From Pseudoxanthomonas sp. (GTDB lineage Bacteria > Pseudomonadota > Gammaproteobacteria > Xanthomonadales > Xanthomonadaceae), in assembly GCF_035999195.1 (NCBI RefSeq), contig NZ_DASYGY010000004.1, positions 58,827-122,826 on the forward strand: a stretch of DNA of 64,000 nucleotides. Reading direction: 5' to 3'. Below are positions 1 to 64,000 of this stretch, piece after piece. The notes beneath the pieces are model-generated. The model had not been told where the DNA came from. It ran no database searches and saw only the letters and a program-made list of their open reading frames with translations. The first letter of the stretch is position 1. Every line of letters begins with the position of its first letter. The translations under genes were made by a program, and so were the position numbers.

Positions 1-1
1 T

Positions 2-505
2 CCGCTCGAACGGAATGCCGGCTTCGACGTCGTCAAGGACAGCATGCCGCCGCCGCGCTATCCCGTATCGCTCGCACGGGCCGGCGCCTCCGGCAGTGTC
101 TTCCTGCTGTTGCGGGTGGGTCGCGACGGCAAAGTGCAGGAGGCGTTCGCCGAGCAGGTCAACCTGCGTTCGCTGGCCACCGAGAACGTGATGCAGAAGG
201 TGCGCGACGGGTTCGCGCAGTCGGCGGTGAGCGCGGCACGGCGCTGGACGTTCACGCCGCCGACGCAGGGTCCGCTGGCCTCGGCCGACTACTGGACCGT
301 GCGCACGACCGTGGACTATCTGCTCGACCTGGACACCTTCCAGTACGGCAAGTGGGTGGCCTATGTGCCCGGCCCGCGGCAGACCGCCGACTGGGTCGAC
401 CAGGAGCTGGCGAAGCAATCGCCCGAGACGCTGGTGGGTGGCGAAACCTACGCGCTGACGGAAGGGGAGCTCCGCCTGCTGACGCCGCTCGGCAGCGGTT
501 CGTGA
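2..505 (+). CDS. TonB C-terminal domain protein (5' truncated by window edge)
   Basis: Frame open from nt 2; PPPRYP..G.SG.V.L...VGRDGKV pattern typical of TonB_C domains. Confidence 0.65.
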   Translation, partial: PLERNAGFDVVKDSMPPPRYPVSLARAGASGSVFLLLRVGRDGKVQEAFAEQVNLRSLATENVMQKVRDGFAQSAVSAARRWTFTPPTQGPLASADYWTVRTTVDYLLDLDTFQYGKWVAYVPGPRQTADWVDQELAKQSPETLVGGETYALTEGELRLLTPLGSGS

Positions 506-531
506 CCGCGCCCGGCATATCCCCGGAAAGC

Positions 532-560
532 AAAACGCCCCGCGATGCGGGGCGTTCTTT
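532..560. terminator. Bidirectional intrinsic terminator between convergent genes
   Basis: aaaacgccccgc-gat-gcggggcgttcttt hairpin with A/T tracts on both sides. Confidence 0.8.
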
Positions 561-577
561 ACTGTTCCGCTTGCGGA

Positions 578-2287
578 TCAGCGCTTCATCGAGCTGAAGA
601 ACTCGTCGTTGGACTTGGTGTTCTTCATCTTGTCCAGCAGGAACTCCATCGCCGCGATCTCGTCCATCGGATGCAGCAGCTTGCGCAGGATCCAGATCTT
701 CTGCAGCAGCTCCGGCTCGATCAGCAGGTCCTCGCGGCGCGTGCCCGAACGGTTGATGTCGATGGCCGGGTAGACGCGCTTCTCGGTGATGCGGCGGTTG
801 AGGTGCACTTCGCTGTTGCCGGTGCCCTTGAACTCTTCGTAGATCACCTCGTCCATCTTGCTGCCGGTCTCGACCAGCGCGGTGGCGATGATGGTCAGCG
901 AGCCGCCTTCCTCGACGTTGCGCGCGGCGCCGAAGAAGCGCTTCGGGCGGTGCAGGGCGTTGGCGTCCACGCCGCCGGTCAGCACCTTGCCGGAGCTGGG
1001 CACGACGTTGTTGTAGGCGCGGGCCAGGCGGGTGATCGAGTCCAGCATGATCACCACGTCCTTCTTGTGCTCGACCAGGCGCTTGGCGCGCTCGATCACC
1101 ATTTCGGCGACCTGCACGTGGCGCGCGGCGGGTTCGTCGAACGTCGAGCTGACCACTTCGCCGCGCACGGTGCGCTGCATTTCGGTCACTTCTTCCGGAC
1201 GCTCGTCCACCAGCAGCACGATCAGGTGCACGTCCGGGTGGTTGGTCGTGATGGCGGTGGCGATCTGCTGCATCATGATCGTCTTGCCCGCCTTGGGCGG
1301 CGACACGATCAGCGCGCGCTGGCCCTTGCCCTGCGGCGCCATCAGGTCGAGGATGCGGCCGGCGATGTCTTCCGACGACCCGTTGCCGCGCTCCAGGGTG
1401 AAACGACGGCGCGGGAACAGCGGCGTCAGGTTCTCGAACAGCACCTTGTTCTTCGACGCTTCCAGCGGCTCGCCGTTGATGGTGTCGATGGTCGACAGCG
1501 CGAAGTAGCGCTCGCCGTCCTTCGGCCAGCGGATGCGGCCGGCCAGGTGGTCGCCGGTGCGCAGGTTGAAGCGGCGGATCTGGCTGGGGCTGATGTAGAC
1601 ATCGTCCGGACCGGCCAGGTAGCTGGCCTCGGCCGCGCGCAGGAAGCCGAAGCCGTCCGGCAGGATTTCCAGCACGCCGTCGGCGGCGACGCCCTCACCG
1701 TGGCGGGTCAGCACCTTCAGCAGCGCGAAGATCACGTCCTGCTTGCGCGCGCGGGCCACGCCTTCCTGGATGTTCAGCTGCTCAGCGATGTCCAGCAGCC
1801 TGGGCGCGGGCATGCGCTTGAGGTCGCCCAGCGAATACTGGGGGAAGCCCTCCGGCACGTTCGGCATCGCGCGCGGCACGAACTGCTCCTGGCCGCCGCC
1901 GTTGCCGTCCTGCGGCATGCCGTCGTTGCCCTGGCGGTCGCGGTTGCGCTCGCGGCGGTTGCGGAAGCGGTCGCGGCGGTTGTTGTTGAAGCGGTTGCCG
2001 TCGCGCTGGTCGTTGCCGCGGTCGCCGCCGTCCTGTTGGCCGCCCTGTCCCTGCGGGGCCGGGGAGGATTCGCCACCGCCCTCGTGGGACGGCGCGGGGG
2101 GAGCGGAAGGCGCGGACTGGGCCGGGGCGCGTTCGGCCGAGACGGGCGGCAGCGGGAGCTGCGGCGCCATCTCGGGCGCACGCTCGGCCGGCGCTGCGGC
2201 GGTGTCGGCGGTGGGCGTCTTGGGGGCGCGGGGCTTGCGCACGCGCTTCTCGGCGGGAGCGCCGGTTTCGTTGCTGCTGTCGGACAA
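578..2287 (-). CDS. rho: Transcription termination factor Rho with long N-terminal extension
   Basis: [51 protein letters not shown] motifs; TTG start at 2287 preceded by GAGGA. Confidence 0.97.
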
Positions 2288-2496
2288 GTTGCGAATCCTC
2301 GCTAGGTGGCGAGCGCCGGCGTTGCGGCGGCGGGGTGAAGTGAAGAGTGGGTATTCAGATGGGTGCGGCGCATCCCCTGCGCCGGATTTCGGAGCCGACA
2401 CTATCACCGGCTCCGGGGTAGCGGCAAGCTGCCGGCCTGCCGCGGTTCAAGCGGATTCAGGCTGCGCGCCCGCCTCGGCGGCGCGCAGCGGGCGGA

Positions 2497-2838
2497 TCAG
2501 GCGGCCTGGGTCCCCAGGGCCTTGTCGATCATCTGGGTCAGCTGGCCCTTGCCGACGGCGCCGATCTGGGTGGCCTGGATCTGGCCGTCCTTGAACAGCA
2601 GCAGCATCGGGATGGAACGCACGTGGTACTTGATGGCGGTGGCGCGGTTCTCGTCCACGTTCACCTTGGCGACCTTCAGCTTGCCGCCGTAGGTCTCGGC
2701 CAGTTCGTCCAGGACCGGCGAAATCATCTTGCACGGGCCGCACCATTCGGCCCAGAAGTCCACCAGCACCGGCTCGCCGGACTGCAGTACGGCAGCGTCG
2801 AAATCGGCATCGCCGACGTGGGTCACTTTGTCGCTCAC
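2497..2838 (-). CDS. trxA: Thioredoxin
   Basis: WAEWCGPCK active site; GTG start after GGAG; conserved rhlB-trxA-rho synteny. Confidence 0.96.
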
Positions 2839-3064
2839 GGGGATCTCCTGCGGGGTCCGCGGACGGGCGCGGACGGGTTCGGGCCGGGACGGCCACCACG
2901 ATTGGGGTAAACTGGGGCGTTCCGCGACCTTTATCAAGGGTTTCCAGGTGGTCGCGCAACCCGGCACAGGGGGCGCAGTGTGCGACGCCGGTCAGGCCGT
3001 TGCAAGCACACCCACCGCATTCATACGAGACGCGCGCGGAACACAGCGACGCAAAGAAGAAGGC

Positions 3065-4759
3065 ATGAGCGACAAACCGTTAACCGATATCACGTTCTCC
3101 TCGTTCGACCTGCATCCGGCGCTGCTCGCCGGCCTGGAAGGCGCAGGTTTCTCCCGTTGCACGCCGATCCAGGCGATGACGCTGCCGGTGGCCCTGAAGG
3201 GCGGCGACGTCGCCGGCCAGGCGCAGACCGGCACCGGCAAGACGCTGGCCTTCCTGGTCGCGGTGATGAACCGCCTGTTGACCCGCCCGGCGCTGGCCGA
3301 CCGCAAGCCGGAGGATCCGCGCGCGCTGATCCTGGCGCCGACCCGCGAACTGGCCATCCAGATCCACAAGGACGCGGTGAAGTTCGGCGCCGACCTCGGC
3401 CTGCGCTTCGCGCTGGTGTACGGCGGCGTGGACTACGACAAGCAGCGTGAACTGCTGCAGCAGGGCGTGGACGTCATCATCGCCACGCCGGGCCGCCTGA
3501 TCGACTACGTCAAGCAGCACAAGGTGGTCAGCCTGCACGCCTGCGAGATGTGCGTGCTGGACGAAGCCGACCGCATGTTCGACCTCGGCTTCATCAAGGA
3601 CATCCGCTTCCTGCTGCGCCGCATGCCCGAGCGCACCACGCGGCAGACGCTGCTGTTCTCGGCCACGCTGTCGCACCGCGTGCTGGAACTGGCGTACGAA
3701 CACATGAACGAGCCGGAGAAGCTCGTCGTCGAGACCGAGTTCATCACCGCGGCCAAGGTGCGGCAGAAGCTGTACTACCCGGCCGACGAAGAGAAGATCC
3801 CGCTGCTGATCGGCCTGCTGTCGCGCAGCGAAGGCGCGCGCACGATGGTGTTCGTCAACACCAAGGCGTTCGTCGAGCGCGTGGCGCGCGCGCTGGAGCG
3901 GGCCGGCTACCGCGTGGGCGTGCTGTCCGGCGATGTGCCGCAGAAGAAGCGCGAGTCCTTGCTGAAGAAGTTCCAGGCCGGCCAGCTGGAACTGCTGGTG
4001 GCGACCGACGTGGCCGCGCGTGGCCTGCACATCGACGGCGTGTCGCACGTGTTCAACTTCGACCTGCCGTTCGATGCCGAGGACTACGTGCACCGCATCG
4101 GCCGTACCGCGCGCCTGGGCGCCGAGGGCGACGCGATCAGCTTCGCCTGCGAGCGCTATGCGATGTCGCTGCCGGACATCGAGGCCTACATCGAGCAGAA
4201 GATCCCGTCCGAGCCGGTCACTGCCGAACTGCTGACGGCGCTGCCGCGTCCTGAGCGTCCCAAGCCGGCCGCCGGCGAGGGCGACGGCGAAGAGGAGAGC
4301 GTCAGCCAGATCTTCCGCGAAGCGCGCGAGCAGAAGGCCGCCGACGAGGAGCGTCGTGGCGGTGGTCGCAAGCCGGGTGGCTCCGGCGGCGCGGGTCGCC
4401 GCGAGGGTGCTGGCCGCCGCGAGGGCGGTCGTCGCGAAGGCCCGCGTTCGGCCGACGGCAAGCCGCGTCCGCCGCGCGCGCCGCGTCCGGAAGGCGAAGC
4501 GGCCAGGCCGCAGGTAACGCGCCCGACGAACGAAGAAGTCCGTGCCGACGCGGTCGCGTTGCCGGAAGGCGAACGCAAGCCGCCGCGCAAGCGTCGTCGC
4601 CGTCGCCACGGCAAGCCGATCGAAGGCGCGGAGGCGGCGATCGCGAATGCGGCACCGGCCGCCGCCAAGCCGGCACCCGCGCCGACGCCGGCCGACGACA
4701 ATACGGGCTTCCTGACCCGACTGGGTCGCAAGATCCGCTCGCTGGTGTCGGGCGGCTGA
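3065..4759 (+). CDS. rhlB: DEAD-box RNA helicase RhlB
   Basis: [29 protein letters not shown] motifs; MSDKPLTD N-terminus; divergent from trxA. Confidence 0.95.
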
Positions 4760-4784
4760 TCCGGGCTGCCATGCCTCCGCGAAG

Positions 4785-4812
4785 AAGCCGGGCATGTCCC
4801 GGCTTTTTCTTT
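4785..4812 (+). terminator. Intrinsic terminator after rhlB
   Basis: aagccggg-catgt-cccggctt followed by tttcttt. Confidence 0.8.
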
Positions 4813-4859
4813 GCGGCGAGCATGACCGCGTCTCGCGCGCTCCGGCATAATCGACGCAC

Positions 4860-5546
4860 ATGAGCGTCCTCCGATTCGAAAACGTCAGCAAGCAGTACCC
4901 CGGCGGCCACGCGGCGCTGGAGGACGTCAGCTTCGAGGTGGCCGAGGGCGAGATGCTGTTCGTCACCGGGCATTCCGGTGCCGGCAAGAGCACGCTGCTG
5001 AAGCTGATCCACCTGAGCGAGCGGCCCAGCCGCGGCGCGGTGGTGTTCGGCGGCAGGAATCTGCTGAAGGTGCGCGGCGGTCGCATCCCGCTGCATCGTC
5101 GCGAGGTGGGCGCGGTCTATCAGGACCATCGCCTGCTGACCGACCGCACGGTGATGGAAAACGTCTCGCTGCCGCTGATCCTGCGCGGCGACCGTCGCAA
5201 CGACATCGGCAAGCGCGTGCGCGAAGTGCTGGCGCGCCTGGGGTTGGGCCATCGCGAGAAGGCGCTGCCCACGCAACTGTCCGCCGGTGAACAGCAGCGC
5301 GTCGGCATCGCGCGCGCCATCGTCGCCGAGCCGCGCCTGCTGGTGGCCGACGAGCCCACCGGCAACCTCGATCCCACGCTGGCGGCGGAGATAATGTCGC
5401 TGTTCGCGTCCATGCCCGAGCGCGGCACCAGCGTGCTGGTGGTCAGCCACGACCTGTCGCTGCTCAAGCGCATGAAGAAGCGCGTGCTGATCCTCGACCA
5501 CGGCAGGCTGGTCGACGACATCTCGCCGGCGGACCTGGCCGAATGA
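4860..5546 (+). CDS. ftsE: Cell division ATP-binding protein FtsE
   Basis: GHSGAGKST Walker A, LSAGEQQRV signature, DEPTGNLD; 4-nt overlap with ftsX. Confidence 0.93.
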   Translation: MSVLRFENVSKQYPGGHAALEDVSFEVAEGEMLFVTGHSGAGKSTLLKLIHLSERPSRGAVVFGGRNLLKVRGGRIPLHRREVGAVYQDHRLLTDRTVMENVSLPLILRGDRRNDIGKRVREVLARLGLGHREKALPTQLSAGEQQRVGIARAIVAEPRLLVADEPTGNLDPTLAAEIMSLFASMPERGTSVLVVSHDLSLLKRMKKRVLILDHGRLVDDISPADLAE

Positions 5547-6487
5547 GCGACGCGAAGAACAGCCGCGCGCAGGCGCGCTCCGGGTTCGGCATCTGGCTGG
5601 ACCAGCATCTCTACAGTTTCGTGTCCAGCCTGGGTCGCACCGTGCGCCGCCCCTGGGCCACGCTGCTGACGATCGGCGTGATGGCGGTCGCGTTCGTGCT
5701 GCCGCTGGGCCTGTGGCTGGCGCTGCAGAACGTCGGCCATTTCGCCGGCGATGTGCAGCAGTCGCGCGAGATCGACCTGTTCCTCACGCCGGACACCCCG
5801 GTAGCGCGTGCGCAGGCGCTGGCCGAGTCGCTGCGCGGCCGCGACGATGTCGCCCGCGTCGAACTGCGCACGCCCGAACAGGGCCTGGCGGAATTCCGCG
5901 AGCGCAGTGGCCTGGCCGGGTCGCTGGACCTGCTGGACGGCAATCCGCTGCCCGCATTGCTGGTGGTGGTCCCCGAAGGCGACGATGCACGCCTGGTGGC
6001 GGCGCTCGAGGCGCTGCCGGAGACCGACCTGCTGCAGCACGATGCAGCCTGGCGCGAGCGGCTCGCCGGCTGGATGGGCTTCGGCAAGCGCCTGGTCTGG
6101 GTGCTCGCCGCGCTGTTCGGACTCGGTGCGCTGCTGGTGGTCGGCAATACCGTGCGGCTGGACATCCAGTCGCGGCGCGAGGAAATCGGCGTGCTGCAGT
6201 TGCTCGGCGCCAGCGATGGCTTCATCCGCCGTCCGTTCGTCTATCTGGGTGCGTGGTACGGCCTGGCGGCGGGCGCGCTGGCGCTGGGGCTGCTGACGCT
6301 GGCGGCGCTGGCGCTGCAGGAGCCGCTGGCGGCGCTGGCGCGCAGCTATGGCAGTCCGTTCGTGCTGGCCGGGCTGGATCCGGCCGGTGCGACGGTCGTC
6401 GTCGTGGCGGCTACGGCGATCGGCTGGCTGGGCGCATGGCTGGTGACCGGCCACTTCTTGCGTCAGACTCGCCCGACCGCCACCTGA
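5543..6487 (+). CDS. ftsX: Cell division permease FtsX
   Basis: 4-TM topology; VGNTVRLDIQSRREEIGVLQLLGASDGFIRRPF motif. Confidence 0.92.
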   Translation: MSDAKNSRAQARSGFGIWLDQHLYSFVSSLGRTVRRPWATLLTIGVMAVAFVLPLGLWLALQNVGHFAGDVQQSREIDLFLTPDTPVARAQALAESLRGRDDVARVELRTPEQGLAEFRERSGLAGSLDLLDGNPLPALLVVVPEGDDARLVAALEALPETDLLQHDAAWRERLAGWMGFGKRLVWVLAALFGLGALLVVGNTVRLDIQSRREEIGVLQLLGASDGFIRRPFVYLGAWYGLAAGALALGLLTLAALALQEPLAALARSYGSPFVLAGLDPAGATVVVVAATAIGWLGAWLVTGHFLRQTRPTAT

Positions 6488-6503
6488 CCCCCTGCGCATC
6501 TTC

Positions 6504-7343
6504 ATGGCCCAAGAGCTCCGGCATCTGATCAGCGACGCGCCCCGCGTGATGGTGGTGGACGGGTCCAAGCTGGTGCGCAAGCTGATCGCCGATGTGCTGC
6601 AGCGCGATCTGCCCGGCGTGCAGGTGATCGGCTGCGCCAGCATCGCCGAAGCGCGCGAGGCGCTGGCGGCCGGCGAGGTGCATCTGGTCACCACCGCGCT
6701 GGCACTGCCCGACGGCGACGGCATGGAGATCGCGCGCAGCGTGCGCGAGGCGGCGGGCCAGGCCTACGTACCGGTCATCGTGGTGTCCGGCGACGCGCAA
6801 CAGCACCTGGAAGAGCGCCGCTTCACCGAATACGTCACCGACTATTTCGACAAGGCGCTGGGCCACGAGGCCCTGGCGACCTTCATCCGCGGCTACGTGC
6901 AGCCCGAGCCGGTGACCGGCGCCACCATCCTCTATATCGAGGACAGCCGCGTCGTGGCCGAAACCACCAAGCGCATGCTGGAGCGGCAGTCGCTCAACGT
7001 GGTGCACGTGCTGCGCGCGGAGGATGCGTTCGCGCTGCTCACCGCCGAATCGCTGGGCCTGTCCACGCACAAGTTCGACCTGGTGCTGACGGACGTGATC
7101 CTGAAGGGCGAACTGAGCGGGCGCGACATCGTGCAGCGCATCCGGGTGGATTTCGCCTACGGCAAGCGACGCCTGCCGATCCTGGTGATGACCGGCGACA
7201 GCAACCGCGACAACCAGGCCGAACTGCTGCAGGCCGGCGCCAACGACCTGGTGCTCAAGCCGATCGCCGAGCGGCTGCTGGTGACCAAGGTGCTGTTCCA
7301 GCTGCGCTTGGCGCGCATGGACGAATCGCGCAGCCTGGTCTGA
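6504..7343 (+). CDS. Tandem receiver (REC-REC) response regulator without output domain
   Basis: Two CheY-like units (VMVVDGS...; ILYIEDS...DLVLTDV...KP). Confidence 0.85.
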
Positions 7344-7359
7344 GCCGCACGCCGCACCC

Positions 7360-8067
7360 ATGACCGACGAGGACCGCATCAAGCTCGAGCCTTCGTGGAA
7401 GGCGCATGTCGGCGACTGGCTGCAGCGGCCGGACATGCGCGAGCTGTCGGCGTTCCTGCGCCAGCGCAAGGCGGCCGGTGCGCGCATCTACCCGCCGGGG
7501 CCGCAGATCTTCGCCGCGTTCGATGCCACCCCGTTCGACGAGGTGAAAGTCGTGATCCTGGGGCAGGATCCGTACCACGGCCCGGGCCAGGCGCACGGCC
7601 TGTGTTTCTCCGTGCTGCCCGGCGTGCCGGTGCCGCCGTCGCTGCTCAACATCTACAAGGAAATCAACGCCGACCTCGGCATCGCGCCGCCGGACCACGG
7701 CTGCCTGCTGCCGTGGGCGCGGCAGGGCGTGCTGCTGCTCAATGCCGTGCTGACGGTCGAGGAGGGCCGTGCGGGCGCGCACCAGGGCAAGGGCTGGGAA
7801 GGGTTCACCGACCATGCCATCGAAACGCTGGCGCGCGAACGCGAGGATCTGGTGTTCCTGTTGTGGGGCAGCTACGCACAGGCCAAGGGCAAGGTGATCG
7901 ACACGCGGCGCCACCGTGTGCTGCGTGCGCCGCATCCGTCGCCGCTGTCGGCGCATCGCGGCTTCCTGGGCTGCGGGCATTTCAGTGCGACCAACCAGTA
8001 CCTCGTCCAGCGCGGCAAGGCGCCCATCGACTGGCGGCTGCCGCCGAGGGAAAAGCTGGTCCTGTAG
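7360..8067 (+). CDS. ung: Uracil-DNA glycosylase
   Basis: GQDPYH and HPSPLS motifs. Confidence 0.96.
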
Positions 8068-8110
8068 CGTGCGCCATGCGCACGACCCGGGATCCATCCG
8101 TTTGGGGTGT

Positions 8111-8177
8111 TGTGGGAGCGACGTAAGTCGCGATGAAGCTTTACCGGTAGATCATCGCGACTTGCTTCGCTCCCACA
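8111..8177. repeat. REP doublet (family A), inverted pair
   Basis: tgtgggagcgacgtaagtcgcga ... tcgcgacttgcttcgctcccaca; related copies at 44414, 51442, 57782 and 58401. Confidence 0.88.
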
Positions 8178-8199
8178 GCCGAGGATCCCGGGTCCGGCG

Positions 8200-8760
8200 T
8201 CAGCGCGTACGGCGACGCTTCTGCGGCGGTGAGACGGGCGGGGGCGGGGTGACCGGGATGTTCCGGATCTCGGCCTGCAGCTCTTCCAGCATCGGCACCA
8301 TCTTCTGCTGCACGGCGCTCATGATGTTCTGCATCAGGGCCGGATTCTTGTCGAGCATGCGCTGGCCGGCGGCGCTTTCGTAGAACTTGCTGATCGCGCG
8401 CACGTCCTCGCGGCTGTAGGTCTTCTTGTAGACCTCCAGGTAGACCGGCCGCATCTGTTCCCACGACAACGCCTTGCGGATGATCTCCTGGGTCTTGGCC
8501 TGGATGCGGGCGACTTCGGCCTTCTGTTCCTCGGTCATTTCCTGGCCGGCGAAATGCTTGTCGAACTCCTGCTGCTGCACGGCCTCCATCTGCGGGATCA
8601 TGCCTGCCAGCAGGCTCTCGGCGCGCGACGCCTTCAGCAGGCGGTCGATGTCGGCATCGGACGGTTCGGCCGCGAAGGCGGTGCCGGCGCAGGCCAGCGC
8701 GACGATGACGAGGAGAAGGCGGGAAAGCCGGCGGGCTGCGGTCAGCGAAGAGGCAATCAT
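8200..8760 (-). CDS. Exported DUF2059-like protein
   Basis: Signal peptide (ACAGTAFA); VYKKTYSREDVRAISKFYESAAGQRM pattern. Confidence 0.75.
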   Translation of the reverse strand: MIASSLTAARRLSRLLLVIVALACAGTAFAAEPSDADIDRLLKASRAESLLAGMIPQMEAVQQQEFDKHFAGQEMTEEQKAEVARIQAKTQEIIRKALSWEQMRPVYLEVYKKTYSREDVRAISKFYESAAGQRMLDKNPALMQNIMSAVQQKMVPMLEELQAEIRNIPVTPPPPVSPPQKRRRTR

Positions 8761-8884
8761 GCAGTGCGGGTGGCGTGGAGCGGGGGCACAGGGTGCCTGC
8801 CGGGGAGTAAATCAGACGTTAACTGGCGCCCATCCTGCAGCGCTACGCTACGAACCGTCGCCCATCCTGACTACAATCCGCGGC

Positions 8885-9319
8885 ATGGGGAGCCCCGCAC
8901 TCGAGATCACGCCGACGCTGGCGATTCCGGACGACGAACTGGTCGAGCGCTTCGTGCGCGCGAGCGGCGCGGGCGGCCAGAACGTCAACAAGGTGGCCAC
9001 GGCGGTGGAGCTGCGCTTCGACGTGGCGGGTTCGCCGTCGCTGCCGGAGCCGCTGCGCGAGCGTCTGCTGACCAGGCGCGACCGCCGCCTGACCGACGAC
9101 GGCGTGCTGGTGATCGACGCGCAGCGCTTCCGTACCCAGGACCGCAACCGCCAGGACGCGCGCGAGCGCCTGGCCGCGCTGATCGCCGCGGCGCTGGTGG
9201 TGCCGAAGAAACGCATCGCCACCAAGCCATCGCGCGCGGCCAAGGCGCGCCGGCTGGACGCCAAGCGCGGACGCAGCGAGGTCAAGCGCGGGCGGTCGCA
9301 GAAGAACCAATGGGAGTAA
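8885..9319 (+). CDS. arfB: Alternative ribosome rescue factor ArfB (peptidyl-tRNA hydrolase)
   Basis: RASGAGGQNVNKV GGQ motif; basic C-terminal tail. Confidence 0.95.
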   Translation: MGSPALEITPTLAIPDDELVERFVRASGAGGQNVNKVATAVELRFDVAGSPSLPEPLRERLLTRRDRRLTDDGVLVIDAQRFRTQDRNRQDARERLAALIAAALVVPKKRIATKPSRAAKARRLDAKRGRSEVKRGRSQKNQWE

Positions 9320-9323
9320 CCGC

Positions 9324-9920
9324 TTGAGCCACGACATCGTCCCGCGCATCCCGCCGAACATGCCGCAGGTGCCGCCCAACCGCTTCACCCGCTGGATGGG
9401 CCGCACGTTCCTGCGCATGTTCGGCTGGAAGATCGTCGGCACGCTGCCGGACCTGCCCAAGCTGGTGATGATCGTGGCGCCGCATTCGTCCAACTGGGAC
9501 GGTATCTGGGGCATGGCGGCGAAGATCGCGATGGGCTTTCAGGTGCGCGTGCTGGGCAAGGCGCAGCTGTTCTGGTGGCCGCTGTCGCCGCTGCTGCGCA
9601 AGCTGGGCGTGGTGCCGGTGGACCGCAGTTCGCCGCAGGGCACGGTGGAGCAGGCCGTGCGCATGCTGCGGCAGTCCGAGAAGATGTGGTTCGCGCTGAC
9701 GCCGGAAGGCACGCGCAAGCGCGTGGACAGGTGGAAGGGCGGTTTCCTGAAGATCGCCCACCAGGCGCAGGTGCCCATCCTGATGGCGTACTTCCACTAT
9801 CCGGAGAAGATCATCGGCATCGGCGACGTGTACTACCCGACCGGCGACATGGACACCGACATGCGCGCGATCCGTGAGTGGTATCAGCCTTGGCAGGGGA
9901 AGAATCGCGGGACGGTGTGA
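9324..9920 (+). CDS. PlsC-like lysophospholipid acyltransferase
   Basis: PHSSNWD (HxxxxD) and PEGTR motifs; TTG start. Confidence 0.85.
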   Translation: MSHDIVPRIPPNMPQVPPNRFTRWMGRTFLRMFGWKIVGTLPDLPKLVMIVAPHSSNWDGIWGMAAKIAMGFQVRVLGKAQLFWWPLSPLLRKLGVVPVDRSSPQGTVEQAVRMLRQSEKMWFALTPEGTRKRVDRWKGGFLKIAHQAQVPILMAYFHYPEKIIGIGDVYYPTGDMDTDMRAIREWYQPWQGKNRGTV

Positions 9921-10216
9921 TGCGTATCGCCCGTTGGCGCATCCTGTGCCTGCTGCCATGTCTGGCGGCTTGCGGTGCGCATACGCCCGGTGCGGATAAG
10001 ATGGAGCGCGAAGCGCAGGCAAGGCATCCCGGTTGCGTGCTGGTCGATGCGGGGCCGGGTGAGGGCGACTCCGACGCTGTTTACATGATCTTGGACATGC
10101 GGTGCGCCGGCGACGCGATGCGGCGGTTCGAGGCGCTCTATAAGCGCAGCGGCGACCGATGGATCTACCGGTCTGAATCGGAGGTCGATCCCGCATTTCC
10201 CAACGATGCGCCGTAA
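9920..10216 (+). CDS. Small hypothetical lipoprotein
   Basis: TGATG coupling with upstream stop; lipobox LAAC; 98 aa. Confidence 0.6.
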   Translation: MRIARWRILCLLPCLAACGAHTPGADKMEREAQARHPGCVLVDAGPGEGDSDAVYMILDMRCAGDAMRRFEALYKRSGDRWIYRSESEVDPAFPNDAP

Positions 10217-10219
10217 ACG

Positions 10220-10247
10220 AGAAGGCCCGCCTTTCGGCGGGCCTTCT
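10220..10247. terminator. Bidirectional terminator
   Basis: agaaggcccgcc-tttc-ggcgggccttct between convergent genes. Confidence 0.8.
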
Positions 10248-10270
10248 TGCGATCAAGTGCGTTGCGGAAC

Positions 10271-13200
10271 TTACAGCTTCTCGCCCCCCAGCTTCCAGGT
10301 GACCTGCAGGTAGTAGCTGCGGCCCATGGAGTCGAACCAGGACGTGTCGTAGTACGGATAGTTGGACCACGTCGCGTCGCGCGGCGGCATCTTGTCCAGC
10401 AGATTGTTGACGGTCAGCGACAGTCGCAGGTGGTCGGTGACGTCGTAACGCGCGCCGGCATTGAAGCGCCAGGTGGCACCGGTCCATGCGTCGTTGGCGT
10501 AGTTGGCGACCTTGCCCAGGTAATTGCCGAACAGGCTGGCGCCCCAGGCATCGCGGTCCCAGCTCATGCCCAGGTTGCCCTTGTGCCGCGGCAGCGTGGT
10601 GGCGCTGAAGCTGACGTCCAGCATGTCCTCTTCCGGGTCGCCGGGATACTGCTGCCGCGTGTGCTCGTCGGCCCACGTGTAGCTGCCGGTGAAGCGGAAG
10701 TCGCCGGCACGCTCGGTCTGCAGCCGGTAATTGGCGGTCAGGTCGATGCCCGAGGTTTCCTCGTTGGCGATGTTGATCGGGCTGAAGCGCACGCTGGTGA
10801 TGAAGCCGTCGGCGTCGCGCACCACGCGCGCCAGCGCGTCCACGCAGGTCGGCGAGCCGATGTCGACGCTGGCGCCGCTGTCGGTGACGCCGAGGCGGCA
10901 GTCGGCTTCGGCGATGCGCAGCAGTTCGCGGTCCTGGGTCTGGACCTGGTTCATCACCCGGATCCGGTAGTAGTCCACGGCCAGGTCGAGGTGGGGGCTG
11001 GGCGACCACACGAAGCCCACGGAGGCCGACCGGCTGGTCTCCACGTCCAGGTCCATGTTGCCGTTGTAGACGTCGAACGTCGCACCGTCCCAGCTGCCGT
11101 CGTCGTAGCATTCGTCGTTGCTGAAACCGGGCTCTTCGGTACGGCACTGGTAGTAGTCGGTCGCGAAGCGCGTGCGGTAGTAGTCGTCGCCGGCGAACAG
11201 GTAGTGCATGTCCGGGGCGCGGAAGCCGGTGCCGTACGAGCCGCGCACCAGCAGCGTATCGACCGGACGCCATTCCAGGCCCGCGCTGTAGGTGAACTTG
11301 CCGGGGTTCTTGTCGCCGTAGCGGTAGCGGTCGTAGCGGCCGGCCAGGCTGGCTTCGAGCGTGGAGGCTACCGGCAGGCGCAGCTCGGCGGCAGCGCCCC
11401 AGCGGTTGCGGTCGCCGCTGCCGTTGCCGTAGCGCGGGCCGTAGTACGCGTCCTCGGTCAGCGCCAGCGGATCGGGATTGATGCGGTAGGACTGGCGGCC
11501 GTATTCGATCGCGGCGGCGAATCCCGCATCGCCGGCCGGCAGCGAGAACAGGCTGGCGTTGTCCAGGGTGACGCTGACGTTGTCGTTCTTCGCCTCGGGG
11601 TGCCAGGTGGACATCGCGCCGATCGAAGCGAACTCGGCGGTCGTCAGTGGACGGAACAGGCGCGCCGGGTCGGCGTCGTAGATGGCGTAGCCGTCGTCGT
11701 CGTAGCCGAGCAGCGGGCCGAGGAAAAGTTCGTTGGCCGCTGCCGCACGGATACGGGGCATCTCCACGTCGGCCTTGTACTGGGAATGGTTGTAGGCCGC
11801 TTCCCAGTTCCAGCCATCGCCGAAGCCGCCGGTGAAGCCGGTGGTCACCGCCAGCGTCTTCTGGGTGGTGGTGTTCATGCGGTTGCGCAGGCCGCCGGTC
11901 TCCTCCGGCGTGAACTGGCGCGACCAGATTTCGTAGCGCTCGGTGGCGGCGTTGTAGAAGACCTTGTTGCGGTAGTTGTTGGTCGACGCCGGGTCGTGGA
12001 ACTCCCAGCCCATGTGGTCGCTGGCGGCGAGATTGCCGTTGGTGCCGGTGAGCAGCTTGACGGTCTGGTGGCCCGCCTGCACGTCGGCGAACCACGACAG
12101 TGTGTCGTTGATGCGGAACTCGAAGGCGCCATACGCCGTGATGCCGCGTCGTTCGTTCTGGATGGTGCGGTAGGCGATGGCGCGATCGCTGCCGCAATAG
12201 GTGCCGTAATCGGGGTCCTCCGCCAGCACGGTGGTGCCCTCGTTCAGGCCGGCCATGCCGACGCAGTCGTCGGTCGGCGCGACGTTGAGGTCGTTGTCCC
12301 AGTCGTAGAGCTGGGCGGTCATGCGCGGCAGGCGGCGTTCGTCGGTGGGCGCGTCGAACGTGGAGTCCTGGTTGCGGCGCTCGAACCCCCACAGCGGGCG
12401 CTTGTCCAGCAGCTCCACGCCGACGATGCCGCTGAAGTCGCCGCGCTCGAAGCCGGTGGTCAGGGTCAGCTTGTGCGATTCGCCGCCGCCGCGCTCGGTG
12501 TCGCCGTAGCGGTAGTCGAGGATCGTGCCGTCGGTGGACTTCTTCAGGATGAAGTTGATCACGCCCGCCATCGCGTCCGATCCGTAGACCGCCGAGGCGC
12601 TGCCGGTCAGCACTTCGATGCGGTCGATCATGCCGAGCGGAATGTTGCCGATGTCGGTGAAGTTGCTGCGGCCGTTGAGCGGCAGCGGGAAGTCGGCGAT
12701 GCGGCGGCCGTTGATCAGCACCAGCGTGTGGTTCGGTCCCAGCCCGCGCAGGTCCACCGCCTGCGCACCCGGCGTGGACTGGGCGTTGGTGGTGTTCTGC
12801 TGGCCGTAGACGCTGCCGCTGTTCTGGCTCAGCGAGCGCAGCACGTCGGGAACCGAGGTCAGGCCGGCGGCCTGGATCTGCTCCGCCGTCACCACGGTGA
12901 TCGGTGCCGGGCCCTCGATCTCCGCGCGCTTGATGCGTGAACCGGTGACCTGCAGCGTCTCCATCTGCGTCACGGGCTCTTCGGCCTGCGCGGCACCGCC
13001 GCCGGGAGGCGCCTCCTGGGGCGCGGGACGCGGCGCCGGTGCGCGACGGGGAGCGGCGTCGGCCTGCACGATCAGTACGGCGCCGGACGCATCGCGCCGG
13101 GCCTGGAAGCCGCTGCCCTGCAGCAGGCGGTCCAGTGCCTGGTCGGTGGACGTTGCGCCCTGCACGCCGCTGGTGCGGCGGCCCTTCAACTGGTCGGCGC

Positions 13201-13360
13201 GGTAGACCAGCTGCGTGCCGGACTGCTTGGCCAGCGTGTTGAGCGCCGTGGTCAGTTCGCCCGCAGGCAGGTCGATGCGGCCCGGGGCCGCCTGGGCCTG
13301 CGCGGCCAGCGCCGCACTACAGGCCATGCTCAACAGCAGGACGCGCACTGGATACCGCAT
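10271..13360 (-). CDS. TonB-dependent receptor/transducer with N-terminal STN signalling domain
   Basis: Signal peptide, STN-like IDLPAGELTTALNTLAKQSG, TonB box ETLQVTGSR, plug motif LRGLGPNHTLVLINGRR, RIEVLTGSASAVYGSDAMAGVINFI. Confidence 0.93.
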   Translation of the reverse strand: MRYPVRVLLLSMACSAALAAQAQAAPGRIDLPAGELTTALNTLAKQSGTQLVYRADQLKGRRTSGVQGATSTDQALDRLLQGSGFQARRDASGAVLIVQADAAPRRAPAPRPAPQEAPPGGGAAQAEEPVTQMETLQVTGSRIKRAEIEGPAPITVVTAEQIQAAGLTSVPDVLRSLSQNSGSVYGQQNTTNAQSTPGAQAVDLRGLGPNHTLVLINGRRIADFPLPLNGRSNFTDIGNIPLGMIDRIEVLTGSASAVYGSDAMAGVINFILKKSTDGTILDYRYGDTERGGGESHKLTLTTGFERGDFSGIVGVELLDKRPLWGFERRNQDSTFDAPTDERRLPRMTAQLYDWDNDLNVAPTDDCVGMAGLNEGTTVLAEDPDYGTYCGSDRAIAYRTIQNERRGITAYGAFEFRINDTLSWFADVQAGHQTVKLLTGTNGNLAASDHMGWEFHDPASTNNYRNKVFYNAATERYEIWSRQFTPEETGGLRNRMNTTTQKTLAVTTGFTGGFGDGWNWEAAYNHSQYKADVEMPRIRAAAANELFLGPLLGYDDDGYAIYDADPARLFRPLTTAEFASIGAMSTWHPEAKNDNVSVTLDNASLFSLPAGDAGFAAAIEYGRQSYRINPDPLALTEDAYYGPRYGNGSGDRNRWGAAAELRLPVASTLEASLAGRYDRYRYGDKNPGKFTYSAGLEWRPVDTLLVRGSYGTGFRAPDMHYLFAGDDYYRTRFATDYYQCRTEEPGFSNDECYDDGSWDGATFDVYNGNMDLDVETSRSASVGFVWSPSPHLDLAVDYYRIRVMNQVQTQDRELLRIAEADCRLGVTDSGASVDIGSPTCVDALARVVRDADGFITSVRFSPINIANEETSGIDLTANYRLQTERAGDFRFTGSYTWADEHTRQQYPGDPEEDMLDVSFSATTLPRHKGNLGMSWDRDAWGASLFGNYLGKVANYANDAWTGATWRFNAGARYDVTDHLRLSLTVNNLLDKMPPRDATWSNYPYYDTSWFDSMGRSYYLQVTWKLGGEKL

Positions 13361-13458
13361 CGACTTCTCCCCGGGGGCGCTCGGAATGGCGCCTGTCGGC
13401 TATCAGGACGAACGAACCGCACAAATCCCCCCATGACCTTCGTCGTGGCGTGCGCGGC

Positions 13459-14517
13459 CTAGCGTGTATGCAGGACGATGCGGTCCGCGTGCCGCTCGGC
13501 GCGCACCGGGAATCCCTGTTCCAGCAGGTGGGCGAAGCCCTCGGCGTTGGACCAGCGGAAGTTGCCGCCTACCCGCAGGTCGGCGACGGCGTCGTCGCCC
13601 AGCTCCAGCTTGCGGGTGTTGAAGCGGTTGAACTCGGCGGCAGCCGCGGCCAGCGAGGTATCGTCGAAGGTGAGGAAGCCGTCGCGCCATTCCAGGTACC
13701 GTTCCGCTTCCGCCACCGGCAGCGAACGCACCAGCACGCCGTTGCGGCCGGCCGTCGCCACGCTGCCGGCGGGCAGCAGCGACACCGGCTGTGCGCGACC
13801 ATCGGTAGCCGTGCGGCTCTCCAGCCGCACCTTGCCCTCGGTGACCACCACGCGGATCGCGTCCGGATCGCGGCGCACGGAGAAGCGCGTGCCGACCGCC
13901 TGCACGCGACGGCCTTCGGTTTCCACCACGAACGGGCGACGCGGGTCGTGGGCGACATCGAAGAAGGCTTCGCCCCGCGTCAGCGCCACATGCCGCTCGC
14001 CACGACTGATGCGCACCTCCAGATGGCTGTCGCTGCTCAACGTGGCCGTGGAGCCGTCGGGCAGGGTCACCGTCTGGATCTGGCCGACCGTGCTGGCATA
14101 CACCGCCTGCTCGCGGCCGGTCAGTTGCCAGCCGCCCCATGCCAGCGAGCCGAGCGCCAGCAGCGCGAGCGTCGCCGCCAGGCCCTGCGGCCAGCGACGG
14201 CGGCGGTGGCTGCCGCGCTCGCGCGGCGCGAAGGTGATGCCGCGAAGGTCCGGTCGTACGTCGGCAGGCAGGTCCTCTGTCCCGGCCATCGGCATGCGGC
14301 GCGCCGGCAGCGCGCCGGTCGGCACGCCCGCGCCGAGCGCCTGCAACCGGCCGGCTTCCGCCCACGCGGACTGCAGGCGCAGGAAGGCGACCTTGTGCCG
14401 CGCGGATTCGGCCAGCCAGGCATCGAGTGCCTGCTGCTCCTGCGCGGTCCAGTCGTCCGCATCGCGGCGGGCCAGCCAGTCGGCGGCCCGTGCTTCAATC
14501 TGTCTGCTGTCGGCCAT
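13459..14517 (-). CDS. FecR-family anti-sigma/sensor
   Basis: AADWLAR N-terminus, one TM, TLPDGSTATL..GEAFFDVAHD..RPFVV, VGTRF motifs. Confidence 0.92.
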   Translation of the reverse strand: MADSRQIEARAADWLARRDADDWTAQEQQALDAWLAESARHKVAFLRLQSAWAEAGRLQALGAGVPTGALPARRMPMAGTEDLPADVRPDLRGITFAPRERGSHRRRRWPQGLAATLALLALGSLAWGGWQLTGREQAVYASTVGQIQTVTLPDGSTATLSSDSHLEVRISRGERHVALTRGEAFFDVAHDPRRPFVVETEGRRVQAVGTRFSVRRDPDAIRVVVTEGKVRLESRTATDGRAQPVSLLPAGSVATAGRNGVLVRSLPVAEAERYLEWRDGFLTFDDTSLAAAAAEFNRFNTRKLELGDDAVADLRVGGNFRWSNAEGFAHLLEQGFPVRAERHADRIVLHTR

Positions 14518-15088
14518 GCGCCTCGTCCTCGTCCATGACGGGCCGGGCACCTCGCCCGTCCAGCGCAGGCACGGCGTCGCCGCCGTACAGGTGGTCGGCG
14601 ATCAGGCGCATCCCTTTGGCCAAATGCTTTTCCACGGTCTTCTCGCTGATGCCCAGTCGGCAGGCGACGTCCTTCTGCGGCAGTTCCTCCACGCGCCGCA
14701 GCCACACCACCTCGCGGCAACGGTCGGGGAGCCGGTCCAGGGCCTCGACCACGCGCTTGAGCGCCTGGCGGGTCCCGGTCCACCGCTCGGGCGACACCTC
14801 GTCGATCAGGTAGACGTTCGAGGACTCGAAATCACCCACTGGTTCGATCGACACCACCCGGCTGCGGCGCAGGCGGTCGGTCATCAGGTGGCGCGCGGTG
14901 GCGAACAGGAACGCCTTGGGCGTGTCCGGGCGCGTGCGCGACGCCGCTTCGTATACGCGTGCGTAGACCTCCTGGCGCAGGTCGTGCCACTCGTCCCGGT
15001 GCGGCCACGCGCGCTGCAGGAACAGCGCCAGCGCGCGTTCGTGGACGAGGACTTCGCGGACGAACCAGTCGTCGAGTTCGGTGGGCAT
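14495..15088 (-). CDS. ECF sigma-70 factor (FecI-like)
   Basis: DLRQEVYARV region 2; LDRLPDRCREVVWLRRVEELPQKDVACRLGISEKTVEKHL region 4. Confidence 0.92.
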   Translation of the reverse strand: MPTELDDWFVREVLVHERALALFLQRAWPHRDEWHDLRQEVYARVYEAASRTRPDTPKAFLFATARHLMTDRLRRSRVVSIEPVGDFESSNVYLIDEVSPERWTGTRQALKRVVEALDRLPDRCREVVWLRRVEELPQKDVACRLGISEKTVEKHLAKGMRLIADHLYGGDAVPALDGRGARPVMDEDEAHGRQQTD

Positions 15089-15207
15089 GGCCGCACTCTA
15101 TCCCAAGCGACGCGCCGATCCGCATGGGGGAAGCGGGCCGCCCCTTCGTCTCCACCATGCATCGGTGCGTGGCATCCTGCCGCGACCCTCGACCCTGGGA
15201 GTACGGC

Positions 15208-17148
15208 ATGGTGTCTGTCTTCGGCCTGTTGCGGCGCGGCGCGGTCTGCGTGGTGGCGCTCGCGTTGTCATTGCCGGCGTTCGCCGCCAGACCCGCGCAC
15301 TACGTACTCGGCGACACGGCGGCGAAGACGCCCGGACCGGTGCAGCCCGGCCTGCTGCTGATGGGCGGGGGCGACCGCAACTTCGACGCGTTGCGCTGGT
15401 TCATGAAGAAGGCGGGCAACGGCCACATCGTGGTGCTGCGCGCGTCGCAGGCCGGCGAGATCGGCGAGGAATTCTTCAACGAGGTCGGCGGCATCGTGTC
15501 GGTCGAGACCTGGGTGTTCAGCGACCGCGAAAGTGCAAGCGATCCTGCGGTGCTGCGCAGCCTGAAGCGCGCCGACGGCATCTTCCTGGCCGGCGGCGAC
15601 CAGTCGCGCTACGTGCGCTACTGGCGCGGCACGCCGGTCGGCGCGGCGCTCGATGCGCATGTCGCGGCGGGCAAGCCGCTCGGCGGCACCAGCGCCGGCC
15701 TGGCGATGCAGGGCGAATACCTGTACGGCGCGATGGACGGCGGCAGCCAGATCAGCCCGCGCGCGCTGGCCGACCCGCTCGGTCCGGACAACACCATCGA
15801 AACGGATTTCCTCAGGCTGCCGCTGCTCAAGGGCGTGATCACCGATACGCACTTCAGCGAACGCAACCGGCTGGGTCGCCTGATCGCCTTCGTCGCCAAG
15901 GCGGAGTCGATGGCACGTCGTCCGCTGATCGGCCTGGGGGTGGATGAAGACGCCGCCGTCGCCGTGGAAGCCGATGGCCGCGCGCGTGTCTACGCGACCG
16001 CGCCTGGCGCCGGTGCGACGGTGGTGAAGGGCGGCTTCGTGCAGGCGCAGGTGGAAGACGAGCCGATGCACCTCGAGCGCGTGGATACCGTGATCGCCGG
16101 CGCCGAATCAGTGCTGCACCTGCCCAGCGGCCGGGTCGAGAAGCCCGCGGCCGAGCGCCGTTATGCGGTGCGAGACGGGGTGCTGGTGGCGCTGGATTCG
16201 CCGCTGCTGGTGATCCATGGCGGTGCGGGCGTCGAACGCGCCGACATGACGCCGGCCGAAGAAGACGCGGCGCGCAAGGCGCTGGAAGCCGCGCTGCGTG
16301 CCGGCCATGCGCAGCTCGCCGCCGGCAAGCCGGCGCTGGATGCCGTGACCGCCGCGATCACCGTGCTGGAAGACGCGCCGTCGTTCAACGCCGGTCGCGG
16401 TGCGGTATTCACCCACGACGGCAGGAACGAACTCGACGCTTCGATCATGGACGGCACGACCGGCAAGGCCGGCGCCGTGGCCGGCGTGCACCGGGTCAGG
16501 AACCCGATCACGCTGGCGCGCGCAGTGATGGAGAAGTCGCGCCACGTGATGATGGTCGGCGGCGGCGCGGAGGCGTTCGCGAAGGAACAGGGCGTTGCGC
16601 TCGTGGACCCGTCGTACTTCCGCACCGAGAAGCGCTGGCAGCAGCTGCAGAAGGCGCTGCAGGAAGAGAAGCGGGCGCAGGCGAACAACACGCCGCTGGA
16701 CCTGCCGGGCAAGGCGTACTTCGGCACGGTCGGCGCGCTGGCGCTCGATACGAAGGGGGCGCTGGCCGCGGGCACCTCGACCGGAGGCATGACCAACAAG
16801 CGCTACGGCCGCGTCGGCGACGCACCCATCATCGGCGCGGGCACCTGGGCCGACGACCGCTGCGCGGTGTCCGGCACCGGCTGGGGCGAGTACTACATCC
16901 GCGCCGCCGCCGCGCACGAGATCTGCGCGCGCGTGCGCCTGTCGGGGCAGGGCATCGCGCGCGCCGCCGACAGCGTGATCAACCGCGACATCCCCAGGGT
17001 CGGCGGCGACGGCGGTGCCATCGCCCTCGGCGCCGACGGCAGCATGGCGTTCCCGTTCAATACCGAAGGCATGTACCGCGGCTGGATCGGCGCCGACGGC
17101 GTGCCGCACGTGGCGATCTACAAGGACGATCCGCTGCCTGTGAGGTGA
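15208..17148 (+). CDS. Exported fusion: cyanophycinase-like S51 peptidase + isoaspartyl peptidase/L-asparaginase (Ntn hydrolase)
   Basis: Signal peptide; GGGD, GGDQ, GTSAG, DTHFSERNRLGRL, GVDED (S51 triad motifs); then IHGGAG, FNAGRG, GTVGA (Thr nucleophile), TSTGG, RVGDAP, SGTGWGE. Confidence 0.88.
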   Translation: MVSVFGLLRRGAVCVVALALSLPAFAARPAHYVLGDTAAKTPGPVQPGLLLMGGGDRNFDALRWFMKKAGNGHIVVLRASQAGEIGEEFFNEVGGIVSVETWVFSDRESASDPAVLRSLKRADGIFLAGGDQSRYVRYWRGTPVGAALDAHVAAGKPLGGTSAGLAMQGEYLYGAMDGGSQISPRALADPLGPDNTIETDFLRLPLLKGVITDTHFSERNRLGRLIAFVAKAESMARRPLIGLGVDEDAAVAVEADGRARVYATAPGAGATVVKGGFVQAQVEDEPMHLERVDTVIAGAESVLHLPSGRVEKPAAERRYAVRDGVLVALDSPLLVIHGGAGVERADMTPAEEDAARKALEAALRAGHAQLAAGKPALDAVTAAITVLEDAPSFNAGRGAVFTHDGRNELDASIMDGTTGKAGAVAGVHRVRNPITLARAVMEKSRHVMMVGGGAEAFAKEQGVALVDPSYFRTEKRWQQLQKALQEEKRAQANNTPLDLPGKAYFGTVGALALDTKGALAAGTSTGGMTNKRYGRVGDAPIIGAGTWADDRCAVSGTGWGEYYIRAAAAHEICARVRLSGQGIARAADSVINRDIPRVGGDGGAIALGADGSMAFPFNTEGMYRGWIGADGVPHVAIYKDDPLPVR

Positions 17149-17196
17149 GGAAGGATGGCGGTATGCTCCCCCGGTCGACAACGGGGAGCAGGCGGC

Positions 17197-17937
17197 ATGA
17201 AGCGACTTGTGGGGATGGGGTTGTTGTCCGTGGCGTTCGGCGCCGTGGCGGGGGACAAGGCGGACGAGCCGATCAGGTTTTACGCCAGTGCGCGGGTGGT
17301 GCTGGATGCGCAAGGCGTGCCGCAGCAGGTGCAGGCGAACGAGAGGCTCTCGCCTGCCGTGCGCGCGGCGGTCGAGCAGCGCGTGATGCAGTGGCGCTTC
17401 GAGCCGGCGACCGTCGGGGGTGTCGCCAAGCCGGGTGTGACGCACGTGTTCCTGGACGCCTGTGCCATGCCCGCACCCGACGGCGGCATGACGCTGGCGA
17501 TGGACTATCGCTCCAACGGGCCGGGCCTTGCCGGCGGCGCGACCCTGGTGGCGCCACCGCTATATCCCGTGGGTGCGGCGCGCAACGGACAGGAAGGCAG
17601 CTTCAATGTGTTCATGCGCATCGGTCCGGATGGTCGCGCCTCGATCGAGCGCATCGAGCCGACGTCCGGCAAGGTGAAGCCGTTTGAGAAGACGCTGCGC
17701 GAGTGGGTAGGCGCGATGCGTTATGTGCCCGAGGTGGTGGATGCCACGCCCATCGCGACGCAGATGTCGATGCTGGTGGACTTCGAGCTGGGTGGCGGCA
17801 ACCTGCGGCAGGCGGCAAAGGAGCGACTTGAAAAAGACCGGCAGTCGGCGCAGTGCCAGGCGGCGGCCGGCGAGGGTGCCGATCCGAACCGCCCCGTCGT
17901 ACTCGACTCCCCCTTCAAGCCGATCACGACCGGCTGA
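17197..17937 (+). CDS. Exported protein with TonB C-terminal-like domains (paralogue 1)
   Basis: Signal peptide; WRFEPA and PPLYP..A...GQEG...V.MRIGPDGRA patterns. Confidence 0.65.
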   Translation: MKRLVGMGLLSVAFGAVAGDKADEPIRFYASARVVLDAQGVPQQVQANERLSPAVRAAVEQRVMQWRFEPATVGGVAKPGVTHVFLDACAMPAPDGGMTLAMDYRSNGPGLAGGATLVAPPLYPVGAARNGQEGSFNVFMRIGPDGRASIERIEPTSGKVKPFEKTLREWVGAMRYVPEVVDATPIATQMSMLVDFELGGGNLRQAAKERLEKDRQSAQCQAAAGEGADPNRPVVLDSPFKPITTG

Positions 17938-17968
17938 GGACGTGCGCCGTGATGCCTGGAGATGCTCG

Positions 17969-18697
17969 ATGAAAGCTTGGACGCTGTGGATTCTGCTGCT
18001 GTGCACCGGACCGGTCTGTGCGGCAGACAAGAACGATCCCGTCCTGTTTCCCGCGACCGCGCGGGTCGAACTGGATGCCGAAGGGGTTCCGCGCGGCGTG
18101 CAGGCCAGCAGCCGGCTGCCCGTGCCGGTCCGCGAGGCGATCGAGCGGCGCGTGGCGCAATGGCGCTTCGAACCGGCGCGCGTCGACGGGGTGGCCAAGC
18201 CCGGCATCACCCACGTCCGGCTGCAGGCCTGCGCGATTCCCAGGCCCGATGGCAGCCTGCACATCGGTATGGACTACCAGGGCAACGGACCGGGCTATGC
18301 GAACGATGCCCTGCGATTGCCGCGGCTGCCTTACCCGCCGGCAGCGGCCCGCGCCGGATCGCAGGCCGATATCGACCTCCACCTGCTCATCGGGGAGGAT
18401 GGTCTGGTCACCCTGCAGTCGATGAAGGCCACGCGCGGCTCCGTGAAGGAGTTCAAGGCCATGCTGGAAGCGTGGGTGGCGGCGATGCGGTATGTGCCGG
18501 AAGAGGTCGATGGTCGCCCCATCGCCACCCAGCTGCGCATTCCGGTCGAGTTCTTCATGTCGGAGCGCTCCCGCCGGCGCGAGCACCAGGTTGCTGCGGC
18601 CAAGACCCCCGAATGCATCGCGGCCGCCGGTCAGTCGGATGCGCCGGTGGACCCGGTGGTGCTGGATTCCCCCTTCAAACCCCTCCAGACCGGCTGA
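17969..18697 (+). CDS. Exported protein with TonB C-terminal-like domains (paralogue 2)
   Basis: Colinear with upstream gene (WRFEPA, AKPG.THV, MDY..NGPG, MRYVPE, PVVLDSPFKP). Confidence 0.65.
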   Translation: MKAWTLWILLLCTGPVCAADKNDPVLFPATARVELDAEGVPRGVQASSRLPVPVREAIERRVAQWRFEPARVDGVAKPGITHVRLQACAIPRPDGSLHIGMDYQGNGPGYANDALRLPRLPYPPAAARAGSQADIDLHLLIGEDGLVTLQSMKATRGSVKEFKAMLEAWVAAMRYVPEEVDGRPIATQLRIPVEFFMSERSRRREHQVAAAKTPECIAAAGQSDAPVDPVVLDSPFKPLQTG

Positions 18698-18772
18698 TCG
18701 CCGGGGCGCGGCGGGCTGCCGCTGCGGTGATGCGGCCCGCCCCGTTGGGTCGGTCGGCAGTGTGACCCCTGG

Positions 18773-18816
18773 CGCAAATGTGACTTCTGTAAGTTAAGAT
18801 ACGGCTCACATTTGCG
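18773..18816. promoter_or_regulatory. 11-bp perfect inverted repeat with TGTGA/TCACA halves (candidate Clp/CRP-type sites)
   Basis: cgcaaatgtga-N22-tcacatttgcg in an AT-rich island upstream of the adhesin-like gene. Confidence 0.45.
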
Positions 18817-18945
18817 GTCGGCCCCTCCTTGCCTGGAAGGCGTCCTGGGTCGGCTTGCCAACAGGGGGCAAGCGGTATTGGTCCGTTGTCGGGATGGACC
18901 TGGGGAGCGCCTCTTCCACAGAAGCGTCAGGGGATCCGTTCGTCG

Positions 18946-20682
18946 ATGTCGTACCGCGCTATCGAGGCCTTGCGTGCGCAGGGCGCACGTTCCACACGTC
19001 TGTCGTTTTCCCCGGTTTCCCAGCCCGCCAGTGTCTTCCGTGGCCGGCAACGCCGTGCCGCGCAGGCCGGCCTGCTGCTTGTCGGCGTGCTGGCGGCAGG
19101 GTCGGCATGGGCACTGATCACCGGCACGTGGACCACCAGCGGGTCCACGTCGGCCACCACCACGGTCAACGGCATCACGGTCACCTGGACGGGCAACTCC
19201 GACCAGAACTACGCCAACGGCGCCTTCAATACGTCGACCACCGGTGGCTGGTGGACCGAGCCCTACGGCGGCACCGTTCCCGGTGGTGCGTCGCTGGTGA
19301 TGCTGCACGACAGCGGTACGCGCAACTACACCGTGACCTTCAGCAAGCCGGTCGACAACCCGGTGCTGCACATCGACCGCCTGGGTGGCGCCATCGGCAG
19401 CGATCCGAACAGTTCGCGCTGGACGTTGGGCGCGACCAGCGCGACCGGCGGCGCGGTCACGCTGACCGAGCTGAGCGGCAACCCGCAGTTCGTACTGAGC
19501 GGCAGCACCTTCTTCCGTCAGACCGGCGCCACCTTCTCCGGCGATGCGGATGGCGAGTGCCGGACCGGCACCACGGGTTCGGTCGCGCGCGGCACCGCCT
19601 GCGGCTCGGTGCGGTTCAACGGCACCGGCATCACCAGCCTGACCTTCAGCGTGGCCCAGTCCGGCCCCACGGGCGGCGACGAACTGGAGCTGCGCTGGAG
19701 CTTCCCGGGCTCCAACGTCATCGTGCGCAAGCAGTCCGCGGGCGGCACCGGCACGTTCGGCATCACCGCCGGCAACGCGCTGTCGCAGAGCTTCAACCTG
19801 ACCACCACGGCGCAGAACACGCCGGTGTCGTCCGCCACGTACCCGATCACCAATCACGCCGCCGCGATCACGCTGACCGAGACCACGGTGCCGGCGGGCT
19901 ATGTGCTGACGGCCGGCACCTGTACCGACCAGAGCAATGCCAGCGTGCCCGCGACGATCAGCACGGGCACGCGCCAGCTGACCATCGCCGCCGGCGCGTA
20001 CCGCGCCAACCAGACCATCACCTGCACCCTGACCAACAGCGCGACCGCGACGCTGGCGCTGGCCAAGCGGTGGGTGGATGCGGCGATCAACGACACCGCG
20101 ACGCTCTCGGGCACGGGCGGTGCCAACAACGCCTCGCTGTCGTCCACCGCCAACAGTGCGTCGGAAACCGATACCGGCACCGCCGTGCAGGTCGTGCCGG
20201 GCAACGTCATCACGCTGTCGGAGACGCTGGGTGCCGGCAATGCACGGAGCTACACCGCCGACGCATGGTCGTGCAGCGGCGGCAGCCTCAGCGGCAACAC
20301 GCTGACGCTGACCGCCGCCCATGCCGGGCAGGCCATCGTGTGCACGGTCACCAACCGGGCGCGCGTGGCCGACGTGTCGATGGTGAAGTCGACCACCGCG
20401 GGCGCTGCGCCCAGCGGACAGGTGCGGAACTTCACCGTGGTCGTCTCGAATGCGGGTCCTGCCGCCGCCGACGGCGCCGTGGTCAGCGACACGCCGGGCG
20501 CGGGCCTGACCTGCCCCGTGTCCGGCAGCCCGATCACCTGTGCCGCCAGTGGCGGCGCCACCTGTCCGGGCGCGGCGGCATTGCCGACCCTCGTCGGCGG
20601 CGGTGTCGCCGTTCCCACGCTGCCCGTGGGCGGCGCGGTGACGTTCACCGTGCCCTGCCGGGTGACCGCGAGCGGGTTCTGA
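18946..20682 (+). CDS. Secreted Thr/Gly/Ser-rich surface protein with Ig-like (prealbumin/SpaA-like) repeats and C-terminal DUF11-like domain
   Basis: Long signal peptide (AGSAWA); repeated ITL.ET......Y.....C modules; ADVSMVKS...FTVVVSNAGPAAADGAVVSD DUF11 pattern. Confidence 0.75.
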   Translation: MSYRAIEALRAQGARSTRLSFSPVSQPASVFRGRQRRAAQAGLLLVGVLAAGSAWALITGTWTTSGSTSATTTVNGITVTWTGNSDQNYANGAFNTSTTGGWWTEPYGGTVPGGASLVMLHDSGTRNYTVTFSKPVDNPVLHIDRLGGAIGSDPNSSRWTLGATSATGGAVTLTELSGNPQFVLSGSTFFRQTGATFSGDADGECRTGTTGSVARGTACGSVRFNGTGITSLTFSVAQSGPTGGDELELRWSFPGSNVIVRKQSAGGTGTFGITAGNALSQSFNLTTTAQNTPVSSATYPITNHAAAITLTETTVPAGYVLTAGTCTDQSNASVPATISTGTRQLTIAAGAYRANQTITCTLTNSATATLALAKRWVDAAINDTATLSGTGGANNASLSSTANSASETDTGTAVQVVPGNVITLSETLGAGNARSYTADAWSCSGGSLSGNTLTLTAAHAGQAIVCTVTNRARVADVSMVKSTTAGAAPSGQVRNFTVVVSNAGPAAADGAVVSDTPGAGLTCPVSGSPITCAASGGATCPGAAALPTLVGGGVAVPTLPVGGAVTFTVPCRVTASGF

Positions 20683-20756
20683 CCCGCCGGCGCGCTTCCC
20701 AAGCGCGTCGGGAGTCTCCATGATGCGGCTCCGTTCCACGCCGCCTGCCTGACGCA

Positions 20757-22856
20757 ATGAGTCGTACCGCCTGGCTGTGGGTGGTCGTGGTGCTGACCAC
20801 CATCGCCCTGGCCGCCACCTTCCTGGTCACGCCGCGCTTTCCCGTTCCCGTGCCCGAGGCCGGTCCGCCCGCCACGGCGTTCGGCTGGAGCGGGCAGCTG
20901 TCCCTGGTCGCCGGCGACGGCGTGCGCGGCACGCGGGACGGTGCCGGCCCGCAGGCCCGCTTCGACGATCCCTGGGGCATCGTCGTGATGGAAGACGGTA
21001 CGCGCTATGTCGCCGACGCCGGCGACAGCAACCGTATCCGCCGCATCACCCGCGATGGCGTGGTGTCGACCCTGGCCGGCGGCCGCGAAGGGTTCATCGA
21101 GGGTACGGGCGCGGCAGCGGCGTTCCACACGCCGTCGGCGCTGGCCCGCGACGCCGCGGGCAATCTCTACGTCGCCGACACCGGCAACCACGCGATCCGC
21201 AGGATCACCCCGGACGGCGTGGTGACCACGGTGGCCGGCACCGGCGCGCCGGGGTTCCGTGACGGTCCTGCGTTGCAGGCGCAGTTCAACGGCCCGATCG
21301 GCGTGGCGGTGGACGGCGGCGGGCGCCTCTACGTGGCCGACACCTACAACGACCGCATCCGCCTGATCGACCGCGATGGCAGCGTCACCACGCTGGCCGG
21401 CGGCGATACGCCGGGCTTCGTCGACGGTTCCGGTACCGAGGCCCGCTTCGACACGCCGACCGGCATCGCCGTCGATGCCACCGGCGTGGTCTGGATCGCC
21501 GACCTGCGCAACGATGCGATCCGCCGCATCGGCCGGCGGGGCGGGGTCAGCACGCTGCCGATGCAGCCCGACCTGCCGACGCAGGCCGGACCGCGGCGTC
21601 CGCTGTCGCTGGCGCTGACGCACGACGGCCATCTCTATGTCGGCGAGCTGTTCAGCGGTCGCGTGATGCAGGTGATGCGCGATGGTCGCTGGCATGCGCT
21701 GGCCGGCCACGTGCCGGGACAGCGCCTGTCGCGGACGGCGGGCCTGGCGGTCGATGCGGCCGGGCAGCTGCACGCCACCGACGCGGGCAGCCATCGCGTG
21801 CATCGCATCGCGCCGCTGGCCGCCGGCGCCCTGCCGGCACCGGCGATCATCGGTCCGTCGGCGGACGATCCGTTGCCGCAGACCGCAGGCCGGTGGCCGC
21901 TGGCACCGCAGGACGGCTGGCACGAAGTCGTCGGCACGCTCGGCGAAGTGCGCGGCGACTACCGCGGCGAGAGTCGGCACCATCTGCATGGCGGTCTGGA
22001 CATCCGCGGCGATGTCGGCGCCACCGTGCTCGCCATCGCCGACGGCAAGGTCAGCAGTCCGTCCGCCGCCTGGAACTTCGACGGCCTCAGCGAAGGCCTG
22101 GGACTGGGTGCGCTGGACTACATCCACATGCGCGTCGGCCGCACGCCGCGCGGCGAGCTGCTGGATCCCGTGCGCTTCCAGCTGCTGCATGATCTCAGCG
22201 GCGATCCCGGCCGCATCCGCGTGCGCCGCGGGACGCGCTTCGCCGCCGGCGATGCACTGGGGACGGTCAACCGCATGGCGCACGTACACCTGTCGATCGG
22301 ACCGGCAGGCTACGAACGCAACGCCATCGCGCTCGGTTTCACCGGCTTCACCGATGCGTATCCTCCGCGCATCGACGAGGTCGCCCTGTACGACACGCTG
22401 GACCAGCCCATCGACCAGCGGCAGGACGGCCGCGTGCTGGTACCGCGCGACCTGCAGGGCGTGCGCATCGTGGTGGATGCCTGGGACCAGGTGGACCGCA
22501 ACCTGCCGCGGCGCCGGCTCGGGCTGCATGCGCTGGGCTACCAGCTGTTGCACGACGACGGCACGCCGGTCGCCGGCTTCGAGACGCCGCGGATGACCCT
22601 CGATTTCCAGCGCTTGCCCGCCGACGAGGCCGTGCAGGTCGCCTACGCGCCCGGCAGCGGCATCACCGTGCATGGCAGCGCGGTGACGCGCTTCAAGTAC
22701 AGCGTGACCAACACGGTCCGCGATGGCCTGTGGGCCGAAGGCAGCTGGCAGGTCGGCGCGATGCCGCCCGGCGACTACACGCTGCGGATCACGGCGCGCG
22801 ACTACGCCGGCAACGAAGCCCAGGCGCGCCGCGACCTGAAACTGCGCTTGCAGTAG
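20757..22856 (+). CDS. NHL-repeat beta-propeller protein with M23-like metallopeptidase domain
   Basis: N-terminal TM; repeats of F..P.G.AVD..G..YVADT.N..IR; HLHGGLD and HVH motifs. Confidence 0.8.
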   Translation: MSRTAWLWVVVVLTTIALAATFLVTPRFPVPVPEAGPPATAFGWSGQLSLVAGDGVRGTRDGAGPQARFDDPWGIVVMEDGTRYVADAGDSNRIRRITRDGVVSTLAGGREGFIEGTGAAAAFHTPSALARDAAGNLYVADTGNHAIRRITPDGVVTTVAGTGAPGFRDGPALQAQFNGPIGVAVDGGGRLYVADTYNDRIRLIDRDGSVTTLAGGDTPGFVDGSGTEARFDTPTGIAVDATGVVWIADLRNDAIRRIGRRGGVSTLPMQPDLPTQAGPRRPLSLALTHDGHLYVGELFSGRVMQVMRDGRWHALAGHVPGQRLSRTAGLAVDAAGQLHATDAGSHRVHRIAPLAAGALPAPAIIGPSADDPLPQTAGRWPLAPQDGWHEVVGTLGEVRGDYRGESRHHLHGGLDIRGDVGATVLAIADGKVSSPSAAWNFDGLSEGLGLGALDYIHMRVGRTPRGELLDPVRFQLLHDLSGDPGRIRVRRGTRFAAGDALGTVNRMAHVHLSIGPAGYERNAIALGFTGFTDAYPPRIDEVALYDTLDQPIDQRQDGRVLVPRDLQGVRIVVDAWDQVDRNLPRRRLGLHALGYQLLHDDGTPVAGFETPRMTLDFQRLPADEAVQVAYAPGSGITVHGSAVTRFKYSVTNTVRDGLWAEGSWQVGAMPPGDYTLRITARDYAGNEAQARRDLKLRLQ

Positions 22857-22968
22857 GGCGGGCCACGGCCCGCCATTTCCCTGCGCCGATCCTGTCGATC
22901 CGCGACCTGTCCGTTCGTCGTCTTCCCGAAAGCGGCCGGAACGCCCGTCCGCATGACAGGAGACTGCA

Positions 22969-23394
22969 ATGCGCGTCATGGTCATCGTGAAAGCCAATAC
23001 CGATACGGAGGCGGGGCGGATGCCCAGCACCGAACAGCTGACGGCGATGGGCGAGTTCAACGAAGCGCTGGTGAAGGCCGGCATCCTGCTGGCCGGCGAA
23101 GGCCTGCATCCCACATCGCGCGGCGCACGCGTGCGTTTCGAAGGCAGGCAGCGCACCGTCATCGACGGACCCTTCGGCGAGACGAAGGAACTGGTGGCCG
23201 GGTTCTGGCTGTGGCAGGTGCGCAATCTCGACGAGGCCATCGAATGGATCAAACGCGCGCCGTTCGACGGAGGGGAAGAAGTCGAACTGCGCCCGGTCTT
23301 CGAGGCCGACGACTTCGGCGATGCGCTCACCCCGGAATTGCGCGAGCAGGAAGCGCGTCTGGCCGCACAGATCCCTGCCTCCAGCGAGCGTTGA
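22969..23394 (+). CDS. YciI/DGPF-family protein
   Basis: IDGPFGETKELVAGFW motif. Confidence 0.88.
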   Translation: MRVMVIVKANTDTEAGRMPSTEQLTAMGEFNEALVKAGILLAGEGLHPTSRGARVRFEGRQRTVIDGPFGETKELVAGFWLWQVRNLDEAIEWIKRAPFDGGEEVELRPVFEADDFGDALTPELREQEARLAAQIPASSER

Positions 23395-23404
23395 GGGTCA
23401 CGCC

Positions 23405-23812
23405 ATGAGTACGCAGATCTTCGTCAACCTGCCCGTGCGCGACCTGCCGGCCTCGCGCGCCTTCTTCGATGCGCTGGGCTACCGCGCCAACCTGAAGTTC
23501 ACCAACGACGATGCGGCCTGCATCGTCATCAGCGACAGCATCCACGTGATGCTGCTGGTGGAGCCGTTCTTCCAGGGATTCACGCGCAAGACCCTCTGCG
23601 ATGCGCGCACGCACACCGAGGTGATCCTCTGTCTGTCGGCCGACCGCCGCAGCGCCGTCGACTACATGGTGGACAAGGCGCTGGCCGCCGGCGGCAGCGA
23701 GCCGATGGAGGCCAAGGACTACGGTTTCATGTACCAGCGCAGCTTCCAGGACCTCGATGGGCATCTGTGGGAAGTGGTGTACATGGATGAGGGCGGGATG
23801 CCGGCGGAGTGA
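23405..23812 (+). CDS. VOC/glyoxalase family protein
   Basis: IFVNLPV.DL..S..FF; MYQRSFQDLDGHLWE. Confidence 0.88.
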   Translation: MSTQIFVNLPVRDLPASRAFFDALGYRANLKFTNDDAACIVISDSIHVMLLVEPFFQGFTRKTLCDARTHTEVILCLSADRRSAVDYMVDKALAAGGSEPMEAKDYGFMYQRSFQDLDGHLWEVVYMDEGGMPAE

Positions 23813-24034
23813 GTGGCCGCCGTGCCTCGCGCCGTGTTTTGCGGTCACCTGCGAGCGTTAGCTCCCGTCCGATCGCGGTCCCTCCTGCCGCGCGCCACCG
23901 GACGCCGGCCACCGGGGCCGGCGCGCTGATGCATCGGGAGATCCGCGATGCAGGTCGTGATCGCGTGCGCTTGTCCATCGCCATGCCGCTGCGTTCTAAT
24001 CCGGGCGGGGATACGCGATGCCAGGGAGGCATCC

Positions 24035-25972
24035 ATGGGGTGGCAAATACGGAGTGCGGGCATCCTGCTGGGATGCCTGCTGGCGCCGCTGGCGCATGCG
24101 CAGGTGGACCTGGAGCCGCTCCTCAAGAAGGACGTGCTGCAGACGCTGAAGATCTCGCCCACCGGCGAGTACTACGCGATGACGGTGCCGCTGGAGGACC
24201 AGACCATCCTGGCGGTGGTGCGGCGCGCCGACCAGCAGGTGACCTCGAAGATCACCGCCGGCAGCGACAGCGTCGTCAGCAATGTCTGGTGGGTCAGCGA
24301 CGACCGCGTGGTGGTGTCGGTGGCGAAGAAATTCGGCTCGCGCGACCAGCCCTATCCGACCGGAGAGCTGTACGCCACCAATGCCGACGGTACCCATCGG
24401 CGGCAGATCTTCGCGCGCTACGGGCTGGACGCCACGCAGGTGCAGCCGCGCGCGGCCTACCTGATCGACACGCTGCCCGACGACCCGCGCAAGGTGCTGG
24501 TGGGCATGTACGCACTGGACACGTCGACGCCCAGCACGCGGGTGGAGCGGCTGGATGTGTTCAACGGCAGCATGGACACGGTGGCCACGGCGCCGGTGCG
24601 CCGCGCCAGCTTCACGGTCGACGCCGCCCGCCGCGTGCGCCTCGCGATCGGCGCGGGCGACGACAACGTCCGCAAGCTCTACCACCGCGCCGACGACCGG
24701 TCGTCCTGGACGCTGGTCAACGACGAGGCGAAGACCGGCTTCGTGGAGTGGCCGCTGGGCCTGTCGGCCGATGGACGGATCGCCTACCTGCAGGCGGAGC
24801 AGGCGGACGGGCCGGACGCCATCGTCGCGCTGGATACCGTGACCGGCACGCGCACTCGGGTGCTGCGCGATCCGGTGGTCGATCCGTACGACATCATCTA
24901 CGCCGATGACGGACAGACGCCGGTGGGCAGCTTCTTCATGCACGACAAGCTGCGCACCGCATTCTTCGACGACACGTCGCCCACCGCACGCCTGTACCGC
25001 AAGCTGGAGCGGTCCTTCCCCGGTTCCTCCATCGCCATCACCTCGGGCACGCGCGACGGTCGGCTGAAAGTGGTGCAGGCCTGGAGCGACACCAGTCCGG
25101 GCGATTTCTTCCTGTTCGACACCACCACCAATACCGCCGACCTCATCTTCAGCCGGCGCAGCTGGCTGGATCCGAAGGTGCTGGCGCCGAGCGAGCCGGT
25201 CACCCTGCGCGCCCGCGATGGGCTGACGCTGCATGGCTACCTCACGCGGCCACGCGATGGACGCGATGCGCCGCTGCCGCTGGTGGTGATGCCGCACGGC
25301 GGGCCGTTCGGCGTGTTCGACCGCTGGGAGGTCGATGACGAGGCGGAGATGCTGGCACGCGCGGGCTATGCCGTGCTTCGCGTGAATTACCGGGGATCGG
25401 GCAACTACGGCCGCGCCTTCAAGCAGGCCGGGGCACGGCAGTGGGGCCGGACCATGCAGGACGATCTCACCGACGCCACGCGCTGGGCGATCGAACAGAA
25501 GATCGCCGATCCCGCGCGCATCTGCCTGTATGGCGCCAGCTACGGTGCCTATGCGTCGCTGATGGGCGTGGCCAGGGAGCCGGAGCTGTACCGCTGCGCC
25601 GCCGGCTACGTGGGCGTGTACGACCTGGCGCTGATGCACAAGCAGGATTCGCGCGAGAGCCGGTCCAGCCGCAACTGGATGGAGGACTGGATCAGCGACG
25701 ACCGCGCCAGCCTGGCGGACGTGTCGCCCACCGCGCTGGCGCAACGTATCCGTGCGCCCGTGTTCCTGGCCGCGGGCGGCAAGGACGAGATCGCCCCGCA
25801 GGCGCACAGCGAGCGCATGGAGAAGGCGTTGAAGGCGGCCGGCGTGCCGGTGGAGACGCTATACGTGCGCACCGAGGGCCACGGTTTCTACAGCGAAGCC
25901 AACCGGCGCACGTACTACACCCGCCTGCTGGATTTCCTGTCGCGTCACCTCGGCGGCGCGAAGGCGAAGTAG
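24035..25972 (+). CDS. Exported S9 (prolyl oligopeptidase-like) serine peptidase
   Basis: Signal peptide; PHGGP, GASYG nucleophile, GGKD, EGHGF. Confidence 0.9.
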   Translation: MGWQIRSAGILLGCLLAPLAHAQVDLEPLLKKDVLQTLKISPTGEYYAMTVPLEDQTILAVVRRADQQVTSKITAGSDSVVSNVWWVSDDRVVVSVAKKFGSRDQPYPTGELYATNADGTHRRQIFARYGLDATQVQPRAAYLIDTLPDDPRKVLVGMYALDTSTPSTRVERLDVFNGSMDTVATAPVRRASFTVDAARRVRLAIGAGDDNVRKLYHRADDRSSWTLVNDEAKTGFVEWPLGLSADGRIAYLQAEQADGPDAIVALDTVTGTRTRVLRDPVVDPYDIIYADDGQTPVGSFFMHDKLRTAFFDDTSPTARLYRKLERSFPGSSIAITSGTRDGRLKVVQAWSDTSPGDFFLFDTTTNTADLIFSRRSWLDPKVLAPSEPVTLRARDGLTLHGYLTRPRDGRDAPLPLVVMPHGGPFGVFDRWEVDDEAEMLARAGYAVLRVNYRGSGNYGRAFKQAGARQWGRTMQDDLTDATRWAIEQKIADPARICLYGASYGAYASLMGVAREPELYRCAAGYVGVYDLALMHKQDSRESRSSRNWMEDWISDDRASLADVSPTALAQRIRAPVFLAAGGKDEIAPQAHSERMEKALKAAGVPVETLYVRTEGHGFYSEANRRTYYTRLLDFLSRHLGGAKAK

Positions 25973-25973
25973 C

Positions 25974-26348
25974 TCAGGCGCCGACGCGCCGGCGTACTTC
26001 GTCGAAGTCACGCACCGGCCGCACTTCGATGCTGCCGGTGCCGACCCAGGGGAATCCCTGTGCGATCTTCACTGCCTCGTCCAGGCTGTCGGCCTCGATC
26101 AGGTTGTAACCGCCCAGGATTTCCTTGGTCTCGGCGAACGGGCCATCGACCACGCGGGTCTTGCCGTCGCGCACGCGCACGGTGCGTGCGGTGCTGCCGT
26201 GTTCCAGCTGCTGCGATTCGATCAGCGTGCCCTGCGCCTTCAGTTCGTCGGCATGGGTGATGCAGCCGTGCATCATCCGGTCGAACGCGCCCTCGGGCAG
26301 CGCTTCCAGCAACGCGTCATCCGTGTAGATCATCAACAGGAACTTCAT
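25974..26348 (-). CDS. YciI/DGPF-family protein
   Basis: VDGPFAETKEILGGY motif. Confidence 0.88.
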   Translation of the reverse strand: MKFLLMIYTDDALLEALPEGAFDRMMHGCITHADELKAQGTLIESQQLEHGSTARTVRVRDGKTRVVDGPFAETKEILGGYNLIEADSLDEAVKIAQGFPWVGTGSIEVRPVRDFDEVRRRVGA

Positions 26349-26427
26349 GCGCCCTCCCGGCGTGCGGTGCAGGCCGGGATTGTGCCACGCGATGATGTCC
26401 AGTCCCCGTGTCGGGGCTTGATCGCGC

Positions 26428-26676
26428 TCACTCGCCGGCGGGCGAGCGGTACCAGGCTTCGACGGTGCCCTTGATCTTCATCGTCATCGGATTGCCGCGA
26501 CGGTCCTTCGACTTGCCCACCGGCACGCGCACCCAGCCCTCGCTGATGCAGTACTCCTCCACGTTGTCACGCTCCACGCCGTTGAAGCGGATGCCCACGC
26601 CGCGGTCCATCACCTCGGCGTCATGGAACGGGCTGCGCGGATCGGAGGCCAGGCGGTCGGGAGGCGTGTCGGACAT
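26428..26676 (-). CDS. DUF3297-like small protein
   Basis: GIRFNGVERDNVEEYCISEGWVRV pattern. Confidence 0.75.
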   Translation of the reverse strand: MSDTPPDRLASDPRSPFHDAEVMDRGVGIRFNGVERDNVEEYCISEGWVRVPVGKSKDRRGNPMTMKIKGTVEAWYRSPAGE

Positions 26677-26728
26677 GGGAAGACGTCGTGCTGGGATCAG
26701 GAACGCAAGGATACCCGAAGCCCGCCGT

Positions 26729-27439
26729 TCACCAGGCCACGCGGTTGCGGCTGCAGGCGAGGGTGGCCTGCAGGGTCAGCCGGCCGCGTCGCGGATCGGC
26801 GCTCAGCGGTGTCGCCTCGGTGATGGCGGGTGCATGGAAGGCATCGCCCTCGTGGATCAGCAGGCGGTTCCATCGCGGCGGCACGGTCAGCACATGGGTG
26901 AAGCTGGCGCTGGAGGCCTGCGGATACCCGGCAGCGAGCGCGTAACGCAGGGCGAAGGCTTCGGACGACAGCGTCCCGGCATCGTGTTCCACCTGCTCGA
27001 CCTGCTGCGGCGAGACGCGCGGCAGGAAAAAATGCGTGCCGCCCAGCGTCGGATCGCGGAACAGGAACAGCTCCGCCACCGCCATGCACTGGCCGGGCGC
27101 CGGCGCGCGCAGGCGGCGCGGGAGCCAGTGCGTCGGCGCAAGCTGCGCAGCGGGCGACGTCGGCAACGACAGGCGGCTTGCGCTGCGCAGGACACGTCGC
27201 GTGCCCAGCGCGTGGCGTGCGTGATCGCGGATCACGTCGTGCAGCAGCTCGGTGAACTCCTCCGGCATGCGCAGCTGCACGCCGGGAAAGACACTGGGAG
27301 GCGCCGGCTGGAAGTCCTCGCGATAGGCGTCGGCGAAGGCCGGTAGCCGCTCCGGTGCCAGCAGCGCGTCGTCGATGACGATGCACGCACGGCCGTGGCC
27401 GATCGGCAGCGACTGGACCACGGGACGCGGATTGAACAT
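26729..27439 (-). CDS. DUF6445-like (2OG-Fe(II) oxygenase-like) protein
   Basis: IVIDDAL..PE, FPGV, GGTHFF, WNRLLI.EG..FH, GRLTL patterns. Confidence 0.6.
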   Translation of the reverse strand: MFNPRPVVQSLPIGHGRACIVIDDALLAPERLPAFADAYREDFQPAPPSVFPGVQLRMPEEFTELLHDVIRDHARHALGTRRVLRSASRLSLPTSPAAQLAPTHWLPRRLRAPAPGQCMAVAELFLFRDPTLGGTHFFLPRVSPQQVEQVEHDAGTLSSEAFALRYALAAGYPQASSASFTHVLTVPPRWNRLLIHEGDAFHAPAITEATPLSADPRRGRLTLQATLACSRNRVAW

Positions 27440-27509
27440 GGCGCGGCCTCCCCGGCAGGCCGGCTCGCGGGCCGGCGCCGCCACGATAGACCTTGCGTGC
27501 GATGGAGAC

Positions 27510-27551
27510 AAAAAAGAACGCCGGGACGGCCCACCACGACCGCCCCGGCGT
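27510..27551 (-). terminator. Intrinsic terminator after fasciclin gene
   Basis: acgccggg...cccggcgt stem followed on minus strand by tctttttt. Confidence 0.6.
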
Positions 27552-27568
27552 GTGCTGCCGTCGAGGAA

Positions 27569-28168
27569 TTACGGCATCAGCACCTTGTCGACCACGTGGA
27601 TCACGCCGTTGCTGCCCTTCAGGTCGGCCGTTGTGACCTTGGCCACGTTGCCCTTGGCGTCGGTCACGGTCACGCCGCCATCGACGACCTGCGCCTTCAG
27701 CTCGCCGCCCTGCACGGTCTTCAGCGTGGCGGTGCCGCCGCTGGCCTGGATCTGCTGGGTGAGCGTGGCGGCGTCGACGTTGCCCGGCACCACGTGGTAG
27801 GTGAGGACGGACGTCAGGTCCGCCTTGCTTTCCGGCTTCAGCAGCGTGTCCACGGTGCCGGCCGGCAGCGCGTCGAACGCCGCGTTGGTCGGTGCGAACA
27901 CGGTGAACGGACCGGCGCCCTTCAGCGTGTCCACCAGGCCGGCCGCCTGCACGGCAGCGACCAGCGTGCTGTGGTCGGGCGAACCGATCGCGATATCCAC
28001 CACATCGCTCTGTTCGGCGGCCGGCATGGCGGCGTCGGCCGGGGCGGGATCGCTGGCTTCGGCGACGGGCGCCGGTGCGGCGCCGGCATCGGCTTCGGCG
28101 GTCTTGGGCGAGCAGGCTGCGGCCGTGACGACGGCGAGCAGGGCGACGGAAAGGACGGTGCGGTTCAT
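27569..28168 (-). CDS. Fasciclin (FAS1) domain lipoprotein
   Basis: Lipobox AAAC; GPFTVFAPTNAAF, LTYHVV, SNGVIHVVDKVL. Confidence 0.92.
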   Translation of the reverse strand: MNRTVLSVALLAVVTAAACSPKTAEADAGAAPAPVAEASDPAPADAAMPAAEQSDVVDIAIGSPDHSTLVAAVQAAGLVDTLKGAGPFTVFAPTNAAFDALPAGTVDTLLKPESKADLTSVLTYHVVPGNVDAATLTQQIQASGGTATLKTVQGGELKAQVVDGGVTVTDAKGNVAKVTTADLKGSNGVIHVVDKVLMP

Positions 28169-28320
28169 GGATGTCTCCTGGGTGGGTAGGGATGTCGTTG
28201 TTGCGCTTGCGGAGACATCTACGCCCGCGCCCCACCCGCGGATGCATCACGTGGCCTTAATATTCAGCGAACCTTGACATCGGCAACCGCCCCTCCCGCC
28301 CCGCCACGCGACCACACCCC

Positions 28321-28875
28321 ATGACGCTGCCCGACCACGAATTCGATCCCGACGACAACTTCCGCCACGCCTTCGACGATGAAGACGACATGGACCTGGA
28401 CGACACCGAGGCACTGGTCTGGAACCTGCTGGTGCTGATCAATCCCGGCGACGAAGAGACCGCGCTGCGGCAGTTCGCCGCGTACCGCGACGCCGGCGGC
28501 GACGAAGGCATCGAGCCGGACCAGGTGCTGTGGACGCTGAAGGACGCCATCGACTGGACCTCCGGTTTCTACGTGGACTGGAAGGACACCGAATCCTTCA
28601 TCGACTGCATCAACCAGCTGGCCGCGCGCTACGCCATCGAGATCGACTGGGGCGGCGACACCAGCGACGAGGAGTTCCTCGACGGCACCGACGTACCCGC
28701 GTTGATGGCCATCGCCTACGACCGCCTGCGCGAGCACGGCTATACCCTGTGGAACTGGAACACCGACGGCGACGCATATGCCGGCTGGATGGCGCTGCGC
28801 CGCGATGACGAAGGCATGCAGCAACTGGCCGCCGTGATGGGCGTGGAGATCCGGCCGGGCAGCGACGCCTTCTGA
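28321..28875 (+). CDS. Acidic hypothetical protein (DUF6630-like)
   Basis: Strong coding bias; VDWKD and D.DAYAGW patterns. Confidence 0.6.
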   Translation: MTLPDHEFDPDDNFRHAFDDEDDMDLDDTEALVWNLLVLINPGDEETALRQFAAYRDAGGDEGIEPDQVLWTLKDAIDWTSGFYVDWKDTESFIDCINQLAARYAIEIDWGGDTSDEEFLDGTDVPALMAIAYDRLREHGYTLWNWNTDGDAYAGWMALRRDDEGMQQLAAVMGVEIRPGSDAF

Positions 28876-28937
28876 TCGCGCTCCTGCGACGGGGCGCGCT
28901 AGACTCGCCCGGTCCCCCGCTCGCGAGTCCGCCCGTC

Positions 28938-31415
28938 ATGCGTGTGCTGCTGGCCTGTCTTGCCTGCCTGATGCTGCTGGTCGGTGCCCGCGCCCATGCG
29001 CAGGATGTCGCCACGCTGCTGTCGCCCTCCAAGCCGAAGGCGCCGGAGGCCATCGCACTGGCCGACATCCCCGGACGCGCCGATGCCGACGAGCGCTATG
29101 CCGAGGAAGTGTCGCTGCGCGCCGCGCGTGCCGATCCGCTGGGCAGGCTGGTGCCACGGCTGGACGCCATCGAGAAGTCGGTGGCGGACAAGAACGGCCT
29201 GTTCGCCTACGGCGAGCTGCGCACGTTGCCGGTACTGCGGCTTGAAAGCATGGAGCGGCACTGGAAGTTCGACGCGCGCCAGTACGCGCGCTGGCGTGCC
29301 GACATGCAGGGCCTGGTCGCGCCCTATGCGCAGGATGCCGCCGAGCTGGCGCTGCGGCGCGCCGACTGGGAGCTGACGCGGCAGGGCATGTCGCCCGACA
29401 GTACGCCCGCCGCCCTGCGGTCGCGCGTGGACGGCGTCGCCGCGCGACTGCAGCAGGCCGAGCAGGCGCTGTCGTCGCCGCTGGCCGAACAGATCGGCCT
29501 GGGGCGCCGCGCCAACCTGCTGGCCGCGCGCATCCAGGCCGGCCAGCAGGCGGTAGGCGATGCCATCGCCTACACCGACCGGCGCCTGTTCCGGAGGGAT
29601 GCGCCGCCGCTGTGGAGCGTCGACGACGCCGGCGCGCTGCGCCAGGACGTGGCCGCCAGCCTGGGCCGCGAAGTGGAGTCGGAAAACCGCTTCGTGGCGC
29701 AGTACGCCGCTGCCGACTTGGGCAACCAGCGCCTGCTGTACGGACTGCAGTTGCTGCTGCTGCCCTGCCTGCTGTGGGTGGCATGGCGCCATCGGCGTCG
29801 CGGGCTGGACCCCACCTCGCCTTCGGCGACCGATGCCGAGCTGCGCGTCATCCGGCGCCCGTTCTCCACCTGGGTGCTGCTGTCGATGATCGGCGTGCTG
29901 GTGTTCGAACCCAACGCGCCGTTGTTCGTGCACCAGCTGGCGATGCTGGTCGCGCTTGTGCCGGTGCTGCGCCTGATGCCGCAGCAGGGACGCCGTCTGC
30001 TCGGTCCATGGCCGTATCTGGCCACCGCGTTCTACCTGCTGCAGCGCCTGGCCGTGCTGCTGATGGCCAGCGCCTACCTCTATCGCCTCTACTACCTGAC
30101 GCTCGCCATGCTAGCGCTGGCGGCGACGGGCTGGCTGCTGTGGCGTTCGCGCGGCGAGCGCTTCGCCGGTGTGGCGGGCCGGGCCGGACGGCTGGTGCAC
30201 GGGCTGGCCTGGGTCGCCGTGGCGATGCTGTTGGCGTCCATCGCGGCCAACGTGCTGGGCAACGTGTCGCTGGCGGAAATGCTGACGACCGGCATCATCG
30301 AGAGCGGCTACTTCGCCCTGGTGCTGTATGCCGCCGTCACCGTGCTGGACACCCTGCTGCGCCGGCTGGGTGCGCGCAGGGAGGTCAGGCGCCTGTGGCT
30401 GATGCGCCGCCACGGCGGCAACCTGCTGGACACGCTGTCGACGTGGGCGAGGGTGGCGGCCGTGGTGGGCTGGGTCGTCTACACGATGATCCGCTTCCGC
30501 CTTTTCCGTCCGGTCTACGACACCGGCAAGGCGATCGTCACGCACCGGTTCGAGTACGGCGAGCTGTCCATCAGCCTGGGCCACGTGCTGGTGTTCTGCA
30601 TCGGCGTGGTGGTGGCGGTCTGGATCGCGCGCACCTTGCGCGCACTGCTGCGCGAGGAAGTGTTGCCGCGCCTGTCGCTGCCGCGCGGCGTGGACAACAG
30701 CGTCGCCTCGCTCAGCTATTACGTGCTGCTGTTGCTGGGCCTGCTGGCGGCGTTGTCGGCGGCGGGCTTCAAGATCGGGCAGCTGGCCTTCATGTTCGGT
30801 GCGCTCGGCGTGGGCATCGGCCTGGGCCTGCAGGATGTGGTGAAGAATTTCGTCTCCGGCCTGATCCTGATGTTCGAGCGCCCGGTCAAGCCCGGCGACG
30901 CCGTCGACATCAGCGGCACCGCCGGACGGATACGCGCCATCGGCATGCGTGCGACCACGGTACGCACGTTCGAGGGCGCCGACGTGGTGGTCCCCAACGG
31001 CCTGCTGCTGTCGGACAAGGTGACCAACTGGACGCTGGTGGACCAGAACCGCCGCGTCGACGTGGATCTGGGCGTGGCCTACGGATCCGACGTCACCCGA
31101 GTGATGCAACTCTTGCAGGAAACCACGCGCAGCACGCCCGGCATCGCCGACGATCCGGCGCCTGCCGTGCTGTTCACCGGCTTCGGGGCCAGCTCGCTGG
31201 ATTTCGCCATCCGCGCCTGGACCCAGCGTTTCGACGAATGGTCGACGATCCGCAGCGACCTGATGCAGCGGCTGCATGCCGCGCTGGTCGGGTCCGGCAT
31301 CGAGATCCCGTTCCCGCAGCAGGACCTGCATGTGCGCTCGGTGTCCGAGGATCTGCTGCACTCCCTGCGCCGTCCGCCGGCGGCGGACAGGGAGGCCAGC
31401 GAAGATGGCCGCTGA
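28938..31415 (+). CDS. Large mechanosensitive channel, MscS family (MscK-like architecture)
   Basis: Signal peptide, helical periplasmic region, many TMs, [35 protein letters not shown]. Confidence 0.9.
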
Positions 31416-31869
31416 TGCCGGCAGCGTGCTGCGCACGCTGGGCACGTTCGACCTGGCGGCCATGCGCGGCCTGCTGCGCATGTTCGGGCGCGCGTTCGAC
31501 GACATGGCGACCTACACGCAGTCGCCGCCGGACGATGCCTACCTCGCCGGCCTGCTGGCCCGCGATACGTTCATCGCGGTGGCGGCGTTCGACGGCGACA
31601 CCGTGGTCGGCGGCCTGGCGGCGTACGTGCTGCCGAAGTTCGAGCAGGCGCGCAGCGAGGTGTACCTGTACGACCTGGCGGTAGCGGAAACGCACCGGCG
31701 TCGCGGCATCGCTACGGCGCTGATCGCCGAGCTCCGTCGGGTCGCGGCGACGCGCGGGGCGTGGGTCGTGTTCGTGCAGGCGGATTACGGCGACGACCCT
31801 GCGGTGGCGCTGTACACGCGCCTGGGCACGCGCGAGGACGTGATGCACTTCGATATCGAGGTGGAGTGA
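31405..31869 (+). CDS. AAC(3)-I family aminoglycoside N-acetyltransferase homologue (GNAT)
   Basis: [62 protein letters not shown] are hallmark AAC(3)-I segments. Confidence 0.85.
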
Positions 31870-31934
31870 GCCGCGGCGATGTCGAAACCGGGTTCCGCCG
31901 ATCGTCGAAGGCAGGAACGTCCCGGGAGTATGCA

Positions 31935-32357
31935 ATGAAACCGTTCTTCGATGTCCAGCGTATCGACCATGTCGTGCTGCGCGTGCGCGACCTGGATTGT
32001 AGCGTCCGCTTCTATGGCGACGTGCTCGGCTGTCCGGTGGAAAGACGCCGCGAGCATCTCGGACTGGTCCATCTGCGCGCAGGCACCTCGATGATCGACC
32101 TGGTCTGCATCGACGGGACGCTCGGCGAGCGCGGTGGCGCGGCGGCCGGGCGCGAAGGGCGCAACCTCGACCATCTCTGCCTGCGCATCGAGCCGTTCGA
32201 CGAAGCGGCGCTGGTCGCGCATCTGGCCCGCTTCGGCGTCTCGCCTGCCGGTCCTGCCGAGATCAACTTCGGTGCGGAAGGCGATGGCCTGTCGCTGTAC
32301 TTCAACGACCCCGACGGCAACACGATCGAGCTGAAGGGCGCGTCGCGCCCGGGGTGA
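31935..32357 (+). CDS. VOC/glyoxalase family protein
   Basis: IDHVVLRV.DL; NLDHLCL; LYFNDPDGNTIELK. Confidence 0.88.
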   Translation: MKPFFDVQRIDHVVLRVRDLDCSVRFYGDVLGCPVERRREHLGLVHLRAGTSMIDLVCIDGTLGERGGAAAGREGRNLDHLCLRIEPFDEAALVAHLARFGVSPAGPAEINFGAEGDGLSLYFNDPDGNTIELKGASRPG

Positions 32358-32378
32358 TTCGCGTGCTGCGACGTGGGG

Positions 32379-33377
32379 TCAGGGAGAGGCACTGGCCTGC
32401 GGTTCGGGCGGCGCGGGCGCCTGCGCAAGGGCGGCCGTGTCCACCGGCGCATCCGGCATCGCGATGTCGGCATCCGGCAGCGGCGCACCCGGCGCCAGCA
32501 GCTTGCCTTCTCCCTGCAGCGCCTCCTCGGCCGCCTTCGTCATCACCACGATGCTGATGCGGCGGTTGATCGGATTCTGCGGATTCTGCTTGTCGAACAG
32601 CACGGACGAGGACAGGCCGACCACGCGCGACACCTTGTCCTCGTGCATGCCGCCGGCCACCAGCGCGCGGCGCGCGGCATTGGCGCGCTCGGCGCTGAGT
32701 TCCCAGTTGGTGTAGCCGCGGTTGGATGCGTACTGGGTGGTGTCGGTGTGGCCGGTGATGCTGATGTGGTTGGGCACCTGGTTCACGAAACCGGCCAGCT
32801 CGGCCAGGATCGCCTGCGTGTACGGCTTCAGCACCGTGCCGCCCAGGTCGAACATCGGCCGGTTCTGCTGGTCGACGATCTGGATGCGCAGGCCTTCTGG
32901 CGTCAGGTCGAGCAGCAGCTGGTCCTTGAACGGCTCCAGTGCCTGGCTCTTGCCGATCGCTTCCTCCAGTGCCTGCATCAGCGATTCCAGACGCTGCTTC
33001 TCCTGCGCCTTCTGCTGCTCCTCCGACGCCTGCTGCGCGTCGCCGGGCGGCTTGGCGAAGGGGTTGTCGCTTTCGCCCTTGGGCATGTCCATGGTGCCGC
33101 CGAGCTTGATCATCGACGTGCTGGCGCCACCCGGGCCGGCCGGGCCGGGCGCGGGCGAGAAGCTCTTGCCGCTGAGCGGACTGGGATTGCGGAAGTATTC
33201 CGAGATCGCCGCGCGTTCCTTGTTGGTGGTGGCGCCCATCAGCCACATCACCAGGAAGAACGCCATCATCGCGGTGACGAAGTCGGCGTAGGCGACCTTC
33301 CACGAGCCGCCGTGATGGCCGCCGCCGGCGACCTTCTTGACCCGGCGGACGATGATGGTGGGGCGCTGCTCGCTCAT
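32379..33377 (-). CDS. motB: Flagellar stator protein MotB
   Basis: WKVAYADFVTAMMAFF TM with conserved Asp; OmpA-like GHTD and NWELSAERAN. Confidence 0.95.
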   Translation of the reverse strand: MSEQRPTIIVRRVKKVAGGGHHGGSWKVAYADFVTAMMAFFLVMWLMGATTNKERAAISEYFRNPSPLSGKSFSPAPGPAGPGGASTSMIKLGGTMDMPKGESDNPFAKPPGDAQQASEEQQKAQEKQRLESLMQALEEAIGKSQALEPFKDQLLLDLTPEGLRIQIVDQQNRPMFDLGGTVLKPYTQAILAELAGFVNQVPNHISITGHTDTTQYASNRGYTNWELSAERANAARRALVAGGMHEDKVSRVVGLSSSVLFDKQNPQNPINRRISIVVMTKAAEEALQGEGKLLAPGAPLPDADIAMPDAPVDTAALAQAPAPPEPQASASP

Positions 33378-33386
33378 CGCCGTGGC

Positions 33387-34241
33387 TTACTTGTTGGCCT
33401 TGAGGTGCGCTTCGAACTCGGCGAACGGCGGGCGCACATCGGAGGGCAGCGTCTTGCGGGCGAACTCCAGCGCCACGGCCGGGTTGTAGCCGCGCAGGCA
33501 GGCGAGCAGGGCGGTCTTCACCGACTCGTACATGCGGCTGTCCTGTTCCACCTGGGCCTCGATGGCGGCGGCCAGCGGCGAGACGAAGCCATAGGCCAGC
33601 AGGATGCCGAGGAACGTGCCGACCAGCGCGGCGGCGACGTGCGCGCCGACCGCGGCGATGTCGCCGCCGATCGAGCCCATCGTCACGATGATGCCGAGCA
33701 CCGCGGCGACGATGCCGAAGCCGGGCAGGCCGTCGGAGACTTTCTGCAACGCGTGCGCGGGCGCCATCGCTTCGTGGTGGTGCTTCTCCAGTTCGAGTTC
33801 GAGCAGCGGTTCCAGTTCGTGCGGCTCGATGTTGCTGCCCACCATCAGGCGCAGGCACTCGGTGAGGAAGTCGAGCAGGTGGTGGTCGGCCAGGATCTTG
33901 GGGTACTTCTGGAACAGCGGGCTGTTGGTCGGATTCTCGATGTGCTCTTCCAGCGACATGAAGCCGTCGCGGCGCGCCTTGTTGAGCATCTCGTGGATCA
34001 GCGTCAGCACGTCCAGGTAGTCGGACGACTTGTACTTGGCGCCCTTGAACACGGACAGCGTGGCGGCGATCGTGCTCTTCACCACCTTGGTCGGATTGCT
34101 GGCCATGAACGCGCCCAGCGCGGCGCCGCCGATGATGACCAGCTCGAACGGCTGCCACAGCGCGCCGAGCTTGCCGTGCGATCCGAGATAGCCGCCGATC
34201 ACGCTCAGGGTGACGATGATGAAGCCGACGATGATGAGCAT
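33387..34241 (-). CDS. motA: Flagellar stator protein MotA
   Basis: ARRDGFMSLE, PGFGIVAAVLG, ALVGTFLGILLAYG. Confidence 0.95.
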   Translation of the reverse strand: MLIIVGFIIVTLSVIGGYLGSHGKLGALWQPFELVIIGGAALGAFMASNPTKVVKSTIAATLSVFKGAKYKSSDYLDVLTLIHEMLNKARRDGFMSLEEHIENPTNSPLFQKYPKILADHHLLDFLTECLRLMVGSNIEPHELEPLLELELEKHHHEAMAPAHALQKVSDGLPGFGIVAAVLGIIVTMGSIGGDIAAVGAHVAAALVGTFLGILLAYGFVSPLAAAIEAQVEQDSRMYESVKTALLACLRGYNPAVALEFARKTLPSDVRPPFAEFEAHLKANK

Positions 34242-34347
34242 GGCGACGCGGCCGCAGGGTGGGGTCACCCAAGGATCGGCCCGCCTCCCGGTTTCTTGAG
34301 CCGCGACCGTTCGTCGGTGCCGGATCGGGAATGACCTTCGGCAGGGT

Positions 34348-34392
34348 TGACTACAGCTGTCGCCACGGGCATTTTGACGACAACTGTAGTCA
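34348..34392. promoter_or_regulatory. Two inverted BlaI/MecI/CopY-type operator boxes
   Basis: tgactacagctgtcgcca (34348-34365) and tgacgacaactgtagtca (34375-34392) match at 16/18 as inverted copies; each has a (T/G)ACA-NN-TGT(A/C) core. Confidence 0.7.
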
Positions 34393-34404
34393 TCAGGTGA
34401 CGCC

Positions 34405-34800
34405 ATGTCCGGCAAGGCCCGCAAGTCCATCGGCGACCAGGAACTGGCGCTGCTGCAGCATCTGTCCGCCCACGGCGAAGCCAGCGTCGGCGAGGTCGCC
34501 GCCGCGTTCGGAGAACCCCGCGGCCTGGCCCGTTCCACCGTGCTGACGATGATGGAGCGGCTGCGCACCAAGGCCTACCTGCGCCGCCGCCAGGTGGACG
34601 GCGTGTACCGCTACGCGCCGGTCGCGCAGTCGGACGACGTGATGCGCAGCGCGGTGGGCAGCTTCGTCGAAAAGACGCTGCAGGGCTCGCTGTCGCCGTT
34701 CGTGGCGTGGATGTCGCAGCGCACCGAGGTCAGCGACGACGAACTGGCCGAACTGGAGGCGCTGGTCGCCACCCTTCAGTCGAAGCGGAAGGAGGGCTGA
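34405..34800 (+). CDS. BlaI/MecI/CopY family transcriptional repressor
   Basis: LARSTVLTMMERLRTKAYL winged HTH; FVEKTLQGSLSPFVA. Confidence 0.92.
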   Translation: MSGKARKSIGDQELALLQHLSAHGEASVGEVAAAFGEPRGLARSTVLTMMERLRTKAYLRRRQVDGVYRYAPVAQSDDVMRSAVGSFVEKTLQGSLSPFVAWMSQRTEVSDDELAELEALVATLQSKRKEG

Positions 34801-34801
34801 G

Positions 34802-36631
34802 ATGGACCTCATCGCACTCGCCGATGCCGCGATCGCCCGACTGCTCGCGGTCGGCCTGCAGTCGCTGATTCTCGCCGCCCTTGTGTGGGCGCTGTGCCGT
34901 TACCTGCCGCGCCTGGATGCGCGCACCCGCGCCTGGCTGTGGTGGCTGGTGGCCACGCAGATGGTGGTCGGCCTGGTCTGGCATGCGCCGGTGGCATTGC
35001 CGCTGCTGCCGGCCGAACCGGTCGCCGCGCCGGTCGTGCTGGCAGTGGCCGCGGACGCGTCGGCTTCGTCCACGCCGGCGATGTCGGTGGTGCCGGCGGC
35101 GACGGCGCAGGCCGAGGGAATCGACACGCGGGTGCTGCTGCTCGCGGCCTGGCTCGCCGGCATCGCGGTGATGCTGGCGAACACGCTGCGCCATGCGTGG
35201 CGGCTGCGCGGGCAGATCGCACGCGCGCAGCCTTGTCGCGACCGCCGCGTCCTGGCTGTGTACGGCACCCTGGTACGCCGGCTCGGCATTGCGGCCGCTC
35301 CCGCCCTGCGCGTCAGCGACGAGATCGACTCGCCGATGCTGGCGCGGCCATGGCGGCCGGTCCTGCTGCTGCCTGCCGACCGTGTCGGCGCGATGAGCGA
35401 CGACGACCTGCAGATGGCGCTGCACCACGAACTCGCGCACCTGCAGCGCCGGGACCTGTGGTGGGCCTGGATGCCGGCGCTCGCGCAGCACCTGTTCTTC
35501 TTCCATCCGGTCGCGCACCTGGCGGCGCGCGAGTACGCCTTCGCCCGCGAGGTCGCCTGCGACGCTGCGGTACTGCAGGACGAGCAGCACGCCGCCCACG
35601 ACTACGGACGCCTGCTGGTGAAGCTGGGCGTTTCCACCGCGCCATCGCCTGCACTGGCGGGCGCCTCTCCCACGTTCCGCATCCTCAAGAGGAGACTGCT
35701 CATGCTGCAGCACACCGCTTCGCCCCTGCGCACCGGCGCGCTGGCCCTGACCCTCGGCATCGTGCTGCTGGGCGTGGTGCCGTACCGCGTGATCGCCAGC
35801 AGCACACCGAAGGCGGCGCCGGCGCCGATGGCCCCGATCGTGGCTGCGCCGGTCGCGGCATCCACCGTCGCGCCGCACGCCGAGCCTGTCGTCGCACCGT
35901 CGCCACGCGCCGCACCCCGCCCGATCGTGGTCGCTGATGCGCGCGACATGCCCGCGCCCCCTGCACCGCCGGCACCGCCTCCCGCGCCCACCATCGTCCC
36001 GCCGCCTGCACCCGCGCCCCCTGCCGCACCGTCCCCGATGCGCGGCACGTGGAGCATCGGCGGCGCGCACAATGGCGACGCCTATGTGCTGATCGACGAC
36101 GATCGGGTGACGATGGCGGGGCACAGCGACGACATCCGTATCGCCAGGGCGTTGCAGCAGGGCAAGACGCCGGTGCTCTGGCTGCGCCAGGACGGCAGGG
36201 AATACATCGTGCGCGACCCCGCCACCGTCAGGCAGGTGAAGGCGGCGCACGCGCCGGTGGAAGCGCTGGGTGCGGAGCAGGGCAAGCTCGGCGAACGGCA
36301 GGGCGCGCTCGGCGAACGCCAGGGCGCGCTGGGCGTGAAGCAGGGCGAGCTGGGCATGAAGATGGCCGCCATCGGCGTCGAACGGGCCAGCGCCTCGCTG
36401 CGGCGCGACGACGCCCGGGACGCAGCCAGGGAACGCCGCATGAACGCGCTGCAGGACGAACAGGAAGCCCTGGCCCGGCAGCAGGAAGTGCTCGCCCGCC
36501 AGCAGGAACCGCTCGCGCGTCAGCAGGAAGCGTTGGCGCGCAAGCAGGTGGCCGCGACCGACCAGCTGCAGCGCGATGTCGACCGCTTGCTGGACGAAGC
36601 GATCCGCAGCGGCAAGGCCCAGCGCCTCTGA
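34802..36631 (+). CDS. M56 (BlaR1/MecR1-like) membrane metallopeptidase with Pro-rich linker and coiled-coil C-terminus
   Basis: HELAH zinc motif, FFFHP, RE.ACD, LKRRL. Confidence 0.92.
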   Translation: MDLIALADAAIARLLAVGLQSLILAALVWALCRYLPRLDARTRAWLWWLVATQMVVGLVWHAPVALPLLPAEPVAAPVVLAVAADASASSTPAMSVVPAATAQAEGIDTRVLLLAAWLAGIAVMLANTLRHAWRLRGQIARAQPCRDRRVLAVYGTLVRRLGIAAAPALRVSDEIDSPMLARPWRPVLLLPADRVGAMSDDDLQMALHHELAHLQRRDLWWAWMPALAQHLFFFHPVAHLAAREYAFAREVACDAAVLQDEQHAAHDYGRLLVKLGVSTAPSPALAGASPTFRILKRRLLMLQHTASPLRTGALALTLGIVLLGVVPYRVIASSTPKAAPAPMAPIVAAPVAASTVAPHAEPVVAPSPRAAPRPIVVADARDMPAPPAPPAPPPAPTIVPPPAPAPPAAPSPMRGTWSIGGAHNGDAYVLIDDDRVTMAGHSDDIRIARALQQGKTPVLWLRQDGREYIVRDPATVRQVKAAHAPVEALGAEQGKLGERQGALGERQGALGVKQGELGMKMAAIGVERASASLRRDDARDAARERRMNALQDEQEALARQQEVLARQQEPLARQQEALARKQVAATDQLQRDVDRLLDEAIRSGKAQRL

Positions 36632-36639
36632 TCGGTGCC

Positions 36640-36721
36640 GTAGAGCGGAGCTTGCTCCGCTGCCTTCCGATCCGATCACCGGATCTTCAAAGGCCACGGA
36701 GCCGAGCAAGCTCGGCTCTAC
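36640..36721. repeat. REP doublet (family B)
   Basis: gtagagcggagcttgctccgct (36640-36661) and inverted agccgagcaagctcggctctac (36700-36721); GTAG end plus palindrome. Confidence 0.8.
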
Positions 36722-36725
36722 GCCA

Positions 36726-37016
36726 TCACGGCGCTGTCGTTGCACCGCTCCACTGCGAACGCGCGACGCGGATGATCGCGCGAACCTGTTCGCGGTCGCG
36801 ATGGCGTGAAATGGCGACGGCGCCCAGCCGCAACGCCTCATCGCGCAAGGCTTCGGTCACGTCGTAGTGCGCGCCGCTGCGCTTGTCCTGGAATGCGCGG
36901 CGCGGCATCCCGAGTCGCGCGGCCATCCCATGCAGTTCGTCGAGCGTGTCGGCCATCAGGTGCGCCCAGCGCTGACCGCGCCACAGCGTCACCGGATCGT
37001 CCACGTACACGCTCAT
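36726..37016 (-). CDS. DUF4031-like protein
   Basis: MSVYVD, W.HLMADTLDELH.MA.RLG, HYDV pattern; ATGA coupling to upstream gene. Confidence 0.8.
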   Translation of the reverse strand: MSVYVDDPVTLWRGQRWAHLMADTLDELHGMAARLGMPRRAFQDKRSGAHYDVTEALRDEALRLGAVAISRHRDREQVRAIIRVARSQWSGATTAP

Positions 37017-37420
37017 CGCGGCGTGGTGGGCTTCGGTGGCCGCACCATGCGGTCCATCAGGTGTTCCAGCGTGGCGGGCAGGTCGCCGCAGCGGCCCATG
37101 TGCACCGGCGAGGTCTGGATGATGGAACTGCGCTTGGCCGTCAGCCAGTGGAAGCGCGCACGCGGCGGCAGCAGGCCGATCGGCGCGGCGGCGTCGCCGC
37201 CGCGGCAGATCGCCGGGATGGTGTCCAGGTGGCGGCGCAGCGAGTCGAGGTCCAGTGTGGGATCGAGCGCGAGCAGGCGCGCCTCGTCCAGTTCGATGCG
37301 CGCTTCCAGGAAGCCGGCCCGTTCGCACGACAGGATGATGCCGACATTGACGAATTCCTCGCGCTCCACGCGCGGGACCACGCGGATCACTGCGTAGTCG
37401 TAGGTGTCATGCGCGCGCAC
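37013..37420 (-). CDS. DUF3037-like protein
   Basis: YDYAVIRVVPRVEREEFVNVGIIL, FHWLTA.RS.IIQTSPVH.G. Confidence 0.85.
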   Translation of the reverse strand: MRAHDTYDYAVIRVVPRVEREEFVNVGIILSCERAGFLEARIELDEARLLALDPTLDLDSLRRHLDTIPAICRGGDAAAPIGLLPPRARFHWLTAKRSSIIQTSPVHMGRCGDLPATLEHLMDRMVRPPKPTTPR

Positions 37421-38180
37421 GGATCGTCTCCTGCACGAACGCGCTGCGCTGCGCTACACGCTGCGTCAGGTAGCTCACGTACGCGGCGCGCTGTGTCCGC
37501 GGATCGCCGAAGGCATCGGGCCCCTCCAGCCACGCATCGGGCACCTCGTCGACGATGCCGGCGATCACATCGTCGGACAGGCGCGACGCCAGTTCCGCAT
37601 CGACGTCGGCAATCCCTGATGCCCAGCGCAGCAATACGTGGTCGCGGATCAGCGGGAACGGCTTGCCCGCACCGGAGGTGTCGCCATCCCAGCCGTGATG
37701 GAAGTACAGCGCCGCGCCGTGATCGATCAGGTGCAGGCGGCGGTGCCACATCAGCAGGTTGGTATTGCGCGCCGTGCGATCGACATTGCTGATGAAGGCG
37801 TCGAACCAGACGATGCGCGAGGCGAGATCGGCATCGGGCTGTTCGGCGACCGGGTCGAAATTGACCGCGCCCGGCAGGTAGTCCATCGCCAGGTTGAGAC
37901 CGGCGCTGGCCTTGATCAGGTCCTGGATCTCGGGGTCGCCCTCGGTGCGGGCGAGGTCGGCATCCAGCTCCATCAGCGCCAGGTCGGGCATCGGCAGGTC
38001 CAAGGCCCTGGCGAGTCCGCCGCAGATCAGTTCGGCGACCAGCGCCTTCGGTCCCTGGCCGGCGCCGCGGAACTTGAGGACATACAGGCCCTCGTCGTCG
38101 GCCTCGACCACAGCAGGCATCGAACCGCCTTCCCGCAGCGGGGTGACGTAACGGGTGGCGGTGCGGAGCGGGAGCGTCAT
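37407..38180 (-). CDS. HipA-like (HipA_2) Ser/Thr kinase
   Basis: YVTPLREGGSMP, YVLKFRG, FDAFISNVDRTARNTNLL catalytic loop, LIDHG. Confidence 0.85.
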   Translation of the reverse strand: MTLPLRTATRYVTPLREGGSMPAVVEADDEGLYVLKFRGAGQGPKALVAELICGGLARALDLPMPDLALMELDADLARTEGDPEIQDLIKASAGLNLAMDYLPGAVNFDPVAEQPDADLASRIVWFDAFISNVDRTARNTNLLMWHRRLHLIDHGAALYFHHGWDGDTSGAGKPFPLIRDHVLLRWASGIADVDAELASRLSDDVIAGIVDEVPDAWLEGPDAFGDPRTQRAAYVSYLTQRVAQRSAFVQETIRARA

Positions 38181-38214
38181 CAGGCCGTCAGGATACCGCG
38201 CCCGGGATGCCTGC

Positions 38215-39267
38215 TCAGGTGGAGCGCGACACGCCCATGCGCCGCAACGCCAGGTAGACCGCGACGCTCGACGCCATGCCCAGCAGCAGGGCGAAGGCCA
38301 GGCCATGCGGGCTGTGGGCGAACGGCAGTCCCGGCAGGTTCATGCCGAACACGCCGGCCACCAGACTGGGCGGCAGCAGCAGGGCGGTGACCATCGACAG
38401 CACGTAGAGGTGGCGGTTGGTGCGTTCGGCCAGCTTCGCCGCGACCTCGTCCTGCAGCAGGCGCGCGCGTTCCTGCAGCGTGGCGACATCGCCATCCAGA
38501 TCGTCGAAGCGCTGGGTCAGGCGCGAGACCGCGGGCAGCAGTTCGTGCCCGGTATCGGCCGGATGCCGCTGCTCGAACTGCTTCAGTACGCGCCGCATCG
38601 CGGTAAGCGGACGGTGCAGGCGTACGGTCTGGTGGCGCAACTGCGCGAGATCGCGCCGCTCCTCGCCGATGCTGTCGGCCAGCACGCGGTCCTCGATGCG
38701 GTCCAGCCGCACCGACAGGCCGTCGCTGCTGCGCTCGACCGTATCGGCGAAACGTCCGGCGATCAGTTCGAGCAGCCGTAGCGGCGAATCCGCGACTGCG
38801 TCCTTGCAGACCGAACGGCGCGCCGCTTCCACCGACCGCAATGCGTGACGCCGCGCGGTGACCAGCAGCGTCGGCGTCAGCGCGAAATGCAGCCAGCCGA
38901 TCCCGTCGTCGCCGCGCAGCTGGCCTTCCGCGGCGAGGTCGACGCCGCGCTGGTGGGTCCAGTCGACGAACACGCCGTGCACGGCTTCGTCTTCGAGCTG
39001 CAGATTGACGTGCGAATCCGGCGCCAGCAGCGTGGCGCATGCGTCCTCGGGCAAGGGGAGCTTCGCCGCTACCTGCGCGCTGCGGGCGTCGCTGAGGTCC
39101 AGATGCAACCAGTGCCAGCGATCTCCGGCGGCCTGCAGGGTGTCGAGGCCGCACTGTCCGGCCTCCAGTACGCGGGCGCGGCCATCCGCGTCGAACCGGT
39201 ACAGCCACAGCGCGCCGGGCAGCCCGGAGAACGGCGAGGAGCGCGCTTCGGAAGGGACGGGGGCCAT
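38215..39267 (-). CDS. CorA/ZntB-family divalent cation transporter
   Basis: HWLHL; C-terminal two TMs with GVFGMN. Confidence 0.88.
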   Translation of the reverse strand: MAPVPSEARSSPFSGLPGALWLYRFDADGRARVLEAGQCGLDTLQAAGDRWHWLHLDLSDARSAQVAAKLPLPEDACATLLAPDSHVNLQLEDEAVHGVFVDWTHQRGVDLAAEGQLRGDDGIGWLHFALTPTLLVTARRHALRSVEAARRSVCKDAVADSPLRLLELIAGRFADTVERSSDGLSVRLDRIEDRVLADSIGEERRDLAQLRHQTVRLHRPLTAMRRVLKQFEQRHPADTGHELLPAVSRLTQRFDDLDGDVATLQERARLLQDEVAAKLAERTNRHLYVLSMVTALLLPPSLVAGVFGMNLPGLPFAHSPHGLAFALLLGMASSVAVYLALRRMGVSRST

Positions 39268-39345
39268 GTTGCAGCCGTGCGACGGTGAAGTGACGGTCAG
39301 GCTACCGCCGTCATGTGCCCGTCCCGTGACAGGCGCCGCCGTCGG

Positions 39346-39813
39346 CTACCCGGCCGGTTGCGCTTCCGCACCGCCGCGCTGCAGCGGATCGGGCAGGGCC
39401 TCGCCATTGGGCGTGAACGCCAGCGACACCGAATTCAGGCAGTGGCGTTCGCCGGTCGGCGGCGGGCCGTCGGGGAACACATGGCCCAGGTGCGACTGGC
39501 AGCGCGCGCAGACGATCTCGGTGCGGACCATGCCGTAGCTGGTGTCGCGGATGCGGCCGACATGCGCTTCGTCCACCGGCTGGAAGAAGCTCGGCCAGCC
39601 GGTGCCCGAATCGAACTTGGCGCTGGAGCGGAACAGCGGCAGCCCGCACAGGCGGCAGGTGTAGACGCCGTCCTGCTTGTTGTCGAGGAAGACGCCACAG
39701 AACGGCGCTTCGGTGCCGTGCTGCAGCAGCACGCGGCGCTCTTCCTCGCTCAGTCCCGCGATCAGGGTCTCGCGCTGCGCGTCGGTCGGCGGGGTGAGGT
39801 CGAAGGCGGTCAT
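39346..39813 (-). CDS. msrB: Peptide-methionine (R)-S-oxide reductase
   Basis: [42 protein letters not shown]. Confidence 0.96.
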
Positions 39814-39909
39814 GGCAGGGCTCCGTGGGGGACGCACCGGATATGGTGCCGCGCAACCGGGCATGCAAGGCTGGACTATGATCCGCGCTCACGTCTGCCC
39901 GAGACACGG

Positions 39910-40722
39910 ATGCGCCCGATCCTGCCCTTCATCGCCCTGCTGCTGGTCGCGCCCGTGGCCTCGACGCAGTCGCTGCCCGCGCCCGCATCGGCGGCCTGCG
40001 TCGATGCGCGCCAGCTCGTCGAACTGAGGCAGGCCTCGTCCCGTCAGCTGGCGGGCCTGGACCGCAGCGGCCAGCGCGTCCGCATCGACCTGGGCGACGA
40101 CTGTCCGGGCAGCGCAGGCGCCAGCGCGCAGCTGCTCGCCCGCGGCGGGCGCGTCTGCGGTGCCGAGGGCGAGGCGGTGCGCATCGGCACGGCCACCTGC
40201 CCGATCGTCGCCGTGACGGCCGTCAGTGCGCGCGACTACGCCGGCCTTGCGCGCGCCGCCGCCGCGCTCGCCGACGACACCGCCACCACGCTGGAGACGG
40301 TCGAAGTGCGCGGGGAGCGCCGTCGCGGTTTCGGCGGCTCATCCAGCTACTGCTTCGACACGCGCTACCTCCGCTCATGGTCCGAGGACGGCAGGGGCAT
40401 GCTGGTGGAGGTTTCGCCTGCGCGGTCCGGCGGCCATCGCTACTACCGCGTCGAGTTGCCGCAGAGTTGTCCCGATCTCGATGCCGCGCCTGCCATCAGC
40501 TTCCGTTCCGGCGTGGGCATCAGCCTGATCTGCGGCAATCCGGGCGATCGGGTGGTCGCCGACGGCACCGGCGACAGCGTGTCGTTCGACGCGTCGTCGC
40601 CGTACCCGGTCAGCGACGACGTGCGCGCCTCGCGCTTCCGCGCCGGCATGCGCTTCCAGTGCACCGTGTCGGCGGTCTATCCGCACGAATCCGAAGACGG
40701 AAACGGACAGGCCCCGCGTTGA
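39910..40722 (+). CDS. Exported Cys-containing protein with two related domains (DUF6491-like)
   Basis: Signal peptide; two units C.D.R.L...R(V/I)(D/E)L...C. Confidence 0.55.
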   Translation: MRPILPFIALLLVAPVASTQSLPAPASAACVDARQLVELRQASSRQLAGLDRSGQRVRIDLGDDCPGSAGASAQLLARGGRVCGAEGEAVRIGTATCPIVAVTAVSARDYAGLARAAAALADDTATTLETVEVRGERRRGFGGSSSYCFDTRYLRSWSEDGRGMLVEVSPARSGGHRYYRVELPQSCPDLDAAPAISFRSGVGISLICGNPGDRVVADGTGDSVSFDASSPYPVSDDVRASRFRAGMRFQCTVSAVYPHESEDGNGQAPR

Positions 40723-40732
40723 GCGGGGCCTG
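40708..40732. terminator. GC hairpin between convergent genes
   Basis: caggccccgc-gttga-gcggggcctg; no clear U tract. Confidence 0.45.
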
Positions 40733-40755
40733 CCTGTCGCGATCCTGCGCGGACA

Positions 40756-41328
40756 TCAGCGCGTCGAGGTGAGCGCCGCGCCGCTGCGGAACTCCTTGCG
40801 CAGCCAGTCGTCGATCAGCCGCTTCTCGTAGCGCAGCGCATCGTTGTTGTTGATCTGCGTGCCCATCAGGAAGGCGTGGTCGACCAGTTTGCGCTCGCCT
40901 TCGGCCACCACCTGGCCGTCCGCGCCCTTCAGCGTGAAGCTGAGCGTCATGCGCGGCGGGTACAGATCCTTGACCACTCGGATGTCGTTCATGCCGATCC
41001 GCACCGTCGGCTCGTAACGGCCGGCACGGTCGATGTCGGTGATGGTCAAGTCCAGGGTCTGCCCTCGCGCGAGGCGCTGGCCGGCCTCGTCGCGCAGGTA
41101 GGTCGCCAGTTGGGTGACCCAGGTGCCGCGTTCGGCTTCCCAGCGGTTGCCGCTGTACTTGATCTCGCTGAACTGCGCGGGATCGGTCCAGCTGACGCTG
41201 ACCGCGCCGCCATCGGCGGGCACGCTGCGCGGCAGGTTCGGATCGGTGACGGTTTTGGGAGCTGCGGTGGCGCCGGCGGCGAACGCCAGCGCGACGACGG
41301 CGGAGAACAGCAGGGCAGGCGCCTTCAT
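40756..41328 (-). CDS. DUF3016-like exported protein
   Basis: Signal peptide; V.WTDP.QFSE, ITDIDRAG, IRVVKDLYPPR, LRYEKRLIDDW. Confidence 0.8.
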   Translation of the reverse strand: MKAPALLFSAVVALAFAAGATAAPKTVTDPNLPRSVPADGGAVSVSWTDPAQFSEIKYSGNRWEAERGTWVTQLATYLRDEAGQRLARGQTLDLTITDIDRAGRYEPTVRIGMNDIRVVKDLYPPRMTLSFTLKGADGQVVAEGERKLVDHAFLMGTQINNNDALRYEKRLIDDWLRKEFRSGAALTSTR

Positions 41329-41436
41329 GACGGAACCTCCGTGGGAGTCACACGAAGTGTGCGCCCGCCGGTGGGGTGAGACAACACGGCGGCGCGCCAC
41401 GCGCCGCATGGCGTTCAGTCGCGGTTTCCAGGCCAT

Positions 41437-42345
41437 TCAGAGGTTGCGCAGACGCTCCACGTCGCGCACCGGCGGCGCACCGAACATGCGGCTGTATTCG
41501 CGGCTGAACTGCGACGGGCTTTCATAGCCCACGCGGTGCCCGGCACTCGCCGCGTCCAGCACTTCGCTGAGCATCAGCCGGCGCGCTTCCTGCAGGCGCA
41601 GCTGCTTCTGGTACTGCAGCGGGCTCATCGCGGTGACCGCCTTGAAGTGGTGGTGCAGCGCCGACGTGCTCATGTGCACCTCGCGGGCGATATGGTCGAT
41701 GCGCAGCGGCTTGGCGTAATGCTGGCGCAGCCAGTGGATCGCCTTGGCCACGCGCTGGCCCTGGCTGTCGGCGATGCCGATGTGGCGCAGCATCGCGCCC
41801 TGCGGGCTGCACAGCACGCGGTAGAGGATCTCGCGTTCGATCAGCGGCGCGAGCAGGGGGATGTCGCGCGGTGTGTCGAGCAGTTTCACCAGCCGGATCG
41901 CGGCCTCCAGCAGTTCCACACTGCTGGGCGCCAGGCACAGGCCGCGCGAGGGTGGCGGCAGCGGGGCGTCCGCGGATTCGGCCTGGGTGACCAGTTCGGC
42001 GATGGTGGACGCCGAGAGTTTCAGGATCAGGCACAGGTACGGCGCATCCGCGGAGGCCTGGGTCACCTGTGCGGTGACCGGCAGGTCGACCGAGGCCACC
42101 ACGAAGCGGCTCGCGTCGTAGTCGTATACCTCGTCGGCGAGGATCGCGCGCTTGGCGCCCTGCACGATCAGGCACAGGGCCGCCTCCTGCACGCCGCGCA
42201 TCGGCAATGGCATCGGCGCGCTGAGGCGCGAGAACTGCAGCGACGGGATGGCGGTCGTGTGCAGGCCGTCGCTGCGGGCGGATCGTTCAATCAGGCCGGC
42301 CAGTTCGCGGAGGCAGCCGTCGTGGGCGGGCGTGGTGTCTGCCAT
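41437..42345 (-). CDS. AraC family transcriptional regulator
   Basis: AraC N-terminal domain; HHHFKAVTAMSPLQYQKQLRLQEAR, VGYESPSQFSREY. Confidence 0.93.
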   Translation of the reverse strand: MADTTPAHDGCLRELAGLIERSARSDGLHTTAIPSLQFSRLSAPMPLPMRGVQEAALCLIVQGAKRAILADEVYDYDASRFVVASVDLPVTAQVTQASADAPYLCLILKLSASTIAELVTQAESADAPLPPPSRGLCLAPSSVELLEAAIRLVKLLDTPRDIPLLAPLIEREILYRVLCSPQGAMLRHIGIADSQGQRVAKAIHWLRQHYAKPLRIDHIAREVHMSTSALHHHFKAVTAMSPLQYQKQLRLQEARRLMLSEVLDAASAGHRVGYESPSQFSREYSRMFGAPPVRDVERLRNL

Positions 42346-42542
42346 GGGGAAGCCTTGGGGGACAGGGGGTGGGGATGGGGCGAGTCTACGCACGGTGCCG
42401 GCGGATGGAACCGCTCGCCTCGAGCCTGCGCAGGATCAGGCAAGCATCGTGGAGAAACCGGATATCGACGCGGCGGTCGCGGCGCCCAGACTGCGCACCG
42501 TCCCGGCGCACCCGCGCCGTGCTTCCCCCAACGAGGTGTCCC

Positions 42543-43277
42543 ATGTCCGGAATCCAAGGAAAAGTCATCGCCATCACCGGTGCCAGCAGCGGCATCGGCG
42601 AAGCCACCGCCCGCGAACTCGCCCGCCGTGGCGCAACGGTCGTGCTGGGTGCGCGCCGTACCGACCGGCTGGAGAGGCTGGTCGCCGGGATCGAAGCCGC
42701 CGGCGGCACGGCCCGCCAGCGCGCGCTCGACGTCACCCGTGCCGACGACGTGCAGGCTTTCGTCGCGTTCGCGCAGGCCGAATTCGGCCGGCTCGACGTC
42801 ATCGTCAACAATGCCGGCGTGATGCCGCTGTCGCCGCTGGCCGCGCTGAAGATCGACGAATGGAACCAGATGATCGACGTCAACATCCGCGGCGTCCTGC
42901 ACGGCATCGCCGCTGCGCTGCCGGTGATGCAGGCGCAGGGCGGCGGCCAGATCATCAACGTCGCGTCCACCGCCGGCCATCGCGTGTGGCCCAGCGCGGC
43001 GGTGTACTGCGCCACCAAGCACGCGGTGCTGGCCATCTCCGAAGGCCTGCGCCAGGAGCATGACGATCTCCGCGTCACCGTGGTGTCGCCGGGCGTGACC
43101 ACCAGCGAACTGGCCGAGACCACCAGCGATGCCGGCATCAAGGCGTGGCTGGAGGATTTCCGCCAGGTCGCGATTCCCGCCGAGGCCATCGCGCGGGCCA
43201 TCGCCTATGCGGTGGAACAGCCCGACGACGTGGATGTCAGCGAAGTCATCGTGCGCCCGGCCGCAAGCGCGAACTGA
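42543..43277 (+). CDS. Short-chain dehydrogenase/reductase
   Basis: TGASSGIG, NNAG, YCATK. Confidence 0.93.
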   Translation: MSGIQGKVIAITGASSGIGEATARELARRGATVVLGARRTDRLERLVAGIEAAGGTARQRALDVTRADDVQAFVAFAQAEFGRLDVIVNNAGVMPLSPLAALKIDEWNQMIDVNIRGVLHGIAAALPVMQAQGGGQIINVASTAGHRVWPSAAVYCATKHAVLAISEGLRQEHDDLRVTVVSPGVTTSELAETTSDAGIKAWLEDFRQVAIPAEAIARAIAYAVEQPDDVDVSEVIVRPAASAN

Positions 43278-43356
43278 GCGTTCCATCGCAAGGGGTTGCC
43301 GTTGCGGCGACGGGGGAGTGCAATGGCGCACTCCCCCGTTCCAGCAGGCATTCCCC

Positions 43357-44391
<1,035 letters not shown>

Positions 44392-44413
44392 TCGCGCCGC
44401 GCAACGGAATCCC

Positions 44414-44547
44414 TGCAGGAGCGACGTAAGTCGCGACCGCGCCGGTACCCCGTGCAGAAACAAGAACGCAGCAGCGCGCCCGAACAGAAAACCATCGGCT
44501 TTCCGTGGGCGGCCAGGTGCGCGGTCGCGACTTACGTCGCTCCTACA
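44414..44547. repeat. REP doublet (family A) with long spacer
   Basis: tgcaggagcgacgtaagtcgcgacc (44414-44438) and inverted ggtcgcgacttacgtcgctcctaca (44523-44547). Confidence 0.88.
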
Positions 44548-44597
44548 GGGTGGGCTTGCTACATTCGCTCTCTCTTCATTCGACTTCCGGATCCCCC

Positions 44598-45878
44598 ATG
44601 CGCCTGTGCGTCCTCGCTGCCGTCCTGTCCGTCGCCTGCGCGCCTGCGTTCGCGGCCACCACCTACGTCAAGGCGGGGCGCCTGCTGGATGTCGAATCCG
44701 GTCGCCTGCTGACCGATCAGGCCATCGTCATCGAGGATGCGCGCATCACCGCCATCGGTCCGGCCGCGGACACGCCGGTGCCGGCGGGCGCGACGGTGCA
44801 CGATCTCTCGGGCAAGACCGTGCTGCCCGGCCTGATGGACGCGCACGTACATCTCCATGGCGATGCCGATCTGCAGGGCTATCGCCGCCTGGCGATCTCG
44901 CTGCCGGCCGCCGCCATCAAGGGCGCCAAGAACGCGCGCACCACGCTGCTGGCCGGCTTCACCACCGTGCGCGTGCCCGGCTCGCCCGGTTACGCCGACG
45001 TGGCGCTGCGCGATGCGATCGCGAACGGTGAGGTCGACGGCCCGCGCATCCTTGCCGGTGGCGTGTCCATCGGCATCACCGGCGGCCACTGCAGCGACAA
45101 CAACCTGCTGCCGGCCGAGTACAAGGCGGTCGGCGAGGGCGTCGCCGATGGCCCGTGGGCCGCGCGGCAGAAGGTGCGGCAGAACGTCAAGTTCGGCGCC
45201 GACTTCATCAAGACCTGTTCCACCGGCGGCGTGCTGTCCAAGGGCACCGAAGTCGGTGCGCCGCAGTACTCGCTGGAGGAACTGAAGGCGCTGGTCGACG
45301 AGGCGCACGCGCTGGGGCGCAAGGTCGCCTCGCACGCGCACGGCGCCACCGGCATCCGCAACGCGCTGCTGGCCGGCGTGGATTCCATCGAGCATGCCAG
45401 CTTCATCGACGATGAAGGCATCGCGCTGGCGAAGAAGCACGGCACGGTGCTGGTGATGGACATCTACAACACCGAGTACATCCTCGGCGAAGGCGAGAAG
45501 GCCGGCTTCCTGCCGGAATCGCTGGAGAAGGAGCGCCGCGTCGGCGCCACCCAACGCGAGAATTTCCGCAAGGCGCACCAGGCCGGCGTCGTCATGGGCT
45601 TCGGCACCGACGCTGGCGTGTATCCGCACGGGCTCAATGCGCGCCAGTTCTCGCGCATGGTCCAGTTCGGCATGACGCCGCTGCAGGCGATCCGCTCGGC
45701 CACCGTGGTCAATGCGCGGCTGTTCGGCATCGACAAGGAGGTGGGCGTGCTGAAGCCGGGCTACTCAGCCGACCTGATCGCCGTCGACGGCGATCCGCTG
45801 CAGGACGTGGCGGTGCTGGAAAACGTCGGCTTCGTGATGAAGCAGGGTCGCGTCTACAAGAACACCGGCAACGACTGA
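44598..45878 (+). CDS. Exported metal-dependent amidohydrolase (Xaa-Pro dipeptidase-like)
   Basis: Signal peptide; PGLMDAHVH, TGGH, HAHG, SIEH, FGTDAG. Confidence 0.9.
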   Translation: MRLCVLAAVLSVACAPAFAATTYVKAGRLLDVESGRLLTDQAIVIEDARITAIGPAADTPVPAGATVHDLSGKTVLPGLMDAHVHLHGDADLQGYRRLAISLPAAAIKGAKNARTTLLAGFTTVRVPGSPGYADVALRDAIANGEVDGPRILAGGVSIGITGGHCSDNNLLPAEYKAVGEGVADGPWAARQKVRQNVKFGADFIKTCSTGGVLSKGTEVGAPQYSLEELKALVDEAHALGRKVASHAHGATGIRNALLAGVDSIEHASFIDDEGIALAKKHGTVLVMDIYNTEYILGEGEKAGFLPESLEKERRVGATQRENFRKAHQAGVVMGFGTDAGVYPHGLNARQFSRMVQFGMTPLQAIRSATVVNARLFGIDKEVGVLKPGYSADLIAVDGDPLQDVAVLENVGFVMKQGRVYKNTGND

Positions 45879-45888
45879 GGCGCCGCGC

Positions 45889-46545
45889 ATGTCCAAGCCC
45901 GTGAAGATCGATTTCGTCTCCGACGTCGCCTGCCCTTGGTGTGCCATCGGACTGGCCGCGCTGGAGCGCGCGATGGCGGCTGTCGGTGATGACCTGCAGG
46001 TCGAACTGCATTTCCAGCCGTTCGAGCTGAATCCCGACATGGGGCCGGAGGGCGAGTCCATCGCCGACCACCTCGCGAAGAAGTACGGCCTGACCGCCGA
46101 TCAACTTGCGCAGAACGGCGAAGCGCTCCGCCAGCGCGGCGAAGCCCTCGGCGTGCGCATCGACCTGCAGAAGCGCGACCGCATCTACAACACCTTCGAT
46201 GCGCACCGCCTGCTGCACTGGGCAGGCGAGCTCGGCGCCGCGCAGCAGCTCGCGCTCAAGCGCGCCCTGCTGCAGGCCTACCACGGCGAAGGCCGCAACG
46301 TGTCCGATCGCGACACCCTGGTCGACGTCGCCGCGTCCACCGGCCTGGATGCCGCCGAAGCACGGCGCGTCCTGGAGGCGGACACCTACGCCGCGCAGGT
46401 CCGCGAGCGCGAGCATTTCTACCAGCAGCGTGGCATCCGCGCGGTGCCGTCGGTGATCCTCAACGACCGCCACCTGGTGCAGGGCGGGCAGCCGCCCGAG
46501 GTGTTCGAGCAGGCCCTGCGGCAGCTGGCCGGCATCAGCGGCTGA
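45889..46545 (+). CDS. DsbA-family (FrnE-like) oxidoreductase
   Basis: SDVACPWC, PFELNP, NTFDAHRL, AVP. Confidence 0.9.
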   Translation: MSKPVKIDFVSDVACPWCAIGLAALERAMAAVGDDLQVELHFQPFELNPDMGPEGESIADHLAKKYGLTADQLAQNGEALRQRGEALGVRIDLQKRDRIYNTFDAHRLLHWAGELGAAQQLALKRALLQAYHGEGRNVSDRDTLVDVAASTGLDAAEARRVLEADTYAAQVREREHFYQQRGIRAVPSVILNDRHLVQGGQPPEVFEQALRQLAGISG

Positions 46546-47038
46546 CGCGGGTGTAGTGCGTTTCCACCGCGCGCATTTCCTCGCCCTGCGGGGTGATGTT
46601 GAACATGGTGATGACCAGGGTGTCCGGATCGGGTTGTTCCAGCCTCGTCCGCCAACCCCAGCGCGGGCCGCCCTGTCCGTCGCCGTAGCTGCCGAGCATG
46701 TCGGGGTGGGGCGCGCCGCCTCCGCTGCCGGTCGAGAACATGATGCTGGTGCCGGTGCCGAAACTTTCCACCCACGCCGATTCCCAGTTCCCGTCGTCCA
46801 GGTGGTAGCCGTAGATCACGACGCCTTCGATGGGGTTGTCGTTGAAGCGGGTTTCGTATTCGTGGATCAGGAAGCGCCCGCCCAGCGCACTGCGGATGCG
46901 CCCGCGTTGGGGTGCCTCGCCGGCCAGTGCGTCCGGGGTGAACCACAACCGGAAGCTGCCTTCCCAGTCGCCGGCCATCTGTGCGAGCTGCCGGTGCCGG
47001 CCTTCCGCCAGCGATGCCTCGAATGCCTGCTTGCCCAT
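46535..47038 (-). CDS. DUF1579-like protein
   Basis: L..MAGDWEG..RLWF, LGGRFL..EY, W.SAWVESFGTGT. Confidence 0.7.
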   Translation of the reverse strand: MGKQAFEASLAEGRHRQLAQMAGDWEGSFRLWFTPDALAGEAPQRGRIRSALGGRFLIHEYETRFNDNPIEGVVIYGYHLDDGNWESAWVESFGTGTSIMFSTGSGGGAPHPDMLGSYGDGQGGPRWGWRTRLEQPDPDTLVITMFNITPQGEEMRAVETHYTRVSR

Positions 47039-47128
47039 GGCCAGCGCCTCCGCACGTGGAGTGCGCATCATGCCATCGGGGAGACGCGCGGACCGCTCGG
47101 CGGCGCCCGCGCGCCGTGCCGGCGCGGC

Positions 47129-47341
47129 TCAGCCGTGGCGGGCCAGCAGCACCGACTCGTTGCTGGGCATTTCCACGACCACGGCGGTCGGGATGCCATG
47201 GTGCTGGTGCAGGGTGGCGGCGAGCAGCTTGGCGCTTTCGCGCGCATCGCCGAGGTTGTCGAACCAGTTGCGGCCGTACTGGCCTTCGTAGAGCTGCCAG
47301 CCTTTGTCGTTGGCGGCGATGGTGAACAGCAGGCGGGGCAT
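47129..47341 (-). CDS. Small hypothetical protein (70 aa)
   Basis: GGAG RBS; typical codon bias; fills the gap between co-oriented genes. Confidence 0.65.
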   Translation of the reverse strand: MPRLLFTIAANDKGWQLYEGQYGRNWFDNLGDARESAKLLAATLHQHHGIPTAVVVEMPSNESVLLARHG

Positions 47342-47435
47342 GACGGACTCCAGTCAACACGCCGGGCAGGGAACCGGCGTGCGCACTGTGCGCGAATGTG
47401 CCAGCTATCACATTCGGCGGACACCCCGCGTCCGC

Positions 47436-47451
47436 GTAGGAAAAATCCTAC
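47436..47451. promoter_or_regulatory. Palindromic operator-like box
   Basis: GTAGGA-AAAA-TCCTAC about 95 nt upstream of the 70-aa ORF. Confidence 0.4.
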
Positions 47452-47474
47452 CGGGCGGCCGGCCGTTGCCGGCG

Positions 47475-48161
47475 TCAGCGCAGCAGGGGTTCCAGCGAGG
47501 TCCAGACATGGTCGCGCAGCTTCGGTTGCACGCCGGCGACGGGGTGCAGGTTGTCGGCCTGGTAGGCCGAGCGGTCCAGTGCGATCGGTTCCAGCAGGAA
47601 CGGCAGCAGGGCGGTCTTGTACTGGCTGGCCAGCGCGCGGTAGTTCTGCTCGAAGCCGCGCGTGTAGTCGGGTCCGTAGTTCGGCGGCATGCGCATGCCG
47701 ACCAGCAGCACCTTCGCCCTGGTCGCCTGGGCCGCCTTGATCATCTTCTCTAGGTTGGCACGGGTCTGCGCCAGCGGCAGGCCGCGCAGGCCATCGTTGG
47801 CGCCGAGCGCGATGACGACGACGGCGGGCCTGTGCCGTTGCAGCTCCGCCGCCATGCGTGCCGCGCCGCCTGCGGTGGTCTCGCCGCTGATGCTGGCGTT
47901 GACGATGCGCCAACCCGGCTTGGTCTTGCCGATGCGGTCCCCGGTCAGCGCCACCCAGCCCTGCGCCGGCGCCAGGCCGTAGGCGGCGGACAGCGAATCG
48001 CCCATCACCAGCACCGTGCGCGTGCCCGTTGCCGGTGCAGCCGAGGCCGTCTGCGCTGCGACGGGCCGTGCCGACCATGCGACGAGCAGCAGCACCGACA
48101 GGCCCAGAACCCATTGCATGCGGGCGCGCAGGGCCCCATACCTGTTCAAATTAAGAAACAT
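47475..48161 (-). CDS. tesA: Arylesterase/acyl-CoA thioesterase I (SGNH hydrolase); start may be 48119
   Basis: GDSLS, NASISGETT, LGANDGLRG, D.LHP; divergent from ybbA-like ABC. Confidence 0.92.
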   Translation of the reverse strand: MFLNLNRYGALRARMQWVLGLSVLLLVAWSARPVAAQTASAAPATGTRTVLVMGDSLSAAYGLAPAQGWVALTGDRIGKTKPGWRIVNASISGETTAGGAARMAAELQRHRPAVVVIALGANDGLRGLPLAQTRANLEKMIKAAQATRAKVLLVGMRMPPNYGPDYTRGFEQNYRALASQYKTALLPFLLEPIALDRSAYQADNLHPVAGVQPKLRDHVWTSLEPLLR

Positions 48162-48207
48162 TTAATCCGTGCTCCCGATGATTCACGAAACGACCGACGA
48201 GACGATC

Positions 48208-48930
48208 ATGGCCGACGCCAGCAGACTCCCCCCTGAAGCTCCCGCCCCCGTGCGCCATGCCGTGCTCGACGTGCAGGGCCTGGGCAAGCATGTCCCGCTG
48301 CCCGACGGCGACCTGACGATACTCGACGACATCGGCTTCCGCATCGAACACGGCGACACCGTGGCCATCGTCGGTGCGTCGGGCTCCGGCAAGAGCACGC
48401 TGCTGTCGTTGCTCGCCGGCCTGGACGTGCCCAGCACGGGCACGGTGACGCTGGACGGTGAGCGGCTCTCCGGGATGGACGAGGACGGCCGTGCGCGCGT
48501 GCGCGGCGAGAAGGTCGGCTTCGTGTTCCAGAGTTTCCAGCTGCTGCCGTCGCTGACGGCGCTGGAGAACGTCATGCTGCCGCTCGAACTGCGCGGCGAC
48601 GCCGATGCGGAAGGTCCGGCGCGGCAGATCCTGGAGAAGGTCGGGCTGGGCCAGCGCCTGGGCCACTATCCGCGGCAGCTGTCGGGCGGCGAGCAGCAAC
48701 GCGTGGCGCTGGCGCGCGCCTTCGTCACGCGGCCATCGCTGCTGTTCGCCGACGAGCCCACCGGCAATCTCGACACGCACACCGGCCAGGCGATCATCGA
48801 ACTGCTGTTCGCCTTGAATGCGGACGCGGGCACCACGCTGGTCCTGGTCACCCACGACGACCATCTCGCTGCGCGCTGCCGGCGCCTGATCCGGCTGGAC
48901 GCCGGCCGCCTGCAGGGCGCGACCGCATGA
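48208..48930 (+). CDS. ABC transporter ATP-binding protein (YbbA-like); start uncertain (48169-48208)
   Basis: GASGSGKST, LSGGEQQRVA, DEPTGNLD. Confidence 0.9.
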   Translation: MADASRLPPEAPAPVRHAVLDVQGLGKHVPLPDGDLTILDDIGFRIEHGDTVAIVGASGSGKSTLLSLLAGLDVPSTGTVTLDGERLSGMDEDGRARVRGEKVGFVFQSFQLLPSLTALENVMLPLELRGDADAEGPARQILEKVGLGQRLGHYPRQLSGGEQQRVALARAFVTRPSLLFADEPTGNLDTHTGQAIIELLFALNADAGTTLVLVTHDDHLAARCRRLIRLDAGRLQGATA

Positions 48931-51428
48931 AGACGCTGGCGCTGGCCTGGCGCCAACTGCGGCGCGACCTCGCCGCGGGCGATGTGCGCATCCTGTTCGC
49001 CGCGCTGGTGCTGGCGGTCGTCGCGGTCACGGCGGTCGGCTTCGTCACCGACCGCGCCGAACGCGCGCTGGCGATCGAAGCGAACCGTCTGCTCGGCGGC
49101 GACGTGGTCGTGCGCGGCGATGCGCCGCCGACCGACGCACTGCGCACGCTGGCGCAAGCCCCCGGCCTGCGCGTGACCGAAACGCAGGAACTGCAGAGCA
49201 TGATCCGCGCCGGCGACTCACTGTCGCTGGGCGATCTGCGTGCGCTGGGCGAAGGGTTTCCCCTGCGCGGCAGCTTCCGCGTGGTCGACCGGCCAGGCGG
49301 CGCCGAGCGCGATGCGGGCGGCATCCCCGCACCGGGCACGCTCTGGATCAGCCAGGCGGGCGCGGAGACGCTGGGCGCCAAGCCCGGCGACGAGATCGGC
49401 ATCGGCACGCGCACGCTGACACTGGCGGCGCTGGTGACGCAGGAACCGGATGCCGCGCTCGACTACTTCAACGTCGCACCGAAAGTCTTCCTCAACCTCG
49501 CCGACCTGCCTTCAACCGGACTGGTGCAGGAAGGCAGTCGCCTGCGCTACCGGCTGGTGGTCGCCGGCGACGCCGCTGCGGTCGAGACGTTCACCGCCGC
49601 AGTGAAGCCGCAGCTCGCGCGTGGCCAGCGCATGGAAACGATCCAGGATGCGCGCCCGGAAGTGCGCTCCGCACTGGATCGTGCCAGCCGCTTCCTCGGC
49701 CTGGCCGCGCTGGTCTCCGTCGTGCTGGCGGCGGTCGCGGTGGCGATGGCGGCGCGCCGGCACAGCGAACGGCATCTGTCCGGCACCGCGGTGATGCGCT
49801 GCCTCGGCGCGCAGCAGCGTACGCTGGTCGGCATCCATGTGGGCGAACTGGTGCTGCTGGGGCTGGCGGCCTGCACGGTCGGCGTGCTGATCGCCTTCGG
49901 CCTGCAGTGGGGCATCGGCAGCTGGCTGCAGCAGTCGCTGAAGATCGACATCCCGCCGGCGGGCCTGATGCCTGCATTGCAGGGGTACGGCGTGGGCATG
50001 ATCGTGCTGCTCGCCTTCGGTGCGCCGCCGGTGCTGGCGCTGCGTCGCGTGCCCGCGCTCCGCGTGCTGCGTCGCGACCTGGACCGCACCGAGCCGAGCG
50101 CCTGGCTGGTGGCGTTGACCGGCTTCGTCGGCCTCGGCGCGCTGCTGTGGTGGAAGGCGGGTTCGCCGACGCTGGGCACGGCGATGCTGGTCGGCATCGT
50201 CGGCACGCTCGCCGTGCTTGCGCTGCTGGCATGGCTGTTGATCGTGCTGGTGCGCCGTGTCCGCTCGCGCCTGCGCGGCAGCCTGCGTTACGGCCTGGCC
50301 AACGTCAGTCGCCGCGCGGGCACGTCGATCGCCCAGGTATCGGCGCTCGGCCTCGGCCTGATGGCGCTGCTGCTGCTGACCTTCGTGCGCACCGACCTGC
50401 TCGACCGCTGGCAGCTGGCGCTGTCGGCGAATGCGCCCAACCGCTTCATCATCAACGTGCAGCCGGACCAGGTGGAGCCGGTGAAGGGTTTCATGCAGGC
50501 ACGCGGCCTGTCGGCAGTCGACCTGTATCCGATGATCCGCGGCCGCCTGGTGGAGCACAACGGCAAGCCCACCAGCGGCGCCGACTACGCGGGTACCGAC
50601 GAGCGCGCGCAACGGCGTGCCGATCGCGAGTTCAACCTGTCGATGGCGGCGACGCTGCGCGACGACAACAAGGTGACGGCCGGCGCGTTCTGGACCGGGC
50701 GTACGCCGGCATCGCCGGAGCTGTCGGTGGAGGAGGAGTTCGCCGAAGACCTGGGCTGGAAGCTCGGCGACGAGGTCGCGTTCGACATCGCCGGCCAGCG
50801 CTTCGAGGGCCGCATCACCAGCCTGCGCAGCGTCGACTGGGAGAGTTTCCGGCCGAACTTCTTCGTGGTCGCATCGCCGGGTGCGCTCGATGGCTACTCG
50901 GCCAGCTACATCACCGCCGTCAGCGTGCCAGCGGGCGACAGCGCCTTCACCCGCGACCTGGTCAACCAGTATCCCAACCTGTCGGTGATCGATGTGGAAG
51001 CGGTGCTCAACCAGGTGCGCAGCACGGCGGAGCAGGTCTCCCAGGTGGTGCAGGTGGTGTTCTGGTTCTCGCTGGCGGCCGGCCTGCTGGTACTGATGGC
51101 CGCGGTGAGTGCGAGCCAGGACGAGCGCTTGCTGGAAGGCGGCGTGATGCGCGTGCTCGGCGGCAGCCGTCGCCAGCTGCGCTTGGCGCAGGCGTCCGAG
51201 TTCGCGGCCATCGGGCTGCTGTCGGGCCTGGTCGCGGCGATCGCCGCGTCGGTGCTCTCCGGCGTGGTCGCCACGCAGGTATTCGACCTGCCGTGGAAGG
51301 CCAACTGGCAGCTGGCGGCCATCGGCGGTGGCCTCGGCATGCTGGCCGCACTCGGTACCGGTCTGTTCGCCACCCGCAAGGTGCTGGACGCGCCGCCGTC
51401 GGTGACGCTGCGCGAGCTGCAGGGCTGA
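48927..51428 (+). CDS. ABC transporter permease, duplicated FtsX/MacB type (YbbP-like)
   Basis: Two FtsX-like halves; APNRFIINVQPDQ, R.VDWESFRPNFF. Confidence 0.9.
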   Translation: MKTLALAWRQLRRDLAAGDVRILFAALVLAVVAVTAVGFVTDRAERALAIEANRLLGGDVVVRGDAPPTDALRTLAQAPGLRVTETQELQSMIRAGDSLSLGDLRALGEGFPLRGSFRVVDRPGGAERDAGGIPAPGTLWISQAGAETLGAKPGDEIGIGTRTLTLAALVTQEPDAALDYFNVAPKVFLNLADLPSTGLVQEGSRLRYRLVVAGDAAAVETFTAAVKPQLARGQRMETIQDARPEVRSALDRASRFLGLAALVSVVLAAVAVAMAARRHSERHLSGTAVMRCLGAQQRTLVGIHVGELVLLGLAACTVGVLIAFGLQWGIGSWLQQSLKIDIPPAGLMPALQGYGVGMIVLLAFGAPPVLALRRVPALRVLRRDLDRTEPSAWLVALTGFVGLGALLWWKAGSPTLGTAMLVGIVGTLAVLALLAWLLIVLVRRVRSRLRGSLRYGLANVSRRAGTSIAQVSALGLGLMALLLLTFVRTDLLDRWQLALSANAPNRFIINVQPDQVEPVKGFMQARGLSAVDLYPMIRGRLVEHNGKPTSGADYAGTDERAQRRADREFNLSMAATLRDDNKVTAGAFWTGRTPASPELSVEEEFAEDLGWKLGDEVAFDIAGQRFEGRITSLRSVDWESFRPNFFVVASPGALDGYSASYITAVSVPAGDSAFTRDLVNQYPNLSVIDVEAVLNQVRSTAEQVSQVVQVVFWFSLAAGLLVLMAAVSASQDERLLEGGVMRVLGGSRRQLRLAQASEFAAIGLLSGLVAAIAASVLSGVVATQVFDLPWKANWQLAAIGGGLGMLAALGTGLFATRKVLDAPPSVTLRELQG

Positions 51429-51441
51429 TGCTTCTTGCTGA

Positions 51442-51508
51442 TGTGGGAGCGACGTAAGTCGCGATGAGGCTTTACCGGTACCCGTTCGCGACTTACGTCG
51501 CTCCCACA
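51442..51508. repeat. REP doublet (family A)
   Basis: tgtgggagcgacgtaagtcgcga ... tcgcgacttacgtcgctcccaca; spacer similar to the 8111 copy. Confidence 0.9.
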
Positions 51509-51525
51509 CAAGCAATGGCAGCTTT

Positions 51526-51557
51526 AAAAAAAAGGGGCGAGCCGAAGCTCACCCCTT
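51526..51557 (-). terminator. Intrinsic terminator of rtcB, overlapping its stop codon
   Basis: aaggggtgagc-ttcg-gctcgcccctt then a T tract on the minus strand. Confidence 0.8.
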
Positions 51558-52772
51558 GATGCACACCACCTGGCGCAGCGTGTGGACGATCTCCACCAGG
51601 TCGGACTGCGCGGCCATGACCGCGTCGATGTCCTTGTAGGCGGCCGGCGACTCGTCGATCACGCCGGCATCCTTGCGGCATTCGACGTGCGCCGTGGCCT
51701 CGCGGTGCTGCGACAGCGTGATCTGCTGGCGCGCGGCGGTACGGCTCATCACGCGGCCTGCCCCGTGGCTGCAGCTGTGGAAGCTGTCCGCGTTGCCCTT
51801 GCCGCGCACGATGAAGCTCTTCGCGCCCATGCTGCCGGGGATGATCCCCAGTTCGCCTGCGCGCGCGCTCACCGCGCCCTTGCGCGTCACCAGCAGGTCC
51901 ACGCCGCCGTGCGTTTCCTTCTGCACGTAGTTGTGGTGGCAGTTCACCGCCATCTTCTCCAGCTGGAACTTCGGCAGGCGGTGGCGCATCTCCGCCAGTA
52001 CGCGCGACATCATCGCTTCGCGGTTCTCGCGGGCGTAGTCCTGAGCCCACGACACCGCTTCCACGTAGTCGTCGAACAGGGGCTCGCCTTCCATGAAGAA
52101 GGCCAGGTCCTTGTCCGGCAGGTGGAAGCCCAGCACACGGTGCGCCAGTTGCTCGCGCGCCCGCTCGATGAAGTAGTTGCCGATCAGGTTGCCGGTGCCG
52201 CGCGACCCGCTGTGCAGCATCACCCACACGGCATCGCTTTCGTCGAGGCAGAGCTCGATGAAGTGGTTGCCGCCGCCCAGTGTGCCGATCTGGCGATCCA
52301 GCTTGTCGGTACGGATCCTGCGGTGCTTCTCCTTGATCACGTCGAGTCGCTCGGCCAGCCCCGACTGCGCGATGCGCGTGCCGATGCTGTCCGGCAGCTT
52401 CCAGTGCTCGCCGCCACGGCCGTTGCCGACCGGCACGCTGCGCTCGATGCCCGAGCGCAGTTGCGCCAGGCTGTCGGGCAGGTCCTTCGCGCGCAGCGTG
52501 GTGCGCACCGCGGCCATGCCGCAGCCGATGTCCACGCCGACCGCCGCCGGGATGATCGCGCCGCGGGTCGGGATGACCGAACCCACCGTCGCACCCTTGC
52601 CCAGGTGCACGTCGGGCATCACCGCGACCCACGGCCCGACGAACGGGATGGAGGCGATGTTTTGCAGCTGCTCGTGGGCCTGCTGTTCCAGCGGCACGCC
52701 GCGCACCCAGCCCTTGATCGGCGTGGTGCTGCCCTCGGCGTGCAGCAGTTCGAATCGGGATTGCATGTTCAT
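51549..52772 (-). CDS. rtcB: RNA 2',3'-cyclic/3'-phosphate-5'-OH ligase RtcB
   Basis: MPDVHLGKG, AVGVDIGCG, GTLGGGNHFIE, MLHSGSRG, HHNY, GSMG, CSHGAGR, DESPAAYK. Confidence 0.96.
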   Translation of the reverse strand: MNMQSRFELLHAEGSTTPIKGWVRGVPLEQQAHEQLQNIASIPFVGPWVAVMPDVHLGKGATVGSVIPTRGAIIPAAVGVDIGCGMAAVRTTLRAKDLPDSLAQLRSGIERSVPVGNGRGGEHWKLPDSIGTRIAQSGLAERLDVIKEKHRRIRTDKLDRQIGTLGGGNHFIELCLDESDAVWVMLHSGSRGTGNLIGNYFIERAREQLAHRVLGFHLPDKDLAFFMEGEPLFDDYVEAVSWAQDYARENREAMMSRVLAEMRHRLPKFQLEKMAVNCHHNYVQKETHGGVDLLVTRKGAVSARAGELGIIPGSMGAKSFIVRGKGNADSFHSCSHGAGRVMSRTAARQQITLSQHREATAHVECRKDAGVIDESPAAYKDIDAVMAAQSDLVEIVHTLRQVVCIKG

Positions 52773-52800
52773 GTGTTCACTCCATTGAAAGGATGAAGCC

Positions 52801-52962
52801 CCTTCCCCCGCAAGCGGGGAAGGTCGGGATGGGGGCGAACGGCACCGCAGCGCCGTATCGCGCCAGAGGTTGGGCCGCGTTCCCGCGCTCTCCATGCGCT
52901 GACGCGTGCCATGCTCCGGCGTGCCCCCACCCCAGCCCTCCCCCGTGAACGGGGGAGGGGGC
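52801..52962. repeat. Inverted pair of family C REP-like hairpin elements between slipin and rtcB
   Basis: ccttcccccgcaagcggggaaggtcgggatgggggc (52801-52836) vs gcccccaccccagccctcccccgtgaacgggggagggggc (52923-52962). Confidence 0.6.
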
Positions 52963-52971
52963 AGGTTCCTG

Positions 52972-54090
52972 CTACTTCAACGTCACCAGCTGCTTCAGCA
53001 CGCCATCCAGGCCGCCGAACACGGTGAGCTTGTCGATCTTCTCGGTGACCTTCTCCAGGGCCTCGAGCTCCTTCAGGCGCATCAGCACCGGCGACTCGTC
53101 GATCAGCTTCGCGGTGTTGAGCAGGGAACGCGTGGCGTTCGCCTCCTCGCGGCGGCGGATCACGTTGGCTTGCGCCGTCTTCTCCGCCTGCACCACCCCG
53201 TTGAGGATCTCCTTCATCTCGCCCGGCAGGATCACGTCCTTCACGCCCACGCCCAGCACCTCGACGCCGAAGCCGGTCAACTGGCCGCGCACGTAGGCGA
53301 AGATGTCGGCGTCCAGCGAGGCCTTGTCGCCCAGCAGTTCGTCCAGCGTCCTGGCCGCGACCGCCTTGCGCAGGCCGTACTGCAGCTCGCGGTAGACGAA
53401 GTCGCCGACCTTCGCGACCTTGGTGCGCGCGGCCACCACGTCGGTGACGCGTGTGCTGGCGGCCAGGTTCACGCGCAGGCTGACCTTGTCGCGGGTCAGC
53501 AGCTCCTGGCCCGACACTTCGATCGTCTGCACGCGCAGGTCGACGATGTCCACGACCACGTTCTTCTGGAAATTCCAGAAGGCGTAGGAACCCGCGGACA
53601 ACGTGCGCTCGAGCTTGCCGTCGATGAACACCAGGCCGGCGAACTCCGCCGGCACATCGGCCACCACGGCCAGCTTCGACAACGTGCCCAACTGGCGCAG
53701 GCGACGCGCGACGGCACCCTCGACGTCCAGCGAGGCCAGCGTCACCGCCTGCACCTCGACCTTCACCAGGCCGATCCAGTACAGGCGCCGCGTGCCGGGC
53801 GGCAGCACGTCTTCCAGCTTGCCGTTCTTCAGCACCAGGCCGACCTTGTCCACGCCGATGTCGGCATGCACGAAGACCTCGCCCAGGCGTTCGCCCAGGC
53901 CCGCGATCAGCGCGTCGACGTCATGGCCGGAATACTCCGGCGATGCGATGTTGAAGGTGCGCACCTCGGTCCGACCCATCGGGTCGAACCAGCGGTACAC
54001 GCCGGGTGCGAGCACGCGCTCGAACCGAAGGTTGCGATACACCAGGCCGCGCTCGCCGTCACCGATCACGACCCTCTTGGTCCAGAACAT
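52972..54090 (-). CDS. SPFH/band-7 domain protein (slipin family), no TM segment
   Basis: ERGLV repeats; VDLRVQTIEVSGQELLTRDKVSLRVNL, VKDVILPGEMK, AQANVIRRREE, LKELEALE; AAGGAG RBS. Confidence 0.88.
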   Translation of the reverse strand: MFWTKRVVIGDGERGLVYRNLRFERVLAPGVYRWFDPMGRTEVRTFNIASPEYSGHDVDALIAGLGERLGEVFVHADIGVDKVGLVLKNGKLEDVLPPGTRRLYWIGLVKVEVQAVTLASLDVEGAVARRLRQLGTLSKLAVVADVPAEFAGLVFIDGKLERTLSAGSYAFWNFQKNVVVDIVDLRVQTIEVSGQELLTRDKVSLRVNLAASTRVTDVVAARTKVAKVGDFVYRELQYGLRKAVAARTLDELLGDKASLDADIFAYVRGQLTGFGVEVLGVGVKDVILPGEMKEILNGVVQAEKTAQANVIRRREEANATRSLLNTAKLIDESPVLMRLKELEALEKVTEKIDKLTVFGGLDGVLKQLVTLK

Positions 54091-54457
54091 GGCGTTGTTC
54101 TCCTTGTTGGCTCTGGTGGTTCGATCCGGATCCAACGGATCGCCGCGGTGGATCGAGTCCCGCGACGAACGGTGCCCATCGCGATGCGCGATCGGCGGAA
54201 GAAGGTGGAAACGCCCCTGGACGAGGGCGGTGCGGGCGACCGGCGCTGTCGGCGGACGCATCGCAGCGAGGGCGCAGTCCATGGACTGCGTCGAACGCTG
54301 CGCGCGTCCGCGTCGAGGGCGCGGTGCCGGCACCATCCCCGCTGCGATGCATCGTCTTCCTGCATTCCTTCGCGGAAAGGCGTTGCGCCGCACGGGGCGT
54401 TTCCTGGGGGGACTTTCGTCCCGGTGTCATGACGTGACAGGTCATGTGCCCTTGCAG

Positions 54458-54531
54458 GCGTTGGAGCGGGAATCGAACCCGCGACAGTCGGATTAACCGT
54501 CCGATGCTCTAACCATCTGAGCTATCCAGTG
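54458..54531 (-). tRNA. Aberrant tRNA-like element, Asn-type GTT anticodon (G33, broken acceptor stem, no encoded CCA)
   Basis: TA-GCTC-AGATGGTTA-GAGC-A-TCGGA-CGGTTAA-TCCGA-CTGTC-GCGGG-TTCGATT-CCCGC; acceptor pairs 5 of 7. Confidence 0.7.
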
Positions 54532-54601
54532 GTGGACGAACCGGATTCGAACCGGTGGCCAACGGCATGCGCCGCTGCTCTCCCACGCTGAGCTATCGTC
54601 C
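54530..54601 (-). tRNA. Aberrant tRNA-like element with 4-nt anticodon loop (GCAT), 6-bp acceptor stem and encoded CCA
   Basis: GGACGA-TA-GCTC-AGCGTGGGA-GAGC-A-GCGGC-GCAT-GCCGT-TGGCC-ACCGG-TTCGAAT-CCGGT-TCGTCC-ACCA. Confidence 0.7.
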
Positions 54602-54944
54602 GCTCGAGGAACACCGTCTCCCACGCTTCGGCATACGCCACGGCAGCGCCGCGCGCACCGGACGGGATACAAACCCGTGCCGCTGTCGCGTGTTCGATCG
54701 ATGCTCCGCATTGCCGGCGGTCGCCCACCGGCAATCCGTTCGGGCGCCATGCGCCCTTGTCGGCGTTCTCTCCACGTGCAGCCCGCATCGGGGCATCACG
54801 ACGCAGCGCACATGCGCCAGTCGCAGCCGCGCCCCTGCATCGGGGCGCGCACGCGCGCTACCCGGATGCCCCAGGGCGGAAAAGGATTTCCGTGGTGGAA
54901 AGAGACGAACCTGTTCGATGCATGCGCATCCTCCGCGAACGCTG

Positions 54945-55018
54945 AAAACAAAACGCCCCCGGGACTTGCGACCCGAGGGCGTTCGCGTTCCTCGGGAGAT
55001 CGGGGTGGCCGATCTCCC
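54945..55018 (-). terminator. Attenuator: protector hairpin / antiterminator / intrinsic terminator
   Basis: GGGAGATCGG-ccacc-CCGATCTCCC (55018-54994); CCCGAGG..CCTCGGG (54996-54972); AACGCCCTCGGG-tcgcaagt-CCCGGGGGCGTT-ttgtttt (54983-54945). Confidence 0.75.
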
Positions 55019-55035
55019 AGGGAGTCAGCCGGATG

Positions 55036-55158
55036 TCAGAAGTCCAGGTGCCGTGCGCGTTCGGTACCGCGCAGGTCGCTGCCGTTCGCACGCAGCGCCA
55101 GGCCGCAGCGTGATGGCTGCAGGGCGGGCTTGCTGTCGAAGGAATAGGCGGGCTTCAT
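55036..55158 (-). CDS. Putative 40-aa leader peptide MKPAYSFDSKPALQPSRCGLALRANGSDLRGTERARHLDF
   Basis: ATG about 43 nt after the predicted TSS; stop 17 nt before the attenuator; no Shine-Dalgarno. Confidence 0.5.
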   Translation of the reverse strand: MKPAYSFDSKPALQPSRCGLALRANGSDLRGTERARHLDF

Positions 55159-55200
55159 GGGAAGAATTCGATTGCTGAAAAAACGGCCATGTGGCCGACG

Positions 55201-55258
55201 GGCGCGGACGATACGCCGCTTGTTTGCGGAGCGCAACACTTTTTTGATCTTATTTTCG
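55201..55258 (-). promoter_or_regulatory. Sigma70 promoter with UP element and GC-rich discriminator
   Basis: TTGCGC (55236-55231)-N17-TATCGT (55213-55208); upstream aaaataagatcaaaaaa; downstream ccgcgcc. Confidence 0.65.
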
Positions 55259-55337
55259 ATGGCCGACCGATGGCGTCGGAAAGAAGCACCAGCGGCTGCC
55301 GCTAGAATGACGCACCCCGTCCTTCGCGCCTCGCACC

Positions 55338-56390
55338 GTGGCCTCCATATTCTCCGATCCCGCGCTCGACGCGCTGATGCTGCCCTTTGCGCAGGGCCAA
55401 CTCGCCTGGCCCGAAGGTCGGGTCCTGTTCCTGCGCGCGCGCGATGGCGCCGCGTTGCGCCAGTTCCCGCTGCCGCAGCTGGTATGCGAACAGAGTTTCC
55501 GCCCCGATGCCGAACTGCTGGAACGCGCGGGACTGCGCGTGGTGGCCGACGCGGCCGATGACGGTGCGCGCTATCCGCTGGTGCTGGTGTTGCCGCCGCG
55601 CCAGCGCGAAGAAGCGCGCGCGTTGCTCGCGCGCGCCGTGCAACTGGCGGCGCCCGACGGCGTCGTCGTCGCCGCGATGACCAACAACGAGGGCGCCAAA
55701 TCGGGCGAAGCCGACCTGAAGCAACTCGCGGGCCTGGCCGGCACGCTGACCAAGTTCCATTGCCGCACGTTCTGGACGCGCAGGCGCGCGGACAGCATCG
55801 ACGACGCGTTGCTCGCGCAATGGTCGGCGCTGGACGCGCCACGCCGGATCGAGAGTGGCCGCTACCTCAGCCGTCCGGGCGTGTTCGCCTGGAACCGGAT
55901 CGATCCGGCTTCCGCGCTGCTGGTCGAATGCCTGCCGACGGATATCGCCGGACACGGCGCCGACCTGGGCGCGGGATGGGGATTCCTGTCGCTGTCGCTG
56001 CTGGCGCGCAATCCCGCCATCGCCGCGCTCGATCTCTACGAAGCCGAGGCACGCGCGTTGTCGCTGGCCAAGGCGAACCTCGCGGATGCCGGTGCGAGCG
56101 CAACGCTCGATTTCCACTGGCACGACGTCACCGCGGGATTGCCCCAGCGCTACGACTTCATCGTCAGCAACCCCCCTTTCCACACGCAGAGCCGTGCGGA
56201 CCGTCCGGACATCGGCCAGCGCTTCATCACGGCCGCAGCCGCCGCGCTCAAGCCGGGCGGGCGCCTGTGGCTGGTGGCCAACCGCCACCTGCCGTACGAG
56301 CAGACCTTGAACGACCGCTTCGGCGAGGTGCGCGTGGCCGGCGAACGCGACGGTTTCAAGGTCATCGCGGCAACCAGGGCGAGGCGGTGA
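55338..56390 (+). CDS. Class I SAM-dependent methyltransferase, RsmC/RlmG (MTS) family
   Basis: SRPGVFAW.RID.AS.LL, DLGAGWG, NPPFH, LWLVANRHLPYE. Confidence 0.88.
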   Translation: MASIFSDPALDALMLPFAQGQLAWPEGRVLFLRARDGAALRQFPLPQLVCEQSFRPDAELLERAGLRVVADAADDGARYPLVLVLPPRQREEARALLARAVQLAAPDGVVVAAMTNNEGAKSGEADLKQLAGLAGTLTKFHCRTFWTRRRADSIDDALLAQWSALDAPRRIESGRYLSRPGVFAWNRIDPASALLVECLPTDIAGHGADLGAGWGFLSLSLLARNPAIAALDLYEAEARALSLAKANLADAGASATLDFHWHDVTAGLPQRYDFIVSNPPFHTQSRADRPDIGQRFITAAAAALKPGGRLWLVANRHLPYEQTLNDRFGEVRVAGERDGFKVIAATRARR

Positions 56391-56394
56391 GCGC

Positions 56395-57102
56395 ATGAAG
56401 ATCGTCAAGCACATCGCCAACCTGGGCTATGGCAGCCGCAAGCAGGTGCAGTGGATGTTCCGCGAAGGACGCATCACCGACGCTGCGGGCGAGGTGCTGT
56501 ATGCCGACGACCCGGTCGATCACGACAACATCCGGGTCGACGGCGAACCGCTCGATCCCGCACCGGGCCTGGCGATCATGCTGCACAAGCCGGTCGGCTA
56601 TACGTGTTCGACCAAGGACACCGGCCGCATCGTCTACGACCTGTTCCCGCCGCGGTTCCGCGAGCGCTCACCGGTGCTGTCCACGGTCGGACGACTCGAC
56701 CGCGAGACCAGCGGCCTGCTGCTGCTCACCGACGACGGCGGCCTGCTGCACCGGATCATCTCGCCCAAGGCCAACCTGCCCAAGGTCTACGACGCCACGC
56801 TGGCCGAAAACCTGCGCGGCGACGAAGGCGCGCTCTTCGCCAGCGGCACGCTGATGCTGGAATCGGAACAGACGCCGCTGGCACCGGCGCAGCTGCACGT
56901 GATCGATCCGCGGCATGCGCAGCTGACGCTCACCGAGGGCCGGTACCACCAGGTACGCCGCATGTTCGCCGCCGTCGGCAATCACGTGCAGGCATTGCAC
57001 CGCAGCGGCGTAGGCGGGCTGACGCTGGACGGGTTGCCGGAAGGCCAGTGGCGCATCCTCAATGCGGATGACCTGCGCCGGCTGTTCGAGTTCGCCGCAT
57101 GA
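56395..57102 (+). CDS. RsuA-family pseudouridine synthase
   Basis: S4-like N-terminus; HKPVGY, GRLDRETSGLLLLTDDG, EGRYHQVRRMFAAVGN. Confidence 0.92.
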   Translation: MKIVKHIANLGYGSRKQVQWMFREGRITDAAGEVLYADDPVDHDNIRVDGEPLDPAPGLAIMLHKPVGYTCSTKDTGRIVYDLFPPRFRERSPVLSTVGRLDRETSGLLLLTDDGGLLHRIISPKANLPKVYDATLAENLRGDEGALFASGTLMLESEQTPLAPAQLHVIDPRHAQLTLTEGRYHQVRRMFAAVGNHVQALHRSGVGGLTLDGLPEGQWRILNADDLRRLFEFAA

Positions 57103-57785
57103 GTGCAGGGGGCCTGCCGTTCACCCCTGCGGCGGTGATCTTCGACATGGACGGGCTGATGCTCGACAGCGAGCGCGCCATCATCGCGTGCCTGGCCGAT
57201 GCGGCGCGCGAGTGCGGCCACGACCTGCCCGAGCTGCTGTGGCTGTCGATGGTCGGCCACAGCGAAGCCGTCTGCCGTCACCTGCTGGACGAGGCCGTGG
57301 GCGAAGCCGAGCGGGAACGGATACTGCAACGCTCGCACGCCCTCTACGACGCGGTGGTCGAGGCGGGTATGCCGCACCGGCCGGGCATCGTCGAGATGCT
57401 GGATTTTCTGCAGGCGAAGCGCATTCCGCGCGCGGTGGCCACATCGACGCGCCGTCCGCTCGCAATGAGGAAGCTGGAGGCCGCCGGCCTGCTACCCCGC
57501 TTCGATGCGGTCTGCACCAGCAGCGACGTCGAGCATCCCAAGCCCGCGCCGGACATCTACCTGCTGGCCGCAGCGTCGCTGGGCGTCGACCCGGCGCAGT
57601 GCCTGGTACTGGAGGATTCGCCGACCGGCGTGCGTGCCGCGCTGGCGGCCGGCATGCATCCCATCCAGATCCCGGACCTGCTGGAGCCCGATGACGGCGT
57701 CCGCGCGCTCGGCCACATGATCCTGCCGTCGCTGGATGATGCGCGCAGGTTGCTGGAGCGGCGCTTGGCGGGGGAGCTGCTGTAG
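57099..57785 (+). CDS. HAD-family phosphatase
   Basis: DMDGLMLD, ATS, KPAPDIY, LEDSPTG. Confidence 0.92.
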   Translation: MSAGGLPFTPAAVIFDMDGLMLDSERAIIACLADAARECGHDLPELLWLSMVGHSEAVCRHLLDEAVGEAERERILQRSHALYDAVVEAGMPHRPGIVEMLDFLQAKRIPRAVATSTRRPLAMRKLEAAGLLPRFDAVCTSSDVEHPKPAPDIYLLAAASLGVDPAQCLVLEDSPTGVRAALAAGMHPIQIPDLLEPDDGVRALGHMILPSLDDARRLLERRLAGELL

Positions 57786-57805
57786 GAGCGACGTCAGTCG
57801 CGACC
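57782..57805 (+). repeat. REP (family A), left of RAYT
   Basis: gtaggagcgacgtcagtcgcgacc. Confidence 0.88.
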
Positions 57806-57857
57806 GCACGGCAAAATCCGACCCGTTTTCCTGCCATCTCCCGATATCGCTCCGGAG

Positions 57858-58367
57858 ATGGAGGACACCATGCTCGCAGGCATGGATCAATTCGCACCTC
57901 ACCGTCCTGCGCAGGGTCATGCCGGTCTCCGCCGTGGACGCAGGTCGATTGCCGGGCATGTCTACCTGGTGACCTTCGTCACCCGTAATCGACGGCCGTT
58001 GTTCTCCGATCCGGTTATGGCTCACGACATGGCGCGCGCGATCACGGACAAGCGGCTTTGGTATCGCTCGCGCCTGATGGCCTGGGTGCTGATGCCGGAC
58101 CATTGGCATGGACTGATCGAACTGGGAGCGATGGAGACCCTTCCCGTCTGTATCCAGCGGTTGAAAGCCAATACCTCCCGATCTTTCCGGGTCGGTCGCC
58201 AGCATGACGGTGTCTGGGCTCCCGGCTTCCATGATCGGGCGATGCGGTGCAGCGACGATCTCAGGGTCGCAGCGCGCTATGTGATTGCCAATCCTCTGCG
58301 TGCAGGATTGGTCGATGCGATAGGAAAGTATCCGTACTGGGATGCCGTCTGGCTCGGGAACGAGTGA
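57858..58367 (+). mobile_element. REP-associated tyrosine transposase (RAYT, HUH/Y1)
   Basis: YLVTFVT, WVLMPDHWHGL (HUH), GFHDRAMR, RYVIANPLRAGLV (catalytic Tyr), YPYWDAVW; flanked by inverted REPs; more AT-rich codons than neighbours. Confidence 0.92.
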
Positions 58368-58400
58368 CTTGCGGACCGATCCTGCGCGCTGATGGGGTTC

Positions 58401-58424
58401 GGTCGCGACTTACGTCGCTCCTAC
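58401..58424 (-). repeat. REP (family A), right of RAYT, inverted
   Basis: ggtcgcgacttacgtcgctcctac. Confidence 0.88.
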
Positions 58425-58442
58425 CGAAAGCACAGAGCCTCG

Positions 58443-59006
58443 TCACTCCGCGAACAGCTTCGCCCAGCCCGCATGCCCCAGTGCATCCAGCGTCTTCACG
58501 TTGCGCTCGACGATGATGTCGGGGTCCGGGAAGGCTTCCACCGCACGGTCGATGCTGGCTTCGCGCAGCAGGTGCAGGGTGGGGTAGGGCGAGCGGTTGG
58601 TGTAGTTGCCGATGTCGTCCGGCATGGTGCCGGCGAACTGATAGTCCGGATGGAAGCTGGCGACCTGGATGACGCCCTGCAGGTCGAGCGCCTCGACCGC
58701 CGCATCGGCGTTGTCCAGGAAGTCGTTGTAGTCCAGGAAATCCGTCAGCACGTCCGGATGCACGATCAGCGTGGTGTCGACCTGCTCGGGGTCGGTATCG
58801 CGCAGCAGCACCAGTTCTTCCGCCAGTTCCTCGAGCAGGGCTTCCGGCGTGCTGGCATCGCTCAGCACGAAACGCACCTGCTGCTTCACGTACACCGCCT
58901 TGGCGAACGGGCACAGGTTCAGCCCGATCACCGCGCGTTCCACCCAACGTCGGGTGGCGTCGAGGGGATCGGGTGCGTCGCCGGTCGTGGCGGGCGACTC
59001 AGTCAC
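58443..59006 (-). CDS. DUF1415-like protein
   Basis: VIGLNLCPFAK, QVASFHPDYQFAG, NYTNRSPYPTLHLLRE. Confidence 0.88.
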   Translation of the reverse strand: MTESPATTGDAPDPLDATRRWVERAVIGLNLCPFAKAVYVKQQVRFVLSDASTPEALLEELAEELVLLRDTDPEQVDTTLIVHPDVLTDFLDYNDFLDNADAAVEALDLQGVIQVASFHPDYQFAGTMPDDIGNYTNRSPYPTLHLLREASIDRAVEAFPDPDIIVERNVKTLDALGHAGWAKLFAE

Positions 59007-59481
59007 GGAAGTTGTCGAACTGCAGCGGCAGCTCGAAGTCCGTCTTCTTCAGCAGCGCGATGACGTCCTGCAGATCGTCGCGTTTCTTGCCGGTGACGCG
59101 CAGCTTGTCGCCGTTGATCTGCGCTTCGACCTTCAGCTTGGCGTCCTTGATGGTGCTGACGATCTTCTTCGCCAGCTTCTGCTCGATGCCCTGCTTGACG
59201 GTGATCTTCTGGCGCGCGCCGGCCAGGTTGGTTTCCACGTCGCCGAATTCCAGGCAGCGGGCGTCGATCTGACGAGCGATCAGGCGCCCGCGCAGGATGT
59301 CGGTCATCTGCTTGAGCTGAAAATCGCTGGGCGCGGACTGGGTGATCATTTTCTCTTCCAACACGAATTTGGCGTCCACGCCCTTGAAGTCAAAACGGGT
59401 GGAGAGTTCGCGGTTGGCCTGGTCCACGGCGTTGGTGAGCTCGTGGACGTTGACTTCGGAGACGACGTCGAAGGAGGGCAT
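58999..59481 (-). CDS. yajQ: YajQ family nucleotide/c-di-GMP-binding protein
   Basis: MPSFDVVSEV, RFDFKG, QINGDKLRVTGKKRDDLQ, LQFDNFRD. Confidence 0.95.
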   Translation of the reverse strand: MPSFDVVSEVNVHELTNAVDQANRELSTRFDFKGVDAKFVLEEKMITQSAPSDFQLKQMTDILRGRLIARQIDARCLEFGDVETNLAGARQKITVKQGIEQKLAKKIVSTIKDAKLKVEAQINGDKLRVTGKKRDDLQDVIALLKKTDFELPLQFDNFRD

Positions 59482-59510
59482 GGGGGATTCCTGTAGCGGG
59501 ACGCGGAATT

Positions 59511-60209
59511 CTAGCGTGCGTCGGCAAACGGTACCGTCCTGGCCGATGAGGTCGCACGCGAATCGCGCCGCCGCCCGGCGAGTCGGCGTACGCCCTCGCA
59601 GACCAGCAGCGGGACGATCCAGCTGCACCAGAGCAGTGTCGCGATCAAGGTCGGCGACGGCATCAGCCCGCTCGCGATGGTGGCGGGCAGCGACAGGCGG
59701 AAGATGACCGGGGCCAGCGTCACCGCGTAGTTCCGCGTCATCCATCGCTGGTGCCGGTCGACCGCGCCGCGGCGGATCGCGAGCAGGCCGGTCAATGCGG
59801 TGCAGAGCCAGGCCAGCGCGGTGGCGGCGAACGCCAGGCGGATCGCGAACGGCGCCGGCGAGGTGGCGATCAGTCCCGTCGCGCCCGTCGCCGCCACCAG
59901 CATGCCGACCAGGTAGACGCGGCCAGACAGGCGATGCAGCCGCGGATTGCGCCGGCGCCACCGGGTCAGGAACTGCACGGCCCCGAGCAGGACGGTGGTG
60001 AGGCCGCCGGCGAGATGCAGCCACAGCCAGCCGCGCCGGGTCATGAACATGCCATAGGCCGGTGAGTCGAGATGGCGGTACTTGTCGTACGCGGCGAGCA
60101 GGAACTCGAGGCTGACGAATCCGAGCAGCAGCCACAGGCCGGCCCAGGCCAGGCGCAGGACGAGACGGGAGCGCGGCGAGGCGTCGGTACGCGGAGCGAT
60201 CCCTGTCAT
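59511..60209 (-). CDS. DUF2306-like membrane protein
   Basis: LHLAGG, LHRLSGRVY, HQRWMTRNYA. Confidence 0.8.
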   Translation of the reverse strand: MTGIAPRTDASPRSRLVLRLAWAGLWLLLGFVSLEFLLAAYDKYRHLDSPAYGMFMTRRGWLWLHLAGGLTTVLLGAVQFLTRWRRRNPRLHRLSGRVYLVGMLVAATGATGLIATSPAPFAIRLAFAATALAWLCTALTGLLAIRRGAVDRHQRWMTRNYAVTLAPVIFRLSLPATIASGLMPSPTLIATLLWCSWIVPLLVCEGVRRLAGRRRDSRATSSARTVPFADAR

Positions 60210-60286
60210 CGGCCTGCCTGCGAGGGTGGGTGCGTGCAGGGTAGCGCAGGCGCGCGCAACGCGGTCGGCCAAGGCGATAATGGTGC

Positions 60287-61171
60287 ATGTCCGCTTCCCG
60301 CCCCTCGCTCGCCTCGGCCGTCCTGTTGATGCTGGCGGCCGTGCTGATGTTCGCCCTGATGGATGCGGGACTGAAGCTGCTGTCGTCGCACTACCCGCCG
60401 CTGCAGGTGGCGGCGTTGCGTGGGCTCTCCTCGCTGCCGCTGGTGACGCTGTGGGTGCTGGCGACGGTGCCGGCGCGGTCGCTGCTGCGCGTCTACTGGC
60501 CGCTGCATCTGCTGCGCGGCGCGTTGGGCATCGCGATGATGGCGGGGTTCGTCTACGGCCTGCGGACCATGCCGCTGTCGACGGCGTATGCGATCACCTT
60601 CGTCGCACCGCTTCTGGTCACGGCGATGGCGGGTCCGCTACTCAAGGAGCGCGTGGGGCCGGCGCGCTGGGTGGCGATCTTCATCGGCCTGGCCGGTGTG
60701 CTGGTGATCCTCCGCCCGACCGGCGAGGGCATGTTGACCGGCGGTGGACTGGCGATCCTGATCGCGGCGATCTGCTACGCGATGGGCGCGGTCACCGTGC
60801 GCATGCTGGCGCAGCGCGACAGCACGCAGGCGATGGTGTTCTGGTTCGTGGTGCTGCTTTCGCTGGGGGCGTGGCTGCTGGCATTACCGGCGTGGAAACC
60901 GCTGCAACCGGCGCATGGGTGGATCATCGCCGGCGTCGGCGTGTCCGGTTCGCTGGCGCAGGTGGCGTTGACCGAAGCCTTCCGTCGCGGCGAGGCGTCG
61001 CTGATCGCCCCGCTGGAATACACCGCGCTGGTCTGGGGCGTGCTGCTGGACGTGGCGTTGTGGTCGGTGCTGCCCGATGGCGTCACCTGGATCGGGGCCG
61101 GCATCATCGTGGCGAGCGGGTTGTATCTGCTGCGCCGCGAGAAGGTGCATGTGGAAGCCGAGCACCCCTGA
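60287..61171 (+). CDS. DMT/EamA family transporter
   Basis: About 10 TMs in two repeats; LKERVG, APLEYT. Confidence 0.9.
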   Translation: MSASRPSLASAVLLMLAAVLMFALMDAGLKLLSSHYPPLQVAALRGLSSLPLVTLWVLATVPARSLLRVYWPLHLLRGALGIAMMAGFVYGLRTMPLSTAYAITFVAPLLVTAMAGPLLKERVGPARWVAIFIGLAGVLVILRPTGEGMLTGGGLAILIAAICYAMGAVTVRMLAQRDSTQAMVFWFVVLLSLGAWLLALPAWKPLQPAHGWIIAGVGVSGSLAQVALTEAFRRGEASLIAPLEYTALVWGVLLDVALWSVLPDGVTWIGAGIIVASGLYLLRREKVHVEAEHP

Positions 61172-61195
61172 CACGCGTTGCGGCATGATGCACGC

Positions 61196-61747
61196 ATGCC
61201 CATCGTCCTCGTGCTGCTGTTCGTCTTCCTCTTGCTCGCCCTGTGGGTCGTGCTGCTGCCGCTGTCGCTGTGGCAGCGTTACCGCTACGGACGCTCGCGG
61301 CGCATGGCGCGCGGCTGGCTGCTGGCCTTCAATGCATGGAGCCTGTTGGTCTCGGTCGCGCTGTTCGGCGTGGTCAGTGCGTTCGGCCTGATCTGGTGGC
61401 CGGACAGTCTGGTGGGGGCGGGAGTCGGCCTGCTCGCGGGTGGCGTCCTCGGCCTGATTGGGGTATGGCTGACGCGTTGGGAAGTCGCGCCGCAGGGCGT
61501 GTTCTACCAGCCCAATGCGTGGCTGGCGCTGCTGCTGGTGGCCATCGTCGCCGGCCGCATCGTGCTGGGCGGCGTGCAGATGGTGCAGTACTGGCGCACG
61601 GACAGCGTGCCGGCGACGCATGCCTTGCTGAGTGGCCACGGCAGCCTGCTGGCGGTGGCGGGGCTGTTGCTGGGCTACTACCTGGTCTACGCGTGGTGCG
61701 TGAAGTGGCGCGTGGCGCGGCTGGAGCGGCTGCGCGGCGTGCGTTGA
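61196..61747 (+). CDS. Membrane protein (DUF1453-like)
   Basis: LSLWQRYR, Y.PN.WLAL, LLGYY; 5 TMs. Confidence 0.6.
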   Translation: MPIVLVLLFVFLLLALWVVLLPLSLWQRYRYGRSRRMARGWLLAFNAWSLLVSVALFGVVSAFGLIWWPDSLVGAGVGLLAGGVLGLIGVWLTRWEVAPQGVFYQPNAWLALLLVAIVAGRIVLGGVQMVQYWRTDSVPATHALLSGHGSLLAVAGLLLGYYLVYAWCVKWRVARLERLRGVR

Positions 61748-61803
61748 CGCCAGGATTGCCGAGGCCGGGTCACGCAGAGGAGCACGCTCCGCTCTGCCAA
61801 GAG

Positions 61804-61832
61804 AAAGGCGGCGGGCCCGGAGGCCCGCCGCC
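61804..61832 (-). terminator. Terminator after ompW-family gene
   Basis: ggcggcgggcc-cgga-ggcccgccgcc with tttctc on the minus strand. Confidence 0.65.
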
Positions 61833-61856
61833 GTATCGACGCGTCGGAGCGATGGA

Positions 61857-62492
61857 TCAGAAGCGCGCGCCGATACCCACACCCACGACCCACGGGTCGA
61901 TCGTCAGTTCTTCACCGGTGCCCTGGCCGGCCACGCGCACGCCGGCGTCGCCCTTCATGTAGCGCACGTCGGTGCGTGCGAACCAGGTTTCGTTGATGTT
62001 GAAGTCCACGCCGGCGGTGGCGATGGCGCCCTTGGCGGTCTCCAGTCCCACGTGCGCACCGTCGCCGCCGATGCTCTCGTTGCTGAAGTTGGACTCGTAG
62101 TAGCCCAGGCCCAGGAACGGACGCATCACCTGGTCGGGCGTACCGAAGTGGTACTGGCCGCTCAGCGCGATCGGCTGCTGGTCGACCGTGCCGATCTTGC
62201 CGGCGCCATCGGCCTTGACTCGATGGTTGAACTTGTCGGCCGCGCCCCACAGCTCGACCGCGATGTTGGGGGTGGCGTACCAGCTGGCGCTGATCACGGG
62301 CGCGACATCACCATCGATTTTCAGGCCGGGCGCCGGATCGCGGTCGGGCTTGAGGATGGCGGCGCCACCGACGACGGCGAAGCGCTTGTCGTACGTCGAG
62401 GACGCGCTGTCGGTGGTGGCATCCTGTGCGAACGCCGCCGGGGCAGCGATGAGGGAAGCAAGGGCAATCGTGAGGGTACGAAGCGACTTCAT
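61857..62492 (-). CDS. ompW: OmpW-family outer membrane protein
   Basis: Signal peptide; YATPNIAVEL, LSGQYHF, RPFLGLGY, DPWVVGVGIGARF with terminal Phe. Confidence 0.85.
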   Translation of the reverse strand: MKSLRTLTIALASLIAAPAAFAQDATTDSASSTYDKRFAVVGGAAILKPDRDPAPGLKIDGDVAPVISASWYATPNIAVELWGAADKFNHRVKADGAGKIGTVDQQPIALSGQYHFGTPDQVMRPFLGLGYYESNFSNESIGGDGAHVGLETAKGAIATAGVDFNINETWFARTDVRYMKGDAGVRVAGQGTGEELTIDPWVVGVGIGARF

Positions 62493-62810
62493 GGGGGTGT
62501 CTCCTGTTTTGTTTTCTTATGTCCCCGAAGACGACGCGATGCGTCGTGGCCTTCAGGGCGAGCGCACCGTAACCATCCGTGCATGAACGCCTGCCACGTC
62601 GCGACGTGAACCGATCACAAACCGCGCGGAATATCGCGGGTGATGTCCGCGCATTTCACTGCACGTGCATGTCGCTGACTGGACTGGATGCGTGATGCGC
62701 GCGATGGCAGGCCAGGCAGCGCCCTGCAGGCGCACGTCGCCCTGGGTGCGAGGGTCCACGACATCGGCCGCGTGGTTGCGCTAATCTCGGCGCGACGAGG
62801 AGCGATGCCC

Positions 62811-63260
62811 ATGGCCAGCAGCAAGGCGAAGACGGTCGACGATTACCTGGCGGAGCTGCCCGAAGAACGGCGCGTGGTGATGTCGGCGGTACGCGATCTG
62901 GTCAACCGGCACCTGCCTGCCGGCTACGCCGAGACGATGAACTGGGGGATGGTCTGCTGGGAGATCCCGTTGTCCCGGTATCCCACCACCTACAACAAGC
63001 AGCCACTGTCCTATGTGGCGCTGGCGGCGCAGAAGCAGTACTACGCGCTGTACCTGACCACGTGCCATGAGAACTCCGCGCAGGACGTGGTGCTGCGCAA
63101 CGCCTACGCGGACGCCGGCAAGCGGCTGGACATGGGCAAGAGCTGCCTGCGGTTCAAGGCGCTGGACGACCTGCTGCCGGAGGTCATCGGTGGCGTCATC
63201 GCATCCACACCGGTGGACGCGTACATCGCACACTACGAAGCCAGCCGCGCAAGGAAATGA
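62811..63260 (+). CDS. DUF1801-like protein
   Basis: TVDDYL, LAAQKQYYALY, LDMGKSCLRFK. Confidence 0.85.
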   Translation: MASSKAKTVDDYLAELPEERRVVMSAVRDLVNRHLPAGYAETMNWGMVCWEIPLSRYPTTYNKQPLSYVALAAQKQYYALYLTTCHENSAQDVVLRNAYADAGKRLDMGKSCLRFKALDDLLPEVIGGVIASTPVDAYIAHYEASRARK

Positions 63261-64000
63261 GCCGCATGCCCCCTGCCAAGCGCAAGCCGCGGGCGCGCGC
63301 CGACCTGCCGACGCCCGGCGGACACCTGACCATGGCGGACCTGGCGAAGGTGGCCGGCGTCTCGGCGATCACCGTGTCGCGCGCGCTGCGCGACAGCCCG
63401 CTGGTCAATGCGGAGACGCGCGAACGCGTCCGCCAGGTCGCGCAGCAGTACGGGTATTCGTTCAATGTCAGCGCGCGCAACCTCAAGCTCCGTCGCAGCA
63501 TGACGGTGGCGGTGGTGGTGGAGATGAAGCCCACGGTGGAACGGCAGATGTCCGGGCCGTACCCGCTCGACCTGCTCGGCGGCATCACCCAGGAACTGAC
63601 ATCCACCGGCTACAGCGTGCTGCTCACGTCGCTGCAGGGCGGTTCGCTGCCCAACGTGCAGGCGGCCGACGGCGTGATCCTGCTCGGCCAGGGCGCGCAC
63701 GAGGACGCCATGCACGAAGTGCAGCGCTGGGGACGGCCGATGGTCGTCTGGGGTGCGGTGAGCCGTCACGAGTCGCAGGTGGTCGTCGGCAGCGACAATC
63801 GGCGTGGCGGCGCGCTGGCGGCGGAGCGCTTCATCGCGCTCGGTCGGCGGCGGCCGGCCTTCCTCGGCGATCCGGCGCATGGCGAGTTCGCGGAGCGGCT
63901 GGAAGGCTTCGGCGACGCGCTCGCCCGCCATGGCATCACGCCGTTGACGCCGACCGTCGCGAGTTTCACCGTCGGTGCCGGTGCGGACGCGGTGCATGCG
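63257..64000 (+). CDS. LacI family transcriptional regulator (3' truncated by window edge)
   Basis: Read from sequence: TMADLAKVAGVSAITVSRAL..TRERV..Y..N.SARNL; VGSDNRRGG. Confidence 0.92.
   Translation, partial: MSRMPPAKRKPRARADLPTPGGHLTMADLAKVAGVSAITVSRALRDSPLVNAETRERVRQVAQQYGYSFNVSARNLKLRRSMTVAVVVEMKPTVERQMSGPYPLDLLGGITQELTSTGYSVLLTSLQGGSLPNVQAADGVILLGQGAHEDAMHEVQRWGRPMVVWGAVSRHESQVVVGSDNRRGGALAAERFIALGRRRPAFLGDPAHGEFAERLEGFGDALARHGITPLTPTVASFTVGAGADAVHA

Follow-up and report, generated by a model that had tools for sequence, protein, structure and literature searches.

Band-7-associated tRNAs (b7a-tRNAs) were described in 2016 by Burroughs and Aravind as a computational prediction, an account that we take from a later preprint (bioRxiv 10.1101/312249), and that 2018 preprint presents the RNA itself as lacking experimental validation at that date. 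Our literature search found no later literature on b7a-tRNA. The same preprint describes YrlA, a tRNA-mimicking non-coding RNA encoded in an RtcB operon beside a ring or cage protein and proposed to be an RNA-repair cofactor, and it quotes the 2016 analysis as finding that b7a-tRNA and YrlA sometimes exchange partner proteins (bioRxiv 10.1101/312249). In P. aeruginosa, PaFlo8 is located inside the rtc locus (PMC13086221).

The locus reported here bears on the natural substrates of RtcB and on the company that RtcB keeps with ring or cage proteins and tRNA-like RNAs. It lies in a stretch of 64,000 nucleotides that was analysed as a whole (the window), and comprises a tRNA-shaped element (element 2) upstream of Band-7 and RtcB genes, preceded by another tRNA-like element (element 1; Table 1). 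Element 2 has a Band-7/SPFH neighbour, an RtcB neighbourhood and a cloverleaf with D and T arms. It matches b7a-tRNA as that class is known here through bioRxiv 10.1101/312249, and represents its Pseudoxanthomonas copy; the arrangement of tRNA-like RNA, Band-7 and RtcB is the same, with no difference in kind. The 2016 description is known to us second-hand, and what we found here is the context of element 2, as one module of a structured leader.

Table 1. Coordinates of the leader modules and operon genes in the window
Feature	Position	Strand	Evidence
Leader 5' hairpin, GGC-ACGGG-TTTGTAT-CCCGT-CCG	54659..54681	-	RNAalifold: 8 pairs, 3 with compensatory changes
Near-invariant 33-nt block, CCGGTGCGCGCGGCGCTGCCGTGGCGTATGCCG	54629..54661	-	At least 90% identity per column
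Element 1, tRNA-like; 3' ACCA abuts and overlaps element 2	54530..54601	-	ARAGORN, Rfam, covariation
Element 2, tRNA-shaped	54458..54531	-	Rfam and ARAGORN; more than 250 Band-7 loci; four helices covary
Element 2 core, TGGA to TCCA (4-bp acceptor, D, anticodon and T arms)	54462..54528	-	Pair conservation
Element 2 anticodon-type stem-loop, TCGGA-CGGTTAA-TCCGA	54488..54504	-	All 5 stem pairs with changes on both sides
Element 2 T arm, GCGGG-TTCGATT-CCCGC	54466..54482	-	Stem invariant in 79/79 Lysobacterales loci
Second GNRA-tetraloop hairpin, GCCT-GCAA-GGGC	54448..54459	-	
Free-standing anticodon-stem-loop (ASL) mimic, CATGAC-CTGTCAC-GTCATG	54428..54446	-	5/5 tested pairs covary
GNRA-tetraloop hairpin, GGGAC-GAAA-GTCCC	54409..54422	-	Pairing-preserving stem variation in relatives
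Hairpin followed by pyrimidine-rich tract, CGCCCTCGTCCAGGGGCG TTTCCACCTTCTTCC	54196..54233	-	Partly conserved
Band-7/SPFH (slipin-type) gene, 372 aa	52972..54090	-	Pfam Band_7, E = 1.3e-29
RtcB RNA ligase gene, 448 aa	51549..52895	-	Pfam RtcB, E = 8.5e-125

YrlA and its partner Ro60 (Rsr), encoded in rsr-yrlBA-rtcBA operons (RF02553), likewise combine a tRNA mimic, an RtcB operon and a cage-type partner, and rtcBA has an RtcR/sigma-54-dependent promoter, as does this array in Pseudomonas. YrlA differs, however, in its Ro-binding stem and Ro partner, both absent from the operon described here, which has an SPFH partner instead. In addition, YrlA is a single permuted tRNA-like domain, whereas the leader contains two complete linear cloverleaves. 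A weak YrlA match of 29 bits extends across the element junction, from the element 1 T arm into the element 2 D arm; as the gathering score is 69, membership of RF02553 was rejected. The ORFs scanned gave no match to TROVE/Ro.

Read 5' to 3' on the minus strand, element 2 (CACTGGA-TA-GCTC AGATGGTTA GAGC-A-TCGGA CGGTTAA TCCGA-CTGTC-GCGGG TTCGATT CCCGC-TCCAACG-C) folds as a tRNA cloverleaf. Its score against the Rfam tRNA family is 49.4 bits and that of element 1 is 45.3 bits (E = 1.5e-7 and 2e-6 for the whole window; gathering score 29). Given these values, and because the two elements are the sole RNA-family matches within 64 kb, the resemblance to the tRNA family is far beyond chance. ARAGORN annotates 54457..54531 as tRNA-Asn(gtt) and 54531..54602 as a tRNA-??? 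that lacks an anticodon. The D loop of element 2 has the standard GG, the T loop reads TTCGANT and the variable region is 5 nt long. A 5-bp anticodon stem with no mismatch (54504..54500 with 54492..54488) closes the 7-nt loop CGGTTAA (54499..54493), with G33 at 54498 and GTT at 54497..54495. When the acceptor is read in a 7-nt register, 5 of 7 positions pair (C1-G72, T4-A69, G5-C68, G6-C67 and A7-T66), and A2/C71 and C3/A70 are mismatched. No CCA is encoded at the 3' end, where CCTG comes next, and positions 54531 and 54530 are common to the ACCA of element 1 (54533..54530) and the 5' end of element 2. The original prediction had named the perfect stem, the loop with its G33, the defective acceptor without CCA and the 2-nt overlap, and all of them are present in the sequence.

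Element 2 shares its cloverleaf with canonical tRNAs (RF00005) such as tRNA-Asn(GUU), but it has a 4-bp acceptor, no CCA, no conserved discriminator, G33 and an anticodon that varies among orthologues, and it is placed inside an mRNA leader, where it overlaps the 3' end of a neighbouring element. Among 118 seven-nucleotide loops of element 2 relatives there are 37 different triplets, GTT being one of them. Position 33 is T in 86 of these loops and G in 10, positions 34-35 are near maximum entropy, and Y32, U33, U36, A37 and A38 are preferred. The loops of S. maltophilia strains L236, L247 and L248 differ at position 35 only, and in some lineages a tetraloop replaces the anticodon-type loop. 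The description of element 2 as Asn-type with G33 therefore did not survive the comparison, since the triplet differs even between strains with 93-95% identical Band-7 proteins and U33 is the norm; judged against its relatives, the Asn anticodon and the G33 of this copy are local accidents. Because the acceptor is a 4-bp stub, CCA is lacking and the anticodon is unconstrained, element 2 is, by these features of its sequence, not a decoding tRNA.

Comparison across genomes shows element 2 to be a widespread and strongly selected tRNA-shaped RNA, presumably non-coding, upstream of a co-oriented Band-7 gene and usually also of RtcB. It precedes a co-oriented Band-7/SPFH gene by 200-680 nt in more than 250 loci, which span the Gamma-, Beta- and Alphaproteobacteria and a few other phyla and in which RtcB usually comes after Band-7. 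At the locus itself, 368 nt separate the end of element 2 from the co-oriented Band_7 gene, and RtcB follows directly after Band-7. An exact 46-base element 2 pattern searched against GTDB genomes gave 120 loci, and nearly all those with enough flank were followed, at a distance of 250-600 nt, by a Band-7 homologue (38-95% identity). The T arm was recovered by exact DNA pattern where the Band-7 protein was only 38-52% identical, and most related loci with sufficient flank also contain RtcB. An element 2-like RNA is present in 77 of 80 further diverse Band-7 loci. Distant loci were recovered with a profile query, after one distant protein (P0203) used alone as the query had returned none. A plasmid search gave only 60-nt tRNA-like matches and was uninformative. 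Of 80 Lysobacterales Band-7 loci, 78 have elements 1 and 2 in tandem.

All four helices of element 2 covary. In the alignment, 88.6% of cells are paired and there are 536 double changes, against 140 in shuffles, with none of 500 shuffles as high. The two elements had been proposed to be a deliberate pair rather than neutral pseudogenes, with covariance across homologous loci set as the test beforehand, and random decay without compensatory pairing is clearly contradicted by these counts. Of 79 Lysobacterales loci, 72-79 retain the inner four acceptor pairs (TGGA/TCCA), and these pairs show covariation in a set of 146 diverse loci. At the outer three positions pairing is absent in 57-71 of the 79 loci and in about two-thirds of relatives, and C1-G72 is thus best regarded as a chance pair. 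Based on these alignments the short acceptor stem is a family trait, and the conserved 4-bp stem fits the earlier suggestion that the RNA starts at 54529 or 54528 with a shorter acceptor.

Element 1 is composed of a 6-bp acceptor (GGACGA/TCGTCC), a D arm, a T arm and a 5-bp hairpin with a 4-nt loop, and it ends in TCGTCC-ACCA. The loop is GCAT here and GCAA, GAAA or GCGA among relatives, and covariation is seen in the acceptor, in the hairpin and in the T stem. Of 79 Lysobacterales loci, 53 have NCCA immediately 5' of element 2, and the majority of the distant loci also have a T-arm and NCCA unit 5' of element 2. The Lysobacterales have a conserved layout, in which element 1 has a tetraloop and a 6-bp acceptor with NCCA and element 2 has a 7-nt loop and a 4-bp acceptor without CCA; this bears out the original prediction that the two elements are defective in complementary halves. 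Cleavage by RNase P at the 5' side of element 2 would free the NCCA end of element 1. Excision of element 1 had been considered for a joint in RNA-library contigs (54535->54603) and was rejected, as the joint corresponds to the divergent 66-nt element 1 of related strains.

The leader is modular in its predicted structure and comprises the 5' hairpin, the invariant block, elements 1 and 2, the ASL mimic and the GNRA hairpins. RNAalifold finds compensatory pairs in the 5' hairpin, in both cloverleaves and in the ASL hairpin, and the MFE z-score of the leader is -5.2. The 5' hairpin is similar to that of leaders in other Gammaproteobacteria. The most conserved part of the entire intergenic region is the 33-nt block, which could form an 11-bp hairpin including G-U pairs; those pairs never vary. 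A hairpin with a Y-U-NNN-R-N 7-nt loop occurs 3' of element 2 in 149 of 224 loci, compared with 5.8 +/- 2.5 in shuffles. Kissing between its triplet and that of element 2 was rejected, since the two are complementary at a single locus out of 76, as expected by chance. Stem variants of the GNRA hairpin at 54409..54422 include GGGAC/GTCCC, GGAAC/GTTCC and CGGGC/GCCCG (alignment A5), and Betaproteobacteria have a GGTC-GAAA-GACC hairpin. The hairpin and pyrimidine tract closest to the Band-7 gene could represent either an attenuator or the 3' terminus of the leader RNA, a tentative reading because the terminator scan did not call this hairpin.

In Pseudomonas (L249) the order is RtcR, sigma-54 promoter, leader, Band-7 and RtcB, with the entire array placed after the RtcR-dependent sigma-54 promoter and before the Band-7 gene. 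The CATGCCGC motif, which is related to the 33-nt block, is found there downstream of the sigma-54 promoter, that is, inside the transcript, and the conserved CATGCCGC/GTATGCCG motif was for this reason rejected as a promoter. TGGCAC-like strings of other Gammaproteobacteria were likewise rejected as promoters for their wrong spacing. A promoter scan of the window gave no sigma-70-type match, and the best sigma-54 match was at most 7/12. In RNA-derived assemblies leader depth exceeds that of the coding region by a factor of 3-7, in contigs that carry no strand or end information and may contain DNA. One metatranscriptome contig, which ends at 54226, has the leader at depth 70.7, compared with about 10 for the contig of the gene; a second comparison gives 329 for the leader against 105, with one contig that covers elements 1 and 2. 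The leader may be a structured RNA of about 480 nt (roughly 54686..54205), an estimate that, like the transcript ends, is tentative because it comes from assembled contigs without strand or end information.

The AlphaFold2 model of the Band-7 protein has three N-terminal beta units, an SPFH domain and a long helix. No N-terminal membrane helix is predicted in this model, and the protein is soluble-looking. Its best Foldseek matches are cage-forming stomatin, HflK/C and prohibitin. The neighbouring genes encode Band_7, RtcB, an FtsX-type permease and an RsmC-like methyltransferase. PADLOC gave no match for Band-7 or RtcB and no defence-island signal, and the locus showed neither an integrase nor a repeat context.

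The anticodon of element 2 changes fast, with 3.7 parsimony steps per site compared with 0.93 at 4-fold sites (P = 3e-5). At further positions that the structure leaves free (16/17, 20, 44, 45 and 59/60) there are 3-5 steps, so that diversifying selection is inseparable from relaxed constraint with a high local rate or recombination, and we dropped it as unproven. Among relatives, element 2 has loops that we take to be like those of tRNAs for Asn (CUGUUAA), Met (CUCAUAA) and Ile (CUGAUAA), and the downstream hairpin has loops that are presumably like those for Asp (CUGUCAC), Glu (CUUUCAC), Tyr (CUGUAAA) and Phe (CUGAAAA). In some lineages the stems, too, seem to be like the anticodon stems of tRNA-Tyr and tRNA-Asp.

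By analogy with Y RNAs, we lean slightly towards a reading in which the tRNA body is a cofactor of the SPFH cage and/or of RtcB, and the anticodon-type loops are accessory modules. The invariant elbow and T-arm body would be the part that matters in every lineage. It would bind the oligomeric SPFH cage and/or RtcB, much as YrlA is paired with Ro60 in rsr-yrlA-rtcBA operons, and would recruit the ligase to tRNA-shaped substrates or keep it in an RNP. A cause other than protein binding could also account for the invariant T stem. RtcB seals breaks with 2',3'-cyclic-phosphate and 5'-OH ends, and the anticodon-type loops of element 2 and of the downstream hairpin, which both keep a Y32-U33...R37 architecture with fast-changing identity, could serve as exchangeable surrogate substrates or bait for anticodon-loop damage that RtcB can reseal. 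If bait were the main function, ribotoxins would cut the element 2 loop and/or the ASL hairpin, the cut leader would titrate the toxin or induce Band-7 and RtcB, resealing by RtcB would be the reset, and the anticodon would follow the toxins met by each strain. Retention of the Y-U-NNN-R-N loop in two separate modules, the apparent likeness of these loops and some stems to tRNA anticodon arms, the very fast loop turnover between close strains, and the loop difference confined to position 35 in S. maltophilia all agree with such a role, as does the fact that the breaks would be of the kind that RtcB seals; the free-standing ASL mimic gives it some support. However, in Acidovorax L241, L250 and L251, in Burkholderia L270 and in L255 every loop is a stable tetraloop while the tRNA body and the operon are kept, and a cleavable anticodon loop therefore cannot be the universal core function. 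With other unconstrained positions evolving almost as fast and no defence-island signal from PADLOC, we regard bait or sensing of anticodon nucleases as rather unlikely to be the main function.

A stronger version, which we consider unlikely, makes the leader a modular, fast-diversifying ribotoxin sensor, in which a cut in or beside the SPFH cage reports the attack and soaks up the toxin and RtcB resets the system. The two ASL mimics would copy Asn, Met, Ile, Asp, Glu, Tyr and Phe loops in different strains, anticodon nucleases would cut them and thereby derepress Band-7 and RtcB from their own leader, and the turnover of anticodons from strain to strain would record an arms race with tRNA-targeting toxins. 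It is also quite unlikely that the leader acts purely in cis, with tRNA-like modules that have no function in trans and serve only as signals for processing or stability (entry sites of RNase P, RNase Z or RNase E, or a structure that protects the 5' end), or as an attenuator setting the expression of Band-7 and RtcB. Such a role would account for the fixed upstream, co-oriented position with its spacer of constant length, for the place of the array inside a sigma-54 transcript in Pseudomonas, for the terminator-like hairpin before the Band-7 ribosome-binding site and for the excess of leader depth over gene depth. Nevertheless, the T and D arms are more strongly conserved in sequence than the proteins, and are so across classes, where a processing signal would need less, and the multi-module architecture and the parallel with Y RNAs suggest an RNP. 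The partner swaps between b7a-tRNA and YrlA, as quoted from the 2016 analysis, are an argument for a trans-acting RNA (bioRxiv 10.1101/312249). An unusual but genuine tRNA-Asn, a decaying tRNA pseudogene or an integration-site remnant would explain the ARAGORN label and the Rfam tRNA score above the gathering threshold. All three are extremely improbable: the orthologous position holds 37 triplets, the acceptor has 4 bp with mismatches at 2:71 and 3:70, there is no encoded CCA or conserved discriminator, strong purifying selection with compensatory changes excludes neutral decay, and the locus has no integrase or repeat context.

The locus and its more than 250 relatives have an anatomy of an invariant elbow and T arm, a shortened acceptor, an NCCA partner and two strain-variable loops. 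If the loops are toxin targets, this would be a self-reporting sensor of RNA damage; if only the body matters, as in the cofactor reading that we favour, it would be a second, independent case of tRNA mimicry as a ligase cofactor, beside YrlA. Vault RNA and the major vault protein (MVP) likewise combine a small structured RNA with an SPFH-type cage protein, a likeness that is an analogy only. MVP has an SPFH-like shoulder domain, and one of the vault components is TEP1, a TROVE protein related to Ro. MVP was absent among the Foldseek matches listed, and vault RNAs, unlike element 2, are not tRNA-like. The labels that annotation pipelines give to such elements (tRNA-Asn, Tyr, Leu or "tRNA-???") are wrong.

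Within 54602..54458 on the minus strand, two tRNA-like elements abut, and the second of these, element 2, is the subject here. Both exceed the gathering score of 29 with the Rfam tRNA model (45.3 bits for element 1, the upstream partner, and 49.4 bits for element 2), and they are the sole RNA-family matches in the whole 64-kb window. Element 2 reads CACTGGA-TA-GCTC/AGATGGTTA/GAGC-A-TCGGA/CGGTTAA/TCCGA-CTGTC-GCGGG/TTCGATT/CCCGC-TCCAACG-C. As the original prediction stated, it has a perfect 5-bp anticodon stem, a loop CGGTTAA with G33 at 54498 and GTT at 54497..54495, an acceptor paired at five of seven positions, and no CCA. The bases at 54531 and 54530 belong to both elements, being C75 and A76 of the ACCA of element 1 and the first two bases of element 2.

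Features of the Band-7/RtcB locus and its leader (RNA 5' of the Band-7 and RtcB genes)
Feature	Coordinates	Strand	Remarks
RsmC-like methyltransferase gene		opposite	upstream of leader
Covarying hairpin	54681..54659	-	5' of 33-nt block
Near-invariant 33-nt block CCGGTGCGCGCGGCGCTGCCGTGGCGTATGCCG	54661..54629	-	best-conserved stretch of the intergenic region, above both tRNA-like elements
Element 1	54601..54530	-	acceptor, D arm, hairpin, T arm, 3' ACCA
ARAGORN call, element 1	54531..54602	-	tRNA-??? with 2-nt anticodon
ARAGORN call, element 2	54457..54531	-	tRNA-Asn(gtt)
Free-standing anticodon stem-loop (ASL) mimic CATGAC-CTGTCAC-GTCATG	54446..54428	-	starts fifteen bases after element 2
Band_7/SPFH protein gene	54090..52972	-	372 aa; Pfam E = 1.3e-29; downstream of element 2, same strand
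RtcB RNA ligase gene	52895..51549	-	Pfam E = 8.5e-125; downstream, same strand

If the elements were neutral pseudogenes, they should decay randomly across relatives without compensatory pairing, and the alignment clearly contradicts this. Among 146 non-identical element 2 sequences, standard pairs fill 88.6% of cells, versus 71.1% after shuffling of columns and 32-44% after sliding of the 3' partners. Both sides of a pair have changed in 536 cells; shuffles give 140, and none of the 500 is as high. All five pairs of the anticodon stem and three of the five in the T stem covary in this set; the T stem GCGGG/CCCGC is unchanged in 79/79 Lysobacterales loci. Judged from these comparisons, element 2 is a functional RNA, because its changes are plainly not those of decay without compensation. 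Element 2 is thereby established as a strongly selected, non-decoding tRNA mimic in the structured leader of a Band-7–RtcB operon; a real tRNA-Asn and a pseudogene are both excluded as its identity.

The acceptor, previously described as broken, is rather a conserved short stem, and comparison with relatives marks the C1-G72 pair in the window as fortuitous, because only the inner four pairs are conserved (TGGA/TCCA in Lysobacterales) and the outer three positions are mostly unpaired (57-71 of 79 Lysobacterales; roughly two thirds of the diverse sequences). Elsewhere the inner pairs covary (AAGC/GCTT, TTTG/CAAA, TCGA/TCGA, AAAG/CTTT). By our own reading, some Gammaproteobacteria that have no recognisable tRNA-like element 1 possess six acceptor pairs. 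CCA after element 2 is absent in every clade.

Seven-nucleotide anticodon loops occur in 118 of the 146 sequences, with preferences for C32 (84/118), U33 (86/118, with G in 10), U36 (76/118), A37 (100/118) and A38 (95/118), and with positions 34 and 35 near maximum entropy. We counted 37 different anticodon triplets, the commonest being CAT (22), GTT (16) and GAT (11), and in about ten lineages a tetraloop (GCAA, GAAA, TTCG) replaces the loop. Because these counts vary across relatives, the predicted Asn anticodon and G33 hold for this strain and its nearest relatives and do not extend to the class. In Stenotrophomonas maltophilia, three genomes (L236, L247, L248) have element 2 loops that differ at the middle anticodon base only (CCT, CGT, CTT).

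The loop also changes rapidly. Across 13 Pseudoxanthomonas genomes, its mean pairwise difference is 0.456 (3.71 parsimony steps per site), compared with 0.145 (0.93) at 4-fold degenerate sites of the Band-7 gene and 0.054 (0.42) in the rest of element 2; the anticodon triplet reaches a pairwise difference of 0.594. The excess of the loop over 4-fold sites is significant (P = 3e-5). Since other structurally free positions (16/17, 20, 44, 45, 59/60) likewise show 3-5 steps, two accounts cannot be told apart on these data: diversifying selection, and relaxed constraint together with a locally high rate of substitution or recombination.

Element 1 has a 6-bp acceptor (GGACGA/TCGTCC) and a 5-bp hairpin closed by a 4-nt loop, GCAT (GCAA, GAAA or GCGA in relatives), and its helices covary. 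NCCA plus one base lies directly 5' of the TGGA core in 53/79 Lysobacterales, and CCA is found at most 5 nt from the element 2 core in 71/146 diverse loci. In our own reading, the betaproteobacterial form is without a D arm and keeps the acceptor, GNRA hairpin, T arm and ACCA. In the close relatives L004, L008 and L009, near-identical flanks enclose an element 1 of quite different sequence. At least two very different versions (GGACGATAGCTCAG... versus GACGATGGCCGAAT...; 54534..54601, minus strand) are distributed among strains including these three and L024, L028, L034 and L051, in which element 2, the Band-7 gene and the flanking sequence hardly differ, and this looks like cassette exchange by recombination. 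Contigs from RNA libraries show the same 66-for-67-nt replacement; their apparent skip arises because close relatives carry the divergent version. A weak Rfam YrlA match (54498..54564, minus strand; 29 bits against a gathering score of 69) runs from the element 1 T arm across the junction into the element 2 D arm, the permuted order of the YrlA tRNA-like domain, and probably reflects merely shared T- and D-arm sequence.

The conservation profile reveals further modules in the intergenic region, and 54690..54196 folds with z = -5.2. The 33-nt block can form an 11-bp hairpin; because its pairs never vary, structural and sequence constraint are inseparable. Akin motifs (GTATGCCG/CATGCCGC) occur in Beta- and other Gammaproteobacteria. 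In the ASL mimic every tested pair covaries. Hairpins of this type (3' of element 2, stem of at least 4 bp, 7-nt loop with the anticodon-loop pattern Y-U-NNN-R-N) are present in 149/224 unique loci versus 5.8 +/- 2.5 in shuffled sequence. Their loops include CUGUCAC (33), CUUUCAC (19), CUGUAAA (11) and CUGAAAA (9), among others. These four correspond to the loops of the anticodon arms in tRNA-Asp, Glu, Tyr and Phe, and some lineages share the stem as well (for example CAGA-CUGUAAA-UCUG, as in E. coli tRNA-Tyr). The hairpin is retained in Pseudomonas and some Betaproteobacteria with a tetraloop in element 2. We found no kissing complementarity between the element 2 and ASL-hairpin loops. GNRA hairpins follow 3' of the mimic.

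The tandem occupies the same place in 78/80 Lysobacterales Band-7 loci (74-95% protein identity). The element 2 pattern TGGATAGCTCAG..AGAGCA..GCGGGTTCGANTCCCGCTCCA, scanned against DNA only in one genome from each GTDB species, recovered at least 120 loci. Among the matches listed with long enough flank, nearly all lie 250-600 nt ahead of a Band-7 homologue in the same orientation, and in the matches listed this placement persists at 38-52% protein identity (Beta- and Alphaproteobacteria, Binatia, Thermoanaerobaculia). One match, L100, was set aside because it is a true tRNA-Thr whose acceptor is complete. Searching with a profile for distant Band-7 genes added 80 loci, 77 of which have an element 2-like RNA 200-680 nt upstream.

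In Pseudomonas sp. 21 (locus L249), a divergent RtcR gene (RtcR and sigma-54 activator domains) precedes a well-spaced, canonical sigma-54 promoter (TGGCACGCCCCTCGCT; L249:1938-1953) about 120 nt upstream of the tandem pair. Downstream of this promoter come, in order, the leader with its CATGCCGC motif, elements 1 and 2, the ASL hairpin and the Band-7 and RtcB genes. Because the pair sits between this promoter and Band-7/RtcB, the gene order places the tRNA-like elements inside the operon's 5' leader, and the promoter and divergent rtcR upstream indicate that in Pseudomonas the pair is transcribed under RtcR control. We recognised no promoter in the window, and a sigma-54-type promoter and rtcR were not found at its locus. 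In contigs assembled from RNA libraries, which are unstranded, carry no end information and could include DNA, leader depth is 70.7 versus ~10 for the genes in a sediment metatranscriptome (contig 54226..54686) and 329 versus 105 in a Stenotrophomonas-like transcriptome, where a single uninterrupted contig spans both elements. This suggests, short of proof, that a stable leader RNA exists and that transcription partly terminates near the hairpin 54233..54196.

The nearest relatives of the window's Band-7 protein belong to Pseudoxanthomonas. Its AlphaFold2 model (moderate confidence, pLDDT 66) places three beta units at the N terminus and a long helix at the C terminus, together with an SPFH domain; no membrane helix is predicted at the N terminus. 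The best Foldseek matches form cages or rings (stomatin, HflK/C, prohibitin, flotillin, erlin), and PADLOC models gave no match.

The part kept in every lineage appears to be the tRNA body, namely the D/T elbow, T arm and short acceptor. We infer that the SPFH oligomer and/or RtcB would bind this body, whose core role would be to serve as an RNA cofactor; YrlA with Ro60 in rsr-yrlA-rtcBA operons (bioRxiv 10.1101/312249) is a proposed parallel. The anticodon-type loops look like accessory modules; their form is kept, their identity is free, they are duplicated in the downstream hairpin and they are lost in some lineages. They could display tRNA-like anticodon loops that act as bait or as surrogate substrates for the kind of anticodon-loop damage RtcB can reseal, and this originally proposed idea is the most attractive reading of the loops.

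Bait or sensing could instead be the primary function. Stable tetraloops occupy element 2 and the downstream hairpins alike (GAAA, GCAA, TTCG) in L241, L250, L251 (Acidovorax), L270 (Burkholderia) and L255; such lineages naturally lack anticodon-type loops and could serve as controls for any bait hypothesis. A further alternative is a purely cis-acting processing or attenuation leader.

A tRNA-like RNA beside Band-7 and RtcB is an already described prediction (b7a-tRNA, Burroughs and Aravind 2016), and element 2 belongs to this known, experimentally unexplored class. The 2018 preprint on YrlA (bioRxiv 10.1101/312249) notes RtcB adjoining a Band-7 protein and a predicted ncRNA in certain bacteria, the existence of the latter being without experimental validation; a 2026 paper (PMC13086221) places the P. 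aeruginosa SPFH protein PaFlo8 within the rtc locus alongside RtcA, RtcB and RtcR. Our analysis adds that the shortened acceptor is a trait, that the anticodon is free and changes fast, that the partner ends in NCCA, and that a free-standing ASL mimic and an invariant 5' block are present. It also places the elements within a sigma-54/RtcR transcript, and the 2016 paper may already contain some of these points. For RNA-repair specialists the locus is no surprise; it is a well-defined system in which to ask what the substrates of bacterial RtcB are.

In the RtcB ORF (448 aa), the Pfam RtcB domain starts only at residue 76, and the preceding residues could be an N-terminal extension or the result of a start codon assigned too far upstream. 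A putative 40-codon ORF (MKPAYSFDSKPALQPSRCGLALRANGSDLRGTERARHLDF) and, after it, a strong intrinsic terminator (54984..54951) lie between the RsmC-like gene and the leader (54951..55158, minus strand).

Follow-up and report, generated by a model that had tools for sequence, protein, structure and literature searches.

What times the expression of an RtcB operon in bacteria without the activator RtcR? The question is raised by an operon in a 64,000-nucleotide stretch of Pseudoxanthomonas DNA (the whole of this stretch is called the window), in which two tRNA-like modules, a Band-7/SPFH protein gene and RtcB are headed by a short open reading frame (ORF) and competing RNA hairpins (Table 1). 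This leader probably acts as a ribosome-mediated transcription attenuator for an RNA-repair operon made up of tRNA-like RNA, Band-7/SPFH and RtcB. The geometry of the ORF, four helices, their covariation and a predicted fold switch were present in most relatives.

Table 1. Features of the operon and its leader in the window, in the order of transcription.
Feature	Position	Strand	Remarks
Sigma-70-type promoter (predicted)	55208..55246	(-)	motif conserved in ~70 aligned loci
5' stem-loop CGGCC-ACAT-GGCCG, then U6	55178..55197	(-)	terminator-like scan match
Leader ORF, 40 codons, ATG...TGA	55036..55158	(-)	ORF present in 78/78 loci
Segment 1 (anti-anti-terminator), degenerate in the window	55021..55039	(-)	two tandem copies, CTGACATCC (55039-55031, holds the stop codon) and CTGACTCC (55028-55021)
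Segment 2, hairpin 1 5' arm GGGAGATCGG	55009..55018	(-)	helix 96.9% paired across sequences
Segment 3, hairpin 1 3' arm CCGATCTCCC (55003-54994) and overlapping CCCGAGG (54996-54990)	54990..55003	(-)	
Segment 4, GCGAACGC (54986-54979) and terminator 5' arm AACGCCCTCGGG (54983-54972)	54972..54986	(-)	
Segment 5, terminator 3' arm CCCGGGGGCGTT (54963-54952) and U tract (54953-54945)	54945..54963	(-)	
Conserved GCGTTCGC directly past the U tract	54935..54942	(-)	kept in nearly all loci
Structured non-coding RNA, conserved	54386..54760	(-)	includes two tandem tRNA-like modules
tRNA-like module 1	54602-54532	(-)	4-nt anticodon loop
tRNA-like module 2	54531-54457	(-)	anticodon GTT
Band-7/SPFH protein gene, 372 aa	52972..54090	(-)	Pfam Band_7, E = 1.3e-29
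RtcB RNA ligase gene	51549..52772	(-)	Pfam RtcB, E = 8.5e-125; PDB RtcB homologues
Terminator after the RtcB gene	51557-51532	(-)	terminator scan

Operon content and promoter

The tRNA-like modules were identified as ARAGORN hits and as Rfam tRNA matches (45-49 bits); their anticodon or acceptor features are defective. In comparison with related loci, the structured RNA that contains them showed a conserved block and a covarying stem. The Band-7/SPFH gene is preceded by a good ribosome-binding site (AAGGAG), and the RtcB gene has its likely start at MNMQSRFELL. The RtcB of the window scored under the cut-offs of the E. coli-type and the PrfH-coupled NCBIfam models (TIGR03073: 140 bits against 272), and prfH was absent downstream in the window. 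The divergent neighbour of the operon encodes an RsmC-like methyltransferase. With RtcB, Band-7/SPFH and tRNA-like RNA side by side, the window matched the content of the b7a-tRNA repair module by Pfam and tRNA models, and the structured RNA is probably the 'band-7-associated tRNA', which to our knowledge has never been validated.

The predicted promoter is composed of an A tract (55246-55241), a -35 box TTGCGC (55236-55231), a 17-nt spacer, a -10 box TATCGT (55213-55208) and a GC-rich discriminator, with the predicted transcription start at ~55201 on the minus strand. The consensus of the ~70 aligned loci was AAAAAgTGyTTGCr-N17-TAnnGT-GCGCGSCC. An RNA contig from run X14 ended at 55217. Stranded reads of the X. 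vasicola homologue contained the leader transcript with a start at the predicted site, and read depth in the Xanthomonas homologue rose 0-30 nt past the equivalent -10 box. At the position of the 5' stem-loop, a stem occurred in most aligned loci and a U run in many; it is followed by an A/U-rich linker without Shine-Dalgarno that reaches to the leader ATG. Control by sigma-54 and RtcR was rejected for the window operon, as both the promoter type and an adjacent rtcR are absent: no TGGCAC-N5-TTGC-like match was found in 54090-55330, and the Pfam check of neighbouring genes revealed no rtcR adjoining the operon.

Leader ORF and competing helices

The initial annotation had described a 40-codon minus-strand ATG ORF without Shine-Dalgarno that stops 17 nt ahead of a perfect 10-bp hairpin (55018-54994). 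It had further named a terminator of 12 bp that ends in a U tract (54983-54945), and CCCGAGG and CCTCGGG as the strands of an alternative 7-bp helix. All of these were recovered, the ORF at 55158-55036 (ATG 55158-55156, TGA 55038-55036) and the terminator independently by a terminator scan, and the kind of element proposed, a leader ORF, a terminator and a competing 7-bp antiterminator before an RtcB operon, is strongly supported by the comparative evidence. The repeated KPA that had been pointed out is real in the window peptide (MKPAYSFDSKPALQ...HLDF), but relatives do not share it and no meaning is evident.

In 78/78 loci there is an ATG ORF of 30-50 codons whose stop lies 5-25 nt ahead of the element; shuffled sequences had one in 3.1 loci on average (maximum 9), and shifted anchors gave 0-6 loci. 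In relatives the ORFs span 33-48 codons, with the stop codon 10-19 nt upstream of the hairpin-terminator block (77/77 loci). The S. maltophilia leader has a TTG or a much shorter ATG ORF. The GC content at codon positions 1, 2 and 3 was 0.66, 0.53 and 0.80, respectively, over the 78 loci (GC3 > GC1 > GC2). The second codon was AAG, AAA or AAC in 49/78, and the 25 nt preceding the ATG had 49% A+T versus 35% inside the ORF. An SD-like core ahead of the ATG was found in only 4/78 loci, which leaves 74/78 without Shine-Dalgarno. The peptide drifts and is poorly conserved, with 316, 363 and 397 substitutions at the three codon positions, respectively; what is kept is its length, the place of the stop, an A-rich second codon and an A/U-rich SD-less approach. 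The ORF geometry, the GC3 bias, the second codon, the approach and the RNA 3' ends at the stop codon in Xanthomonas reads are indirect signs that the leader ORF may be translated; the missing Shine-Dalgarno and the S. maltophilia start speak against it. Peptide alignment and composition revealed no conserved run of regulatory codons, only about 2-fold more His. An enrichment for codons of tRNAs attacked by anticodon nucleases was considered and rejected, given just this mild His excess and nothing conserved.

Hairpin 1 consists in the window of 10 perfect pairs closed by the loop CCACC. The terminator pairs AACGCCCTCGGG with CCCGGGGGCGTT over 12 pairs, including one G.U, and runs into a T tract (dG -24.9 kcal/mol). 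The antiterminator 3:4 is formed by CCCGAGG (54996-54990) and CCTCGGG (54978-54972). GCGTTCGC is complementary to GCGAACGC, and the two form an extended helix in the minimum free energy (MFE) fold. Compared with dinucleotide shuffles, a 101-nt stretch folded with z = -5.1 and the 266-nt leader with z = -3.6, and the hairpin was found once in the window versus 0.02 expected.

Across Lysobacterales, the 83-nt hairpin-terminator block was kept at 80-90% identity in 77/80 SPFH-RtcB loci; the contigs of the other 3/80 end too soon upstream and fall outside the count. Most decisive against a chance origin, the whole arrangement, including the leader length and the stems whose conservation the initial annotation had named as a check, was kept in 77/77 related loci with sufficient upstream sequence, always directly upstream of the same operon. 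Outside the order, a pattern match in Pseudoduganella (L096) was dismissed as a hairpin that arose by chance where a kinase gene ends, and a 'Chitinophaga' MAG contig (L101) with a full Lysobacterales-type leader was set aside as probably mis-binned. The hairpin pattern was also matched in Nocardiopsis (L164), likewise outside the order.

The OFF helices were 97.7% paired with 5 compensatory pairs, which no shuffle equalled, and slid registers reached 34-61%. Hairpin 1 showed A-U to G-C compensatory changes with G.U intermediates, and the terminator helix was 98.4% paired in 74 sequences. The pairs of 3:4 and 1:2 were counted on re-cut sequences or directly from the sequences, because MAFFT alignments misplace the gaps of segment 1 and an indel of one base in segment 3. 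The antiterminator comprised exactly 7 bp, with the eighth position unpaired. Among 60 distinct sequences, 31 had C-G as its outer pair and 29 had U-A (60/60 covarying), with at least 7 independent switches between the two on the SPFH tree, while the terminator partner of the same base was mismatched in 8/60. The U of the terminator U.G wobble was retained in 73/74 sequences because it also has an A as its partner in the antiterminator. Neither the covariation of 3:4 nor the retained wobble would make sense without selection for antitermination.

The 1:2, 2:3 and 3:4 wiring proposed in the initial annotation does not work as given. It takes the 5' arm of hairpin 1 as region 1, which lies 17 nt past the stop codon, beyond the reach of a translating ribosome. 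The link to the ribosome that was missed is a fifth, further upstream segment that contains or adjoins the stop codon. In most relatives the leader stop codon lies inside CUGAUCUCC, which pairs with the hairpin 1 5' arm; C-UGA-UCUCC with GGAGAUCGG was paired in 91.7% of cells versus 35-56% in slid registers, a figure taken from 35 sequences chosen by geometry alone. The pairing was better than in shuffles (p <= 0.05) in 34/67 loci. When RNA was folded as transcribed as far as segment 4, 39/68 sequences had 1:2 plus 3:4 as their MFE fold, and masking the stop codon and 10 nt gave 2:3 in 68/68, i.e., a flip in 39/68. With the stop codon inside segment 1 and segment 1 paired with segment 2, a terminating ribosome would force the terminator fold and a lagging one would permit antitermination. 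A partner of segment 1 within the ORF ('segment 0') was sought by folding the 5' UTR, ORF and segment 1 together and rejected, as no consistent partner emerged; an untranslated leader is therefore predicted to read through and not to super-attenuate.

In the clade of the window the 1:2 pairing was not better than in shuffled sequence (p ~0.27). In the window it comprises 8 bp with a bulge at -6.7 kcal/mol, against -17.7 for hairpin 1 and -23.1 for the extended hairpin 1, and the ON fold (-19.6) is ~3.5 kcal/mol less stable than the latter. The nascent-RNA MFE of this clade was hairpin 1 both with and without the ribosome mask. With segment 1 degenerate and hairpin 1 extended, a bias towards termination and only weak or purely kinetic switching are predicted, so that the term 'textbook', which the initial annotation had used for the attenuator, suits the family better than the window sequence. 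At equilibrium, folding favoured the terminator state by a wide margin in all loci, which leaves the attenuator model dependent on kinetics.

Transcripts and alternative explanations

In 2/3 runs of stranded X. vasicola reads, the leader stop codon marked a 3-4 fold drop in depth, and read-through RNA was constant at 12-18x. The ratio of downstream to leader depth was 0.2-0.3 in two runs and ~0.85 in the third, from cultures of unstated growth conditions. The fall occurred ~80 nt upstream of the U tract, at the stop codon, where RNA 3' ends clustered in the Xanthomonas reads, at 6945-6956 of locus L134; at the U tract there was no discrete 3' end in the X. vasicola reads, and depth was flat across the terminator. 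The X. vasicola locus is partly deleted downstream. In a window-like organism, an RNA contig spanned the terminator. RNA depth was very high over the homologous tRNA-like stretch of S. maltophilia in two runs, and in S. maltophilia-like RNA-seq contigs the tRNA-like RNA exceeded the leader region in depth by up to ~1000-fold, which means that transcription of the leader does not by itself fix the amount of this RNA. Contig-level RNA data are blind to local depth drops and were used for continuity and abundance only. Raw reads labelled with the species of a run that contains S. maltophilia (X41, X43, X46, X47) yielded zero mapped reads. A separate promoter just upstream of the tRNA-like RNA was considered, because a palindrome of S. 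maltophilia, ACATTATCGC..GCGATAATGT, resembled an operator over a -10 box, and was rejected; the palindrome aligns with the covarying stem ATTGCCGG..CCGGCAAT of other genera and is thus more likely RNA structure. From the terminator to the tRNA-like modules, no conserved promoter was visible, and the stretch consists of covarying RNA structure.

The abundance data bear on the idea that the leader is an independent small gene, whose ~255-nt transcript (a small protein or sRNA) ends at its own efficient terminator, with the operon transcribed from another promoter and the alternative pairings incidental. The excess of the Xanthomonas leader fragment over downstream RNA (3-4 fold, two runs) and the ~1000-fold deeper tRNA-like RNA of S. 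maltophilia-like organisms would fit it. It is nonetheless quite improbable, given that the peptide is not conserved, that the stretch ahead of the tRNA-like modules shows no conserved promoter, that the 3:4 covariation and the kept U.G wobble point to selected antitermination, that read-through RNA crosses the terminator, and that the element always lies immediately upstream of the same operon. Very unlikely, too, is a constitutive partial terminator or insulator, by which the window would hold a decayed attenuator locked in the OFF state that is functional elsewhere. The hairpin 1 fold in both states and the non-significant segment 1 of the window clade speak for such decay, but the 7-bp antiterminator is intact, and the ORF of this clade stays at 36-42 codons with its stop at -17/-18 although the peptide is wholly replaced (MKPAYSFDS... 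versus MKPNFVNAI...), which argues for continued selection on the place where the ribosome stops.

A trans-acting factor instead of the leader ribosome might also set the switch, the ORF being a by-product or a ribosome loader; candidates are a protein (RtcB or Band-7 as autoregulators, or some other RNA-binding protein), a fragment of damaged tRNA, and the tRNA-like RNA of the operon binding at hairpin 1 or its loop. Hairpin 1 (GGAGATCGG) is nearly invariant, far beyond the needs of pairing, the window clade retains the element though its ribosome-linked segment 1 is degenerate, and RtcR of E. coli and Salmonella senses tRNA fragments (PMC7790460), a precedent for ligand sensing in RtcB systems. 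Two partners per segment, however, account for the strong sequence conservation, and the hairpin 1 loop varies (CCACC, TCGCC, TGACC, CACC). The conserved ORF length and stop (78/78) and the base-paired stop codon in segment 1 are not predicted by a trans-acting factor, and no Rfam family matched, T-box included. This explanation is considered unlikely.

Proposed switch and known systems

Under the preferred reading, ribosome-mediated attenuation, the sigma-70-type promoter would give rise to a leader RNA with five interacting segments, the first of which overlaps or adjoins the stop codon of the 33-48-codon ORF. Segment 1 could pair with segment 2 (GGAGAUCGG), or segment 2 with segment 3 as hairpin 1; the CCCGAGG tail of segment 3 could pair with CCUCGGG of segment 4 as antiterminator, or segment 4 with segment 5 as intrinsic terminator. 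Translation of the ORF, regulated termination and its inducing signal are inferred. A lead ribosome level with RNA polymerase would sit on the stop codon and cover segment 1, so that 2:3 and 4:5 would form and transcription would end at the U tract. If translation inhibitors, slow decoding or damage to tRNA or rRNA delayed the ribosome or kept it away, segment 1 would capture segment 2, segment 3 would pair with segment 4, the terminator would come too late and the repair operon would be transcribed. As modelled, the switch should report the general pace of translation and not one amino acid.

More tentatively, the leader may be a self-referential damage sensor, in which lesions repairable by RtcB (cleaved tRNAs or rRNA) slow the leader ribosome and thereby directly license the repair ligase to be transcribed. 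This read-through would yield the very abundant tRNA-like cofactor RNA and the Band-7 transcript as well, and the 3' ends at the leader stop codon would mark paused ribosomes (A-site cleavage) as part of the mechanism. If this possibility were true, Lysobacterales, S. maltophilia and Xanthomonas included, would have a feedback loop between translation quality and RNA repair that is independent of RtcR.

As a ribosome-mediated attenuator the element is well supported. It is absent from Rfam, no paper describing it was found, and its wiring is not known to have been described for the Xanthomonas/Lysobacter order. Rfam 15 gave nothing at E <= 1 within 54935-55260, T-box included, and no leader match in eight related loci at gathering thresholds. 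The proposed switch would offer a concrete and easily testable answer, order-wide, to how bacteria without RtcR time RtcB expression, in an order to which Stenotrophomonas maltophilia, an important opportunistic pathogen, and the major plant pathogens of Xanthomonas belong. The switch would also indicate where the 'band-7-associated tRNA' is transcribed from, and the transcriptome evidence indicates that a large RNA with tRNA-like modules can become extremely abundant. With five segments and a stop codon base-paired inside the sensor, the family would be a clean case of a kinetic RNA switch, for which the naturally weak variant of the window clade offers a comparison.

Among known systems, the RtcR/sigma-54-controlled rtcBA of E. 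coli and Salmonella is an RtcB operon that responds to translation or tRNA damage (PMC7790460, PMC9650030). RtcR is a CARF-domain enhancer-binding activator and thus another mechanism, and the window operon has neither an adjacent rtcR nor a sigma-54 promoter. The RNA-repair neighbourhood of RtcB, Band-7 and 'b7a-tRNA' goes back to Burroughs and Aravind 2016, cited in bioRxiv 10.1101/312249; the window operon has the same content (tRNA-like RNA, Band-7, RtcB), whereas the earlier descriptions, as far as represented there, concern cargo and not control. The rsr-yrlBA-rtcBA operon with Y RNAs is a related RNA-repair arrangement. Identity of the window RNA with YrlA was rejected at 29 bits against the Rfam cut-off of 69, and the juxtaposed T and D arms of the tRNA-like modules explain this weak match.

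In the amino-acid attenuators trpL, hisL, pheL, thrL and ilvL, a leader is translated ahead of helices that exclude one another and of an intrinsic terminator, and the position of the ribosome picks the fold. The family of the window differs from them in having no run of regulatory codons and five segments instead of four. By Term-seq, Dar et al. 2016 reportedly found antibiotic-responsive uORF attenuators before resistance genes (the vmlR, lmo0919 and msrD leaders). As is proposed for the leader described here, these sense general ribosome stalling, with escape from an intrinsic terminator as the read-out; they belong to other taxa and other targets, whereas here an RNA-repair module is headed by a family conserved order-wide. 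The PA5471.1 leader of Pseudomonas aeruginosa is much shorter, with 13 codons. It controls ArmZ (PA5471), an RtcB-like protein (PMC12057347), and the initial annotation was correct in naming this precedent. As in the window, a short leader ORF and downstream terminator(s) precede an RtcB-family gene; in P. aeruginosa expression goes up when ribosomes are impaired, and ribosome-dependent transcription attenuation has been proposed (PMC12057347). PA5471.1 is followed by armZ-prfH and the window leader by tRNA-like RNA, Band-7 and RtcB. Unlike in PA5471.1-armZ, the stop codon itself lies within the sensing helix in the family of the window.

Operon layout and occurrence of the leader element

The minus-strand region is the head of an operon in which a leader ORF, two hairpins, and two tandem tRNA-like modules precede the genes of a Band-7/SPFH protein and RtcB. 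The 40-codon ORF, 17-nt gap, 10-bp hairpin, 12-bp terminator with U tract, and CCCGAGG:CCTCGGG complementarity described in the initial annotation were all confirmed on this strand. The terminator hairpin was also picked up independently by a terminator scan, and folding of a 101-nt stretch gave z = -5.1. The promoter-like motif is ordered as an A tract, TTGCR, a 17-nt spacer, TAnnGT, and a GC-rich discriminator, followed by a small 5' stem-loop.

Features of the operon head in the window
Feature	Position	Strand	Details
Promoter-like motif	-35 box 55236-55231; -10 box 55213-55208	minus	conserved upstream of leader ORF
Leader ORF	55158-55036	minus	40 codons, ATG to TGA
Spacer between leader ORF and hairpin 1		minus	17 nt
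Hairpin 1	55018-54994	minus	perfect 10 bp, GGGAGATCGG / CCGATCTCCC, loop CCACC
Alternative pairing	54996-54990 with 54978-54972	minus	CCCGAGG complementary to CCTCGGG
Terminator hairpin	54983-54952	minus	12 bp, G+C-rich, AACGCCCTCGGG / CCCGGGGGCGTT, one G.U pair
T tract	54953-54945	minus	
Non-coding stretch with two tandem tRNA-like modules	modules 54602-54457	minus	~850 nt
Band-7/SPFH gene	54090-52972	minus	
RtcB gene	52772-51549	minus	own terminator

A terminator-like stem-loop with U6 at 55178-55197 (minus), ~5-25 nt past the predicted transcription start, may be a 5' stabiliser and A/U-rich ribosome landing site; the stem holds this position in most relatives, and the U run is present in many. 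A motif resembling ACCGTTCGTCGG at 55259-55273 (minus), ~45 nt upstream of the -35 box and between the leader promoter and a divergent RsmC-like methyltransferase gene, is kept in many loci and could be a regulator site or a piece of the divergent promoter. Just past the RtcB terminator, ~80 nt (window 51435-51515) form a near-perfect inverted repeat whose arms measure ~29 bp; this repeat gave spurious miRNA-precursor matches in Rfam and is possibly a REP- or MITE-like element.

The nearest relatives of the SPFH protein belonged to the Pseudoxanthomonas mexicana group (92-95% identity), and relatives at 74-85% identity occurred throughout Lysobacterales (Xanthomonas, Lysobacter, Luteimonas, Thermomonas, Dyella, and Rhodanobacter). 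BLAST identified two conserved islands in the 1.25-kb intergenic region, the tRNA-like region and an 83-nt block that starts exactly at hairpin 1 and ends just past the T tract. The block was found in 77 of 80 loci, the other three lying on contigs with <720 nt of sequence 5' of the SPFH gene. A pattern scan added Stenotrophomonas maltophilia and other Stenotrophomonas, Arenimonas, Frateuria, Chiayiivirga, Dokdonella, and Solilutibacter; the inspected matches beyond Lysobacterales were chance or mis-binned contigs. Some genomes carry a second, degenerate two-hairpin block, as on a second contig of Luteimonas endophytica (L116, ~3225-3310), where it has no U tract and directly follows an unrelated gene's stop codon. 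In contig 15 of run X10 (an RNA or DNA contig of 'organism A'), the block is joined to shortened downstream pieces, and in X. prunicola (L068:3315-3390) a copy of the Xanthomonas sRNA sX9 (RF02228, 77 bits) lies between attenuator and tRNA-like modules.

Both tRNA-like modules are held by a structured conserved RNA at the operon start (54386-54760, minus). One module has a 4-nt anticodon loop, the other the anticodon GTT and acceptor-stem mismatches, and the flanks of the pair covary. [quoted passage not shown] The homologous stretch of ~470 nt in S. maltophilia T2-6 (L083:2965-3440) had word depths of 2e4 in one S. maltophilia-like RNA-seq run and 1.1e6 in another, up to ~1000-fold above its flanks (100-640), and was not raised in two sister runs. 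This homologous RNA is therefore very abundant and condition-dependent.

Covariation of the hairpins and the leader reading frame

Five segments were distinguished: segment 1 at or near the leader stop codon, segments 2 and 3 as the 5' and 3' arms of hairpin 1, and segments 4 and 5 as the terminator arms. In an alignment of 74 sequences, 97.7% of cells in hairpin 1 and the terminator were paired, and five pairs showed compensatory change. The change in hairpin 1 was A-U to G-C, via G.U intermediates workable on this strand only, and those in the terminator were C-G to U-A and G-C to A-U. The observed values were reached by no shuffle, and slid registers were 34-61% paired.

The 3:4 helix is exactly 7 bp long, the next position pairing in 2 of 60 distinct sequences. 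Its outer pair was C-G in 31 and U-A in 29 of them with 0 mismatches (tool count CG 21 and UA 20 of 41), and these states switch at least seven times on a neighbour-joining tree of SPFH proteins. The same segment-4 base matched its terminator partner less strictly, with 8 mismatches in 60. In 73 of 74 sequences the terminator retains one U.G wobble, owing to the pairing of its U with an A of the antiterminator. Such a pattern marks a base under selection for two partners. The 1:2 / 2:3 / 3:4 scheme of the initial annotation stood as regards the mutual exclusivity of terminator and antiterminator, which is borne out by covariation, but its ribosome stays 17 nt short of any helix. Two highly conserved and perfectly complementary sequences on the minus strand, GCGAACGC (54986-54979) 5' of the terminator stem and GCGTTCGC (54942-54935) just past the U tract, were also observed. 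GCGTTCGC is transcribed only after the termination decision; it may lock a fold of the read-through transcript, act in processing, or be a DNA site.

An ATG ORF of 30-50 codons stopping 5-25 nt before the 83-nt block was found in all 78 loci; the corresponding number was 3.1 on average (9 at most) in mononucleotide-shuffled upstream sequence, 0-6 with shifted anchors, and 5 on the reverse strand. Conservation in relatives, a check proposed in the initial annotation, extends to the leader geometry as well as the hairpin-terminator block. GC by codon position was coding-like (0.66/0.53/0.80). Because substitutions among close relatives were nearly even by codon position (316/363/397) and the peptides aligned poorly among loci, selection would seem to act on translation to a fixed end point and not on the peptide product. 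The lack of a Shine-Dalgarno (SD) sequence before the leader ATG, remarked on in the initial annotation, is real and conserved (74 of 78 loci). The 25 nt preceding the ATG were 49% A+T versus 35% within the ORF, and the second codon was AAG, AAA, or AAC in 49 of 78 loci, features consistent with SD-independent initiation. The Stenotrophomonas leader (L083:2611-2712) has TTG where ATG is usual (33 codons), an alternative in-frame ATG giving just 17 codons, and a more diverged segment 1 and terminator.

Predicted fold switch and the Pseudoxanthomonas variant

A further conserved motif, CGAC-TGA-TCTCC, includes the leader stop codon (TGA). Within it, CUGAUCUCC nearly repeats the sequence of the hairpin 1 3' arm and is able to base-pair with GGAGAUCGG. 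With this 3' arm withheld, the minimum free energy (MFE) structure joined segment 2 to the stop-codon motif in almost every locus. For 9 nt from one base before the stop, 91.7% of cells were paired with segment 2 (35 distinct sequences, picked by geometry only, with the stop codon 10-18 nt before GGAG) and 35-56% in slid registers. In 34 of 67 loci the 1:2 duplex outperformed shuffles (p <= 0.05), and folding of leader sequences gave no consistent upstream partner for segment 1.

For nascent RNA through segment 4, the predicted fold was 1:2 with 3:4 (ON, antitermination) in 39 of 68 distinct sequences; when the stop codon and 10 nt were masked, mimicking a terminating ribosome, hairpin 1 was predicted in 68 of 68. 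Typical energies, those of locus L040, were -13.6, -12.9, -17.7, and -25.6 kcal/mol for 1:2, 3:4, 2:3, and 4:5, respectively. Given these predictions and energies, the ON fold would be preferred until segment 5 emerges, and the terminator fold (2:3 with 4:5, OFF) afterwards, needing two strand exchanges.

In these models the window's element is the weak case of the family. In the Pseudoxanthomonas clade the stop codon lies 11 nt further upstream, and the segment-1 region resembles a tandem duplication (CTGACATCCGG followed by CTGACTCCCTGG). Of the two copies, the one adjoining hairpin 1 pairs with segment 2 over just 8 bp, interrupted by a bulge and closed by a 3-nt loop (-6.7 kcal/mol), and 1:2 pairing in the clade was no better than in shuffles (p ~0.27). 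Its CUCC can pair with GAGG instead, giving an extended hairpin 1 of -23.1 kcal/mol. Nascent RNA had hairpin 1 as its MFE structure both with the ribosome mask and in its absence, and the ON fold was ~3.5 kcal/mol less stable. Within the clade, ORFs still span 36-42 codons and stop at -17/-18 with the peptide completely replaced, and a terminating ribosome would still overlie the first bases of the proximal copy; for these reasons the element is perhaps, with some uncertainty, a termination-biased variant and not a dead one.

Transcripts and proposed regulation

Raw stranded reads of the operon strand were available from three runs of a Xanthomonas close to X. vasicola (locus L134). Depth climbed over 6794-6830, around a predicted start at ~6808, 7 nt past the -10 box (6796-6801), and stayed level across the leader ORF. 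Two runs showed a 3-4 fold drop within 6945-6956, a stretch that covers the stop codon (6952-6954) and the two sense codons preceding it, ~80 nt short of the U tract. The drop corresponds to ~60-70% of leader RNA molecules ending there; the third run showed none. Depth was then flat at 12-18 across both hairpins and the U tract (~7036) to ~7085. The profile places the start of leader transcription at the predicted promoter and shows that read-through transcripts are made. A 610-nt RNA contig of a window-like organism covers 55217-54605, crossing the terminator.

A discrete 3' end at the U tract was not seen in these three runs at L134, where the locus (X. vasicola NCPPB 2417) has no tRNA-like RNA and lacks most of the SPFH gene. 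Libraries of this kind may fail to capture the 3' fragment of a terminated RNA, which is short and very stable. Alternatively, the leader may be cut at the stop codon, where the drop in two runs lies; such ends could come from an RNase E cut in segment 1 or, if a terminating ribosome pauses there, from A-site cleavage. Downstream at this locus (L134:~7100-7240), ~200 nt separate leader and terminator from the 3' end of the SPFH gene, which is followed by an intact-looking RtcB start.

Under the attenuation reading, a ribosome at the stop codon in step with polymerase would hide segment 1, and the transcript would terminate; with a lagging or absent ribosome, segment 1 would capture segment 2, and the operon would be transcribed. 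The element would thereby read out general translation pace, and we infer translation pace or stress as the inducing signal. Such a read-out would fit an RNA-repair ligase as cargo and would agree with what is known of RtcB systems in other bacteria, which translation stress induces.

Past the terminator (54858-54934, minus), a strong SD GGAGGA (54934-54929) and an ATG (54923) open a 21-codon ORF (MHRTGSSLSTTEILFRPGASG). Of 78 distinct loci, 33 have an SD with ATG at this site; the ORFs, mostly of 11-22 codons, stop in or adjoining a conserved CCCTGrrGCATCCGG...CCGAGGCAGGGG helix, and the arrangement could form a second ribosome-dependent step.

The leader gave no match at E <= 1 in Rfam 15 and has no known Rfam family membership, and the literature covered by the search contains no description of an rtcB leader in Lysobacterales. 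Judged by its sequence, the element has the structural features of leader-peptide attenuators and is predicted to work like one. RtcR/sigma-54 control, known from rtcBA of E. coli and Salmonella, is not what operates on it: neighbouring genes include no rtcR, and 54090-55330 has no sigma-54 site. The nearest precedent is PA5471.1-armZ, likened here by description rather than by comparison of leader sequences, and its architecture is unlike that of the present element.
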